DNA from: Narcine bancroftii
Taxonomy: Eukaryota
Assembly (NCBI RefSeq): GCF_036971445.1
Contig: NC_091469.1
Span: 353,152,001-353,216,000 of the forward strand
Reading direction: 5' to 3'
DNA length: 64,000 nucleotides
The position numbers were made by a program, and so were the translations under genes. Each line of letters begins with the position of its first letter. Position 1 is the stretch's first letter. A model generated the notes under the pieces. It was not told where the DNA came from. It ran no database searches and saw nothing but the letters and a program-made list of their open reading frames with translations. Below, piece after piece: positions 1-64,000 of the stretch.

Positions 1-2317
1 GTATTCACTAAGGAACAGAATATTGAGCCAGATGACGTGAAGAAGTATGGTAGGGAGGTCATGAATAATATAAGAATTAATGAGGAGGTAATGTTGGTTA
101 TATTGAAAAATATCAAGGTGTATAAATCTCCAGGTCCTAAAAAAAATTCCCTAGGATCCTAAGGGAGGTTAGTGAACAATGAGGGGGTGTTGACAGAAAT
201 ATTTAAAATGTCATTGGTCATGGGGGGAGGTGCCAGAGGACTGGAGGGTGGCTCATGTTGTTCCGCAGTTCAAAAAAGGATCCAAAAGTAAACCTGGTAA
301 TTACAGGCCTGTAAGTCTGATGTCAGTGGCGGGTAAATTAATGGAAAGTGTTCTTTGAGATGGTATATACAACTATTTGGAAAGACAGGGATTGATTCGG
401 AGTAGTCAGCAGGTTTTGTACATGGTAGATCATGTCTAACAAATCTTATACTAAAAAGGTTGATGAGGGGAAGGCTGTGAATGTTGTCTGTTTAGACTTT
501 AGTAAGGATTTGGACAAGGTTCCCCATAAGGAAGGTGGAAGCATTAGGTATTAATAATGAAGTAGTGAAATGGATTCAGCAATGGTTGGATGGGAGATGC
601 CAAAGAGTAGTGGTGGAAAATTGTTTGTCAAATTGGAGGCCAGTGATGAGTGGAGTGCCTCATGGATTGGTACTGGGTCCACTGCTGTTTGTCATATATA
701 TTAACACTCTAGACCAGGGGTGTCAAACTCAAATTCACAGAGGGCCAAAATTAAAAACTTGGACTAAATCATGGGCCAAACTAAATATTTATTGAAAATT
801 TTCAACAACATCTGCATGTTTTCTCATCTTTCAACATGTAATGTTAAACTTTTTCTTATTAAAATAAATGTTTCATAATAGTTTTGCTTAAACTCTTTCC
901 AGAAGAAGCATTAACAAATGAGAAATAAAATATTCAATAAATAATATTTCTCTATAGCCTTTAAGCTCCTTTTAAATGTTTTTTTTCCAGAAAAAACAAC
1001 TTGCTTCAATGACAAACAGGTTTGTCTTTTAAAATGATGAACATATAGTCTGCCTCCCACCTGTCTTGAAAGGTCCTGTTTTCTGTCTTTGGTTTGGCCA
1101 TTTTTCGTAAGGGGTTTATTACATGTGAGTTGGGTGACAGGTCACAGATGCTAATGAAAGTAAAGAGAGGAGGTGGGGGCGATTAGCGGGCTGACGGGCC
1201 GGCGCCAACACATTTGCAAAGCATTCTGGGATTTGTAGTATTAGCTGTGCATGCGCTATACCGGCGCGGCGGCCAACGGGCCAGCTCTAATACATATTTG
1301 ATATGATCTTGCAGGCCAAATATAATTATATCACGGGCCAAATTTGGCCCGCGGGCTTGAGTTTGACATGTGTGCTCTAGACGATAGGGTGGCAAAATGG
1401 ATTAGTAAATTTGCAGATGATACAAAGGTTGGCAGTGTTGTGGACAGTGAGGAAGATTATCAAAGCTTACAGAGTGATATAGGACAGTTAGAAGAGTGGG
1501 TTGAAAGATGGCAGATGGAGTTTAATACTGATAAATGTAAGGTGCTACATTTTGGTAGGACTAATCAAAATAGGACATACATATTAAATGATAGACAACT
1601 GAAGAGTGCAGTGGAACAAAGGAATTTAGGAGTCATGGTACATAATTCTCTGAAACTTGAATCATATGTGGATAGGGTGGTGAAGGAGGCATTTAATATG
1701 TTGGCTTTCATAAATCAGAGAATAGAATACAGGAGTTGGGATGTTATGTTGAAATTATATAAGGCATTGGTGAGGTTGAAACTATGTGCAGTTTTGGTCG
1801 CCAAATTACAGGAAGGATATAAACAGTATAGAGAGAGTGATGAGGAGGTTTACGAGAATGTTGCCGGGGTTTCAGAGTTAGTGTTACATGGAAAGATTGA
1901 GCAGGCTGAGACTTTATTCCCTGGAGCATAGAAGGTTGAGGGATGATTTGATAGAGGTATTCAAAATTATAAGGGGGATGGATAGAGTCAATGTGGATAG
2001 GCTTTTTCCATTGAGAGTGGGGGAGATTCAAACAAGAGCGCATGGATTAAGAGTAAAAGGGAAAAAGTTTAAGGGAAATATGAGGGGGAATTTCTTCATG
2101 CGGAGGGTGTTGGGGGTATGGATTGAATTTCTGGCAGTGGTGGTAGAAGCAAGATCGATGTTAATATTTAAGGAAAGGTTGGATAGGTATATGAATGGGA
2201 GAGATGTGGAGGGTTATGGGCCAAATGCGGGTCAGTGGGACGGGGTGGGAGATGTTCGGCACAGACTAGTAGGGCCAAACTGGCCTGTTTCTGTGCTGTA
2301 AATGGTTATATGGTTAT
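1..2317 (+). mobile_element. CR1 LINE ORF2 (reverse transcriptase) 3' portion, degenerate, interrupted by a hAT element at 715-1374
   Basis: Translations give CR1 RT motifs SGVPHGLVLGPLLFVIYIN, ISKFADDTK, WQMEFNTDKCKVLHFG and YSLEHRRLRDDLIEVFKII. Ends in a CR1-type tail (GGCCTGTTTCTGTGCTGTAAATGGTTATATGGTTAT). Frameshifts present. Confidence 0.92.
715..1374. mobile_element. Non-autonomous hAT (Charlie-like) DNA transposon
   Basis: Perfect 8-bp TSD CTCTAGAC (707-714, 1375-1382). Imperfect terminal inverted repeats (TIRs) CAGGGGTGTCAAACTC / GAGTTTGACATGTGTG. Removing it rejoins the CR1 frame (INTLD|DRVAKWISKFADD). Confidence 0.9.
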
Positions 2318-4028
2318 CGATATCCTGATCCTTCTGGATTCTGATGCTTTCCTATCTCTCATTATTTAAAAATAACTCAGCAAATATATTTGTATTCTTC
2401 CAAAGTGAATGTCTCCAATATTTCATCTGTTTTTTTTTTCCATAGAATTTATGTTATTTTTCTGTTCAAAATTTTTTTTCCTACCTCCTGGAGAGCCATT
2501 CACACATAAACGACCAAAACTCAAAATCCCCGTTTCCTTACGTGAGTTTACACTGAATATCAGAAGTGCATAAGTAAAGAGATGGGATTTGCAAATGCAA
2601 GCTATTCATTAGCCCACTGTTGCGGACTGCCTGCAGTTCAGTTTAGATTGCAGGCAGTCCGCAATAATGTCTAGGGATACTGCAGGTAAAATTTCGGAAC
2701 AAGAATGAGTCACTCATTTCTGTTCCGATCTTTTTACACAGACTGTGTTCCAGGAATTTGGGAATAATTTCCCAGAATGCAGTGGCTGCATAAAAAAACA
2801 AAAATCTCCTTGAAGTCTTGCTGCATCTTTTTCACCTCGTGCTGCCACCCAGCTTTGTTTGATCAGTAAACTTGCAGCTGATGAGTTGAAGGGAGCATGA
2901 GTAAGTTAGGCCTCAACACTAACCCCAATGACACCTCATTAATTACAATCTCAAATGGTTTCACACATCTCCCTTATCAGATTCCATAATATCCAGCCCC
3001 TTTCTGTCTCCACTAATCACACCTCTGTTACTACTTCCATCCTGCTCAGACTTGGCTTCATCTGCTCATCAAGCGTTCTTCACCTGGATCCACCTTGCCT
3101 TGCCTTCCTCCTCATCTCTTTATACTGATCACTTCCTCCTTACACTCAGTCATGATTGCAGCCTTGAGCAAAAACTTTGACCACCCTTTTATAACTCATG
3201 CCTGACCTGCTAAGTTCTTCCAGTTCATTTTTGTTTGATGTGTCTAATTTCTCAACACTTTAATTACCTATTTCTAAAAAAATCTATACTGTTATTAACC
3301 AATTAATCCACAACCGTACTTTTATCATCTCATTTGTTTAATAATCTCATGCAGCTACTTGACGAGGGCCTTTTGTTAGATCAAGGACGTTCAATGCAAT
3401 AGTTCTTCCTGATCATATTATTGCCTTATTGCATGATATAATTTCTCCTGTTTTACTGTGCAAATGATGCAAATTAATATTTGCCATTTTCCCTGTTGAA
3501 GCTTTTCTCTCCAGATACTTGTTTTCTATCTTTTCTTACTATTGTAAATTCCTTGCTGAAACCTGAAACTTTCCAATCCTCAAATGTATTCTCTTTTCAG
3601 TAATGTACATCTTTTAGTTTGAACTAATGCATTCCTGGTTGTTAGCTACAGATAGATCACTTTTTCAAATGGTACTTTGTGCCTTAAAATAGATGTTTGT
3701 TGTGGACTGTGTATGAATTATTCAAATAGTTATCCATTGTTTATCTACCATCATGCATTTTATTTGAAAATTGGTAAGAATGCTTAATCTGACTTTTTGC
3801 ACGTTCCCAAATTTCCTTCCTTGATTGCTAATATATTCCATGATCATATCAGACTTGTTGAAATCACTGCAAGCTGGCACAATAGTTTTTTTAAGACATT
3901 ACAAATGTCCTGGAGGAGCAGGATATAGCCAGAGGATTTATTATTTCATATTTAGTTAATTCCTTTCTCCAAAAGTAGTATTAATTTTGTGATCATGCAA
4001 TTATAAAAATATAGGTGTATATTCTTAC

Positions 4029-4224
4029 CGTGTAATATCTGGTGTTGGCAGAGGACAGCATAAGAGCTGATTTAAATAGATTCCCATTAAAAGACAACTC
4101 TGCCACTGACAGAAGATATGAGCTACCTCTTTATCCGGATATCCTGTATGCAGTTCCCTTTGCCTCAGCTGGGAAAGTCTGTCGTACACCATTCCAATGC
4201 CTTCCTCCATGGAATTTTTGTCAC
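4029..4224 (-). CDS. ASTE1: ASTE1 (protein asteroid homolog 1), third coding exon
   Basis: Acceptor atgtctag|GT and donor CG|gtaaga; 196 nt, phase 1 to 2. Encodes ...VAHIFCQWQSCLLMGIYLNQLLCCPLPTPDITR, matching the conserved ASTE1 AHIFCQWQSCLxMGxYLNQLL motif. Confidence 0.92.
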
Positions 4225-5568
4225 CTAGACATATTTAAAGAAAAACAGTTTATCATGCTCCTTTTTATGTGATCGCAAGGATTATTTATTTTGTAATTTG
4301 GAACAGAGGTTACCCTTGGAGCCTGCACTTTGTATGTTATTAGCACATGACTCTTGATTTTCTGGATCTAAAAGTCTGCTTCAGCCTTAAATGTATTCAA
4401 TAAATAGTGTATAAAATTCCAAATATTCACAAGACAGAGGAGGTTCCTTTACATTTCATTCATAATTGGGTCTTCTCAGGATCCACTCAAACAGCCTGAA
4501 TTTTATGTCAAAAATGTTAACAATTCTTCTGACCTCTAATAACGACTGCTCATTCACTTCCCACCACCCAGTATCCCCCAAAATTTTCCAAGTAAACAAG
4601 GTATTCACTTGTACTTTTTCCAATCTAGTTTAAAGAATGAATTCAGTGTTCATGTTGGAGTTTCTTCGGTACTGGAGAATCACTATGGCCTTCAGTACCC
4701 ATGTATTGTTCAGAAGCAAACTTGAGCTTTCCCTGATTGCCACTTTAAATTTTCTATCTCACTCTTCCTCTGGCCAAATTTATCCATTGCTACCTCCACA
4801 ATAAGATTGAGGAATAGCACTCCATCTTAGTATGTTGCAGCCTTCTGGACTCAAAATTCAAATTCTCCAACTTCAGATAATTCACCAGTAGCTGTATCAC
4901 AATTGGCCTATTTGGTTCAAGGACATTCACCTGGAATAAAGGCTCACTTTTCTCCACTAGCATAGCCTGATCTGTGGAGAATTTCCTACACTTGAGCCTT
5001 TCTGATTTTTTTTTTCTCCCTCTATTGCGAGATGCCCAGAACTTTTCTTAAAGGTTGATATTATTGCAGAATTTGTGTCATTGTTCAAATACATATATAT
5101 ATGTATACATATATACACACACACAGACAGACAGACAGGTCAGTCCTTGTAAGCATCTCACAGTGTTAGAGATGTTTTGTTAACAAACTGTTTCTTATCC
5201 AAGACACACATCAAAAACAAGCTAACTGATCAATTATTCAATCCTGTAGTCATTTGCTAAATTAGCTTACTTTCAGAAGATGAAACTAAATTTATACCAC
5301 TTAATTTACAAATAAATTGTAAAGTCTTAACATGTAAATGCACTCCTCGCCAGTGTAGAATTAAAAGAATTCCGAAAAAATCTATTGTACATCTGTACAT
5401 TACCCCTCAGCCACATAAATATTCTTATTATACCAGAGGTCAATTAGTTTATTTGAGTTCCAGTACAAAGCTATTCTAGAAGCGTACATTGCTAAATATA
5501 TCATGTCACTCCAGTGTATTAACATAAACACATATGCAATTAAGAATTTTTTTGCAACTTTTAGATAC

Positions 5569-5776
5569 CTGATTTGTTTTTTAGTTTATGTAATTCTCCA
5601 GTTACAATACAAAGAAGGAGTGCCTGAAGATGGTGCAATGTCACTTTTGGTTCAGCATGAACCACCCAGTAGCAGGTAATGTAAACGGTCAAGTGCAGGT
5701 TGGCTGGCAAAGCCTGAACATCAACATTCACTTTCAGAGTCTCCAAAAGAAAACAGGTTCTATCCAAGATGGAAAT
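5569..5776 (-). CDS. ASTE1: ASTE1 second coding exon
   Basis: Acceptor tttatttttcag|ATT and donor TCAG|gtatct; 208 nt, phase 0 to 1, compatible with both neighbouring exons. Encodes ISILDRTCFLLETLKV...CYWVVHAEPKVTLHHLQALLL, resembling vertebrate ASTE1 (LLETLKV, CYW, LHHLQ). Confidence 0.9.
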
Positions 5777-7234
5777 CTGAAAAATAAAGAATAAAAACAT
5801 GTATTCTAATAAACCAATTCTGAAACTCAATTTCAGAATGAGGTCCTGCCATGTGTTTTGAGCTAGAGAACTGAATATTAAGCAGGAATGTAACTTTTCT
5901 CCACAAATATTAAGTCATGTAAATATTGCTTGCAAAATGAACAGAGCATTGCAACTATAGCAGAAACAAACAATTTTAATTGAAAGAGTATAATTTGCAT
6001 GTGCAGTTAATATTGAACTAGAAGCACTTCCATCACTAATTTTAAATAAGAAAGTAGTTTCACTAATATTAGGAATTCAGGTTCTGGTCAGATCACGCAT
6101 GATCTTATTAAAGAAAGGAGTCAATCCACTCCAAATTTGTATGTAAAATGTGTGGCTTTCACAGAAACTTGCCTGCCAAGTCTTAACCAATTAATGGCCA
6201 ACTGAGAGCAAGGAGTGTCCATTGCTGGCCATTAGGTCTCAAGCACTCACAAAAACTCTCTTGGATGTGGAGCTTTGCCTTGATATTTTCTGTTGACTTT
6301 TGGACTGAAGGAAGCGAGAGGAGGTTTGCGATCTTTTTGATATGTCAAGATAATCTACAGATCTGTTAAGAAATTACACACTTCTCATTTAAAAAAAATC
6401 AAGATTAAAAGGATATCATTGTTGAGTGATGCTTTTACACTAGAAGAAACTCGATGGATGACTACTGCCTGGAAATTCTAGTGGACTCTTAATGTATGGA
6501 ATACACTCAAAAAATAAACACCACCTCCTCGAGGTAACACACCTTGATTCTCAGCAGAAGCTCAGCACCTGAGCAGTCAGGGGGAGGGAAGATTGAAAAA
6601 TAAGCATGCTTACTGGACCAGCAATGGAATAGGGGAAGGCACTTCATTTGGGAAGATCACTCAAAGTTATAAGATCTTATTGTGGAGGTGAGATGGACTG
6701 AGTGGGTAGAGCAGCTACACCAGGGATGAGGAAAGGAACAGTTTTTGGGATTGCAAATGACTTAGTCATGACACCCTAAAGATTTTCTCGTATCCAGAAT
6801 TAACAATCAAGAATGACACTGAATACTCTCTACTTGCCCGAGATGCATAGTTCCAAACACACAGTTCAATGCTATCTGAAACAAATGGCTTGTTTGACTG
6901 GTACCTTATCCACAACTCCACATATAAATTCCCTCATCACCCACACACTACAGATGCTATTAGGCACTCAAATTACTTTGACAGCACACACCAAATCTGC
7001 AACTTCCATGACCAGGGAAAGGGCAGTTGGCACATGTGAATCATGTTGCCTTGGAATCACATCACCATTCTTTCAGTATCAGTCAATCTAAACCCTAGAA
7101 CTCCCTATACTAAAGTCTTTGAAGACTCAAATAGGTAGTTCTTCTCCCCCTCCTCAAAGGCATTTAATGATGGACAACAAAATGACAGTTTAACTATACA
7201 CACCCATGATCCAAAAAATATGAATTTTAATAAT

Positions 7235-8660
7235 ACATAAAAGTGCTGCAGAAACTCAGCAGGTCGCATAGCATCCATGGAAAGTTGATGTTTCAGGCCT
7301 GAGCCTTTTATCAGGGATGCTGAAGATCAGACAAACACCTGAAAAAGGTGGAGTCCTGGCAGGGGGCTCAGTTCACAGGCTTACAGATTGTGGGAGGGGA
7401 CAGAGGGCTGAGAGAGATGCTCCTGATTGGAGAAAGGTGTGAGGAGCTAGAAGAAGGTATCAGCGATGAGCAAGGAGGAGTCAAAAGAATGAGGGAAGAT
7501 GAAGATGGGGGAGGGGAGAAATTGGAAAAATTAATACTGATGCCACCTAGCTGATGTGATGGCCCCCCCCACCGCATTTTCAGTTCATTTTATTTGTGTG
7601 AGACTGTCCCTTTAAGAGAACAGATTTAACAACCTGCCTGCAGGATTTGAAGTGATTGTGAAACTAGTATCAAGCTTTGAAGACATCATGTTCCTAAATG
7701 GATACGTTTGAAGAGAAGCATGGCAGTATTTCTAAAACCCAGGTGCAGAGACCATGTGACCCACAGATTAAGACAAAATACACAGGAGTGGCTGGTAGCC
7801 ATTTTTGAAGGAAGCAACACAAGAGTCAACAGCTCTTCAACCTTCTCTGTGGGAATGAGAACCCCACCTGGGTGGTTATAGTCAGAATTGTCAGATTTTC
7901 TCCTTGTGCTTTCAGAGGAATGAGAGACCATTTCTACTGAACCATGAAAGGGGTTTTAAAGCACTCTACTGACACACGAAAAGGGTTGTAATTGCTGAAG
8001 AAGGCACTCTTCAAATTTCTCTGAAGCACCTCAACCAGGGTGTCATGAGTAATCCACATTCTGTCAACCCCCCCCCACCAAGTCTCTTTCACCCACTTCA
8101 GAAAATGCTAACTTCATCTTAAGGCTTGCATGGCTCAACCATTCATCTAAGGCCTGCATGCCTCAACCAATTAAGGGCTGTGTGGCTCATCATATAAAGC
8201 CTGTGTGCCTCAACCATCTAAAACTTGTGTGTTGCATCAATCTCAAGTCCACATATCATCAACAAATTCCTGAACTTTGAACTTGGAACTTCTTTCCCAG
8301 AATTCAGCCTTGAGCTGTAGTGGCTTGGGAGTTTCCACACACCAATATATTCACACATAGTTAAAGTTTAAGTTAGATGACTGTATATAAATTTAATTAG
8401 AGTAGGTTGTATATAATTGTTAATTAATAATTTAAAATACAACACCATCTGGGCTCATCTTTATCGCTGCTGTTGTGCACGTAACACTGGAGACTGCCAA
8501 AATGGAATACAAAGTGCTGTTCTCCAATTTACTTGTGGTCTCAACCTGGCAGTACACAAGGCTATGGACAAAAATCAGTTTGGGAATGAGATGTGGAACT
8601 GAAGTGGCCCATCACTCAGAGATCCTTCGTGTTGCAATGGACAGAGCGAAGGTGAATTGT
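7235..8660 (-). mobile_element. Penelope-like retroelement 3' fragment split by a solo LTR (7555-8486)
   Basis: Similar to the GIY-YIG-bearing copy at 43030-44270 (GAACTCAGCAGGTC end, ATGCC..CTGGAGACTGCC..TCCAATTT segment). The sequence resumes after the LTR. Confidence 0.6.
7555..8486 (+). mobile_element. Solo LTR (about 930 bp, Gypsy-type) with internal short tandem repeats
   Basis: TGTGAT...GTAACA termini; near-TSD CTGA/CTGG; AAGGCyTGyrTGnCTCAACCA-like repeats at about 8118-8240. Confidence 0.7.
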
Positions 8661-8839
8661 AGTGAATGTTATTTGTGTTCCTGAAGCAGAACTTGCAGCC
8701 AGAAAGGAGATGATTTCATGATAATTGTGATTTGACTGCAACATTATACCAAATGAAATTTACAACAGGTTAAATTAACTTCCGTTCTATAGGATCCAAT
8801 TTATAAACATAACTTCTAAATCATTAAAAAATATCATAC

Positions 8840-10168
8840 CTCTGGTAGTCTTTGCAATGAAGATAATCCATATGAGTTGAACTTTTTCAGCACTGCTTGA
8901 ATGTTAGTTTTTTTCAGAGTCTGTTCAAATCTATCATATTCCTGAACATAAGTCACTTTACTGCATTCTTTTCCTGGCATTTTAGCAGATAAATTCAATG
9001 TTGAATCAAGGAAAATCTCATTGGTATTCAGCAGTCCATAAATAACCTGGCGAATATTCAATGAACACCTGTGACTGCTGGTCCTACGCATATTTTCTAC
9101 CTGAGCAGGGAGGAAAGTTCTCCTCAAGGTCAAGCAGTCACTAAGAAATGGAGCCAATTCTCCTCTCAAGAGAGCAACTAACATCCACTCTGGGGCTTTG
9201 CTGGCCAACACAGTGGGAACATGGGGCCTGATGTCCTTGTTCTGAAAGTACGTTGCAAGATCCACTTCTGACTGAGTGTATTCATCCATATGAAAATATA
9301 AAAGTTCTCTGATCTTCTCATGTTCACTTTGCTTTATGTACCTCAAAATGTCTTCTATTGCCTCCTTTGGTTCAGAAAACCCAGACAGCCAGTTCAGGAG
9401 CCCTTGAATTCGCACATTCTTCCTTCCTGCTGAAGTCCTTGCATGGAAATGTACTCTGGTGAAAATGTTCTCCAAAGAGGGAAGATTAATATAATCATTA
9501 CCATTCAACACAGCAAAAAGTGGAAGAAGAGCTTTGTTCATGTGATTAAAATAGTTGCAGAAATTTTCAATTGAGAAACACTGAGCCGAAATATAGAATT
9601 TTGAATGATCTTCCAGACTACATACATTTTTCCACTTGAAATAATTGAGGGGACAATAACCAGCCTTCAAATCAAAGATACAGAAGTCACTGTCCAGTGT
9701 TAGGACAGGGCAATTCCATTGATTTGCAAGAGCGACAATGTCGCGGTCTGCTTCAGAATGACATTGGACAAATGGTATTTGCAACTGCACTAAAACTTGT
9801 TTAAAAACTTCTGGTGCAAGGAGCGGCAGAACTGTACCTCCTCCACCCCTCAAAATGGAGTGTGCCTTTATGATTTTGTCCCTGGCACGTTCTTTGATGG
9901 TTTCAATTTTTTTATCACTATAGTCGCATCCACCATCAAAAATCACATATGGTGAAATATTACATTGTGACAGAGATTCAAAGAATTTACAGATGATATC
10001 TCCAAATGAATCATATTCACCTCCATATTTAAGATCCAAATCTGAGTCAAAATAAAGTCTGTGAAATAAGTTATTGCCGTCAATTATAATCCTAACATTA
10101 TGCAATGTTATATCATTAAAAAATTGATGATTTTCTCCAATGTAGGACATCAATCCATGGATACCCAT
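8840..10168 (-). CDS. ASTE1: ASTE1 first (large) coding exon, XPG/PIN-like nuclease N-terminal region; exon spans 10191-8840
   Basis: 443 open codons starting MGIHGLMSYI, with IIIDGNNLFHRLY, YVIFDGG, EADRDIVALANQWNCPVLTLDSDFCIFD and LFAVLNGNDY motifs. Acceptor ctttcttacttag| before 10191 and donor GAG|gtatga at 8840. Divergent neighbour is NEK11, as in mammals. Confidence 0.95.
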
Positions 10169-11799
10169 GTTGTGCTGTGATCGCCTTCATCCTAAGTAAG
10201 AAAGAGAAACAAATTGGGATTGTTAGATCACATATGAATACCACATATGAGGTACAAAAGCAGTCATGCAGCCAAATAAACACAAATAAGTCAATATCTA
10301 TTTTCAACTGTTAAATAATTTTAACACAACTCAATATTGAATGATTTTACCACAGCTCAACAGAAATTTGGAGTATGCCATAATTTCCATTTCACTCCTC
10401 CCGTGGGAGTAGCCACATTTATCCACCTCAACTTTGGCATGAGCTCATTCATTTCAAGAAATTACCATAGGCATTGTATTCAAACATTCGAACCAGCCTC
10501 TGGGGATCTACAATCACCACTGTCCACTTGCACTTACTTTTTTTCTCTCCCCGATGATATTTGATAATTTGCAAACTGAAATTGTCAATATTGATTGCAA
10601 AAGTTACATTTTGAAGATCATGGAAATATGAAATCCAACAGATGTTTGGAATACTCAGAACTGATGAAAGGTTATTTCTGTTCTATCTTGATAGAGGATA
10701 CATGAAAGCATTTATCCCATTCAAAAATACCATACTTTTAGTTACAACTTTTTAAATATATTAATGTACTTAGAAAATGTGGTAGCAATTCCAGTCTTCA
10801 AAAATCCTTGGATATAGTTTATAAATTATTTTAATGCAAGATTTTAAAATTTAGAATCTTTCATATAGAACACCATCTAATATCACGACAAGGGTGTGGT
10901 GAAAAACAAGTAATCAAAAGGAAATACTTCACAATAATAACTACACGAAAAAAAACTTCACTGAGGCTTTTGGCAATTCAAGGTTGTGATATAAATATTA
11001 AAAAGGATGGAAGCAGTAGTTTTCACTGGCAAGGCTATGCCATTCGACTTCAGAGAACGAAGATAGCTAATGCTGGTAAATTGAGATGCTTTCTTTCAGT
11101 GAATTAGACAGAAGAATCCACAAAAAGGCAGTGTCAAAAATGTAATGTGGTAATTACACAAGTCAAAATTACAAGGTGATGGTGTTAAATCAGGGTTGAT
11201 ATTTTCATGTTTTAGTTACACTTAAAGGATATATGTGCAAAGGCATGCTTGGAGATTTAACCTCAAAACAAAGGTACAAGCTATATTTCCTTTAATATTA
11301 TGAATATTCCAAGGGTTAAACCAAGCTTTAATCCCCTGAAGAGTTACAGTTAGGGGATTTCAGCAATTTTGAAATCATTTTGATAGCCGAGCCAGAGAAA
11401 AAGAAACTGGGCATTTGTCAGACAACATGAAAACCAAAGCCTGGATATTAGGAGAAAAACTCTTCAAAGTCTGAATCAAAATCCTGAATTGGGGGAATAA
11501 TTCTGAGAAGGTAGAAAAAAATTGTAAGTCACAAGATGCAGGGACTTGTGTCTGGTGCGATGCTGGTGTGAAAAATAAGCATGCTTAATAATAAATGTTG
11601 GTACAGATTCTTCCCCTCCACTTTCAGATTTCTGAAGGAACACTGAACCTCTGGACACTACCTCACTTTTTTTGAAATATTCCATTCTTTTTATTGTTAA
11701 TTTTTACACCTTCTTCTGCACAATACTGCTATAAAGCGACAAATTTCATGTTCTTGACAATAAACCTGATTCAAGAGGCGCTACTGTTTGGAACAAGGT

Positions 11800-12990
11800 G
11801 CCAACGATTCGCAACTGGTAGAAATCAGCGGGTCAGGAAGCAGCCACGTGTAACAGCGGCTCGAAATGACCCGAAACGTGATTCCCCTCCGCGGACGCTG
11901 TCTGGTCCGCTGAGTCCTTCCAGCTGCCCGTGGTTTGGTTCGTCCTTGTAGTTCTCAATGATTGGACCCAACTAATTGCCACCCCATCCCGAGGGGAGAC
12001 TGGTGCCCCTTGACGGGGCGAAACGTTGCGCTTTACCCCAGGCGTCGACCCCCGCAGCCTGGCTCTCAGCGGGGCAGCAGCAGCTCCTTCACTCTGTCTC
12101 CGATACTGTTCCAATACTTCATCTGTTGCAGGAGCGGCCGGGCGTGCCGCGGGCGGCCCTGCTCGAAAGCTCGGCCCACCTGCTCGTCCAGCTCTCGCAG
12201 TCGCTGTTCCACCGAGGCGGCGACGCGCTGGATACTGGCCTGGCTCTCGGCCTCGGCCAGCCGCTCGTTGAGCTCCAGCACTGCGCCCAGGAAGGCGGGG
12301 TCGTCGGCTGGGGCCTCGTCCTCCGCCGCCAACCGCTCGTCCGGCAGCTCCAGCCCCAGCAAGTAGAGGCCTCGGGACACGGGCCTGAGCAGCGCGGCGT
12401 ACGCCTCGTTGAGCAGCGCCGATTGCTCCTCCGAGTAGCGGCGCTCGGTCTCGGAACTCCGGCCGAAGTTGTCCGGGTGGAGGGCCCGCTGCAGGCGCCG
12501 GTGCGACTCCCGCAGCCGCTCGACGTCCAACCGGAAGCGGCGCGGGAGTCCCAGCAGCTGGAAGTAATCGAGCCGCCGGTCCGGGGGCTGCAGGGCCCGG
12601 CAGGAAGGGCAGAAGAAAGAGGACGGTTCAGGGCTTGCCCCGCACCGCCAGCACCCGGTCGCGGCGGGAGAGAACGCACGCAAGCCGCTCGGAACAGCGG
12701 CTCGGTACCAGAGCTCGAGGTCTCGGCCCAGGGGCTGGGGACCCGCCCCAACCGGCCGCCTGAGTTCTTGAGCGGCGCGTGAACGCCGGCCCGTCAGGAC
12801 GGCCAAGCGAACCGTACGCATCAAGGAACAGAACATCGCGGAAAGGCAGCTGGCGCCAGGCCAAGCATCGGCGTCACTGGCCGGCCCGCCCTCTCTGCCT
12901 GTCGGCCCGCCAGCCAGCCAGACTCCCACGACAGCGCCCCCGGTCTCCGAGACGTCGGGCGGTTACACTCTCCCGTGACCCAGTCATTCA
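11800..12990. promoter_or_regulatory. CpG island covering the HSCB gene and its probable promoter
   Basis: Abrupt shift to very GC- and CpG-rich sequence against an AT-rich, CpG-poor background. Confidence 0.8.
12066..12836 (-). CDS. HSCB: Mitochondrial iron-sulfur cluster co-chaperone HscB/HSC20, single exon, 256 aa
   Basis: Arg-rich presequence MFCSLMRTVRLAVLTGRRSR; tetracysteine motif CWRC...FFCPSC followed by ALQPPD..DYF; J domain LQRALHPDNF...LLNEAY...SRGLYLL; C-terminal domain FL..VLELNERLAEA...MKYW. No introns, stops or frameshifts. First ATG at 12836 (the ORF track starts at an upstream GTG). Confidence 0.95.
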   Translation of the reverse strand: MFCSLMRTVRLAVLTGRRSRAAQELRRPVGAGPQPLGRDLELWYRAAVPSGLRAFSPAATGCWRCGASPEPSSFFCPSCRALQPPDRRLDYFQLLGLPRRFRLDVERLRESHRRLQRALHPDNFGRSSETERRYSEEQSALLNEAYAALLRPVSRGLYLLGLELPDERLAAEDEAPADDPAFLGAVLELNERLAEAESQASIQRVAASVEQRLRELDEQVGRAFEQGRPRHARPLLQQMKYWNSIGDRVKELLLPR

Positions 12991-13162
12991 AGGACTCGGA
13001 CCTCATGGACACTATAGCACAATACAGGCCTTCAGCCATCGATGTTGTGCCGACCCATATATATTTTTAAATATATTAAACCCTCCCTACCCTATAACCC
13101 TCGATTTTTGTTTCATCCAGTCTCTTAAATGCCCCTAATGTTTCAGCCTCCATCACCATCCC

Positions 13163-13826
13163 ATGGGTGCTTCTTGGCATCCCCACGGCTCCAATAGAAG
13201 ACTTTGCCACATCTTCGGTAGAGTTGGTATACTGTGCCCCACTGATGGTTCCAGACGAGTTTGTGCCCGTGGCACAGAGGAGACACTTCGACAGTACTCA
13301 CAAGACTCCCAAGAGAAGGTAGGAACACTAGCTCCTGTCCCAACCTAGTGCCACAGCCTGACAACTTCCTCTGGGACTGTGACTTTTTTTTGTCCGCAGG
13401 GGCATGCACCGGACTCTACTCCAATGGCTAAACAAGGGCCCGTACAAGGTGGTGCATAGACGTGAGTAGTCATGAAACGTTCACCATTGACTGCCTCAAG
13501 CTGGCGCACCTAGACCCTGTGACTGTGCCACCCCCATGCTCATGAGGTTGGCCACCCAAACAGAATAAAGAGATATTGGCTGTGGAGTCCATAATCTCCT
13601 AATGCTAGTTCATGTGGTGGCTCGCCCACACAGGTGGCAAATTGAGTCACAGGCAAGTCCACGCAGATCTGACTGTGAGAGCTCTGCGTGCGGGTCAAGC
13701 CCACAGCCTGATATCATGAAGGTCCCGGGAGTCGTAAGCATCAGGGATTTAAAGACGTGAGAATTCTATTAAAGTCCATTGGTTCAACTCACTTTCAACT
13801 CTGTGTGATTCTTCCACCTGCTGCAT
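13163..13826 (+). mobile_element. Degenerate Gypsy (CsRn1-like) integrase 3' fragment plus probable LTR remnant
   Basis: Reads WVLLGIPTAPIEDFATSSVELVYCAPLMVPDEFV, close to the WVLLGIRTAPKEDL..SSAELVYG..L.VPGEF integrase motif. GPYKVV and TIDCLK follow downstream. Confidence 0.65.
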
Positions 13827-14189
13827 GCCTGGTGCTCAGTTTTTTTCTCATTTTCCCCCACCCCCAACCCCCCCACCCCACCCCCGTGTGTGTATCCAGA
13901 ACTAAAGGGCATTACCTCAAGGTGTGAGGGGCAAGATTAAACAGGGACCTGAGGGACAACTTTTTTCTCCACTCACTAGTCTGTATCCGATAGAAGCGGT
14001 ACAATTTCGGAATTCAAAAGACATTTTGACAAATGTATTGATAAATATTCGGAAAAATGTCGGCAAACGGAAGGAACCAACTTGGAACTTGGAGTTCCTG
14101 CTTAATGGGTTTATGACTCTTCAAGATAAATCTTAATTTTCAACTAATTTTTTGAACTTACTTAATTGCGATCTACAAAAGCAGCTCAC

Positions 14190-14313
14190 CTTACTAGCTA
14201 CACGGACTGCGATGAAACATGGTCTTGTCCTTCTCAATATCAGACCAGACTACAAATGCACACAACAGTTCCGACCAAAAGCAACCCAACGTGCCTCGAA
14301 GATTTTAGTTGGG
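14190..14313 (-). other. Candidate 5' UTR exon of ASTE1 (or of an ASTE1/HSCB shared leader)
   Basis: Strong donor AAG|GTGAGC at 14190; possible acceptors ttttgcttcactccag| (14313) or gcatttgtag| (14249). The ASTE1 coding exon begins with an acceptor, so an upstream exon is required. Confidence 0.4.
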
Positions 14314-14469
14314 CTGGAGTGAAGCAAAAGTTATCCATAAAAGAAGTTGTGCGAAAATAGAGCAGAATTTGAAATATTCTATCTGTATTTCAGAACAATA
14401 GATTTAGAACTAGAATCACTCCACTAATGTGGTCGATATGCAGGCTGAGGGCCTGTATGCAATTTTCTG

Positions 14470-14900
14470 GTTTTTTTTAAACTTTATTTATGCATTCAAA
14501 AAACAAATAGTACATAACATATACAACAATTAACCATAAGCATTATTTTTATATATATATATATATATATAGAAAAAAGAAAAAAAAAGAGAAACCTCCC
14601 CCCTTCAACCAACTCTCCTAAGGAGAGCCATAAAGAAACAAAAAGGAAAAAAATAAAGAAAAATTAAATATACATATTAAGATCTAATCAATGTAAATTG
14701 AAATGTAAATATTCTGAGTATAACAATCACTTATTAATAAAAAAACTATAATTATCACGTGAAACATATGTAATTTTTTCCATTATTAAACAATATCTCA
14801 TCTCATTATGCCATCTATTAATATCAATCATATTTGTATCTTTCCACGTACGAGCAATACATTTTTTCGCTACAGATAAATATACAAAAGCAAGTTGAAG
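14470..14900 (-). mobile_element. L1-clade LINE 3' end fragment
   Basis: LSVAKKCIARTWKD...WHNEMRYCLIMEKITY matches the C-terminus of the L1 ORF2 seen at 31737-32075. Poly(A) signal and A-tail lie near 14470-14490 on the minus strand. Confidence 0.75.
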
Positions 14901-15019
14901 CCTTTCAGAGGCTTTGAGTTTTCTGTTTTGAGATTTGGAGTACATTATGAATACTTTCTACACGTTAAATATTAATTTTAATAACACACCAACAACAAAT
15001 AAATTAACATTCTTAATAA

Positions 15020-15210
15020 GCGAAGTGGTTCTGTCGTGTGTCGGAAGAAGTGGTGGCCATTGTGATGACGTCACCGTGAAATCGGTCTATCTCCTAGGCT
15101 TTGCCAATTTCCCGATGTACTCCACGCCGTCGCGTGGCGACCAGACGCGAAACCCCGCAGATCCGCCAACAGGTCAACAAGGTGCAGATGTATGGCGCGA
15201 AAAATAGGTA
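15020..15210. promoter_or_regulatory. Probable ASTE1/NEK11 bidirectional promoter with candidate NEK11 non-coding first exon ending at 15207
   Basis: Local CpG cluster; palindromic CRE TGACGTCA (15066-15073); ETS-like CGGAAG; X-box-like palindrome GTCGCGTGGCGAC (15129-15141); E2F-type TGGCGCGAAAA (15193-15203); plus-strand donor AG|GTATAT at 15208. Confidence 0.55.
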
Positions 15211-16326
15211 TATTGCACCCAGGGCATTGTTTGAGGTCATTGCCACCGACATATAAGCAGCATTCTTGGCGTAGGGCTTCCTTTTCTCAGTGGGTGGGCA
15301 GGTAGGTGCATAGCTGAGAATGAGTCTGTGCAAATGCAGAGAAGATGTACGTCATTTTTAATTAAAAAAAATAGTTTGACCCGTTTGGTTTGAGAAACTG
15401 ATGGAAACAAAGTATAATTTCTGGCGGAACAAGGAAGTCTGCAGGTGTTGTGAATGTAGTTTAATTATACTCAGCGGGCCACGCGGCATTCGTTGTGTAG
15501 CAACGATACATACCAATGTTTCCATTCAGGCGCCTTGATCACGGGCTCAGGTCTGCAAAGTTGGGTATGTATCGTTGCGACGTGAAGAACGCTGCGTGAC
15601 TTGCAGAGTTCCTCCGGCACTTTTGTGTATAATTTCCAGTTAGTATCTCGTTATATTTATAGAGATTTGACCGTATTAGCTGCTCTTTTTAGTTTGGTTT
15701 GCAGAGTCCAGCAAAAATCTATATTCGTTCAGTAATTAGAAAGGAATTAACTGGTTTTATTGAAAAATCTTCCGTTTTCCGATGATCAGCTATTTCTATC
15801 AGCGAAGAAGAATTCCGTGCAGTTCCTCCACTCCATCAAAATGCTTTAAAATGCCGTTTTGATTTCTCCTCCGTCTTTTGTTGTGGGATCCGTGGAACCT
15901 TAAATGGGAACAACAACCTGTTGCACGGTCCAGTTGGGTTTGCAACACGAGTTTCAAGCACACAAGTTGACTTCTGTGAGAAAACGAGCTGCTGGGGGAA
16001 CTCCGCGTCCAACAGTAGAGAGGCAAACAGCTGCTTTGTGTAAGTAATAGTATCTCCTTTCTCAATTAAAGTTTCGACCCGAATGATTGACAATTTTTAC
16101 CTGGTCAGAGTTTCTTCAACAGCTCATTTGTTTGTTCAAGGTTATGGTACCTACAGGCTCTTTTTTTTCACACATTTCTATGTTTGCCATTTGTTTCCCT
16201 TGGAAACTTTGGCAACTTTTAATGACGACATGCTAGTCCAGGTCCAAGATTATCGCTATGAGTAGGTGCTGGGGAAGGCTTGACAACTGTTTTTAGGAAA
16301 AGTGCAACTAAGTTTACGGTCTCAGA

Positions 16327-19300
16327 GTGGTACACCTCCGGCCTACTGCAGGGGGCAACCTCTGTGCCTGCAGGAGTGTAAGGGGACATGACAACACCTG
16401 GCCAGCTGTCAATCAGTCGGCCTGAATGGATCAAGCCCCACCCGGTCGGGTGTCAATCACCCTCCAGGATATATGCCTGCGCCGGCCTCCCAAAGTCTCA
16501 CTCAGTTACTGCAGCTACAGCCAGCCTGGCTCTGTGGAAGTCTTTGTGGATTAAAGCCTGTTGTACAGTCTTTACCTTGTGTGTGTCTGATTCAGGCTAA
16601 CAGCACACGGCAATATAATCCACAAAATTTTCCCACGGCTGCCATGGAAAACTCCTGAGCGGAGGGAGCCTTGAAGTCGACCCACATCACCCAGATGCCC
16701 AGACACGCTTTGAGATCTGGCAGCACATGGTCGAGGTAATCATCGAAGCACACGAAGGCAGTATCCTGGACTCGGATCAGAAGAGGTTGGACCTACTCCG
16801 GTCAAAGCTGGGTCCCCGCGCCATCCAGGCAACCAAAGGCTGCTTCACGTACAAGAGCGCAATGGACAACCTCAAGAACTTGTACAAGCCCCCCATGAAT
16901 GTGGTCTGTGCAAGGTACCTCCTCAACACCCGAGTCAGCAACCCGAGGAGATGACTGAGTCTTACCTGGGACACCTGCGAGAGTTGGCCTGACCATGTTT
17001 GGCTGAACCCGGGCTACGCTCGAGGGCCATCCAGCAGAGGCTGCTGGAAGACAATATCTATGCCCTAACCAAGATAGTGGAAGTGGTCCAAACCCTGGAA
17101 GCGGCAGCCCTGCACATCGATGCCTTCGATTCCAGCTTCCCTCATGGCCCTCTCACTCTGCAGTCCCAGACTGAACTGGAGACGAGAACATAGCTGTGGC
17201 AGGTGCCCGGCGCCCCTTGAAGTACTCTGGGTCCTGGTGTGGATCAGACTGACGATCGCACCAAAACTGCCCAGCTAGGAACCTGTACTGTTCCCGATGC
17301 GGTAAGAAAGGCCACTTTGCTAAAGTATGCCTCTCAAAACCAACCGGCAGCTCAGCGGCCCTCTATGACCTCCCCCCCGGACCCCTCCATGTGCACGTGC
17401 TGGGCAGTGCCATTGTCCCCGCTACAACTTGTGCAGTGTCCGGCCCCGCCAGTGATGATTGCATCGTGTGCCCTGAGCACCTGGACCAGCCCTCGCCAGC
17501 GCAGCTCACCGAGAACCAGAACCAAAGTGATGTCACTTCCGGCTGAAGTGATGACTTTACTTCCCTGGCGCAACGAACATGGCTGGGGAAGGAGGCCAGC
17601 CATGTGGCGGGACCAAAAATGCCGCTGCCATCTTGGGCCAGGCAGTGGCCGACACAGAGGGCCCCTGACGACGATGTGGTCAACACGAGCGATGACCAGG
17701 CTGCCCCACCGATACACCCCACACCTCTGGGCGTCATTGGTTGCCACACGTCACCCCATGACCGACGTCGATGTGGTCAACACGGGCGATGACCAGGCCG
17801 CCCTACCGACGTTCCCCACGCCTCTGGACACCGTAAACCACTGCACACAGCCGGAGAGTGACAACTCCAACCCCGAAATGGTCCTGGCTGCAACCACTCT
17901 GACCAGGGACATCCCTCACGACCTTGGGCGCTCTATGATGGGTGTGCAAGTCAATGGGCAGGTAACAAAGTGCCTGTTCAACAGTGGCAGCACCGAGAGC
18001 TTCATTCACCCGAGTGTGACCCACTCCCTGAGATTAAAAGTCCACCCCACCACCTGCTCAATCACCCTCGCCACCAAGGATAAGACTGTTGATACCCTTG
18101 GCATTGCTCGGCCAATATAACTGTGAGAGGGGAGACCTACACGGGGTTCAGGCTCCTGGACATGCCCAAACTCTGTGCCCCAGTCGTCCTGGGCCTGGAT
18201 TTCCAGTGCCAGCTGTGGAGTGTCACCCTTGTCTTCTGTGGGACACAATCTCCACTCAAGTTGCACAGCGCGCCAACCTACCAGTCTCAACCAACCTGTG
18301 GCCTCTCCACACTAAGCATCACCCCACCGGCACTCTTCCCACATCTTACACTAGGTTGCAAGCCAATCGCTGCCAGAAGTAGGCACTATTACACCGCAGA
18401 CAGAGACTTCATCAAGGCGGAGGTGCGGCGACTCCTGGTAGAAGGTGTCATAGAGCCCAGTAACAGCCCTTGGAGAGCCCAAGTCCTGGTGGTCAAAGGG
18501 GAAAATAAGCCGAGGATGGTCATGGATTACAGCCAGACCGTTAACTGGTACACCCAACTGGATGCCTACCCCCTGCTGAGAATAGCCGACATGGTCAACG
18601 AGATAGCCCACTACCGGGTTTTCTCCACGATTGACCTGAAGTCGGCGAATCACCAAATTCCCATCCACCAGTAGGATAAACCCTACATAGCCTTTGAGGC
18701 AGATGGGCACCTATACCAGTTCCACCGTGTTCCCTTTGGGGTCATGAACAGGGTTTCCATCTTCCAGCGGGAGATGGATAGCATGGTAGACCAGCACAAG
18801 CTAAAGGCGACGTTCCCGTATCTGGATAGCGTCACTTTCTGCAGCTGTGACCAGCAGGACCATGATGCTAACCTGGAAAAATTCCTCCAGACGGCCACTG
18901 AGCTGAACCTCACTTACAACAAGAAGTGTGTGTTTAGCACCACCCGACTCGCCATCCTGGGGTACATCGTGGCCCATGGGGTCATTGGCCCAGATCCAGA
19001 AAGGGTGTGTCCATTAATGGAGCTACCTCTTCCCCCCCATGCTAAAGGCCCTCCGCAGGTGCCTTGTCCTATTCTCCTATTACTAACAGTGGGTCCCTCG
19101 CTTCTTGGACAAGGTCTGCCCACTGGCCCAAGCAACAACTTTTCCCCTCCCACCCGAGGCGCAGGCACCCTTCATCCGCATCAGGCAGGACGTTACGGAC
19201 GCCACAATGCAGGCCTTGGATGAGGACTCCCCCTTTCCAGGTGGAGAGCGATGCCTTCGAGGTAGCCCTCGCCGCTACCCTCAACCAAGGGGGGCACCCC

Positions 19301-21091
19301 GTCACTTTCTTCTCTCGGACCATCCATGGCTCCAAGCTAGGGCATTCCGCCATTGAAAAGGAGGCCCAAGCAATTGTGGAAACAGTCTGGTACTGGTGCC
19401 ACTACCTGGCCGGCAGGAGATTCACCCTCCTCACTGACCAGCGGGCCTTGGCGTTCATGTTTAACACTACCCACAAGAGCAAGATCAAGAACGCTGGAGA
19501 GTCGAGCTGGCAACCTACAGCTATGACATCCAGTACAGCCCCAGAAAGTTTAACGTCTCCCCTGATGCCCTCTCTTGGACTTGTGCCTCTGCTATCCGGG
19601 TGTCACCAGGTTGTAGTACTTCATTAAGTCCCGGAACCTGCCATATATCGTCAGGGACATGACCGAGGCCTGCCGGGTCTGCGCGGAGTGAAAAGCCCAT
19701 TTCTTCTGCCCATGCCAGGCCTATGTCATAAAGGCCACCTGGCCTTTCGAGCGTCTCGGCATGGATTTCAAAGGGCCCCTGCGTTCCACAAACCAAAATG
19801 TCTACTTCCTCATGGTTGTGGACGAGTACTCGCGCTTCCCTTTCGCTATCCCTTGACTGGACACCTCCATGACCACCATCATCAGGGTCCTGGAGCAGAT
19901 CTTCACCATGATTGGCTACCCTGCTTTCATCCACAGCGACTGGGGGTCTAGTGTCATGAGTGATGAGCTGCGCCAGTACTTGACGGCGAGGGGCATTGCG
20001 ACTAGCTGCACAACGAGTTATAACCCGGGAGGCAATGGGCAAGTGGAACGCAAAAACATGGTAGTCTGGAAGGCAGTCCTCCTGGATCTCAAGTCAAAAA
20101 GGTGGGCAGTTGAGTACTGGCAGGACGCCCTGCCCGAGGCGCTCCATGCCATTCAGTTGCTGCTGTGTATGGCTACCAACGAGACCCCTCATGAACATCT
20201 GTTCTCATTCCCCAGGAAGTCAGTGACGGGAATGTCCCTCTTAGCATGGCTCACGTCCCCGGGACTGGTGCTCCTGCATAAACACGTATGGACACACAAG
20301 GCCTGGTCAAGCAGGTCTTTTTCCTATATGCGAACCACAACTACGCCTACGTTAGGTTTGGCAGTGGTAGGGAGCACACCGTCTCAACCAGGGACCTGGC
20401 ACCAGCAGGAGCACACACCACTCCTTCAGTACAGGATGACGCCAACTAGGCGTACATCCCCATCCCCAGGCAGCTATGGGTGCGCAGGACCTCCTTGACC
20501 ACCAGGGGCCTGCTTCAGCCCTGGGGGACAAACCTGCCCCCCCTCCCCTTCCAATACGACTCTCACACGTCGACCCTTGCCTCCTCGGCCACCCCTCCGC
20601 ACAGCACCACACCAGTCACACAGACCCCTGACTCCAGCACCCCCCCTCCCCCCACTTCCCCACCGACCAGTGACCAGGAGCCAGTCCTACAACGGTCACA
20701 GAGACCCCGGCAGCCACCAGATCGTCTCAATCTGTAAATATTGTATTTTGTATAGTGGGTATGATTCCTTGTTACTGCCTCCCCCCCCTGGACAATTTTA
20801 AAGAAGGGGGTGAATGTGGTGGTACACCACCGGCCTACTGCAGTGTGCAACCTCTGTACCTGCAGGAGTGTAAGGGGACAGGACAACACCTGGCCGACTG
20901 TCAATCAGTCAGCCTGAATGGAACAAGCCCCACCCAATCGGGTGTCAATCACCCTCCAGGATATAAGCCTGCGCCGGCCTCCCAAAGTCTCACTCATTTA
21001 CTGCCTGGCTCTGTGGAAGTCTTTGTGGATTAAAGCCTGTTGTACAGTCTTTACCTTGTGTGTGTCTGATTCTGGCTAACAGTGCACCACA
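16327..21091 (+). mobile_element. Near full-length defective Ty3/Gypsy LTR retrotransposon (gag-PR-RT-RH-IN)
   Basis: LTRs at 16327-16612 and 20815-21091 (TGTGGTG...CACCACA). TSD CAGA (16323-16326, 21092-21095), with the first 4 nt of the 5' LTR missing. Polypurine tract (PPT) AAAGAAGGGGGTGAA; gag ATG 16644; protease LFNSGS; RT SPWRAQVLVV, DYSQTVN, LDAYP, FPYLDS; RH ESDA, FFSRT; IN HSDWGS, YNPGGNGQVER. Many frameshifts and stops. Confidence 0.95.
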
Positions 21092-22942
21092 CAGATCTTG
21101 CATTACTTATTTTTTTGAACATGAAACAGAACACTGCAGACCCCTCATTGTTATGCCGACCTTTATATTCCTTCCAAAAGAAAATTAAGCTCTTCCTACC
21201 TCAGAGCCCTCTAATTTTCTTTCATTCATGTGCCTGCTGCCAGAGTCTCTTAAATGCTCCTAATGTTTCAGCCTCAGCCACAACCCCTGGCAAGGCATTC
21301 TAGGCACCCATAGCTCTCTGTGTTTAATTAGTTTTGATGAAAGTTTCTATGTCAAACAGTAAATTCCAAATCTCCACAATTCTCTCGGCAGATAAAATTT
21401 TCCTTAACTCCATTCTAATTGTTACATCAATTAATTGGACCCATTATTTGCCCTGTTTTAGCCTGTCATGACTTTAAACACCTTGACTTAAATATTTTCA
21501 CCATTTCTTTTGATCCAAAAATACAACCCCAGCCTGACCAATCCTGTAATTCTTTAGCAATGGGAACACTTTGCTAATCTCTTCTGCTTCTTCACTAGAA
21601 TTTGATGGGTTCTTCACTCAATATCACTTAACTGATGTCCCATATGTCATCTTACTGCTTTTGTTTTGCATTTCTTGGTGGATAAAGGTATCTTATTTGT
21701 AGCCAACTTGTTCACCAATTCTACAATCTTCAGGGAGGATAAGATCTATCTATTCTTTTCATTTAGTGTCTTCTCAATTGTAATGTGTTCCCTCATCTTG
21801 AGTTCCTCTAATGCAATACCTCACCTGGGTTTGAGTTCTGCTCACAACTTTCGTGTTGTCCTTACCAATCCAACAGTAGACAGACAATTTTGGTGTCTTC
21901 ATTAAAACTGTTAATCATTGCCTCTTTGTTTAAATCCAAGTTATTAATATACACTACAAAAAACAAAGAACCTGCTGATCTTTGAACCTCTCTGCACCCC
22001 AAAACTCTTATTGACCATTGTTCTCTACTTTTTCCAACTGAGCTAATTGTAAGTTAATTTTCTACTTTCCCTTGAATTCTAAAGACTTTTATTTTGCTTT
22101 TATTCTGTTTTGGGATCTCTTTTTAATATGTTCATACCATTTAAAGTTGTAAAATCTTGCCAATGTGCAGATTATACCAAGCAAAACAAAAGGATTTCAA
22201 TATACTTGGGAATAGGGTAGATATTACATTCAATATATTGAAATAAGCAAATCTTGTTAATATAATGACTAGAATGGATCTATTACTTAAATGGAAAGAA
22301 AATATGTATGGAAAAAATATATTTTGAAAAAGTTCATACTGTACAAGTTATTGATACATCTGCACTTGGAATACTATAAACAGTTATCACCGAAGTACAA
22401 GTAAGACATCGAAGTGATACAGTCAAGATCAAAAAGTTTGGGATTATTAGAATAGCTTTGAGTATTTTCTAATCTATATAATTACCTCAACTGCACTTTA
22501 TTTCCTTTTAGGGCAAAATGTTTGTAATATACTACATCAAGGATCAGAATGATAATGCAATAATTTAACTGGTTTCTCATACAATGTTATATAAGTGATA
22601 GATTTGTAACTGGATCTTGTTTGCTAACGTCTGGAGCAGTAGGAACAGGAGTCTCAGTAAAGGATTAGTCATAACTATAGTAACACAACAGCAAATGTGG
22701 TCTAAACATGTTTTGATTTTCTTACCAACAGAGAATAAAAGCACTCATGTTACTTATCTTCATCAGCCTAATTATTAATGCAGTGTGAGAACTACAGGTA
22801 CATGGTCCTTTCACCTCACACCCGGTTTCCTGCAAGGATTCCATTCCTTTCTCTCAATTTCTCCTTATCTGATGCATTTGCTTCCGGATTGAGGGATTTC
22901 GTGCCTGATCATAAGAAATGCCCTCCTTGAAACTAACGGATT

Positions 22943-24044
22943 TGTGTTGACCTTTAATTTAATGTTAAACTATTTATTTTATAAAAATGTGTTGGTAAAG
23001 TAAATTATAGTTAAAATGTTGTATCTGTATTCTTAGTAAGTTAGCTATGGGTTGGTACAAGGTCACAGCACATTTATAAAGAACTATTTTCTGAGAAGTG
23101 TGTTCATTCTCAGAGTCGATGCGTCTTGGACAGACAGCTAATTTATTTCAAGTAGGGCTTAGTTATGCAAGAACTGCTGATGAAGCCATCTGTTTGAAAT
23201 CAAAGCCACTTAAGCCTCTTGAACAGAGAGGAGACCAGAGTTTGTTATTTGTATAGAATAGTTTTGAAAAAGGAACAGAGTTTTGGTAGAAATAAAACTG
23301 ATGGTCATGTGGTTTTCAAGAATTGGGACTCCCCTCTGATGATGTAATGGTCACATGATTTGGAGAAATATATGACTAAATTCAGACATTTTGAGTTCAG
23401 TTTTGGAAAAGTTCACTTTGGACAGAAGTCAAAACCCTATGCCTTGTGAAAGACAGGGTTGAGCAACAGTAACCAGAATTGTTGCTGTTGTGTGTTACTC
23501 CTGGGAAAAGAGAACACAGAATCAGTAGCTTTTGATTTAAGGAAGACCATTTTACTGTCTCTTTGGAAAAGAACAGATTTCTATTTTTGTGTTTGGCCAC
23601 TTCGCTTAAACCTTCTCTGGTTTGTGACTTCATCGTGGAAGAAAATAGCCACTTAGTTTAACCTGTGTCTGCGTTTCTGACTTCATCCTGGAAGAAAATA
23701 GCCAATTCGTTTAATCTGTGTCTGGGTTTCTGACTTCATCCTGGAAGAAAATAGCCACTTCGTTTAACCTATCTCTTGGTTTGTTAATTAATTTGGGGGA
23801 AAAGGTGAGTAAAGAGGCCTGAATATATAATGTTTAAAAGCACTTTATAATTATTCTGAACTAAGAATTTAAGACCTTCAAGCAAGACTAAAATGATGTT
23901 GAACTTTTGCTTACGCACACACAGTGAGGTTAAGTTTAGAGATGAGTAAGAAATGTTATGTTAATAGTTTAATTAAAAACTATTATTTTGAATTAACCAT
24001 TTGCTGGTAGATTTTCCATTCCTGTTTCTGTGTTGGTGTGAACA
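22943..24044 (+). mobile_element. Solo LTR (about 1.1 kb) with about 52-bp internal tandem repeats
   Basis: TG...CA ends; organisation resembles the 7555-8486 LTR; unit GCCACTTCGTTTAACCT...TGACTTCATCCTGGAAGAAAATA repeated about 3.5 times at 23595-23780. No TSD seen. Confidence 0.6.
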
Positions 24045-24046
24045 AA

Positions 24047-24146
24047 AACATCGGACTTGTCAGCCACAAACGAGCCTGCAGCTGACGTGGACATTACCCC
24101 TCCATTAATCTTCGTCCACGAAGCCAAGCCAAAGAAAGAAGAAGAA
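24047..24146 (+). mobile_element. RTE-clade LINE 3' end
   Basis: Near-identical to the 3' end of 60185-61238 (GTCAGCCACAAACGAGCCTGCAGC...GAAGCCAAGCCAAAGAAAGAAGAAG). Confidence 0.85.
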
Positions 24147-24149
24147 TGT

Positions 24150-24750
24150 TGCTTCCCCTCTTCCTCCATCAACACAGCCCTCACACACATATCCTCTATT
24201 ACCTGCCCATCTGCTCTGCCCCATGCACAAAAAAGACAGGATTCCCTTGTCCTCACCTACCACTCCACTAGCCTCTGCATCCAACCATTTCCTGCACCTA
24301 CTACATGATACCACCATGCATTCCCCTCTTCTTCAGGGACTGCTCCCTCAGTGACTTATTCATCCTAATCCTCACTTCCCACTTATCATCCCCTGTGACC
24401 GCAGGATGTGCGCCACTTGGAATCCCCCCCCCCCCCTCACCACCACTTGGGGTCCCAAACAGTCCTTCCAAGTGAAACAACACGTGAATCTGCAGGGGTC
24501 ATGTCCAGTATCTGGTGCTTCCATTGTTGTCTCTACATCGAGAAACTGGACGCAGACTGGAAGGTCACTTTGTTGAGCACCTCTGCTCTGCTGCAACAAC
24601 GGGGATCTTCGGTGGCCGCCCATTTCAATTCTCCATCCTAGTCTCTTGCTAACATGTCCGATCATGGTCTCACGTAGTGCTAGACTGAGACCATCTGTAA
24701 ATTGCAGAAACAACAATTCTATCTGGGCACTCTCCAACCAGTTTCTGTTA
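24150..24750 (+). mobile_element. Penelope-like element fragment (GIY-YIG region)
   Basis: CCCCTTGTCCTCACCTACCAC and CAGTCCTTCCAAGTGAAACAACAC..GAATCTGCAGGGGTCAT..TACATCG segments are homologous to the endonuclease region at 43875-44303. Confidence 0.7.
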
Positions 24751-25989
24751 GAATCTCTGCCCCCTCCTGAACACCTCTTTCCTCATGTCTCCTTTACTCT
24801 AGCTCTGTCCATCTCTCCCTTTTTCACTTTAGGAATTTTTACATACAAAAGCTGCGTTATCACCTGCTCAAGTTTTTTTTAAAAGGCAGATTTACCATTT
24901 ATGCTGAGGACTGAAAAGATGGAACGTGCAGTCCTTTTATATAGCCCAGATCAGCGCACCGGCTTCTTAGGGCGAAAGGGGGCGGAATGTTAGCACAGCA
25001 GCAGCTGTCCTGCAACACCCCTGCCGTCCCGCTGCCTGATAGCTCTGCCATTCCGCTCTCTCTCCGTTCCCCTCCCCCTCCCTTTTTCTCTTCCATTCTC
25101 CCCTCCTCTTGCCTTATCAGCCCCACACTGATCCCGCTGCCCAATAGCCTCCCCCAGCCGCCCCTCTGCCTGACAGCCCTGTCAGAAGCAGGTGGCATGA
25201 AGGGAGCTTGGCGGAGTGAGCGAACAAAGCCTGGAAGCTCCATCAGCCGCTCTGTGACAGTGCAGCTGTCAGTGTGTCATCAGTCATCTTACCTTCCTGC
25301 TGAGAGCAGCTATCAGTGACAATCTTTTTACACAGGAGGTAGAGTGACTTGACTCCACCTCTAGCAATGCCACCTTTGGCGGAGGGAACCTGGATCATTT
25401 TGGATTCACCAATCCACATTTGGACCTTTTATGCAGGTAAGTGGAGTGCTTGAAGGCAGAGGAAACCTGTCTTTACAAATTGCTAATTTTCACTATAAAA
25501 AGAGCCTTTCGTCTCCTTTTTCAGAGCCAAAAACAAACCCTTCCTCAACCAATCAGTTCTTTGCTTTCCTCTCTGTCCTCTTAATGCCCTTTGTCTGTGG
25601 TCTTACTCCTCCCACTGACATTTTCCCTTTTCAATAGACTTTTAATACAGATGCCCGTCTTTTTTTCCCTCATACCTTGAAGTAGTCGGGCCTGAAATGT
25701 TGAAAATGCATCTTTACCTCGGATGGATGGTGCATGACGTGCTGAGTTCCTTCAGCATTTCTGTGTTTTTGCTACAATCACAGCATCTGCAGACTTTTGC
25801 GTTTCACTCTTAGCAAATCCCTTGCAAGTTATAGGATGTTTCACTTCTGAAAGTGCCATTCAGGTCTCCCAATGTCATCTTGAACTGTTAATATGTATAA
25901 ATAACAAGCAACTATTGCAATGTCTGCCTGGTTGTATTGGACTGTTCAATGATCATTATCTCCACTTGTAGTGCCACATATAAAAAAGA

Positions 25990-27435
25990 AATCAGAATCA
26001 GGATTTATTAACGTGAATAAGTCATGAAATTCAGTGTTTTGTGGCAGCATCATAGTGCAAACATTCATACTATAATCATCTTGTGATGAAAAGTATGGCA
26101 GGGTCTTTGGTTCATTGATTAATCAGGAATCTGATGGCAGCAGGAGAGAAGTTGTCCTTGTGTCGCTGAGTGCTCGTCTTTAGGCTCCTATTCCTTTTTC
26201 CTGATGATAGCCGAGTGAAGAGGGCATGACCTTGGTGGTGGATCTTTGAGGATAGAGGCTGCGTTTTTTAAGGCACCACCTCATGTAGATGTCCTCGATG
26301 GAGTGAAATCTGGTGCCCGAGATTTCACAGGTTGAATTAACAACCCTCTGGAGTTTATTCTTATCCTGAGAGTTGGTGCCTCCATACCAAGCAGTGATGC
26401 ACCAGCCAGAATGCTCTCCACGATACACCTGTAGACATTTACGAGTGTCTTCGGTGACATACCGAATCTCCTCAGACACCTCATAAAGTATAGCTGCTGG
26501 TGAGCCTTCTTTGTGATGTTTATGCACCATCAATAATCACAAAAGGCTGAAGTTGTGAAAATTATAGGCTTTTATTAGCAATAGACTGGAACTGCCATCA
26601 CCCTCATTTGACTGATCAAGGCAGAGTGAAATGGGGGGCACGCAAAGAACTGTGGAGAGGATCAGACTCTGGAAGCGTGCCAATCTTAGCAGCCAATCGT
26701 AGTATATCAATGGTTTACCACAGTTGACACCCAGGTATTTTAAGCTTTTGACCCTTTCCACTACTGAGTCCTTGATGAAGACTGGGCCGTGTCCCCTGAC
26801 TTCTCCTGAAGTCCACAATCATCTTGGTTTTGCTGACATTGACCGCACCGCAAGGTTGCTATTGTTACACCATTCAATGAGCTGATCTGTCTCCCTCCTG
26901 TACACTTCCTCATTGCTGTTTGCGATTCTACTGACAACTGTGGTGTCATTGGCAAGCTTGTAGATGGCATTGGAATTGTGCCTGGCCACACATTTGTGAG
27001 TGTATAATGAGTAGAGCCATGGGCACACATCATTTTGATGATCAGTGACGAGGAGATGTTGTTTCCAATTCGTACTTAACTGTGGTTTTCCAATGAGAAA
27101 GTCAAGAATCCAGTTGAGGAGGGGGATACAGAGGCCTAGAGTTTGTAGCTTCTTGACCACCACTGAGGGAATAATGGTAATGAAGGCCGAGATGTAGTCG
27201 ATGAAGAGCAGCCGTATATACAAAATTCTGTTTGATGTGATCCAGAGCTGAGTGGAGAGCCAGCGATATTGCATCTGCCGTGGAGTGATTGATGATAGGC
27301 AAATGGCAATTAGGTATGTGTTGATTCTGGAAGTTACCAGCCTTTCGAAGTATTTAATCACAGAAGTTAGTGCTACTGGGAGGTCGTTGTTGAGGCAGCT
27401 CACGCTACTCTTCTTGGGTAATGGGATAATAGTAA
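25990..27435 (-). mobile_element. Rex1/Babar-like LINE RT fragment, degenerate
   Basis: PLPKKSSVSCLNND.PVALTS, IRLLFIDYISAF, NWILDFL, YSLYTH.CVA.H.SNAIYKLANDTTVV and FYRCIVESIL-like motifs; (GATTCT)n-type tail. Confidence 0.85.
26537..26722 (-). mobile_element. Short LTR-like insertion inside the Rex/Babar LINE
   Basis: Minus strand starts TGTGGTAAACC and has ATTGG and AATAAAAGCC, like the LTRs at 46525 and 49416. It interrupts the LINE at KYLGVN. Left boundary approximate. Confidence 0.55.
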
Positions 27436-30014
27436 TGTTAATAGAAATGCTTTCAACACTTGTGTAAATATTATGCTTTAAAGTTTGCATTTAAAAAAAA
27501 ATTACCTGCAGTTTCCCATACTCGCCTGTCCTTGCTCAAACTGACGTTCTTGCATCTTTTTCCATAACTGTTTCTGTACTAATCATACTTTCATTTGTGA
27601 TGTGATCTGAAGAAGGGACTGGATATGGGGTGGTGTCATGGAACTGTATGTCAAAGCAATTTTAATAAGACTCTTCTGGTTAAAATACAAAATGTAATAA
27701 TTGATCCTGCAGGGAGATGTGTTACATTTTTTTCAGAATATTGGACACATGAATATATATGCACCTAATGTGGATGATTTAACGTTTCTTAACTTAGCAA
27801 ATGCATGTGATAATATATTAAAAGATGGGGATTTCAATTTTTGTTTACATCTAGTTCTAGATTAGATCAACAAGAACAATAACCAGGACAAAAGCAGCTG
27901 AGGCCACAATGCTGTTGATTTAACTTTAATAGATCTCTGGAGAAGAATCCATCCAAGAGAAAGAGACATGATTGTTATTCCAGGATAGATTTGTTTTTAA
28001 TATCTGCACAACTTCAGGGTAGAATTCAACAAGCAGATTATCTGATCATTCTCTTTTGTTGACAAGAACAATGTTGGAGAAAGAAGAATCAGGTTCCAGA
28101 TAGAGATTTAACAGTTATTAAAAAGGAAAGATTTTAGTGACATTATTAGATAACAAATAAGATCTGTTTTTGAGACCAACTCTAATTCGGTTAATAATTT
28201 ATTTTATGGGATGCGATGAAAGCATATTTAAGAGGTCAAATAATAAATTATATTTCTAAAATTAAGGATTATATGAAAGAGGTGGAACAATTGGAGACAG
28301 ATAAGAAATTTAGAAAAAGATTTGCAAATACAAATTAATGTGGAAAAACGGAGACGACTAATAAAAAATTTCACACAATACTTCACAAACATAGAACAGA
28401 GAAAGCGATAATGGGAACTAATCAGATATTGAATTAGGTGAGACAGTTAAAAATGGAACAAATATAGAGAACTATTATTGCAACTAAAACTGATCTTAAT
28501 TTAATTACTTACAAACATCAAGAATGAAAATTTTAAACAATTTTGTACAAAGTTGACCCTGAGATTAAAGGTTATACAAGTCAGATTCTCAAGATGATGA
28601 TGATCAAATAATTTTTTTGTCACAAATAAATTTACCAACATTAAATTTGGAAGATCAAAGAGAACTGGGTGTCCCCTTCACCCCAGTAGAGGTGAGGGTA
28701 GCATTGAGCTCATCACAAAGTAACAAGTTTCTGGGATAAATAGGTTTCCCACCTGAATTAACCATATAACCACTTACAGCACAGAATTACAGATTTATTA
28801 ATTCCCCCCCCCCCCCCCCCTTTTATGGAGGTATTAGGACTGGCAATGGAAATGCATACTTTACAGGAATCTTTTAGCACAGCAATAATAACTGTAGTAC
28901 CCCCAAAAAAAAGACCCTTTAAAGCCATCATCATATAGACCTATTTCATTATTAAATGCAGATTATAAAATAATAGCAAAAATGTTAGCAAACAGGTTGG
29001 TAAAATTTTTACCAAAGTTAATAAATATGGATCAGACTGAATTCATTAAAAAATCTGCTGATAATGTAACCAAATTATTGAGAATAATGCATCTACCACA
29101 AAAGAGAGGGGACCTGAATGTAGCAGTGGCTTTAGATTGCAGGAAAAGTGTTTGATAGATTAGAATGGGACTTTTTAAAGTGCTTGAAAAATTTGGGTTT
29201 GGACAAATATTTGCAAATTGGATTAAAGCTGTATGTAATGGACTGAAAGCTAAAGTTGTAACAACTGGGCAGATTTAACTAGATCTAGTAGGCAAGGGTG
29301 TCCATTATCTCCAGGTTTATTTATTTTAGCAACTGAACCACTTACAGAACTGATTCGATCTGACCCTGAAATTAAAGGTTTTAGAGTTGGCATAGACAAC
29401 TATAAAATGAATTTATTTTCAGATGACATAGTAATTGACTTGACAAAATTGGAAGTTTCATTATGTAAACTATATATCAGATTTTTAAAAAAGGGATAGT
29501 ATCCAGTTATAAAGTGGGGGTATATTCTGTGTCAAAGTATTTAGGAATAAGGTTAGATAGTAATTAAAATAATCTATTTAAATTAAGTTATTCCCCTTAA
29601 GAAAATTGATGAAGATTTTGGGGTAAAAAATGGATGATTTGCCAATAATATTATTGGGAAGAGTTAATTGTATAAAAATGAATATATTTCCTAGAGTACA
29701 GTGTCATTTTCAAACATTGCCTATATCCTTATCACATAATTTTTTTTTCAGGATTTAAATAAATATGTAAGGAAATTTCTTTGGAAGAGCAAGATTTTTG
29801 AGGGTTTCCTTAGAAAAATTAACATGGAAATATGACTAGGAGGTCTACAACTTCCAAACTTTAAAAACTATTAAAAGGCAACGCAAATGAGATTTCTCTT
29901 TTTTCAGGAGGGAGAGAAACCAGCATGGATTAAGATAGAGATTGAAAAGATGGGAGGGAAGATACCAGAAGATTTTATATACAAATGAGAACCAAAGTTA
30001 ATATCTGGTGACAG

Positions 30015-30676
30015 TGTTACGAGCCTAAAGGACCCCGAAACCCAGCAACAATAGACATTCACCAAGACAAGTGGTTTTTAAAACAAAAGTTATTTTTAAT
30101 CAACTTTAAACATGAAAATAGAATCAAACTTTAACTTGACTCTATACTTATACTTAACTATATACTAACCCAAATTAACCCCCTTCTAATTCAAAGTGCA
30201 TGTGTAGGCAATGTGTGTGTGTGTGTGTGTTAATTTAAGAAAAGTTCTTTGGTTCACATTTCAATCTCACTTCTCCTTCTTCCAAGTTCTCTGGATGCAG
30301 ACAATTTTTATACTGTGCACAGAATTTTACATGTCTCAAGTTCACCAGGCTCTGGTGCTTAAAAGGTAAATGTTTATCACTCAAGAAGGTTCTTGTAGGG
30401 TTTGCAGAGAGATTTGTTGTTCCAGGATTTCCACAACTGAGGTACCACCATTGGTCACCTCAAGGTCTCGCTGATGAAACTTGGCCCATCAGGGTTTTCC
30501 AGATGGTAACTTCTTTCTTTAAGCTACCACAGAGTTCCATTCCTCTTATTCCAAGAGAAACATCAGACAGATAGCTCTTCCAGCTATCCACTGCTTTGGA
30601 ACTTTTCATCAGTTCTTTCTGGATTGCTGTTCAGAAGCTTTTCAGTGTCCCACACACACTGACTGAGAAAGCTTAT

Positions 30677-30736
<60 letters not shown>

Positions 30737-31101
30737 CCCCCAACTGAAAAACTCCAGTGAAAAGCATGTGACTTTCAAAACCCCTACCATCTCCAGCAAA
30801 CAACAGGAGTTCTTCCTTCTGCTCAAGTTGTTATCTTAAGTATTAACAAAACCCAGCAGTGACCTTTCTGTGAGCACTTTGCAGAAAGGGTACTTGTAGT
30901 CAGCCTGACTCCAGCAAGACAATGGCCATGCATTTTATGAGCCATTTCTATTATCACCTACTTGTGAAATGTGCATAACATTTCCAGAGATCCTGCAATG
31001 TGAATTCTTCAGTCTTTCAAATAAGATCTGTTTTAAAATGTGTGCATGTATGTAACCTACACTAAATCTTACAAATTCCCCAAAATATTATAATCATTAC
31101 A
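30015..31101 (-). mobile_element. Solo LTR (1087 bp) inserted in L1
   Basis: Perfect TSD ACAG (30011-30014, 31102-31105); TG...CA ends; excision restores L1 peptide ISGDRETPLLKHL. Confidence 0.85.
30680..30733. repeat. (CT)n microsatellite within the solo LTR
   Basis: Uninterrupted CT dinucleotide run. Confidence 0.95.
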
Positions 31102-33729
31102 ACAGGGAAACTCCATTGTTGAAGCATTTGATTAATATTGGTATAAAGCAAATACTAGAATGGGAGTGTGGAACCCTGGTTTGGCTTTGAATCAAAATAG
31201 ACTAATCCCATTTACAATGAATAATTAACTTTTGCATATTTGGTTCTCTAATGGAATTAGAAATGTAGAAGATTGTTATGAAGGAGGAAATTTAATGTCA
31301 TTTAAACAATTAAAAAATAAAAATATATACAAAATTATAGAATGTTATCAAATAAAAATATATTAACAAGATAAATTGAAACCAGCAATATTGTTACTTA
31401 AAAGTAGTGAAATAGAAACCTTGATTTGTGATCTATTTAGAAATTTATATTAGCCATGCATATATTATTGCAAAAGGGAACTCACAAGCAGGAAATACAT
31501 ATCTCTAGATAGAGGTGGAGGACCAATATAAATATTATTGGGGAGAAAAATTGGTCAGAACTATGTCTAGATAGGATGATAAATAGAATAAATGTTAGAT
31601 ATAGATTTGTTCAATATAATTTTTTACATCAACTATATCTTGCCCCACAAAAATTAAATAGATTGGTCAGATCTTTCAGATCAATATTTAAGATGTAGCC
31701 ACATACATTGCACATTGCACATAGTCTTGTCCAAAATTGAGACCATTTTGGATAGAATTCAGAACTTTTTTGGGTCAAGTCACAGGAGTTAAATTTTCAC
31801 AGAATTCAATGTTTTTAATGGGTAATATTTCAGGGGTAAGACAAATATTAAAACTGAATTTGTATGAAAAAGAATTTGTAAAAATTGCATTAGCAGTTGC
31901 AAGAAAATGTTTATCAGTGACATGGAAATTGGATTCTCCTTTAGGTTTAGAAAAATGGCATGTGGAAATTCATAGCCTTATACCCCTTGAGAAGATTGCA
32001 TATAATTTGATAAATAAATATACTTTTTTGAAAATTCGGTGCCAATATTTACACTTTATAGGTATAAATTTATGAATGGAGTTTCCCTAAACATCGTGAA
32101 ACCTTGTTGACTTGTTGGAATAAACAAACAAAGAGAATTGAAAAAAGTTAGGTCTCTTTCTTTACAATTGTATTTTTTCCTTCTCTTCATTCTTTTCTAT
32201 CACTTTTGGGGTTATTATTTGGGGGGAAGGGATTGGGGGCTTTATAAAACCAGGTATAATGGATTTAATATGATTACATTTTTTGACCTGAATACATGTA
32301 TTGAAAATTTAAATAAAATATTCAATAAAACTTTGTTCATGACTTTTTTCTGTATTGCACAGTCAATTTGTTACATGTCTTTGTTTATATTTTTCTTTTG
32401 TATGCACATCTTTTGAGTCCTGTTTTTTTTTCCACTACTGATAAGTAGAAATTCTGCCTGACCAGCAGAAAAAAGAATCTAGGGGTTGAATGTGATGTCA
32501 TGCATTAACTCAGACAATAAATCTGAACTTTGAAACAGAGGCACTTGGACTGGCCTAATGTGTAACATGAATGGGTGGTGCACTTTCAAATAAAGCATCA
32601 GATCATGGATCTGTCTGGTCTCTCTGGTGAATAGTCACACTCCAATTTTGTTTGAAACAAAGTAAGGTTCATTTTGGTGACCTTGCCAATATTTGTTCCT
32701 CAATTCTGAAGGTGATCAAATGGCGATCCCTTATTGTTGTTTGTTGGAAATGTGTACATATTGTCTACTGTGGTTCCTAGATTTATTACAGCAGTGATCA
32801 TGGTTCAAAGATATTTAATGAGCTGTAAAGCACTTCAGAAAATCATGAAAGGATCTAGTGTAAGTTTTGTTAGAAATTTGTTGACAATGTTGAGTCTGTT
32901 CTGCAGATCTACATAACTTTTTTTTAACTGTTCAACTGTTGATGAAATAATACAACTTCAGGTTTATTATCATCTGACTGTACCTATGCAACTAGATGAA
33001 AGGTTTCTCCAGACTGCAGTGCGCACGTGCACACACACTACATAATAATCACATTTATACATAAAGATATAACTTAAAATAAATATAAATATTTTGGGAT
33101 GATTTATTTGGTTACAGGATAGTGTTCAGCAATATCACAGCCTGCAGGAAGAAACTGCCAGCCTGGCATCCTGGTTTTGATGCTCTGAACACCTCTTTAA
33201 TGGTGGTGGGTCGATGATGCTGTGTGCAGGATGGAAAGGGTCCTCTATATCTTTGAACCCTATTTAAACAACATTCCTGGCAATGGAGGAAAGGGAGACC
33301 CCAATGGTCTTAATGCTTTGCAGCTACCAGGCCTCATAATAATGTCTGAACAGGGCACTCTCAATTATGCTCCTGTAAAATGTGGTCAAGGTGGGGGTGA
33401 GTAGCCCTGCCCTCCTCAACCTGCTTACAAAGTGTAGGCACTTTCTGACTAATGAGGAGGTGTCGTAGGTCAAGGATAGGTTGCCCTTTATATGCACATC
33501 AAGGAACATTATGCTCTCCACACTTTCCACGATAGAACTATTGTGTAATAGAGAGTGGTCGACCTACTGAAGTTCACAATGATCTCCTTTGTCCACGTTA
33601 AGACTCTGATTGTTTTTCTCAGAAAAATTCTTTTTACTAAAGAGTACCTCACAGAATTTTAAATCCTGATTATATAATAACTCTTAGCTCAGTCAAAATT
33701 GCAATATTGGACTAAATTTAACAAGTTAG

Positions 33730-33932
33730 ATGCACAGCACAGTAACAGGCTCTTCCGGCTCATGAGCCCATATCACTCAAATATCCCATGTTTTGGAGGG
33801 TGGGAGAAAACTGGAGCACCTGGAGGAAACTCAAGCAGACTTGGGGACAAAGTGTAAACTTCTTGCAGTCAGCGCTGAATTTGAACTCTGGATACTGGTG
33901 CTGCGCTAGCATTATGCGCACCGTACCGCCCC
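33730..33932 (-). mobile_element. tRNA-derived V-SINE-like element (other copies at about 42075-42301 and 51585-51785)
   Basis: Shared core GGAGCACCyGGAGGAAAC.C..GCAGACA..GGG..AAACT.CTT.CAGAC..C.G.ATTTGAAC; CR1-like tail. Confidence 0.7.
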
Positions 33933-34122
33933 TGAATGAACCATGCCACTTATTTAGCAATTATTTTCATTTCAGGTTTAGGTGAGAGGATTTGTTACTT
34001 TAACGGCATCGGCTGTGCCTGACACTCTGGCAACCCTCCTCTAATTTGGGAGAGCTTCCATCTGGTGATCAGAAAAAGTAATTTCTGGAAGAAAGCTGTC
34101 AACATTTTGTGAAAGGAGAAGC

Positions 34123-34289
34123 ATGCCGAAGTTCCAAGAAGCTGGAAAAACTGTTCCAAACACTTCAACGATGGTGTGCGTCGGGTCCCTGATTGCAAAA
34201 AGATATTTGGTTAAAGAAAGACTTGGCAGAGGAAGCTTTGGGATAGTTTACCTTGTTCTGGATAAGAAGTCACCAAAAGAAGAAGAGTT
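34123..34289 (+). CDS. NEK11: NEK11 (NIMA-related kinase 11) first coding exon; exon spans 33976-34289
   Basis: MPKFQEAGKTVPNTSTMVCVGSLIAKRYLVKERLGRGSFGIVYLVLDKKSPKEEE(L): glycine loop GxGSFG, closely resembling human NEK11 MLKFQEAAK...LIARRY...LGSGSFGTVYLVSDKK...EEL. Acceptor ttttcatttcag| and donor TT|gtaagt. Head-to-head with ASTE1. Next coding exon not found in the window. Confidence 0.92.
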
Positions 34290-35381
34290 GTAAGTTGAAA
34301 CTTATCATTGACATATTTTAGTTTCATTTGACGATTAGTTGTGTCTAGAGCTTAAAATGATTGCTGACGTGGGTAACATGCTAACACGGGTGAGAGATGC
34401 TGCTACATTTTCTCCTGTATCCTACGATTTTGTGTCCTAATTTGACACATTGGAGCCTATTATGGGATGGAACTGAGATTGACAATATCCATTGAAAATC
34501 AATTTAAAGGGGGCAAATATGGTAATTAGAAATTATTGATAATTTTCTTATTTTTAAATGAAATAGAAAAAAGACTGAGACTTTGAGGTTAATTCCGAGA
34601 GTTTATTAACACGATATCGTGAAGAGCCTAAACCACCATAAGAACTTTCAAATTTAGCGGCTCCATCCATATTTATACAGTAGAGAACAGATAAGCTTCC
34701 TGATTGTTTTCATATTTCTTGTTAAGTATACGATGAATCTTTCATTCGGCAAGTTTATTGTCATCTGATTCCACAAGTACAATCCAACGAAATGGCTTTC
34801 TCTGGTCTTCGGTGTAAAACATGCAGACAAGCAACTGGACATAACAAACATACAGACAACAGCATATATGCAGGACAAATATTCATAGTTACAGCTAAAT
34901 ATAATTCTGTAAATATGAGAGTCTCGGATGGTTAGTGCGAGCAGTTAATTTGGTCGTTCAGCAGTCTCACTGCCCGTGGGAAGAAACTGTTCCTCAACCT
35001 GGCGGTGCTGGCTCTGATACTATTGTTTCTCCTTCCTGACAGGAGCATCTGACGGATGCTATTTGCGAGTGGAAGGGGTCCTCAATGATTTTGCAAGCCC
35101 TTTTCAGACAATGATCCCAGTCGATCACTTCAATGTGGGGTGGGGTGGGGGGTGGGGAGAGAGGGTTACTCCATTGACACTCTTATGGTCCTGTGGATTG
35201 ACCTCCAATCTATTTCTCTGTAGCCATTGCACCACATCTAGATACAGCCGGCCAGAATGCTCTCGATAGAGCTCCTGTCGAAGGTTGACGTAATGGTGGC
35301 CAGTAGATTACTACTACTTCTCGGAAAGTGTAGTCACTGTTGTGCCTTCCTGATGAGTGAATGAATAGGAAGTATATAATG

Positions 35382-35840
35382 CAGCGTTTCTCAATCTTTT
35401 TACCCTTGTGGAACCCTTGAAATAGTTTTCATGTCTGAGGGAACCCCTGCATAAAAATTATTATATACCATTATTAATATCTATCTCTTTTATATTTTTA
35501 TCGTAGTTCACGTGGTAAACATTTTTTCGGATAACTTGTTTAAGAAATAAATGATGTTTTTTTGTCAAATTTATTGGCAATGCAAAAAAAAATCATATTG
35601 CTCATTTATGAGACTTCACACCGAGGTTTTCATTTTAAATAATATGGGGTTGAAGCCTTTATTATAATAACCAAGGATTTTCCAACAATATGCCATCCAT
35701 GTATAGTAAAATTACGAATATAAAATTAAACAAGAATTACTCAAAAATGCATTAGCCTGTTTATCACTGTTTCTCGCGGAACCCCTAGCGACCTCTTCCG
35801 GAATCCTCGGGTTATGGGGAAACCTGGTTGAGAAACACTT
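35382..35840. mobile_element. hAT-type MITE
   Basis: TIRs CAGCGTTTCTCAA / TTGAGAAACACTT; GGAACCC subterminal repeats; degenerate 8-bp TSD ATATAATG/GTGTAATG. Confidence 0.7.
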
Positions 35841-36792
35841 GTGTAATGAATCATTCAATAGGGAGTGTCTGATGAATCTTTCAGTGAGTTACCTCAGTCT
35901 TTTACTATACTTAACAGTGTTTTAACAAGATTAACTTAGTCTCATCAAGACTCAGGATCAATCAGTCTTTAACGTGTTTAACGGTCTTTTGGAGTTTCTG
36001 TAGACTTCAAAGACTTAGTCTTGTTTATTGGAACTCCTGGCACCCTGGTTATTGTCAGGAGGTTGATCTCATTTCATATCAGCAGTTTTAAATTCAGCTT
36101 GCTTGTAAAAATCAAGTATTCCATCCTGCACTTGGTAGTGTTAACCCTTTGTATCACACATTATGCAAAGGGAAACCATTTTTGGTTTGTGCGCTTTGCT
36201 GTCAAAACAGAAGGAACATCCATTTTAAACTGGCCTTGAAAGTGATGGGACCTATCTTTTAAAGGATCTGCTGTTCTTTTGATGAAATTGTTCTGGGTAA
36301 GGAATTCCAAGGTCTTGGCAATGGCAATCTGCATGTTGTATCTCTTGGAGGAGAGTTTGCATGTGGTGTTGCAATGTACATTCTGTCCTTGGCCTTGCTG
36401 TTGGGGAATAAAGCTTGGTGAGAATCCTGCATACATTTTGGAAACCGTGCATACTGGAGACATTGTCTGCCAGAGGTGGAGTAAATGCTGGTGGTTTAGA
36501 TTCTGTGTGGGAAAAGGCTTCATTTCCAATATGTTTCACAAACTGAGATGTCCCTTTGCCCCTCTCCACCTACACCCCAATGAATTCTGCACTCAACGAT
36601 GCTGAACACTTTTTCTCCCACCACCTCCTCCTACCTATTTCTTTGACAAGGAAAAAAAACTTGGTGAGAATCCTGCAAACATCTTGGAAGCAGCACACAC
36701 TGGAGACCGTCAGAGGTGGGTTGAATGTTGGTGGCTTGGATTCTGAAGAAAAGGCTTAATTTCCAATATATGTTACACAAACTGAGGCGTTT

Positions 36793-36978
36793 TCCTCACT
36801 GACAAAAGGCAAAGGAGGAAAAACCCAACACCCAACCCCAACCCACCAATTTTCCCCTGCAGCCGCTGCAACCGTGTCTGCCTGTCCCGCATCGGACTCG
36901 TCAGCCACAAACGTGCCTGCAGCTGACGTGGACTTTTACCCCCTCCATAAATCTTCGTCCGCGAAGCCAAGCCAAAGA
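36793..36978 (+). mobile_element. RTE-clade LINE 3' end
   Basis: Closely matches 61048-61230. Confidence 0.88.
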
Positions 36979-39049
36979 CTATTGTGGTGGAATACGGTAT
37001 TGCAGGCATGACCTCACTGGAGTGTGCAGGCTGGCCTGCCTTCTGTCCCTGTAGCTCCTCCCTGTAAGATCCTTAAAAACTGATAGCCCTCGTCCTCCCT
37101 CCATACCTGCCTTGGATGTGAGCCAACAGCATTTTGAGGCATTCTGAGAGCAAAGTTGACCAAAGAACAAAATATTCTTTTGAAATATACTAATCAAGTA
37201 TTATTGCTGTGAATAGTAGTTGTGTATCTGTTGTCTAATTTTATTTTGTAAAGTTTGATGCTTCAGAATTTTTTTTACAGTTGGGAAAAATTCAATGAAT
37301 TGTCTTTAACATTTTACAAGTGTAAAATGTCAAATTAGTAGACCATTTTCTAATGTTAAATTTTTTGGTGTTGACTGTTGCATGGATTCTACTTTTGAGG
37401 GGCTGAAATTCATTCTAGAATCTAAAATCAGAAGCAGAAGTCCAAATAATTTCTAAACAAATAAAGAACAAAAACACAATCAAAGTATTAAGGCAGAGAC
37501 TGTGAATCAAAATGGACATCTGACCACAAGGAGGTTGGGACTGCAATAAGTATCTGCATCATCAGAGGTGTTGGGGGATCCAATTGGTGGGTGGTCGGGG
37601 CCGAGGTGTGAATCTGTATTTGAGACTTTGAAAGTTCCAAAGGGCACTACCTAGATCCTGAAATTTCTTACCCAAAACACTTGCATCAAAAGAATAGCAG
37701 AGCCTTAAAAAGATGGGTTCCATCACCTTCAGGTCTGAAGGGATGGCAAAGTCATAGTAAGGATTTGTTACCAGGATTAGAGGTGGGATCAGAAGACAGT
37801 ATTCCAGGGCCCTTAAAGTGGTGGGGTTTGAGGCAGGAAGGGTGTAGAGGTCAGGTGGGCGGAGGTGCTGCACAGTCTGGAGAGTTGACAGAGGAGGTGC
37901 TGAAGGAACCAGACTTATCTCTTTCTCCCTTCTCTCCTTCCCAGCCCTAACAAAGGATCTTTGACCTAAAACATTCACTTTTTTTTCTTCCCACTGGTGC
38001 AGAGTGACCTGCTGAGTTTTTCCAACATTTGAGTCATAGAGAGATGCAGCTTGGAAACATGCTCTTCACTTCAGAGTCCACGCCGCCCAATTATATGAAT
38101 CTCTTTTATTCTCCCTGCATTGTCATTTTCATTTCTTTCTTCCCCAAGTTCTCCATAAACAATCCAACATTCCTGGACAAAGGTGGCTGAAAATAACTTT
38201 CAGAATATCAACCATTTAGCTTACTTTGAGGGATTACATTTAAATTCTCAAACATGGAATACAATTTTTTTCTATAAATGCTCTAATGGCGATGACAGTT
38301 CAGTTTGTTGAACGTGCATGGAATACATTACCACAGAAGCTTTCTCTGTGCATGTTTATCCAGTAAAGGAGAAATGTACTGATGTAAATGTTTTCAAGGT
38401 TGTTCTGTTGATAAGTAGTGGTTGGAAGTTTGCCTTCTTTCTATCTATCCCATGTTGATTGTGAGGTAGATGAGTAAAGGTGTTGTAATCATTTGTGCAT
38501 ACAACTCAGGGGACAAAGGGAGGGGGAGGAAGGCTTGAGAGGTGTAGAAAGAGGAAACCTCGTAATTGCACCTCTGATGATGTCTGCCCTTGTGAGAAGA
38601 GCAGGAGAGTTTGCACTCTGATATTTCCACACTGGCAGTCTGCAATGTATTGCTGCATTTTCTGCTTACATATCAAAAGGCTCATGAGGAGAAGGAAAAG
38701 TAGAAAAACTATTTATTTTCAGCTTGCCAGAAATAATTAACTGCAGCATTCAAATATAAAGCAGTGAAGTAAACACAATGAAAAACACCTTCCAACTAAT
38801 TGGAGTTGCTTGGTTCTGAACAGGCCAAGTTCCAAGCCACTCACTTGCCAATCTCAATTATTACTTTAAAAGGAACATAATCCAAAATTACAAAAGCACA
38901 ATTATATTAAACTTAGGAATTAATTGCAGTTGGGATATGGATTCCTGTAATTTGATTCCCAGAATGTACAGTATATACTTGTGAAAAAGTTGACCCCTAT
39001 TTTTAGCCAAAGTATCTGGAATTTTCCATAGCTCGTGCAAAAATTGACC

Positions 39050-40930
39050 CTAGTCTCTATTCTTGGCCCCAGCTTCCCACAGGCTGAAGCTCCTGATGCC
39101 TCAGCCCATTGAATTCCGTGCTCAACATGATGCTGAACAATTTAACTACCACTTCCTCCTCCTGCCTATTTCTTTGACGAGGAATCCCAATTCCACAGTA
39201 GTGATCCAACAGTCCTCCCCTCCAGTTTCCTGCTCTTGACCATTTCATCTCCCAATGTGGTAGGAACATTAATTGCCTGAACCTTTTCACTCCCTCTCCC
39301 AAACTACCCTCAGCACCCCCCCCCTCCCTCCACCTGGTGCTTTTCACTCTGCATTAACTCCAACCACTATGAAACCTGTAGACAATGGGGGGGGGGGGGG
39401 GGTGTGGTTGTGGTCTGGCGCACTAACCTCTATTTTTGCTCCTGGAGACTTCGTATTTACTCCTACACTAAGAACATACCAGTTATAATCAGGATATCAG
39501 TTATCAGACCATCATGAACCTCATCGTTTCAGGTGACCACTCCACTACCTCCAACCATTTAGTTCTCCAAACCCAAGCTACCCACTTGTATCTCCTACCC
39601 AAAATTCATCAAGAGAACTGCCCTGAGAGACCCATTGCTTCTGCCTGTTCCTCCACCTCCAAACCTATTGCCTCGTTCCTCCACACTGTCTTGTGCCCCC
39701 TCGTCCAGTCCCTTCTCTTCTACATCCGGGACATCACTTACACTTTGCACTTCTTTGAAGAATTCAAATTCGATGGCCCCCACTGCCTTATCTTCACCAT
39801 GAATGTGCAACCTCTTTACCCATTAATTTCCCACCAGAAGGCTTCTGGTCCCTCTGCTTTTTTTTTTCTTGAATGAGGCTGTTCAGTCCCAATCAACTAA
39901 TGCTCTCCTCTGCTTGGCAGAACTTGTCAGCCTCCTGAACAACATTTCCTTTGAATCCTCCCATATCCAGGATGTAGCCATGGGCACATGAATGGGCCCC
40001 AGTTACGGCTGCTGTTTTTTACATGGATCAATCTTGGGGACCACTCTCCTGCTACATCATTCCTACCTATTGTATCTTAGCAGAACACCATAATTTCATT
40101 AACTTGACTGCCAATTTCCACCCTGGCCTTAACATGATCAGGATTGTTCTTGGCACTCTTCTCCCTTTCTCTGACCCCTCTAAGAGGACAAACTATCCAT
40201 GGACATATGTTACAAACTCACTGGCTCCCACAGCTTCCTGGATTATATTTCTTCTACTTGTGTCACTTGTCTGAATGCCACACTTTCTCCCATTTCCTCT
40301 GCTGCATCTGTTCCCAGGATGAGGGTTTCCACTCCAGGACAACTGGAATGTCCTCTCTTTTAGTAAACATTTATTTCCTCTCTTCCCTCCACTCTCACTG
40401 ATAAACTCTTTACCTGTATCTCCTCCATTTATCATACTTCTGGCCTCACCCTACCTCTCCCTAGGCAGAATAAGTACAGAGTCTTTCTGGTCCTCACTTT
40501 CCACCCCAACCAGCCTCCAACTTCAGTGGAATCCCAACACCAGCCATGTCTTCCCTTCACTATCCCTATTCACTTTTCATAGCAATCAACCTCTCTGAGA
40601 CTCCCTCATCCAGCTCTTTGGCATTTCCTGCTGCAGAAAGATCAACCTTGTCCCCACATCTCCTCCCTCACCTCCATCCATGGCCATAAATAGACCTTCC
40701 AAGTGAGGCAGAGGTTTGCATGCACATTGTTCAAGCTTGTCCACTGCATTCGGTGCATTGTGACCCCTCCTCTACATTGGGTGACTGGTTCACTGGACAC
40801 AGTGGATTGAAGCTTGAGCTTCCTGCAGCCAGCCATTTTCACTCTCCCAACCATTCCTCTGCCTCTTCCATTGTCATGGTGAGGCCAAATATACATTCTT
40901 GACAGCCTTAAACCAAATGGCATAAATATC
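39050..40930 (+). mobile_element. Penelope-like retroelement, degenerate RT plus endonuclease region
   Basis: YLLPKIHQENCPERPIASACS, LIFTMNVQPLYPLISH and a G/DVAMGT.MGPSY-like RT motif at about 39970-40010. Confidence 0.8.
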
Positions 40931-43029
40931 TATTTATAGTATTTCTATTTTTAGCATACCCCCCCAAAAAAAATCTGGTTTCACAGTTTCCATCTTTCAC
41001 TTTTAAACCCCCACCTGTACTTATTTTTTCTCCAATTTGATCTCCACCTTCTCCATCTTCTGTCCAATACTCTTATCTCCTCCGTCCTTTTCACCTTCTT
41101 TCCTCTTTCCTGTACACGTAATATCATCCCTTTTTAAAGTTAGCCTCTACGGAGGGTCCTGTCCTGACACACTGAATTCCTCCAGCAACTTGTTGTTTTT
41201 GCTTTTCTCAGGAAAGACATTCATTAAACTGTCGGGTGAGGGTCTGTGGAGATTTACAGTTAATCGAGTATTTTTGAAGTGTAGCTGCTGTTTTAACAAG
41301 GAGCCAAGAACCTAATCACAGAACATTTTCAAATGATTAACTTTTTACAATTTGTTTAAATTTAAACAATTTTAAATAATGTTTAAGTTGTTGCACCACC
41401 TCTTGTCTAGCTTGTAGTAATTGAAGGACACCAGGACTCCATGCCTAAGATGAGCAAAATGTATGACAAAGAAAATATCCTTTTTTATAAAAAAACTAAG
41501 TAGAAAGTTGCTAAAATTGTGCATTTTTTTAAAATATAAAAGCTTGATGTACTTCCAAGATTTGAACAGATGTAATGAGGAGGAAGTTTCAGATTCCTTG
41601 ATTGTGATGTGTTAATTCCTTTGTCAGTGCTGATGCCATGTGTTTCTCACAAGCATTTGTGATCGAGCTGATCTAACTTTGTTTCAATTAAGTAGGTGAT
41701 ACTTGCTAAATATGATAATGTTTTTGAAGGTAATTTTTGCTTTTCGTCATTGGGCTCTGTACATTGAAGAAGAAGGTGGGAGGAATCAACTATTACAATT
41801 AAATCAGTAGTTGTTGCATCCTCTTTATAATTAAACCTTGGCTTGACATTTATTTCAAAAATCTGATTTTCAGGTACTTGCAGACTGACAGAACAACATT
41901 TTGTTTTAGAATCAGGAGTTGCTATCACGAGAGAACAGAATAGTGTTGACTGGATGGTAAGAGAAGGAATGCGAATTAGATTTTATCTGTGTTGAGAGAC
42001 TTGGTTGTTGGTGGGGATTCAAGGCATTATTGTTTCTTGGAATGTCTCCCAAGGTGGCTGAATTTTTAAAATTTAGGGATACAGCACAATAGCAGGCCAT
42101 TCCAGCCCATGAGACTGCGCCACCCAAATACATTGTGTCCAATCAACCCATTAACCCTGTATGTCTTTGGAACGTAGGATAAAACCAGAGTACCTAGAGG
42201 ACACCTAGGCATCACGGGGAGATGGTACAAGTTCCTTGTAGACAGCGCGGGATTTGAATCTGTGTTAGCATTGCACTAACTGCTATACTAACTATGCCAC
42301 CTTTGTGGCTTTGATGTGAAAAGAACATTTATCTTTTATGACTCTGTCACATTGAACATGTCACAAGGGTAGGTCTTTTCAGACTGAGAAAATATAGTGG
42401 AGTATCCTATGTATCAGTCCTTTGGCCTTCTATAATTTTGTATGATGCATATATAGGTAGCGTGATGAAATTAGGATATATGGATTCTTTAACAGGATTT
42501 TTATAGGTTGAATGCTCTTCAAAAACTTGAAAAACAGACTTGAATGTTGGAAAATTCAAGGCCATGCACTTTGATAGAAGGAATCAACTGGTGAACCATT
42601 AACTAAATTGAGAGAGACTGCAAAGCAGTAGTGTACAAAAGGATTTGGTGATTCTCGAGCATGAAACACAAATCAGCAGGTCAGGTACAGCAAATAATTA
42701 AAGGAGAGTTAAAGATGGGGATCTGCTAATGAGGAAGTCGAGGATCCAGTTACAGAGGATGAACAGTTTCTTTCGTTTGGTCATGAATTTCACTGATATG
42801 ATGATGTTGAACGCCAAGCTGTAGTCAATGAAGAACAACCTGATGGGTGTTCTTATAGTCCATGTGATCTCATACAGAGTGCAGGGCCAGCGGGATAGCA
42901 CCTATTGTGATAATTAAAGTGGGTCAGGTCCCTCCTAGACAGGAGTTGATCCAGTCCATAATAAACCCTTTAAAGCACCTTGCAGTCTGAGTCTCCAGCT
43001 TTGCATTGGCGATAGCTTTCCAGAAGTTA

Positions 43030-44270
43030 TTAAAAACACAAAAGTTCTGGAGGAACTCAGCAGGTCACTCAGTGTCCATAGGAGATAAAGATATATAACC
43101 AAATGTTTCGGGCTTGGGCCCTTCCTCAAGGTACGATCAAAAACCAGGCAGCCACCTGGATAAAAAAGCTGGGGGAGAAGGGAAGAAAGGGAAGGGGAGG
43201 AGCACAAACCAACGGGCAAAAGGCCATATGGTCTCAATGCAGTTAAGATCACAAGACGCAGGAGCAGAAATGGGCTATTCAGCACATCCAAGTTTGTCTT
43301 TACATTTAATCATGACCTGATCTACCTTCCCACGGCCCTGCTGCTTGGCATCTCCCCATAATCTTTGTTGCCCTGGTTAATCAAAAATCTAGCAATCTCT
43401 GCCTTAACTGCACCTAATGACCTGGCCTCCACAGAACCTGTGGCAACAGTTCCACAGATTTACCACTCTCTGGCTAAAGAAATTTCTCTTTATCAATGCC
43501 CTTCAATCCTGAGATTGTGCCCTCTTGTGCAACCTTTCCATATCTACTCTGTACATGGCTTTCAACATTCAAAATATTTCAGTAAGATTCCCCTCATTTT
43601 CCTAAATTCTAAAGCGTACAGGCCAAGAGCGTCAAATGCTCCTCATGTGATAACCCTTTCATTCCTGGACAATAATAGGAGGACAGGAAAGGAAAGAGAT
43701 TTGATCAGGGAGGTGGGCTGTTCTGTGAATATAGAGCTGGAGAAAAAGAGACAAGGACAGGGAAAGAGAGAGACAGAAATGGAGGAAAGGAGATATAGGG
43801 ATAAGGAGAGATTGGTGGGGGGGGGGGTGGAAATTGGGCCTAATGGAAACTGGAGAAGCCAATGTTGATGCCTTCTAGTTGGAGGGCGCCCAAATAGAAT
43901 ATGAGGTATTGTTCCTCCAATTTGTGGGTGGTCTCAGTCTATGGTTGAGACTGTGGACAGACATATTAGCATGGGAATGGGGCAGGGGATTGAAATAGGC
44001 TGCCACTGGGAGATCCATGCTATTCCAGTGGACAGAGTGATTCTCAACGAAGTGATTTCCCAGTCTGCATTCAGTCTCTCCAATATAGATGAAGCCACAA
44101 TGGGAGCACTGGATGCAGTAGATGACCCCTGCAGATTCACAAGTGAAGAGTTGCTTCACTTGGAAGGATAGTTTGGAGTAACAAATGGTGGTGAGGGAGG
44201 AGGAGATGTGGGCATAAGTCGCATTTCTTGTGATCATAAGGGTCGGTACCAAGGGGACGATTGGTGGGAA
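43030..44270 (-). mobile_element. Penelope-like element 3' part (GIY-YIG endonuclease) with an inserted CR1 fragment (about 43245-43670)
   Basis: FQVKQLFTCESAGVIYCIQCSHCGFIYIGETECRLGNHF is a Penelope GIY-YIG signature. Confidence 0.8.
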
Positions 44271-46524
44271 GTTCAGCCCAACCACAAAAGAGCAGGAGAA
44301 CAAGACTAATTAGATAGTTCTTCTAAGAGGCAGTGGAGAACAAGTAGTTTTTGATGTCCTGTGAATGTAAGAAATGTGGCAAATATTTTGTGTACTGCAA
44401 GCTCTCACAAACAGTAAGAATAATTGGATAGCTAGGACACTGAGGATAAACCTTGCTCTGGAAAATAGTGAGGCAGATTAGATGCATTCACCTGAGAGAG
44501 AAGTTGGAACTTTTGATACCTTGTCTCAAATCCAGCACCCTATTGGGTCAGCCAGCCCAGAGAATTGTATTCTGCTCTTTTGAGCCCACACCTTCTGAAT
44601 CTGAAGGATGTTGCAGCCACTGAGACTTTAGCACTCTGTAGTCTCAGAATTGTACAGCACAGAATCTGGCCCTTTGACTCACTACCTTCACACCAGCAAG
44701 TGCTCCTGCCTACGATGATTCCACTTACTCCATTTAGTTCAATTTGTTCTAAGCCTTGGTGTCTGGTAAGACTGAACATTTTAGCTTTGATCAGTTGGGA
44801 TGTTTCAGTACATTTCTCAAGCAGGATATTTCCATCCAGTTTTTAAACTGCTGGGAGAATATAATGTCATCAATTGACTATCAAATACCTCCGCTATGTG
44901 GACTACATTACTCTGAAACAAAATGACTATGAGATATTTAAAATGTTGACACAGATGTGTTGAGGCAGTTCTAGAAATCTTTGGAGGTCGGTCTGAGTTT
45001 GTCACAAATTCTGACAATGGTCCCATCTCCGATCAGAGCTGTAGGTGCTCACTCCTCAAATAATATGAATGAAGAGGTGAAATTAGTCAAAGAATTAATT
45101 TTAAGATTTATGGCATGCAATAGACTAAAGAGGCGTTCATATAATTTCATGAGTATTTTCTCAACTGAATAACAATTCGCTCTCGCTGGAAAGTCAGAAT
45201 ACCTGAATTATTGTGCGTGGTTGCATCACCCCCTCGGAAACTATTGTTTTATCTACTGTGCATCTCTTCAGATTTTTTTTTGTTAATCTAAATGGTTTGT
45301 CACGCTTTACTTTGTTTTCCTCCCTATTTGGGTAAAAGAGTGTCATTTTTCATTTTCCAATTGAATGGAACCTTCCCTGAATCTAGGTACAGGTCCTCTA
45401 ATTGTTAGAAAATCATGACTTATGGTCATCTGGTACCTGTGTTTTGAGGGCTGGTGGGATAGGTGGCGCTGGATTTACTGCAGGCTTGGTGTCATGGTGG
45501 TGGGGGTGGCATTTGAGGGTCATGGCTCCCCAAATGAGTTATGTCCTCCCACCCACCTGCAGCACTAGTGTCACGTGGTTTTGTGTCCACACACTCTGAG
45601 CTTGTGAGTTTCTCTGTTACATTGGAGGGAGGGGGAAGAGTGACACTGGCACACAGAGGTGGTTCATGGTAGGTATGGTATCTACTCTCCTGCTACTGAG
45701 TGAGTCTTTGAATGTCATTTTGTACCCCACAATTAGACTTGTTCTGACCCCAACTCTGATTTGCTGGCTGCTGTGGGGTTGTAGACATCTTCTACTGAAT
45801 GCGAACGGGTTTTTCTTCTCCCCTTGTCCCCTGTTCCTCCTCCCCAGAGTCACAAGAATTGAGGCTGAGTCAAGCCGAGCGGGCTTGCTCACTAACTAAG
45901 TCAGTGAGGTTGGCTGGGGGTCACTTTCCCTATACCTGCTTGCTCTCCATCACCTGTTTCTGTTATCCTCTCCCACTCATGGTCTTTGTTCACTTCTGCT
46001 TTGTGAATGGATTGGGTTCTCAGGAACTGAACTCTGACATAACCTGAACACTGCCTGGAATTTGAGAAAACAACCAAAGCATCAACTAATACACTAGCTC
46101 CACGGTAGCCAACCTTTAAATTTTTAATTAGTTATACAGCATGGTAACAGGCCATTTCAGTCCACAAATCTCCGCTGCCCAATTAACCTACACCCTGGTA
46201 CATACTCGAGGGCTGAAATGGCCTGTTACCGTGTAATATAACTAAATTAAAAAGTTGGCCATTCCTGCACTACCTGTTAATGTTGTGCGATGAAGCCTAT
46301 TGCCACTCAACAATTTATCAGTCTGCGAGTCCAACGATTTGCTCAATACCACTGAATTGGTGATAGTAATTTTTCTTAATTCCTCTCCCCCTTCCAATTA
46401 ATGAAGTGCACCTTTTTCTGGGATGTAATGTTTATCCTCTAGGAGGTGAAGACTGTTGCAAAATATCTGTTTAATTCATCTACCATTTTCTGGTCTTTCC
46501 AGTGAGGTAAATCTAATGTAGTCT

Positions 46525-46753
46525 TGTAGTGCGCGTTGAAAGAACCAAAGACTTGTTGATCCAAACCAAGGCTTTTATTAACTAAAAGACTGGAGCATAT
46601 CACAAGTAGGTCGACCAGTCCAGAATGACCTGGTCTGGCTAGGAGCAATCCTTTCAGACCTGCCAGTAGGTGTGGCTACACTCTCAGCCAATTACAGTCA
46701 TCCTACACTACCATCTGTACATATGTACAAAGGTAATAGAATCTGTACTATCA
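46525..46753 (-). mobile_element. Short solo LTR (same family as 49416-49655)
   Basis: Reverse complement shares AATAAAAGCCTTGGTTTGGATCAACAAGTCTTTGGTTCTTTC...CTACA with the 49416 LTR; flanks AGTCT/TGTCT. Confidence 0.8.
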
Positions 46754-48757
46754 TGTCTTTAATCAGTTCTTAATATTGCAAGGTAGATTAGAGTTAAGTA
46801 TGGTATTTAGTTCTGTGTGTGAGCTATGTGCAACCAAGTAGCCCACTAAGATAAATATGGGGAATCTTGATTTAAGAAAATGTGGCTCCAATATTGGGGG
46901 AGAGATTAGCTTTTGATATCTAGAAAAGAGAGAGAAAATATTTGTGTGTTGGTTGCCACTTACACTCATCTGCCCTCATTTGGTGCTTGGATTTTGTGTT
47001 CACAGAGGTTCACCTCTGCTCCAAATTGCCTCAAGGCAATTTTATCCCAAGAGATTGAGTCATGGATTAAATTAGTTCAGTATTGGTTTTATACTCTATC
47101 TAATTTTTCTGAACTTTGAATATTGTTTTTATTTGTCACTAAGATGTTCCTGAAGTGAACCCTCAATGGTTTTGTTTGAAATGTTCCTGCTGAAATGTTC
47201 TAAGGTGTTTGCAAATCGATCAGAAATTAAAATAAATAAGAACAGATGGTTATTGACTCATCAAACATCCAGCCTGACCCTTACAGTTGCATTTTCTTGT
47301 GCTTCACAATATATTCACTCTTCGTCACTCAAAACCTTGTGGTCACTGGGAAAAGACAAGGAAGTGTATTTAAATACATCAGGCCAAGTTTTGAAGGGGG
47401 AAAAAAATGTCCAGTAAAATTGCTCTCAGTCTGAAATGTAAAGTTCTAACATTTTTAGTCTATCGTGGTAATTTAGTTGCACATTTACAAATAGTTGATC
47501 AGTTCAATGAATCTGGTTGTTGTAACTCTTGATTGATACAGCTTCAGTGGGCATGATTCCCCATCTTAAGTCCAGCTGCTTCAGACTGGAAGAAGACCAG
47601 TTGTAAATGTTGGGAATGTGAAACAAAAAGCAAAAAATTCTGGGAATACTCTAAGACTCTTGGTGTTGACAAGCTAGCCCTGTAGACCTGTTACGGTGCT
47701 GTGAGACTCTGCCACTCTTCTTTGCATATCTGGTGGCATTGGTGGAAGAAGAAGCCATTTTCAATTCCAAAGGGGTGGCAGGGAAGGGGCTGGAGAATCC
47801 TTTTATTAGAAGTCTGAAAAAGAGAAAAATTAGTTTCAATCAGAAATACAGGGGTATGGGGTGCTGCAGAGGGTCCACAGTCTGCCTGGGTCGGTAGCAG
47901 ATCATCGAGCACTGTCATGCTATACACTAGCACACATCAGGACTATGTGCTTAGCTCATTCATGTTCAGGCTGATGACCTACGACTACATCACCAGATCC
48001 AGTTCCAACAGTGCCATCAAGTTTGCAGATGACACAACAGTAGTTGGCCTCATCAGCAACAATGATGAGTTGCACTACAGAGAAGAGGTGGAAAATCTGG
48101 TGATACAGTGCAAAAGTAGCAACCTGAGTCTCAACGGAGATGTTCATGGACTTCAGGAAGGCCAGGATCGCCTACCCTCCACGACACATCAATAACTGTA
48201 GAGTGGAGAGCACCAAGTTCCTTGAAGTTCACTTAATTAGTGACCCATTGTGGACACTCAACATCTCCTCACTTTTCAGGAAAGTGTAACAGTGACTGCA
48301 CTTCCCAAGAAGACTGAAGCAGGCAAGGCTACCAGCCACCATTATGTCTACACAAGCTCTATTGGGAGCATCCTGGCCAGCTGCAGCATAGTGTGGTACA
48401 GTTGCTGTTGAGAAATGGATCTGAGGTCAATTCCCAGGACCATAAGAGTGTCACAGAAGATCACTGGAGTCTCCCTCTCCCCATTGACGTGATCTACTGG
48501 GATTGTTATCTGAAGAGGGCATGCAAAATCATTGAGGACCCATTCCACCCTGCACACCTCATCTTTCAGCTGCTCCTGTCGGGGAAGAGATGCAGGAGTA
48601 TCAGAGCCAACACCAGTAATCTGAGGAACAGCTTCTGCCCGTGGGCAGAGAGAATATTAAATGACCAAAGAAACAAGATCACACTAACTGTGAGACTTTC
48701 ATATTCATGAAACATATTTACTTATTTATTTGTCCTACATATGTATTACTGTCTGTA

Positions 48758-49117
48758 CAGGCTGTTCCCCGGGTTAAAAGCAAATTCTGTTACTTAGGTT
48801 TGTCTAACTCAAATTTTTATTCAAGTCAGAACAAGTACATATAGTCCTTATTGTACATATAGTCAGTTGTCAAATGTTTATCTTAGAATATTCCCTTTCC
48901 ATGCATGTGAAACACTAAAGAAACACTTCCAAATCCACTACAACATCTTAAACAAGTCGGGCACCCAGCAGGAGTGGGGTCATCGGTCTCCCGGCAGGCG
49001 ATGCTGACTCAACCACGCTCGAACCAGAAGTTGATGGCATTCTACTTCCAGCCAGCTGGTTGGTTCATAAGTATGAGTTGTTCATAAAACAGATGTTTTT
49101 AACCTGAGGACTGTCTG
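48758..49117. mobile_element. Tc1/mariner (Tigger-like) MITE
   Basis: Imperfect TIRs CAGGCTGTTCCCCGGGTTAAAA / TTTTAACCTGAGGACTGTCTG, preceded by TA; inserted in a LINE 3' UTR. Confidence 0.6.
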
Positions 49118-49415
49118 TGTGTGTGCTATGTCTGGTGTGTGTCTGCATGTTTTGTACTGAGGACCAGAGAATGCAGTTTCATTGGGTTGTACTTGTGCAA
49201 TGACAATAAACTTAACTTGAATTAAGAGTTTTTAAACAGTGTCCCATGAGATAAATGCAGCAGGCTTGTGCATGCCACTGGACTGCACAAGGATTTCAAT
49301 GTCCAAGCACAGTCAGAAAATTGTCAATGACAAGCAACCAACACAATAACACCATCGACAATTTTGCCAATGATATCATGGGAGTGGGTTGTATAAAGAA
49401 AGGAGATGAGTCAGC

Positions 49416-49655
49416 TGTGATGGTACAGATCTATCACCAATGTACATAGTGTATATAGTTACTGTATCTAGACTGTGCTTACAGCAATTGGCTGAGAGCT
49501 AAGCCATGCCTATTGTCTGGGCCTTAAAGGGTTGTGTCCCTAGCCAGGTCAGATCATTCCGGACTGGTCGGCCACCTGTGAAGAGCTCCTGTCTTTTGCT
49601 AATAAAAGCCTTGGTTTGGATCAACAAGTCTTTGGTTCTTTCGACGGGCTCTACA
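49416..49655 (+). mobile_element. Solo LTR (240 bp) inserted in Rex/Babar RT
   Basis: TGTGATG...CTCTACA; perfect TSD TCAGC (49411-49415, 49656-49660); ATTGG box and AATAAA. Confidence 0.9.
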
Positions 49656-49830
49656 TCAGCATACAGGAGGGAGATTGAAAACTTGGCTGAATGGTGCATC
49701 AAAAACAACCTTGCATTCAATGTCTCCAAATCTAAGGAGCTGATTGTTACCTTCAGGAAAGGAAAGTCACAGGTATACAATCCAGTGATCATTGAGGATC
49801 AGAGGTAGAGAGGGTGAGCAAATTTAAGAT

Positions 49831-49880
49831 CTTGGGAGTCACTATCTTGGGAGTCACTATCTTGGGAGTCACTATCTTGG
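49831..49880. repeat. 15-bp tandem triplication CTTGGGAGTCACTAT
   Basis: Three exact copies plus a partial copy, within LINE sequence. Confidence 0.9.
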
Positions 49881-52800
49881 AGGATCTTTACTGTACCTGA
49901 ATGGCATCGTGAAGAAAGCACGTCAGCGTCTTCCTCAGGAGTTTATGGAGGTTTCATATGACACCCTGGCAAACTTCTACGTATGTGTGGTGGAAAGTGT
50001 GCTGACCAGCTGCATCATGGTCTGGTATGGAAACACTAATACCCCTTAGTGTAAAGCCCTCCAATAGTAGTGGACACAGCCCAGGACATCACAGGTAAAA
50101 CCATCCCCACTATTGAGACCATCTACAGGGAACGCTGCTGTCTGAGGGCAGCTCCAATCGTCAAAGGCCTTCACCACCAGTGCAAGAAAGGGGTATAAGT
50201 GCCACAGACTCTCAGCAGCAGGTTCAGGAACAGTTGCTACCACTATCAGACTCCTCAACGACAAACTCAATTAGAGACTCATTTAAGGACTCTTGTGCAT
50301 TTTATTAATTTTCTTTTGTTCTTTGTGTATTACGCAATTTGTTTACATTTAATATCTGTTTACAGTTCTTTTAATTATTTACATGTTTATGCTATGTGCA
50401 GTTTATATTTTTCCACTACCAATTAGTGTTAATTCTGCCATGCCTGCAGGAAAAGGGAATCTCGGGGTTGTGTGTGCTGTCATGTATGTACTCTTGACAA
50501 TAAATCTGAAATCTAATTTGACATTTGGGTCCCACCTGCATCTTCCAGCTGTCATACCAGTGTATGAGTAATTCGGTAGTTTGTGAATTCCAGCAGCAGA
50601 GGGCAGTTTTGTCGCATCTTTGTAGATTCTTCTTTACCAGCAGTGTTGATTATGTTAGAATGGGAAAAATCGCCATGTGTTCAAGTAATACTTCAGTAAA
50701 GTAGCATTTTGGGATTTTTCAAAGTGTAAAAATAATGCTGTAATTAACAGGCATTTCACATACTGGGTCCTGCACTTACTGGAAAGTAGTACTGGAAAGT
50801 ACTGAACTTTAAGATCAGCCATGATCTCGTTGAATGGCGGAGCAGGCTCGAAGGGTCAAATGACCTACTCCTGCTCCTATCTTCTATGTTTCTATGTTTA
50901 ACAAAGCAAATTAATTTCACTTTGCAAAGTACTGACATGCTAATGCAAAGTAATGGAGGATCTTAGCAAGTCTATCAGCCTCCGTGCAGCTTGCATTTCA
51001 GGTGATGAAATTGGGAGTGTCATTTTGCTAATCCTGGGTTGGATCTGAACATTTTATTTTTAAAATAAACAGATTAATGGGTAATTTTGCAAAACAGGAT
51101 TTTGTCTGAAGGGAATAGCACAGGTAATTTTTCTTATACAAACTTTATGTGGTTTTGACTGCACATGTACAATCCACAGCCTTATCTCCAGGGATTAGCT
51201 TTCTCTGTTTCAAGTTTGTTTTTATTTTCCTATTTTTGTCTCTTCATTATCATGTATAATGTCTGCAATGCAGACTAGGTCACATGACCCATCTGGCCCA
51301 TGCTGGTGTTTGCTTCTGCACAAGGTTTGTCCCACTTCTACTTTATCTCATCCTTCTTTTCCTTTCTCCCTCCTCCGTCCAATCTTGCTCTTATTGAATC
51401 TCATCTTAAGTACATACACGTCATTTTTCTCAATTACTCTGTGATAGTGAGTTTTATATATTCCCAATAAATCTGTTTCTATTAAATTCTTCGATTATGG
51501 AGGATATTCTTAACTTGTGCAACCTGTATGGATATTGCTTTTTTCAGAAGTGGCTACATTTCTTTTTCAAACAAAAACAATTTTAACAGGCCTTTTGAGC
51601 CCATGAGCCAGTGTTACCCAACCACCCCAATTTTACCTGGAATCCCCTAACGTTTTGAAGGGTGGGAAGAAACTGAAACACCCAGAGGAAACCCATGCAG
51701 ACACAGGGAAAAATTCCTTACAGACAATACTGAATTTGAACCCAGGTCACTGGCACTGTAACAGCGTTACTCTAACTGTGTGGCCTATATTCATCCCATC
51801 CCATCAAACTCTTTCATACTTGGAAACATTAGAATTTAATTGACCATCAAACTACTATGATCAATTGGGTGAATAAACTTTATAGGTGGGCAGAGTCAGC
51901 GTCAGAACGAATCTAATTGGAAGGCATTAGGGTGGAGGGGGGGCACTAACTGCCGTTTGTCTTTCGTGTGTCGTTCTGGTGGAGGGGCACAATAACTCAT
52001 TTGGGAGGTCATGGCCTGCGAATGCCACCACCCCCCCCCACCTCCCCAAGCCAATGTCATTGTCCCTCTCGGTGGGTCTCACATGTCATTGAGGTAGGCC
52101 TTTTGGCTTTTGGTCTCCTTGCACCATAGCCTTCAGAGCCACAGCAATTTTCATAATTGTGTTGGGTCAGATTGGAGAATTTTTAGATGTGCCTCTATCT
52201 GGTTACTCAGTCTCTGACAGAACAAGAATTTGGGTGAAAGTAACTTAAATGCAGAGAACATTACAGCATAGTTCAGGCCCTTCAGCCCACAATGCTGTGC
52301 TGTCAAGGGAGACTTATTCCACAACAATTTTACCCTCTCACACCTATAAACCCTCCATATAATACACACAAACATCCCATATTTTTCCCTTTTGTACTTA
52401 ATGCTATAGCACTTTTTTGCCAGTATGCTTTGCTGACCAGTAGCAACACCTCAGACTGGGGCCAGATTAAGAAGAGGCATGTGTAGATTCCAACAGAAAT
52501 ATACAGAGAGTTAAACCAGAAAGTCTGCAGATGCTGTGATTGTAGTTAACACAAAATTGCTGGCAAAACACAGCATTCTTTATGTAGCAAAGGTAAAGAT
52601 ACATAACCAATGTTTTGGGCCTGAGCCCTTCATCAAGGTATGAGCAAAATGTAGACAGGTGCCTAAACAAAATGGAGGGGGGGAGGAGCACAGGGCCACA
52701 GGCAAGAGGTCATAGGTGGATATGAGCTGGAAGGTATAAGAGGGAAAAAAAAGCTGAGAAGTGATGGGGGCGGGAAAAGCTTTCTGAATAGAGAGGGAAA

Positions 52801-53228
52801 GGAGTGGAAAGCTGGAGGAAAGGAGACTGAGGGAGAGGGGAGACAGGAGAGTGGCCTAACAGAAACCAGAGAAGTAATTGTTAACACCATCTGGCTGAAG
52901 AGTGCCGAAACAGATATTAGGTGTTGCTCCTCCAATTTACCAGTGGCCTTGGTTTGACAGTGCATGAGGCCAAGAACAGGCATTAAAATAGTTGGTCACT
53001 GAGAGATCCCTGCCATTGATGCAGACAGAGAAAAGTGATCTGTGAAGCAATCTCATAGTCTGCATTAGGTCTCTCCGATGTAGAGAAGATCACAAGAGGA
53101 GCACCAGATGCAGTAGATGACCCCCACAGATTCGCAAGTGAAGTGTTGCTTCTCTTGGACTGTTTGGGCCCTGAATGGTGGTGTTTGGCATAAGTGTAGC
53201 ACTTTCTACTGTCACAAGGGTAGATACC

Positions 53229-56186
53229 TGTGAGTGCTGCTTTGCAAATAATTCTGTCGCAAAGTCCACAGACTGTACAACAGGCTTTAATTAGCTTAAA
53301 CTTGTACACACCAGTCTCAGTATCTTCCTGGCTCCATGTGTCTGACTGTCCCCGAAGGGGCCAGCTTGAGTCTTTATAAGGGCTGGGATTGACAGACGGC
53401 AGGTGGGGCCAGCCTCTCAGGTTACCCACCTTCAGGTACAGTGGTTGCCCCTGCAGTAGGCTGGTAGGAGTGCGGCCAGTGTACTGGTTGTATCACCACA
53501 TTCACCCCCTTAAAATGAACCCTGGGGGTGGGGTTACTGAGTAGTATCTACAAGTTCAGGCTGTCTGGCAGTTGTCTGTGCTTCTGGGACTGCTGCAGGA
53601 CAGGCTCTTGGTCAATGGTCAGTAGGGACAGGGCTGCCTGAGGGCTGGCTGGGTTTGGGCAGGATGGTGTCTGGCAGAGTGGGGGTGTCGGTGGGGAGCA
53701 GGTTTGCGGGGAGTGGGGCCCTCTGGAGAGGCAGAGGTACCAGAGGGAGTAGTAAGAAAAGAGCCCTCGGCACCTGCGGAGGGTCTTGAAAATATGGGGG
53801 AGGGGCAATACCATTAGGGGGCGCATGTATTCAGGATCGGGACCGATGACACTATGTTCCATGATGCTCCCCAGGATGGTGAGGCGGGTGGTCCTGAACA
53901 CTCACTTCTACCTGTAGAAGGTGAGGTTTAGTGCTTCTGCCATCCGGAGGAATCTCTCCAGGTTGGCATCGTGGCCGCAGATGGTGACATTGTCCAGGTA
54001 CGGGAAAGTCACTCTTAGATTGTGCTGCTCTACCATGCAGTCCATCTCCTGCTGAAACATGGAAACTCCATTTGTGACCCCAAACGGGACCCGGTGGAAC
54101 TGGAAGAGGCGTCTGTCTGCCTCAAACGCAGTATAAGGTTTATTTTGGGCATGGATGAGGAGCTGATGATAGGCCAACTTCAGGTTAATCGTGGCAAAAA
54201 CCCTGTACTGGCCTATCTTGTTGACCATGTCGTCGATGCAGGGCAGTGGTTAGGCATCCAGCTGGATGTACTGGTTGATGGTCTGACTATAGTTGATGAC
54301 CATCCTCTGTTTGCTGCTTCCTTTTACAACAAGGACCTGGGCTCTCCAGGAGGTGGTGCTGGGCTCTATAACTCCTTCCGCCAGAATCTGTCTCACCTTT
54401 GCCTTGATAAAGGTTCTGTCGGCTACACAGGTAGTTGAAGAGGGATGGAGCGGGCACCTGCAGGTGGTCTGAGGGCAGTCGCTGGACTTTGTGCTGTGGA
54501 TGGTGAGTGGGGGGAGTGGGCCACCAAAGGTAAGGGTGAGACTGTGGAGGTAACACTGGAAGTCCAGTCAAGTTCACTGAGCAGCACCCTAGTGCCGAGA
54601 TGGAGTGGTCCTTGGCCGCAAAAGCGATAGTGAAGTTTGCTGGGTATACTTTGAGTTTCAGTGTACGGATCACATTTGGGTGCACAAAGCTCTCAGTACT
54701 ACTGCTATCAAACAGGGATTTTATTACCTTCCATTTGACAGCTATGTCCATCATCGAGCGCCCGAGTCAATGGGGAATGTCTTCCTTTAGTGTGGTGGAC
54801 ACTAGGACTGCCTCGGGGACTGAGTTGCTGTTCCCTGATGGTTGTGGCGAGTAGCAGCCAGTGGGTGTCTTTAGGAGCATGGGGCGCAATGAGTGAGCAG
54901 TTTTGTTTGCATGTGTGTTGACCACGCTGTCTGGTCGGTGAGTTGGGGTGGGTGGGGGTCGGCTGGCCCATGATGTAAACGGACATGGCTTCAGCGTGGT
55001 TGGTTGACCTGGCTGTAGGTGATGTCGTCGGTATGGGCGGAAGTTGGATGGTTGGGCCAGACGTGACATCATAGGTGACATCATAGGTAGGGGCGTGGTA
55101 ATGGCGCTGCCCAGCATTCACACGTGGGGGCGCCGAGAGAGTTGGAAGGTGCTCCTGGTCAGTCGTGGATAGCTGTAGCATTCCCAGTGGGTTTGGAGAG
55201 GTACACTTTAGCGAAGTGGCCTTTCGTGCCACGTCAGGAGCAATGCGAGTTCCTCACAGGGGAGTTCTTTCGGGAGCGCCTGTCCAACCCATGCCAGGAC
55301 CCACAGTACTTGGAGTGATGGACTGCGTTGGCAGTGGCAATTGTCTCTTCCATGTGGGGCCCCTCAGTGACTGCTGTTGTCGATGTCAGCCAGGCTGGAG
55401 GTTGGGGGAGGTGAGGATCGAAGACCTTTCCATGGTGAGCTGCAGCTTCTAGGGAGCGGTTCACCTCCATGATCCTGGTAAGGGAAGCATTATTCTCCTC
55501 CAACAGTCTCTGTTGAACCGCCGTCGACTGGAACACTCGCACATAGGCATCTCAGATGAGTCGCTCCACCTCCCTAGCAGTCACCCCAGCTTCAATCATA
55601 CACAGGCGAGCTAGTTCTTGCTGTGCCCCCAGGTAAGCATTTGTCATCTTGCCTGGCTGCTGTACCCTGATGCTGAGCAGGTACCAGGTGTAGTGTATGT
55701 TTGTCGGGGGCTGGTACGTGCCTTCCAGGACAACCATTGCTGCTTCAAAATCCATGGAAAATGTGCATAGTACCATGAGTTTCTTCTGGTTAGTGTTGTT
55801 GACCTCAGCCTGTGTGTGGATGATCACATGATTCCAGATCTTGAAGTATGTTGGAGCGTCTGGATGTTGAGAGTCAATATCCAGCTCTCGAAGGTGAGGA
55901 GCTTCTCCATGGTCATTTTAATTTTAAGCTAATTAAATTGTGAGCGCTGCTGCACAAATAGTTCTGACGCAAAGTCCACAAACCATATAACAGGCTTTAA
56001 TTAGCTTAAACTTGTACACCAATCTCAGTATACTGCTGGGTCCACATGTCTGACTGTCTCGAAGGGGCCAGCTTGAGTCTTTATACAGGCTGGTGATTGA
56101 CAACTGGCAGGTGGGGCCAGCCTCCCAGGTTACCCCCTGCACTAGGCTGGAAGGAGTGTGGCCAGTGTAGTGGTTGATTTACCATA
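53229..56186 (-). mobile_element. Internally deleted Gypsy LTR retrotransposon, same clade as 16327-21091
   Basis: LTRs at 55939-56186 (5') and 53229-53500 (3'); PPT AAGGGGGTGAA; gag ATG at 55910 (MEKLL..LDIDSQHPDA); protease LFDSSS; RT RVPFGVTNGVSMFQ, FPYLDNV. RNase H and integrase absent; no clear TSD. Confidence 0.92.
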
Positions 56187-56769
56187 TTGTGGGAAAAAAG
56201 GCCAAGAGAAAACCTACAACTGCCCTGGGATAAAGCCAAAGGCTGCCCCTGCTGACACTGGCTCTGCTCCTCCCCCACTGGAAACAGTCTCTCCTGCCCT
56301 CAAGGCTGAGCTCAGAAACTTGCTAAGACAGGAACTGGGCCATTTGTGCCACAAGGAACCCTCACCCATGGGGTGACTCTTATAGGATGAAGGCCAGGGA
56401 CCTCAGCACATTTTTTCCATTGCCCATTCCTGCCTGGGGGATCTGAGGCCACAAATACCTGTAACAATCTTAATAGTTCCTTTCCTGGAATGTATTCTAG
56501 GGATTAATGTTTAAAAGGAACAGTCCCTTTACACTAAGAGAGGCAAGTTTACATTCGGGGTTGCATGAGCTACAATTGTAGCTGGGGCAGCCAAAGGGGA
56601 ACCAGTTGTTCTACTCTTTCCCCCTCCCCCCCCCACCCCCTCCAAGATTGTCTGTAGCCCACAGTACAGTCCTTGCAGCTTTCTTTTCCATTCCATTCCT
56701 CCAGTTCAACTCACGAGCAATTTGCATTTACTTGGGATAAGAGATAAGACACATTCCAGTCACACTCTT

Positions 56770-59550
56770 ATTTTTTAAATATTTTATTTTTGATTTTCCA
56801 TTATTAAACCAGAAGAACACATAATTGACTGTTATAGAGCATATCAATATCTTCCAGCAGTCTACTTGTACATGATGTTTCTCCCTCCCCCATTCCCACC
56901 CACCCCCCCCCAGAGAGAGAAGGAAAAGTGGAGATACCAAGAGAAAAAGAAAGAGGGGATGGGTGTGGCATTGGCACTTCCAGTGTGTATCTATAGAAGC
57001 TGTGAAGCCACTCCCTTGTATAGCTACTTTTCTTAATCCATCTATCGGTGAATTCCTTTAAGTCTTTCTGTCGGGTGTGGCTACAGTCGTGCTCCTGTGT
57101 ACTTCAGATATGGCTGCCATATTTTACCAAAGGTGCTGTGTCAGTTTCTGAAATTATACATAATTTTATCAATGTGAATACAGCTTATGCATCTCAGTAA
57201 TCCACTTGCTGATAGGAAGAGGGGAGTCAGACTTCCAGATTATCACTGTGCATTTTTTTTTGCTATGGCCAAAGATATAAATACAAATGGAATTTAGAAT
57301 TTGGTTAATTTGTAGTTGTTGTCCATAAGGTTCCCTAGTAGATATAACATTGGGTCTGGTTGGAAGGTTAACCTTCATTTTTCTATTTAGAATGTCGGCC
57401 AAATCCTGGCAAAATGGGACTACCTTTGCGCAGAACTAGGTTGCATGAACAAATGTTCCCTGCTCCACTCCACACCTGAACTACATTTCTGACGCCTCTG
57501 GTTTTGCCTTGTGGATTTTTTCTGTTATGAGGTTGTAATGGAGGATTTAGACTAGCTTATGAAAGAAGGGATGCAGTTGCATCCAGAAGACATAATCTCA
57601 ATTCCACTATGAGCCCCAGGATGCATATTTAGTAGACACACCTAAATTCCACTATGGGGCCCAGGATGCAGTTGAATAGGAAGACATTCTCTAAATTTAC
57701 ACTATGGGGCCCAGGGATGCATATGAATCAGTAGACATTATCCAACTTCCACCATGAGGCCCAGAGATGCAGTTGTCTTTTGTTGGTCGCAGACTGTCAG
57801 GAGACCTTAAAGATAATTAAATCATTTATTCAAAGAGATAAGCTATGAGTAAACAATTTTTGGGTAATATAAGCAATGGTCCCACTGCTGAAGTTTGAGA
57901 CTCTCCAAGAGGTGGCAACATCTCTCAGCAAGAAGAAGAACTTCAAGATTCCAAACCGACGTCCCTGTCCGGGGAGGTGGAGAAGCTGCTACCAGCGCCC
58001 AGACACCTACTACAAGGGTGCAGTCGTCGCCTCGCTTTGGCAGTTGGGACCAGTCCAGGTATTGATAAGTATAATTGGGAAGGGCTTGCAAATAGTAGTG
58101 TGAATTCAGCTTTAGATTTAGTAATAAAGACTTGTATAAACTGAACTGCTCTCGGTGTGTGTGTCTATTTTCTTTTGGTAGCTCGAACACTGTGACCAAT
58201 CTAAAACGAACAAAGTGAGAGGTACAAGTTTACCCAAGACAGAGGTTGAGCTGGTACAGGAAGTTGTATTGGACCAGTCTGTGACTAGAGTTGATAACTG
58301 TCTTTACACCAGTCTGATCAACATCTTTCATCAATTGCAATGCCCAAGTCTGACTCTCACCTCTCTTGATCTGTGTAGCCCCTGCTTAGGGCTTTCACCT
58401 TGGAGTACCGAGTACATTCTTGAAGTAAACTTGGGTGTGTTTCTCAGTCGAAGCATCCCTTCAACTTCACTAGATATAGGCGGGGTCATTGAAGGGCCCA
58501 ACCTATCCCTTAGAAATGATCTTAACTGGAGGAAACAGTGAAAGGTCCCACGAGACAAATCGTATTTGCCCCTTAGCTGTTCCCTTCGTAGCAGTCCTCA
58601 ATATGTCAGATCCCCTTCAGGTACCAAATCTCCAAGATTTTATTGCCCTTGTTCACGTGCATCAATTCATTTTGAATCAATGGTGTCTTAGACAATATTT
58701 CCACTTTCTTTCCAATACATTCATTGATCTTGTACCAGATTTTAATCGGATGTTTCAGTATGGGGTTATCCGTTTTTTTCTATTAATTTGGCATCTCATT
58801 TGTATATGAAATCTTTCGCCATCCTCTCCTCCATTGCGTGCAATCCCACTTGCACCCAAGTGGGAGGTTCCCCTTCCTCAAAGAAGGATGCAAGGAACTT
58901 CGACTGAGCTGCTAGATAATATTTCTTAAAATCAGACAACCTTCGTTCCTCCAAACTGAAGTCCCATGTCAATTTTTTCTAGGCTATTCTGGGTATTTTT
59001 CCATTCCAAATAAATTTCCTTATATTGCCATTCAACACCTGGAAAAAAAAATGTCGCAATGGAATTTTCAAAGATTGGAAGAGGTATTTGAGTCCCAGCA
59101 TCACCCTCATCTTTATGCAGTTGACCCTTCCTATTAAGGTGATGGGCAGATCCCTCCATCTCATTTAAGATGCTCTCAATCTTCTCAAGCACAGGGGGCA
59201 AGTTGAGTTTGTATATGTTTTTCAGGTTACTATCAATTATGATTCCTAGGTATTTTATAGCTCTTGCCTGCCAACTTTCTTTGGTATTCTTTGTAGCCAA
59301 ATTTATATAGTGGCATGATGTTGCTTTTCTCTATGTTGGCTTTATAGCTCAATATTGTACCATTGTCCTCCAATGTGGTGAGCAATTTTGGCAAAGATCC
59401 GGCCTGGTCTGTTAGGTACAGCAATGTATTATCTTCCATTAGATTTATCTTGTGCTCGCACTGACCCACCTTGAATCCTTCTATCACTGGATTATTTGCT
59501 GATGGCCACTGCCAATGGTTCAATTGCTAAGAGGAACAGCCCTGGAGACA
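56770..59550 (-). mobile_element. L1-clade LINE 3' half, degenerate, with nested LTR
   Basis: IKYLGI, WRDLPITLIGRVNCIKM, KFIWNGKIPRIA and IWKSDSPLPISKWITEM motifs. Confidence 0.85.
57534..58241 (+). mobile_element. Solo LTR (708 bp; ERV- or Gypsy-type) with about 48-bp U3 tandem repeats
   Basis: TGTAATG...AAGACA; perfect TSD GAGGT (57529-57533, 58242-58246); excision restores L1 peptide LYQLNLITEKIH; AATAAA near 58123. Confidence 0.88.
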
Positions 59551-60184
59551 GACTTTTCAGTCTGGCATTCAGTTGTTGTCCAGAGTTCCGATCTTGGTCA
59601 CCAGCAATCACATTGCTTCTAGAACATCTTAGACAAGCCTGATGTCGCAAACTTCATCCTCGCACCTTGTGTGCTAGGGCCTGCTGCCACTGTGGGTTGC
59701 CAGAGATGAGTGAGTTTTCATTCGATGTTTCTGTTGCTTCGAGCTGGTCTCAAACTTCTGTTGCCTTCTTCTTGATCTTCCTGCCCATCTTGCTTCAGCG
59801 TGTGGGTAAGTTTAATTTATTTTAGATGATGTCTTCCTTATTTTAGAGGATTTTAGACAAGAACTCTCTGGGCATGTCTTTTCAGCCTCTCAGCATCATG
59901 TGACTCCCACATTCACACACTGTCACAGTTTTTAAATCTGCTGAATATCATTATACCAATGTTTCAAGGCCTTTCACATGCTAATCTCCCTCAGGCAAGT
60001 GGGGTGGAGGGGTGGGCTGACTCGTGAATATTGAAAATTTGCAATGCCCCAGACAGAATGCCCTGTTTCCAAGGATACAATGGTGCTCAGGTCAAAGAGA
60101 TATTTTGGAGACTGCCAAGAAACTTTAAATTTTGCCATCCTCTCAAATAAAACAGACACCCAGAGCCTTGTGAGCCTCCTAAGT

Positions 60185-61238
60185 TATTGGCACCTGCAAG
60201 CTCACACCAAGACACAAGAGCAACTTGTCCATGAACTACTCTTTGCAGACGATGCCACTTTAGTTGCCCATTCAGAGCCAGCTCTCCAGCGCATGACGTC
60301 CTGTTTTGTGGGAACTGCCAAAATTTTTGGCCTGGAAGTCAGCCTGAAGAAAACTGAGGTCCTCCATCAGCCAGCTCCCCATCATGACTACCAGCCCACC
60401 CACATCTCCATTGGGCACACTGAACTCAAAACCGTCAACCAGTTTACCTACCTCGGCTGCACCATTTCATCTGATGCAAGGATCGACAAAGAAATAGACA
60501 ACAGACTCGCCAAGACAAAATGCGCCTTTGGAAGACTACACAAATGAGTCTGGAAAAACAACCACCTGAAGAAACACACAAAGATCAGCGTGTACAGAAC
60601 CATTGTCATACCCACACTCCTGTTCGGCTCCGAATCATGGGTTCTCTACCGGTATCACCTAAGGTTCCTAGAACACTTCCATCAGCGCTGTCTCCGCTCC
60701 ATCCTCAACATTCATTGGAATGACTTCATCACCAACATCGAAGTACTCGAGCTGGCAGAGTCCGCAAGCATCGAATCCATGTTGCTGAAGACCCAACTGC
60801 GCTGGGTGGGTCACGTCTCCAGAATGGAGGACCATTGCCTTCCCAAGATCGTGTGCTATGGCAAGCTCTCCACTGGCCATCGTGTCAGAGGTGCACCAAA
60901 GAAGAGGTACAAGGACTGCCGAAAGAAATCTCTTGGTGCCTGCCACATTGACCACCGCCAGTGGGCTGATATCACCTCCAACCGTGCATCTTGGTGCCTC
61001 ACAGTTCGGCGGGCAGCAACCTCCTTTGAAGAAGACCGCAGAACCCACCTCACTGACAAAAGTCAAAGGAGGAAAAACCCAACACCCAACCCTAACCAAC
61101 CAATTTTCCCTTGCAACCGCTGCAAACGTGCCTGCCTGTCCCGCATCAGACTTGTCAGTCACCAAAGAGCCTGCAGCAGACGTGGACATATTCCTCCATA
61201 AATCTTCGTCCGCGAAGCCAAGCCAAAGAAAAAGAAAA
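60185..61238 (+). mobile_element. RTE-clade LINE, 5'-truncated, little diverged
   Basis: ELLFADDATLVAHSE, FGLEVSLKKTEVLHQP, FTYLG, PTLLFGSESW, QLRWVGHVSRM and a C-terminal CxxC..SH zinc motif; one in-frame stop near 60545; GAAA-type tail. Confidence 0.92.
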
Positions 61239-61766
61239 CATATCTCACCTTTCCATGCTCTTTAAACCACCCTATAGGGTGGTTTCTCCCATTAGAAACC
61301 CACATTCCAATGGGGACCAGACAACAGACTACTTTTGACACAGCTGTTGAACAAGCACTGCCAATCCCCTCCCTTCAAGCAGGTGCTACTTTTACATTAC
61401 AGATCTTGGCCAGTGAGGTGGTTGCTGAATGGAACCTCTTGGAGAAGGTTCAAGGGTGCAGAGTCCTGCTAGTCTTCTGGACAAAATCTCCACCTGCTGT
61501 TGCCACTCGCTAAAACCCATTCGATACCGGGACATCAGTCAACACTTTCCTCAGGATCGCTTATGATTTAGCTACACCTAGACAGTGACACTGAACTGAC
61601 TACTGACCAACAAAACAGTATGCAAAAAAAGTCTCAGCAAGAGAACAGCTGTTGCTATGGAAATTTTGTTATTGGACATTCTATCTTATTAAGTCTTTGT
61701 AATTTTTAAAAAATGACACCCTTAGCTGTGGTTTTACTATGCATAATGTCTCTAAGCACACTCAGA

Positions 61767-62816
61767 AGCCCCTTTCACACTTGCCTCCCACTAAATTGGC
61801 TGTTCAGTGTCCTGGAATAGGAATGGGCATTTGGCTTTTCATACTTGACCAATCCTAAATGGGACTCTGAACGCTTTCATACTTGCAAAGAGCCATCCCT
61901 GGGTTAGGACTGTTCCACCTTCTGCTGGTGAGGTCATGATGCATCGAGTGATGGTGGTCTTGCCCTAAATCCTGATCAATGTGTTATGATCTTATATTTG
62001 AATAAAATTAATTGTGCATAATTAAGCTTCATGTATGAGCCCTTCAGCTCCTGTTGTTGTTGTTGTGCCGACCTATATAATAAACCTTTATAAGGGACCG
62101 TGGAAAGTGCTAGCAATAAATGAGAATAGCGGACAATTTTTAAACAGGGTGGGAAAGTTGGTAGTGCTATAGGGCTCCATTTATACAGTGTGGGAAAGTT
62201 TGTAGGGCTATAACGCATAATTTATATAGCATGGGAAAATTGGTAGCACTATAGTGTACAATTTATAAATACTGTGGGGATTAAACGATGGCAGATCTGC
62301 CCTCCCAGAATCCCATGGGGCAGAGAAAGGCCCAGAATGCCCGGCTGTATACATGGAGCATTCATAGAGGGGTTTCGTGGCCACATGGTATTCTGGGAAT
62401 TCAGGTCTGCTATTTCTCCCCCCCCCCCCCCCCCCACAGTATTTATAAATTGTGTGCTCTAGCGCTACCAATTTTCCCATGCTATTTAAAAATGGTCCGC
62501 TATTGCTATTTATTGCTGTTTATTGTTATTTATTTCCTCCCTTTCTCTCTCTCTTCCTCCCACTACGATTTTCCCACGGCAAAGTTTATACCTTTTTAAT
62601 CTTCCTGCACTCGTGCAAAAATTTGGGTAATTTCAATCCCACAATGCAATTACCCCTTTCACACTTGCCTGATTGCAACGTTGGCATCTGTCGTCAATCC
62701 TCAGCGTGAGATGATGTCATGTGACACCAGTGTTGAGCTGATTTCACTTTCACACTTGCCACTTTAAAGGCCGTTGGTGTTTGATTTATGAGATCACTTG
62801 CAAGTGTGAAAGGACT
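61767..62816. mobile_element. PIF/Harbinger-like non-autonomous element
   Basis: TIRs AGCCCCTTTCACACTTGC / GCAAGTGTGAAAGGACT; internal TTTCAyACTTG repeats. Confidence 0.65.
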
Positions 62817-64000
62817 TAGAGAAACTGAACATACAATTTCTAGATACGTAGTTGCAGTCTGAATGCAAAATTACAGTTTATAAGTTGACCATGGTAGGAA
62901 ACATTGTATATATTTTGTTTCACAATTACAGCATCACCCCAGAACTCCCATTACAAAAAAACACTTCAAGCCATGGGGGGGGGGGGGGGGGGGGGGGTGT
63001 GGGAGCCTTTATTTAAAAACACTAAATTGGCTAATTTTCCATCCTGACTCCTCCTGGTTATCTTTACAGGGATCTAACACAGGTACTTGGAGCACCTGTT
63101 GAAAGAGTGGGAATAGCACCCTGATGCCAAATGTCAGCCCAGAAAAACAGGTGCCCCATGTACAGCTTGAATGTATACCTGCCGACCTGCCCCCTGCCTC
63201 ACCACAGGATAGCACGGTGATGGGCATCTAGGTCCTGCCTCACCATGAGATGCACAAGCCAAGAGAGGCCTGATGAATGACCTTGCACTGCCTGTTTGCA
63301 GATGGTGGTAAGGGTGCTCACATATGCCAGCTAAGCTGGAGAAACCAGGCATACGAGTCAGTGACCAAAGAAATTCCTTTTTCTAGCCCCCTCTCTGACA
63401 CTGGGGAGCAGATCCCACAGCACTCTGCCCCATCAGTAACACACCAATCCTGTTTGGTCAAGGGTGGGAGGCTGGTAAGATGTTGTCACATAATTTGACT
63501 ATGTGCCTTGTCCAGCATTCGGAAGGCACTAGTGTATGTTTGTAGATGTGTGTGTATATATGTATATTGACCCACTTGATTAGTATTTTTTTTAAACAAA
63601 CCTCTTTGTTTTTACTTATAACATATGCATAGAGTTATTGATTATCTTATGATTGAAGAGTGGTGTGACTTGCGAAGGGTGGATTGTTTTGGGAAAGGTT
63701 GTGTCTGTCATGTGACAGCACTGCCCGCTACCAAGTTGGAGGACACACCAGCTGCCAATCAAGGTTTGGTTCTGCCCCACCCATTAGTGCACCTTGCTGT
63801 TGGATCCATGTAAATTACCCGGCCTGCATTCTCCAGCCTGCCTGTACTTGGTCTTGGGCCATTGGCTGTTGAAATTGGATTAACCCTCCTGGCACTGAAC
63901 CATTGGTACCCTGTAAATGATCTGGGCTGGACCTTCCAGCACTGTAAAGGTGCCATGCGCTCTGTTCTCTCTCTTTGCCAGCTTGGGACCACCTGCTTTG

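Follow-up and report, generated by a model that had tools for sequence, protein, structure and literature searches.

Genomic context and anatomy of the elements

The window, a stretch of 64,000 nt from Narcine bancroftii (NCBI RefSeq assembly GCF_036971445.1, contig NC_091469.1, positions 353,152,001 to 353,216,000), contains two decayed Gypsy LTR retrotransposons of one lineage. Element 1 spans 16327-21091 on the + strand and comprises the following features:

16327..16612, + strand: 5' LTR, aligned with the 3' LTR; its initial bases are lost together with part of the target duplication
16470..16475, + strand: TATA-like motif TATATG, read from the sequence and positioned 73 nt ahead of the segment; other families have a comparable spacing
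16543..16555, + strand: predicted self-primer segment TTTGTGGATTAAA, ending in an ATTAAA hexamer (16550-16555)
16556..16613, + strand: 58-nt loop that would hold the remaining R, U5 and one spacer base, with a GT-rich stretch inside
16614..16626, + strand: putative primer-binding position TATAATCCACAAA, complementing 16543-16555 at 12/13 positions, 11 of them contiguous
16644..20738, + strand: decayed gag-PR-RT-RNase H-IN region with stops and frameshifts; ATG at 16644
20801..20810, + strand: polypurine tract, followed by 4 bases and then the 3' LTR
20815..21091, + strand: 3' LTR with a second copy of the segment, without a primer site behind it

Element 1 is decayed and belongs to a large Gypsy (Ty3-like) lineage of animals that carries a self-complementary primer position. 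Its membership of Ty3/Gypsy is indicated by an LTR pair with TG..CA ends, the polypurine tract, a target-site duplication and decayed protease, RT, RNase H and integrase domains in Gypsy order, with Ty3 as the nearest solved structure. The two LTRs are identical at 256 of 276 aligned bases, the 5' LTR end at 16612 is in register with the 3' LTR end at 21091, and CAGA at 16323-16326 is the remnant of a target duplication that reads CAGAT behind the 3' LTR. Contigs aligned on the element end loosely at 20815 and 21091, thereby confirming the LTR ends; neither a transcription start nor a poly(A) site showed in the contigs.

The first-pass annotation of this DNA had proposed that element 1 lacks a TGG-type primer site and pairs the corresponding position with its own LTR instead. 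Both observations hold, as do the coordinates, pair count and loop length: a single base (16613) separates the LTR end from the complementary stretch, without TGG, and the distance from the TATA-like motif, first put at about 75 nt, is 73 nt. The lone mismatch of the stem, at 16615, is peculiar to the window copy; among the top 30 family-1 hits the stem is 13/13 in 24 and has at least 12 pairs in all 30, counts that are biased upward because the hits were chosen by similarity to a stem-containing query. That a site at this offset should complement any 11-mer of the LTR by chance has a probability of about 1e-4. Folding of the 101-nt region gives z = -3.65, equalled by 0 of 200 shuffles; in a 146-nt version with the presumed leader the stem is kept at a z of only -1.33.

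Element 2 (53229-56186, - strand; about 3 kb) has a perfect 15-bp primer-site stem:

55939..56186, - strand: 5' LTR, of a different family but the same lineage as element 1
55996..56010, - strand: LTR segment TTTAAGCTAATTAAA, which pairs with the primer position
55923..55937, - strand: putative primer-binding position TTTAATTAGCTTAAA, a 15/15 complement with one spacer base and a 58-nt loop
53229..53500, - strand: 3' LTR, from LTR comparison

Its RNase H and integrase appear to be deleted, since the RT runs almost straight into the 3' region. The stem sequences of the two elements differ and their layout is common, namely LTR end, one base, and the complement of a segment ending in ATTAAA. Six inverted repeats in the window measure 11 bp or more and have a loop of 30-90 nt, and two of the six are these primer-site stems; further 11-bp inverted repeats of similar loop length lie at 15500-15578 and 46143-46230.

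Other features of the window include an uninterrupted frame at 12066-12962 (- strand) in a GC-rich stretch, which encodes all three HscB co-chaperone domains (4-Cys, DnaJ and C-terminal) and is possibly an intact, intronless HscB retrogene. A 450-codon frame at 8834-10186 (- strand) with XPG N and XPG I_2 domains is presumably a large exon of an asteroid/ASTE1-like gene, and a 53-nt tandem unit is repeated three to four times at 23619-23792.

Lineage, hosts and sampling

The RT motif of the lineage has 8063 matches in the N. bancroftii genome, and the hosts of named relatives comprise rays, sharks, a damselfly, a leafhopper, spiders, Trichuris, Trichinella, Trichobilharzia and the jellyfish Sanderia; no relatives were found in viral contigs. 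All 32 full-length relatives have a tandem Cys-His knuckle in Gag, the last one being CCHC, and no chromodomain was detected at the integrase C-terminus at E<=0.1 in any of six full-length relatives. Target duplications were detected in 22 of 49 elements and measure 5 bp in all 22. An Rfam search returned a chance hit only. A search of full texts and supplements with the RT motif gave no match that would name the clade; the supplements for MolGy, PolGy, Tag and Cigr-1 likewise gave none, the positive control being unmatched in PMC2774666 as well. Two proteins of this animal Gypsy lineage, P0013 and P0030, are filed publicly as bacterial (MAG) integrases, probably through host contamination.

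For the comparison across elements, 80 of the first 100 RT-motif matches listed, all from the first 26 Mb of one contig, were picked for varied motif spelling. Fifty had a flanking repeat; seven tandem arrays or doubtful repeats were removed, the two window elements were added, and 11 that lacked a callable shared CA end were dropped, which left 34 own-genome elements. From 80 metagenome loci, several of which come from one assembly, 46 were examined, 23 had a repeat, 17 were kept after removal of truncated, non-LTR or duplicate loci, and two were dropped to leave 15.

The stem recurs and covaries across LTR families

In a stem-blind test, LTR ends were called from LTR-to-LTR identity alone and a stem was scored positive at a score of at least 10 starting at most 3 nt from the LTR end. 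Thirty of 34 own-genome and 14 of 15 metagenome elements are positive. The flank behind the 3' LTR, used as a control, reaches a score of at least 10 in only 1/34 and 2/13, respectively. The five misses (L059, L060, L095, L105 and L132) look like truncated or decayed copies. The 44 positive elements fall into 21 LTR families, 13 from the own genome and 8 from metagenomes; these are related by descent and therefore do not represent 21 independent origins.

Primer site and LTR segment change in step between these families. The primer site matches its own LTR best in 20 of 21 families, and cross-family scores of at least 10 occur in 26 of 420 pairs. At register positions 7-13, 142 of 147 variable cells hold Watson-Crick pairs, and a single column has as many as four pair types; 2000 partner shuffles gave a mean of 73.8 and a maximum of 96.

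Compensation is also seen at close range. L120 and L121 are identical at 403 of 408 positions around the junction, yet they differ by a compensated T-A to G-C pair that is present in both LTRs. Among the 29 scorable copies nearest to L087, retrieved with a query that carried both compensating changes, 18 have T-A where family 1 has G-C, eight have G/A, two T/C and one G-C. The T-A copies have a downstream tag in common, which points to an amplified compensated subfamily. In the family-1 context, 23 copies have a changed primer-site base versus 782 unchanged; when copies were picked on the changed base, only 1 of 22 scorable ones was compensated, as expected from decay after insertion. Altogether, 17 G/A-mismatched copies occur among the loci collected, so that mismatches in the stem arise by decay, tolerance or recombination. 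Within L264-L293, eight of the 29 copies near the T-A subfamily pair its primer site with the G allele of the LTR, and these mixed copies are possibly recombinants between subfamilies.

Primer sites do not match the host tRNAs compared

The primer sites were compared with 27 distinct host tRNA genes of 13 anticodon types. The best complement to any of these measures 8 nt anywhere in the tRNA and at most 1 nt at the 3' end, the own LTR gives the longer match in 25 of 26 cases, and none of the 21 family representatives has a TGG primer site. Priming by an internal tRNA fragment, as in some Copia elements, has a precedent in half-tRNA priming according to the available part of one study (PMC6317226), and the comparison covered these 27 genes only. 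Such a primer is nevertheless disfavoured by the short tRNA matches and by the covariation of the primer site with its own LTR, and we hold it to be highly improbable.

Other Gypsy elements of the same genome served as controls. We take these to be Mag-like, a label derived from their motif. Twenty loci yielded nine elements with an LTR pair, of which eight have a TGG site (read by eye) and one has a self-stem score of at least 10. In an RT tree confined to rows with hits of at least 120 aa and containing no chromovirus, 20 lineage elements and 10 protein relatives are split from six control rows (96/99). A motif search found no chromovirus reference in the genome or in viral contigs.

Taken together, the covariation over 21 families, the compensated subfamily and the tests against tRNAs and same-genome controls strongly support the tRNA-independent, self-complementary primer site that had been proposed from the window alone. 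At a probability of roughly 0.8, the RNA of the element itself, and not a tRNA, serves as primer for reverse transcription in this lineage, in a manner akin to Tf1.

Junction architecture and the poly(A) signal

The junction is built to a common plan. The spacer measures one base, the LTR runs directly into ATTT in 18 of 21 families, and the loop measures 35-77 nt. Across the predicted cut (marked by a slash) 20 of 21 families read AAA/purine, with GCC after the cut in 12 and ACC in three; in element 1 the RNA would be cut between 16555 and 16556. Position 10 above the predicted cut is a G-C pair in 20 of 21 families, as opposed to 7% G at neighbouring positions, and the poly(A) signal does not explain it. 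This pair is conserved while neighbouring pairs vary freely, and it is possibly a point of protein recognition.

The narrow range of loop lengths bears on the source of the primer. The segment is present at both ends of the RNA, being in R if the inference from the TATA-like motif holds, and solo LTRs are plentiful (2175 first-look candidates versus 782 exact primer-site matches). The primer could accordingly come in trans. Its source would be either the other segment copy, located at the 3' terminus of that RNA or of one packaged with it, or short RNAs derived from LTRs. However, the local partner lies only 35-77 nt away and folds in cis, and so tight a constraint on loop length would be needless for priming in trans, which makes such a source very improbable.

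A canonical hexamer (AATAAA or ATTAAA) lies at the segment end in 18 of 21 families. The stem could therefore serve mainly to hide the 5' poly(A) signal, with another host RNA acting as primer. In line with this, all 19 elements modelled are predicted to leave the hexamer unpaired less often in the 5' context than in the 3' context (median probabilities 0.05 versus 0.47), a difference that follows from the stem itself by construction. Yet L114, L117 and L129 keep a stem of 14-20 bp without a canonical hexamer in the segment; in L114 an AATAAA lies unmasked 26 nt inside the loop, and L117 and L129 have no hexamer there. Moreover, concealment of the signal requires neither a partner placed exactly one base past the LTR end nor the G-C pair at position 10, and no alternative primer site is visible. 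Masking as the main function thus appears very improbable. The dual role suggested for element 1 stands in part: masking is plausible as a secondary role of the self-priming stem, predicted as it is by the folding model, but pairing without a hexamer in three of 21 families means that it is neither required nor the sole purpose of the stem.

Proposed start site and mechanism

Most own-genome families have a TATA-like motif at a distance of about 76-97 nt upstream of the segment end, and none was found in the eight metagenome family representatives. From this spacing we infer a likely start 40-50 nt above the segment. In element 1, an initiator-like CTCACT/TCAGTT lies about 30 nt downstream of the TATA-like motif, and the two positions together would place the start near 16500. 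The primer segment would then probably be internal in the RNA rather than its first nucleotides.

Within self-priming, the classic Tf1 geometry presents a variant in which transcription would start at the segment itself, the primer would be the first 13-15 nt and the upstream TATA-like motif would go unused. Experiments have demonstrated this geometry alone (PMC7175516; PMC4600332), and alternative start sites are described in Tf2 (PMC5341516). The lack of the motif in all eight metagenome families also fits such a start. Against it stand the recurrence of the motif at its usual distance in unrelated own-genome families and the lack of one at the required distance of about 45 nt, the nearest being those of L048 at 52 and 60 nt. 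We consider the classic geometry less likely than an internal primer segment.

The self-priming model would proceed as follows. Transcription would begin in the 5' LTR, probably at the distance given above, and the segment would pair with the primer site one base beyond the LTR end. The RNA would be cut just 3' of the paired A-run (AAA/R, usually AAA/GCC or AAA/ACC), most likely by the RNase H of the element, as in Tf1. The new 3' end would prime a strong-stop DNA that is short, since only the 35-77 nt of the loop would be copied; in element 1 its predicted template is 16556..16613. This DNA would transfer to the 3' end of the RNA by way of the stretch of 15-30 nt that separates the hexamer from the poly(A) site. 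Where the segment includes the hexamer, concealment of the 5' poly(A) signal by the stem would be a secondary benefit. The model requires a poly(A) site downstream of the cut. Nineteen families, whose hexamer lies at the segment end or below it, agree with this, and the remaining two are uninformative.

A more specific proposal is put forward tentatively, at somewhat short of even odds. Self-priming may have originated independently in a non-chromoviral Gypsy lineage ranging from jellyfish to sharks, with an internal R segment as primer that is cut at a conserved G(N6)AAA/RC-like site on the poly(A) signal. One stem would then both stop 5' polyadenylation and supply the primer, with 15-30 nt left for strand transfer.

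Some 3' LTRs of the family of L035, L078 and L110 have GCTTTTATT in U5, the complement of AATAAAAGC just upstream, and the two could possibly form a competing hairpin inside the LTR.

Comparison with known systems

Self-priming is ascribed to the Tf1/sushi chromoviruses and is predicted for Tcn1 and the plant Copia elements TAR/Houba in the available parts of the literature (PMC6317226; PMC7175516; PMC4600332; PMC10085805; PMC5341516). The accessible portions of the papers searched contain no account of it in non-chromoviral animal Gypsy elements (PMC3601003; PMC6317226; PMC6238403; PMC8556966; PMC4600332; PMC10085805; PMC7175516; PMC6934838; PMC9873768; PMC5006619; PMC2871265; PMC2582038; PMC5341516; PMC2774666; PMC12471100). 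Nor was a published description of self-priming tied to a poly(A) signal found in such portions; Repbase Reports and subscription journals (e.g., Butler et al., 2001) lay outside the search, and a prior mention is possible.

If the reading of the present lineage is correct, independence from tRNA would be common, given how abundant the lineage is in a single genome, and may have evolved more than once. Self-priming would also explain why annotation tools fail to find a primer site in these elements, and the conserved junction provides an exact predicted cleavage site. Nor could tRNA fragments directed at the primer site block such elements if the reading holds.

Mag-type Gypsy elements, which occur in the same genome, resemble the present lineage in the tandem knuckle Gag, a trait of Mag elements. 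The same-genome controls, labelled Mag-type from their motif, differ in their TGG sites (8/9), in their position on the opposite side of the 96/99 branch of the RT tree and in their RT, which is about 23-34% identical to that of the lineage (HSPs of at least 50 aa) except for a 63-aa hit at 62% in L259. The poly(A) hairpin of HIV-1 likewise hides the 5' poly(A) hexamer; unlike the present stem, it is contained entirely in the LTR, and the primer site has no part in it.

The flatworm elements Saci-2/lennie are also non-chromoviral animal Gypsy elements with variable primer sites, but the available part of their description reports target duplications of 4 bp, priming by tRNA and a Gag with a CCCH motif (PMC12471100). 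The 5-bp duplications of the present lineage (22/22 found) and its tandem knuckle ending in CCHC (32/32) rule against identity with them. The plant Copia elements TAR/Houba/Osr-1 and the Gypsy element Tcn1, for which self-priming is predicted, show the same signature, a complement of at least 10 nt situated 0-5 nt behind the 5' LTR; they belong to another superfamily or to the chromoviral branch and to plant hosts, and the sections available report no link to the poly(A) signal (PMC6317226).

The closest parallel is found in Tf1/Tf2 of Schizosaccharomyces pombe, Tj1 and the Tf1/sushi group, which likewise have the order PR-RT-RH-IN, no tRNA site and a primer position that complements a segment of the 5' LTR (PMC7175516; PMC4600332; PMC10085805, as far as these are available). 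In Tf1 it is the first 11 bases that pair with the primer site, and RNase H cuts directly after base 11, as the accessible text describes (PMC7175516). The present lineage differs from this group in the chromodomain, absent from 6/6 relatives, in the tandem Cys-His knuckle of Gag (32/32), in its named hosts, which are animals, and in a primer segment that is probably internal and usually ends on a poly(A) hexamer. A Tf1-type pretzel would call for a further helix beside the junction; a scan of ungapped helices gave one in 2 of 21 families at p<0.05, which is not significant overall (Fisher p=0.12). On the evidence of the six relatives without a chromodomain, the lineage probably lies outside the Tf1/sushi group, and the primer-site stem, a real and lineage-wide feature, is best read, from sequence comparison, as a variant form of self-primed reverse transcription that resembles Tf1 in the way it would work.

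Follow-up and report, generated by a model that had tools for sequence, protein, structure and literature searches.

The elements described here carry, just past their 5' LTR, a candidate primer binding site (PBS) that is complementary to a segment of that same LTR. The pairing is real, clade-wide and strongly covarying, and it most likely reflects self-priming of the Tf1 type in a separate Gypsy lineage. Our starting point is element 2, one of two related elements in a window of Narcine bancroftii DNA, by which we mean the whole stretch analysed: 64,000 nucleotides, positions 353,152,001 to 353,216,000 of contig NC_091469.1. An LTR element must prime its minus-strand DNA beside the 5' LTR, and in LTR elements and retroviruses the default primer is a tRNA. 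The preliminary description of the window proposed that element 2 has a self-complementary PBS and no tRNA PBS. This extends to the whole clade, with stems at 40 of 46 gag starts from other sources, TGG sites in 0 of 27 families, and at least 15 different arm/PBS pairs within one genome.

An inverted repeat beside the 5' LTR

Recomputing the repeat from the sequence gives exactly what had been described on the minus strand: a segment of the 5' LTR, hereafter the arm, is the perfect reverse complement of the PBS position over 15 base pairs, with a loop of 58 nucleotides (Table 1). The details of its position hold as well. The downstream segment begins one base past the terminal CA of the LTR (CA at 55940-55939, then A at 55938), the ATG of gag comes 12 nucleotides after it, and the 3' LTR contains an identical 15-mer that has no local partner, 5 of 15 flanking positions pairing in the same register. 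The fold of this arm region of the 3' LTR is unremarkable (z = -0.56).

Table 1. Features of the two elements, in coordinates of the window
Feature	Position	Strand	Remarks
Element 1, arm, loop and PBS	16543..16626	+	Arm 16543-16555, loop of 58 nt, PBS 16614-16626; belongs to sister family with another stem core
Element 2, whole	53229-56186	-	LTR to LTR
Element 2, 5' LTR	55939..56186	-	248 nt; 87% identity to 3' LTR over 247 aligned columns
Element 2, CAAT-like word and TATAAA box	56080..56102	-	Some 90 nt before the 3' end of the arm
Element 2, 5' LTR arm, candidate self-primer	55996..56010	-	Ends in ATTAAA
Element 2, loop, 58 nt	55938..55995	-	Clade motif RCCT at start; LTR end at finish
Element 2, PBS position	55923..55937	-	Exact complement of arm
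Element 2, gag remnant	55192..55910	-	ATG at 55910; frameshifts and stops inside
Element 2, protease and reverse transcriptase remnants	53740..54802	-	tblastn
Element 2, polypurine tract	53501..53511	-	AA at end, then TG of 3' LTR
Element 2, 3' LTR	53229..53500	-	272 nt; carries copy of arm at 53300-53286

A complement of a 15-mer is expected by chance about 2e-7 times inside the 248-nucleotide LTR. The fold energy of the 126-nucleotide region of element 2 has a z of -1.53, with 12 of 200 shuffles equally good, and the window contains 7 perfect inverted repeats of at least 12 base pairs with loops of up to 150 nucleotides. Given this weak fold score and these other repeats, the argument has to be made from the position of the repeat and from related elements. 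The further perfect repeats, at 2620-2664, 15500-15578, 46143-46230 and 62655-62813, have stems of 16, 15, 18 and 13-14 base pairs and loops of 13-131 nucleotides.

The corresponding fold of element 1 has a z of -4.36, and its window copy pairs at 12 of 13 positions. Both elements do have the same spacing of 58 nucleotides, as was pointed out at the outset, but this is not independent evidence: they belong to sister families (99/92 support), and loops vary elsewhere, so that the shared length follows from shared ancestry. A constant loop of 58 nucleotides was thus rejected as a feature of the clade, the loops being 48-63 nucleotides long in the same genome and 21-70 in the 27 families examined below.

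Element 2 is an old, dead and deleted copy, and the argument therefore rests on its relatives. The tblastn match to protein P0006 ends at residue 918 of 1457; all of the integrase and most of the RNase H are missing from this copy. No matching target duplication flanks it, and, also lacking the integrase, it may have arisen by recombination between two insertions. Its TATAAA box predicts a transcription start upstream of the arm, and its loop would be the template of minus-strand strong-stop DNA.

The window has other features of its own. Two dispersed repeat pairs lie at 36794-36943 and 61048-61197 (88% alike) and at 44049-44164 and 53044-53159 (80% alike), one copy adjoining the outer side of the 3' LTR of element 2. 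At least three copies of a tandem repeat with a period of 53 nucleotides, 84-90% alike, occupy positions 23619-23792; a stop-free frame of 450 codons is found at 8834-10186 on the minus strand; and the segment 11833-12962, with 60% G+C and four overlapping open frames, may be a gene or a CpG island. ARAGORN finds no tRNA gene in the window.

Relatives from other sources

Metagenome and MAG contigs yield 90 loci, of which 47 have a match to the gag N-terminus, giving 46 gag starts with at least 110 nucleotides upstream. A perfect stem of 10-19 base pairs is present at 40 of these 46, and the gag ATG follows at a distance of 0-30 nucleotides. Among the six starts without a 10-bp stem, those of L078, L129 and L140 have the look of stems in decay; for L088, L098 and the second site of L126, the tests made give no explanation. 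The stem-bearing loci interleave with named animal proteins in the tree described below. Contigs L141-L150, filed as bacterial MAGs, hold an animal-type retrotransposon, several with LTRs and stem, and are probably host contamination. In L101:138-246, the LTR end and PBS are tandemly doubled, giving loops of 31 and 87 nucleotides to the same arm. A search of viral contigs gave 52 pattern matches, none of them a relative, and a search of the Atlas gave generic gag clusters only.

Collapsing the loci by eye gives 27 families, 25 from outside loci plus elements 1 and 2, with four stemless sites omitted. The PBS lies at the LTR's CA plus one base in all 27, a register that was fitted to the terminal CA; 25 of the families were chosen after their stem had been seen. 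There are 26 distinct PBS 12-mers among the 27 families, and none of the families has a TGG site of the tRNA type; the stem is kept in intact members. The preliminary description had also read the joint change of both strands as a sign of selected RNA structure. Covariation is indeed strong: at positions 5-12, 213 of 216 cells are paired, against 118 when partners are swapped among families, and positions 12 and 13 covary too, with 25 and 26 of the 27 families paired. Swap shuffles ignore kinship; the variety of pair types is unaffected by it, and reaches three types at most of positions 5-9. However, covariation need not reflect selection on the fold alone, since the pattern also fits a PBS copied from the primer in each cycle.

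The composition of the helix is peculiar. G-U pairs number 1 in 294 in the central helix, a figure that is in part a product of how stems were searched for, against 17 in 108 in the adjoining predicted hairpins; the count of 40 perfect stems in 46 is not so affected. AATAAA or ATTAAA closes the arm in 15 families, and the other 12, with ends such as GTTAAA, TGAAGA or GGTAAA, are still paired; most arms end in AAA and most PBSs start with TTT. In three families, the unpaired loop contains a canonical hexamer. Directly after the arm comes the motif RCCT (20 of 27 families) and a small hairpin (23 of 27, against a null mean of 12.3 and maximum of 18). The 5' arm is predicted to be paired with a probability of at least 0.8 in 26 of the 27. 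Position -10 is a G in 25 of the 27 families.

Conservation within the genome

A pattern that fixes the first four pairs and their flanks has 2998 matches in the N. bancroftii genome, against 44 for the reversed control. For the families of elements 1 and 2, we kept the 30 best-scoring of 40 scored copies each, window copies included, taking as register of each copy the best of loops 52-65. Among these best 30 of 40, the element 2 family has 8 perfect stems, 24 with at most one non-pair and 30 with at most two non-pairs of 15, and the element 1 family has 22 perfect stems and 30 with at most one non-pair of 13. The latter (L031-L060) shows extra pairs at positions 17-20, past the 13-bp core, kept in 83-97% of copies; a short run of extra pairs is also found at positions 17-18 in the element 2 family.

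For a wider sample, 69 loci were analysed from 100 listed: 29 given as loci, after one duplicate was dropped, and 40 hand-picked for diversity. On average, 6.87 of 8 free positions are paired, against 3.84 with swapped partners (maximum 4.35 in 2000 shuffles). The pairing has a sharp end: 71-91% of the loci pair at each of positions 5-14, 30% at position 15 and 9% at position 16, and, within the first 13 positions, 59 of the 69 have at least 11 pairs. At least 15 distinct perfect arm/PBS 14-mers occur in this genome. A TATA-like box, a loose motif counted without a control, lies 65-96 nucleotides upstream of the 3' end of the arm in 50 of the 69 loci, which may place the arm inside the transcript. 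Contigs from three presumed RNA runs show no transcript start, end or poly(A) tail. Many subfamilies among loci L196-L265 have, judged by eye, a short palindromic segment 30-45 nucleotides upstream of the arm, a potential hairpin.

Young copies allow us to follow arm and PBS more closely. In L080, whose LTRs are 99.6% alike, a single base distinguishes the two LTR arms from those of 8 siblings, and the PBS differs from theirs at the matching base. In L071, both LTR arms are changed and the PBS is not, which would fit a lag of one generation; in the family of L071, position 14 of the PBS varies while the arm does not, which suggests a copied length of at most 13. Together, the joint change in L080 and the pure Watson-Crick stems (at least 10 base pairs in 40 of 46 unselected starts) point to a PBS copied back from the primer. 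Young copies with identical LTRs exist, and an exact target duplication of 5 base pairs flanks 8 of the 11 young loci at the boundaries used.

Phylogenetic placement

The clade belongs to the Ty3/Gypsy LTR retrotransposons: it has TG..CA LTRs, a polypurine tract, the target duplication, and, in 4 of 4 full-length relatives, the Pfam domain order gag-protease-RT-RNase H-integrase in a single frame. Pfam finds no chromodomain in these four. Two CCHC arrays are present in 36 of 37 proteins, and the GPY/F motif is missing, with GP[YF] in the last 250 residues of 0 of 37. Named homologues come from rays, sharks, crustaceans, a soft coral, a seisonid rotifer and a nematode.

Trees of the RT-RNase H region (376 columns, LG+G4) were computed with a profile built from the clade, partial rows included. 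The outgroup labels chromovirus-, Mag-, CsRn1- and Gmr1-like are provisional assignments by motif. The stem-bearing clade forms one branch (100/100), outside four chromovirus-like copies. These four rows are partial, and are labelled by PF24626, a chromodomain-like tail recognised by eye, and motifs; the tree holds no fungal Tf1 sequence. When 31 further representatives are added, the clade gains a sister lineage and joins the four chromovirus-like rows at 88/81 only. As to independence from the chromoviruses, which the preliminary description left to an RT phylogeny, the clade thus has its own branch and is not nested among those sampled, but sisterhood is possible at this support, and so is a shared origin of self-priming. 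Chromovirus-like copies (L266, L270-L273) are rare and badly decayed in the genome, where the 150 scored matches include 4 with more than 75% identity. The sister lineage (P0148, P0157, P0161, P0163, P0165, P0167, P0168, P0171, P0172, P0175, P0187, P0209 and P0265) is made up of Gypsy proteins encoded in one frame, which share 32-39% identity with the clade; none of the 9 scanned has a chromodomain match.

The best candidate for a name is Cigr-1, by protein features and by sizes: Cigr-1 has LTRs of about 245 base pairs and one ORF of about 1200 codons, like the clade here. Its row in the table of PMC2774666 (Ciona intestinalis, Ty3/Gypsy branch 2) gives two CCHC arrays, an integrase after the RNase H, a lost GPY/F, no chromodomain and no env. 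All these listed features match the clade; the same feature code also fits part of the Osvaldo clade there (PMC2774666). The papers covered give no priming mode for Cigr-1.

From pairing to a probable self-priming

It is likely that the lineage primes itself by some route. The route that we favour, and that probably operates, is by analogy the one of Tf1: the 5' LTR arm would fold onto the PBS position in the element RNA and prime reverse transcription in cis. This reading starts from what is observed directly, namely the pairing, its fixed register one base past the LTR end, its covariation, the absent TGG and the hairpin after the arm. As in Tf1, the RNase H of the element would cut just 3' of the final AAA of the arm; the reverse transcriptase would extend the cut end and copy the loop; the resulting short DNA would jump to the 3' end of the RNA by means of the bases that separate the cleavage site from the poly(A)-like word; and, as the plus strand is made, the arm would be copied back into the PBS. 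Such copying back would keep the two arms matched. Where the arm holds a poly(A) signal, the helix could also hide the one of the 5' LTR.

Several observations count against the cis route. The position of the TATA-like box predicts a primer of 45-65 nucleotides, with a start 30-50 nucleotides upstream of the arm in this genome, and if the primer is that long, a copy-back halting at 14-15 nucleotides lacks explanation. The L071 copy, the six stemless gag starts, the lack of detected pretzel side helices and the dead state of element 2 must also be entered on this side. Two variants were dropped: a primer spanning a splice junction, the PBS matching the unspliced LTR, and a primer of 11 nucleotides starting from an initiator-like TYAGT word (arm positions -13 to -9), since positions 12 and 13 also covary.

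The primer might instead be the copy of the arm in the 3' LTR, at the RNA's own 3' end or in a co-packaged RNA, trimmed to its AAA. The arm there is identical and lacks a local partner, the AAA ends and TTT starts are as one would expect, and covariation and copy-back follow from this route just as well, L071 and L080 being compatible with either. We nevertheless find it unlikely: the 5' arm is only 21-70 nucleotides away, is predicted to be paired in nearly all families, and should take the PBS first. Poly(A) cleavage normally falls downstream of the hexamer, so that an extra trimming step would be needed.

Could the helix serve to mask the poly(A) signal of the 5' LTR against early polyadenylation, priming being left to other means? 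The 15 arms that end in a canonical hexamer are in favour of this, as is the partner's place outside the LTR, by which only the 5' copy is masked. We hold it to be quite unlikely as the whole explanation, with 12 of 27 arms ending otherwise and the three families whose canonical hexamer sits in the unpaired loop. Moreover, the exact register matters for priming and not for masking, the 0-30 nucleotides before the gag ATG leave no other primer site, and the near-absence of G-U pairs is unexpected in a plain occluding hairpin.

Half-tRNA priming is known in Ty1/copia lineages, according to the part of PMC6317226 that deals with them, and the primer at the PBS might likewise be an internal fragment of a tRNA or a small RNA of the host, the LTR arm being a by-product. 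The diversity of the PBS already largely refutes this, and we deem it very improbable: the 26 PBS 12-mers of the 27 families and the 15 different ones of a single genome, all of which match the LTR arm of their own element, cannot fit one or a few host RNAs, and a PBS that varies freely among families while always matching its own LTR excludes a fixed one. A neutral inverted repeat, matched at the DNA level by template switching or gene conversion, would also yield pure Watson-Crick matches, and the window does hold other perfect repeats, but it is hardly credible given a register and length fixed across 27 families and at both ends of a deep tree, and it would leave primerless elements that have nonetheless produced young copies with identical LTRs and 5-bp duplications.

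Meaning

A more ambitious statement is possible, which we hold to be doubtful: a widespread non-chromovirus clade of animal Gypsy elements would have evolved self-priming independently, by means of an internal transcript segment that doubles as poly(A) signal, its helix blocking early polyadenylation, marking the cut of a long capped primer and setting the overlap for strand transfer, all of this undescribed in print. A second and abundant self-priming Gypsy lineage, as the 2998 pattern matches against 44 indicate, bears on the question of an ancestral or a repeated origin; that self-priming is ancestral has been raised as a speculation in a passage of PMC3601003. Through the dozens of arm/PBS variants that occur naturally, primer length, cut site and copy-back can be tested by comparing families. 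Annotation that requires a tRNA PBS would presumably miss such elements, and they would be expected to evade silencing by tRNA fragments.

Comparison with known self-priming systems

In the portions of the literature covered, experiments on self-priming concern fission-yeast elements only, and for the chromovirus relatives of these and for some copia lineages of plants it is a prediction. The search brought up no paper that describes self-priming for a non-chromovirus Gypsy clade of animals, Repbase, GyDB and the original Cigr-1 paper lying outside it; the parts of the MolGy/PolGy papers covered contain no PBS passages, and their supplements, as far as searched, no motif match. There is an appreciable, if minor, chance that the clade's self-priming has been described before.

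In Tf1, the RNA's initial 11 bases anneal to the PBS and RNase H cleaves after base 11 (as described in PMC7175516), the PBS is copied into the cDNA's 3' end (a passage of PMC11042837), and side helices form a pretzel, a structure of three duplexes (in the account of PMC10085805). Both side helices are at background in the clade (5.70 against 5.69, and 5.08 against 5.05). Other differences are that the arm ends in a word resembling a poly(A) signal and is followed by a local RCCT hairpin, and that in this genome, as predicted from the TATA-like box, it is probably not at the start of the transcript. The Tf1/sushi group also differs by protein: the clade here has no chromodomain, no GPY/F and two CCHC arrays, and its RT-RNase H branch is separate. 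For Tf1 itself, a chromodomain is present according to a passage of PMC10085805 and absent in the table of PMC2774666.

The Ty1/copia TAR lineage (Houba, Osr-1) and Tcn1 of non-seed plants also have a PBS complementary to their own LTR, predicted from sequence in the relevant part of PMC6317226; these are plant copia or chromovirus elements, whereas the clade here is an animal, non-chromovirus Gypsy one. The closest likeness is with Tf1 and Tf2 of Schizosaccharomyces pombe, Tj1 of S. japonicus and the Tf1/sushi chromoviruses, which lack a tRNA PBS as the clade does, and in which the PBS just past the 5' LTR complements an LTR segment of similar length, 11 nucleotides in Tf1 (according to the relevant passages of PMC7175516, PMC4600332 and PMC10085805). 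The clade, too, appears to have no tRNA PBS, and its putative PBS complements at least 10 nucleotides of a segment of the 5' LTR.
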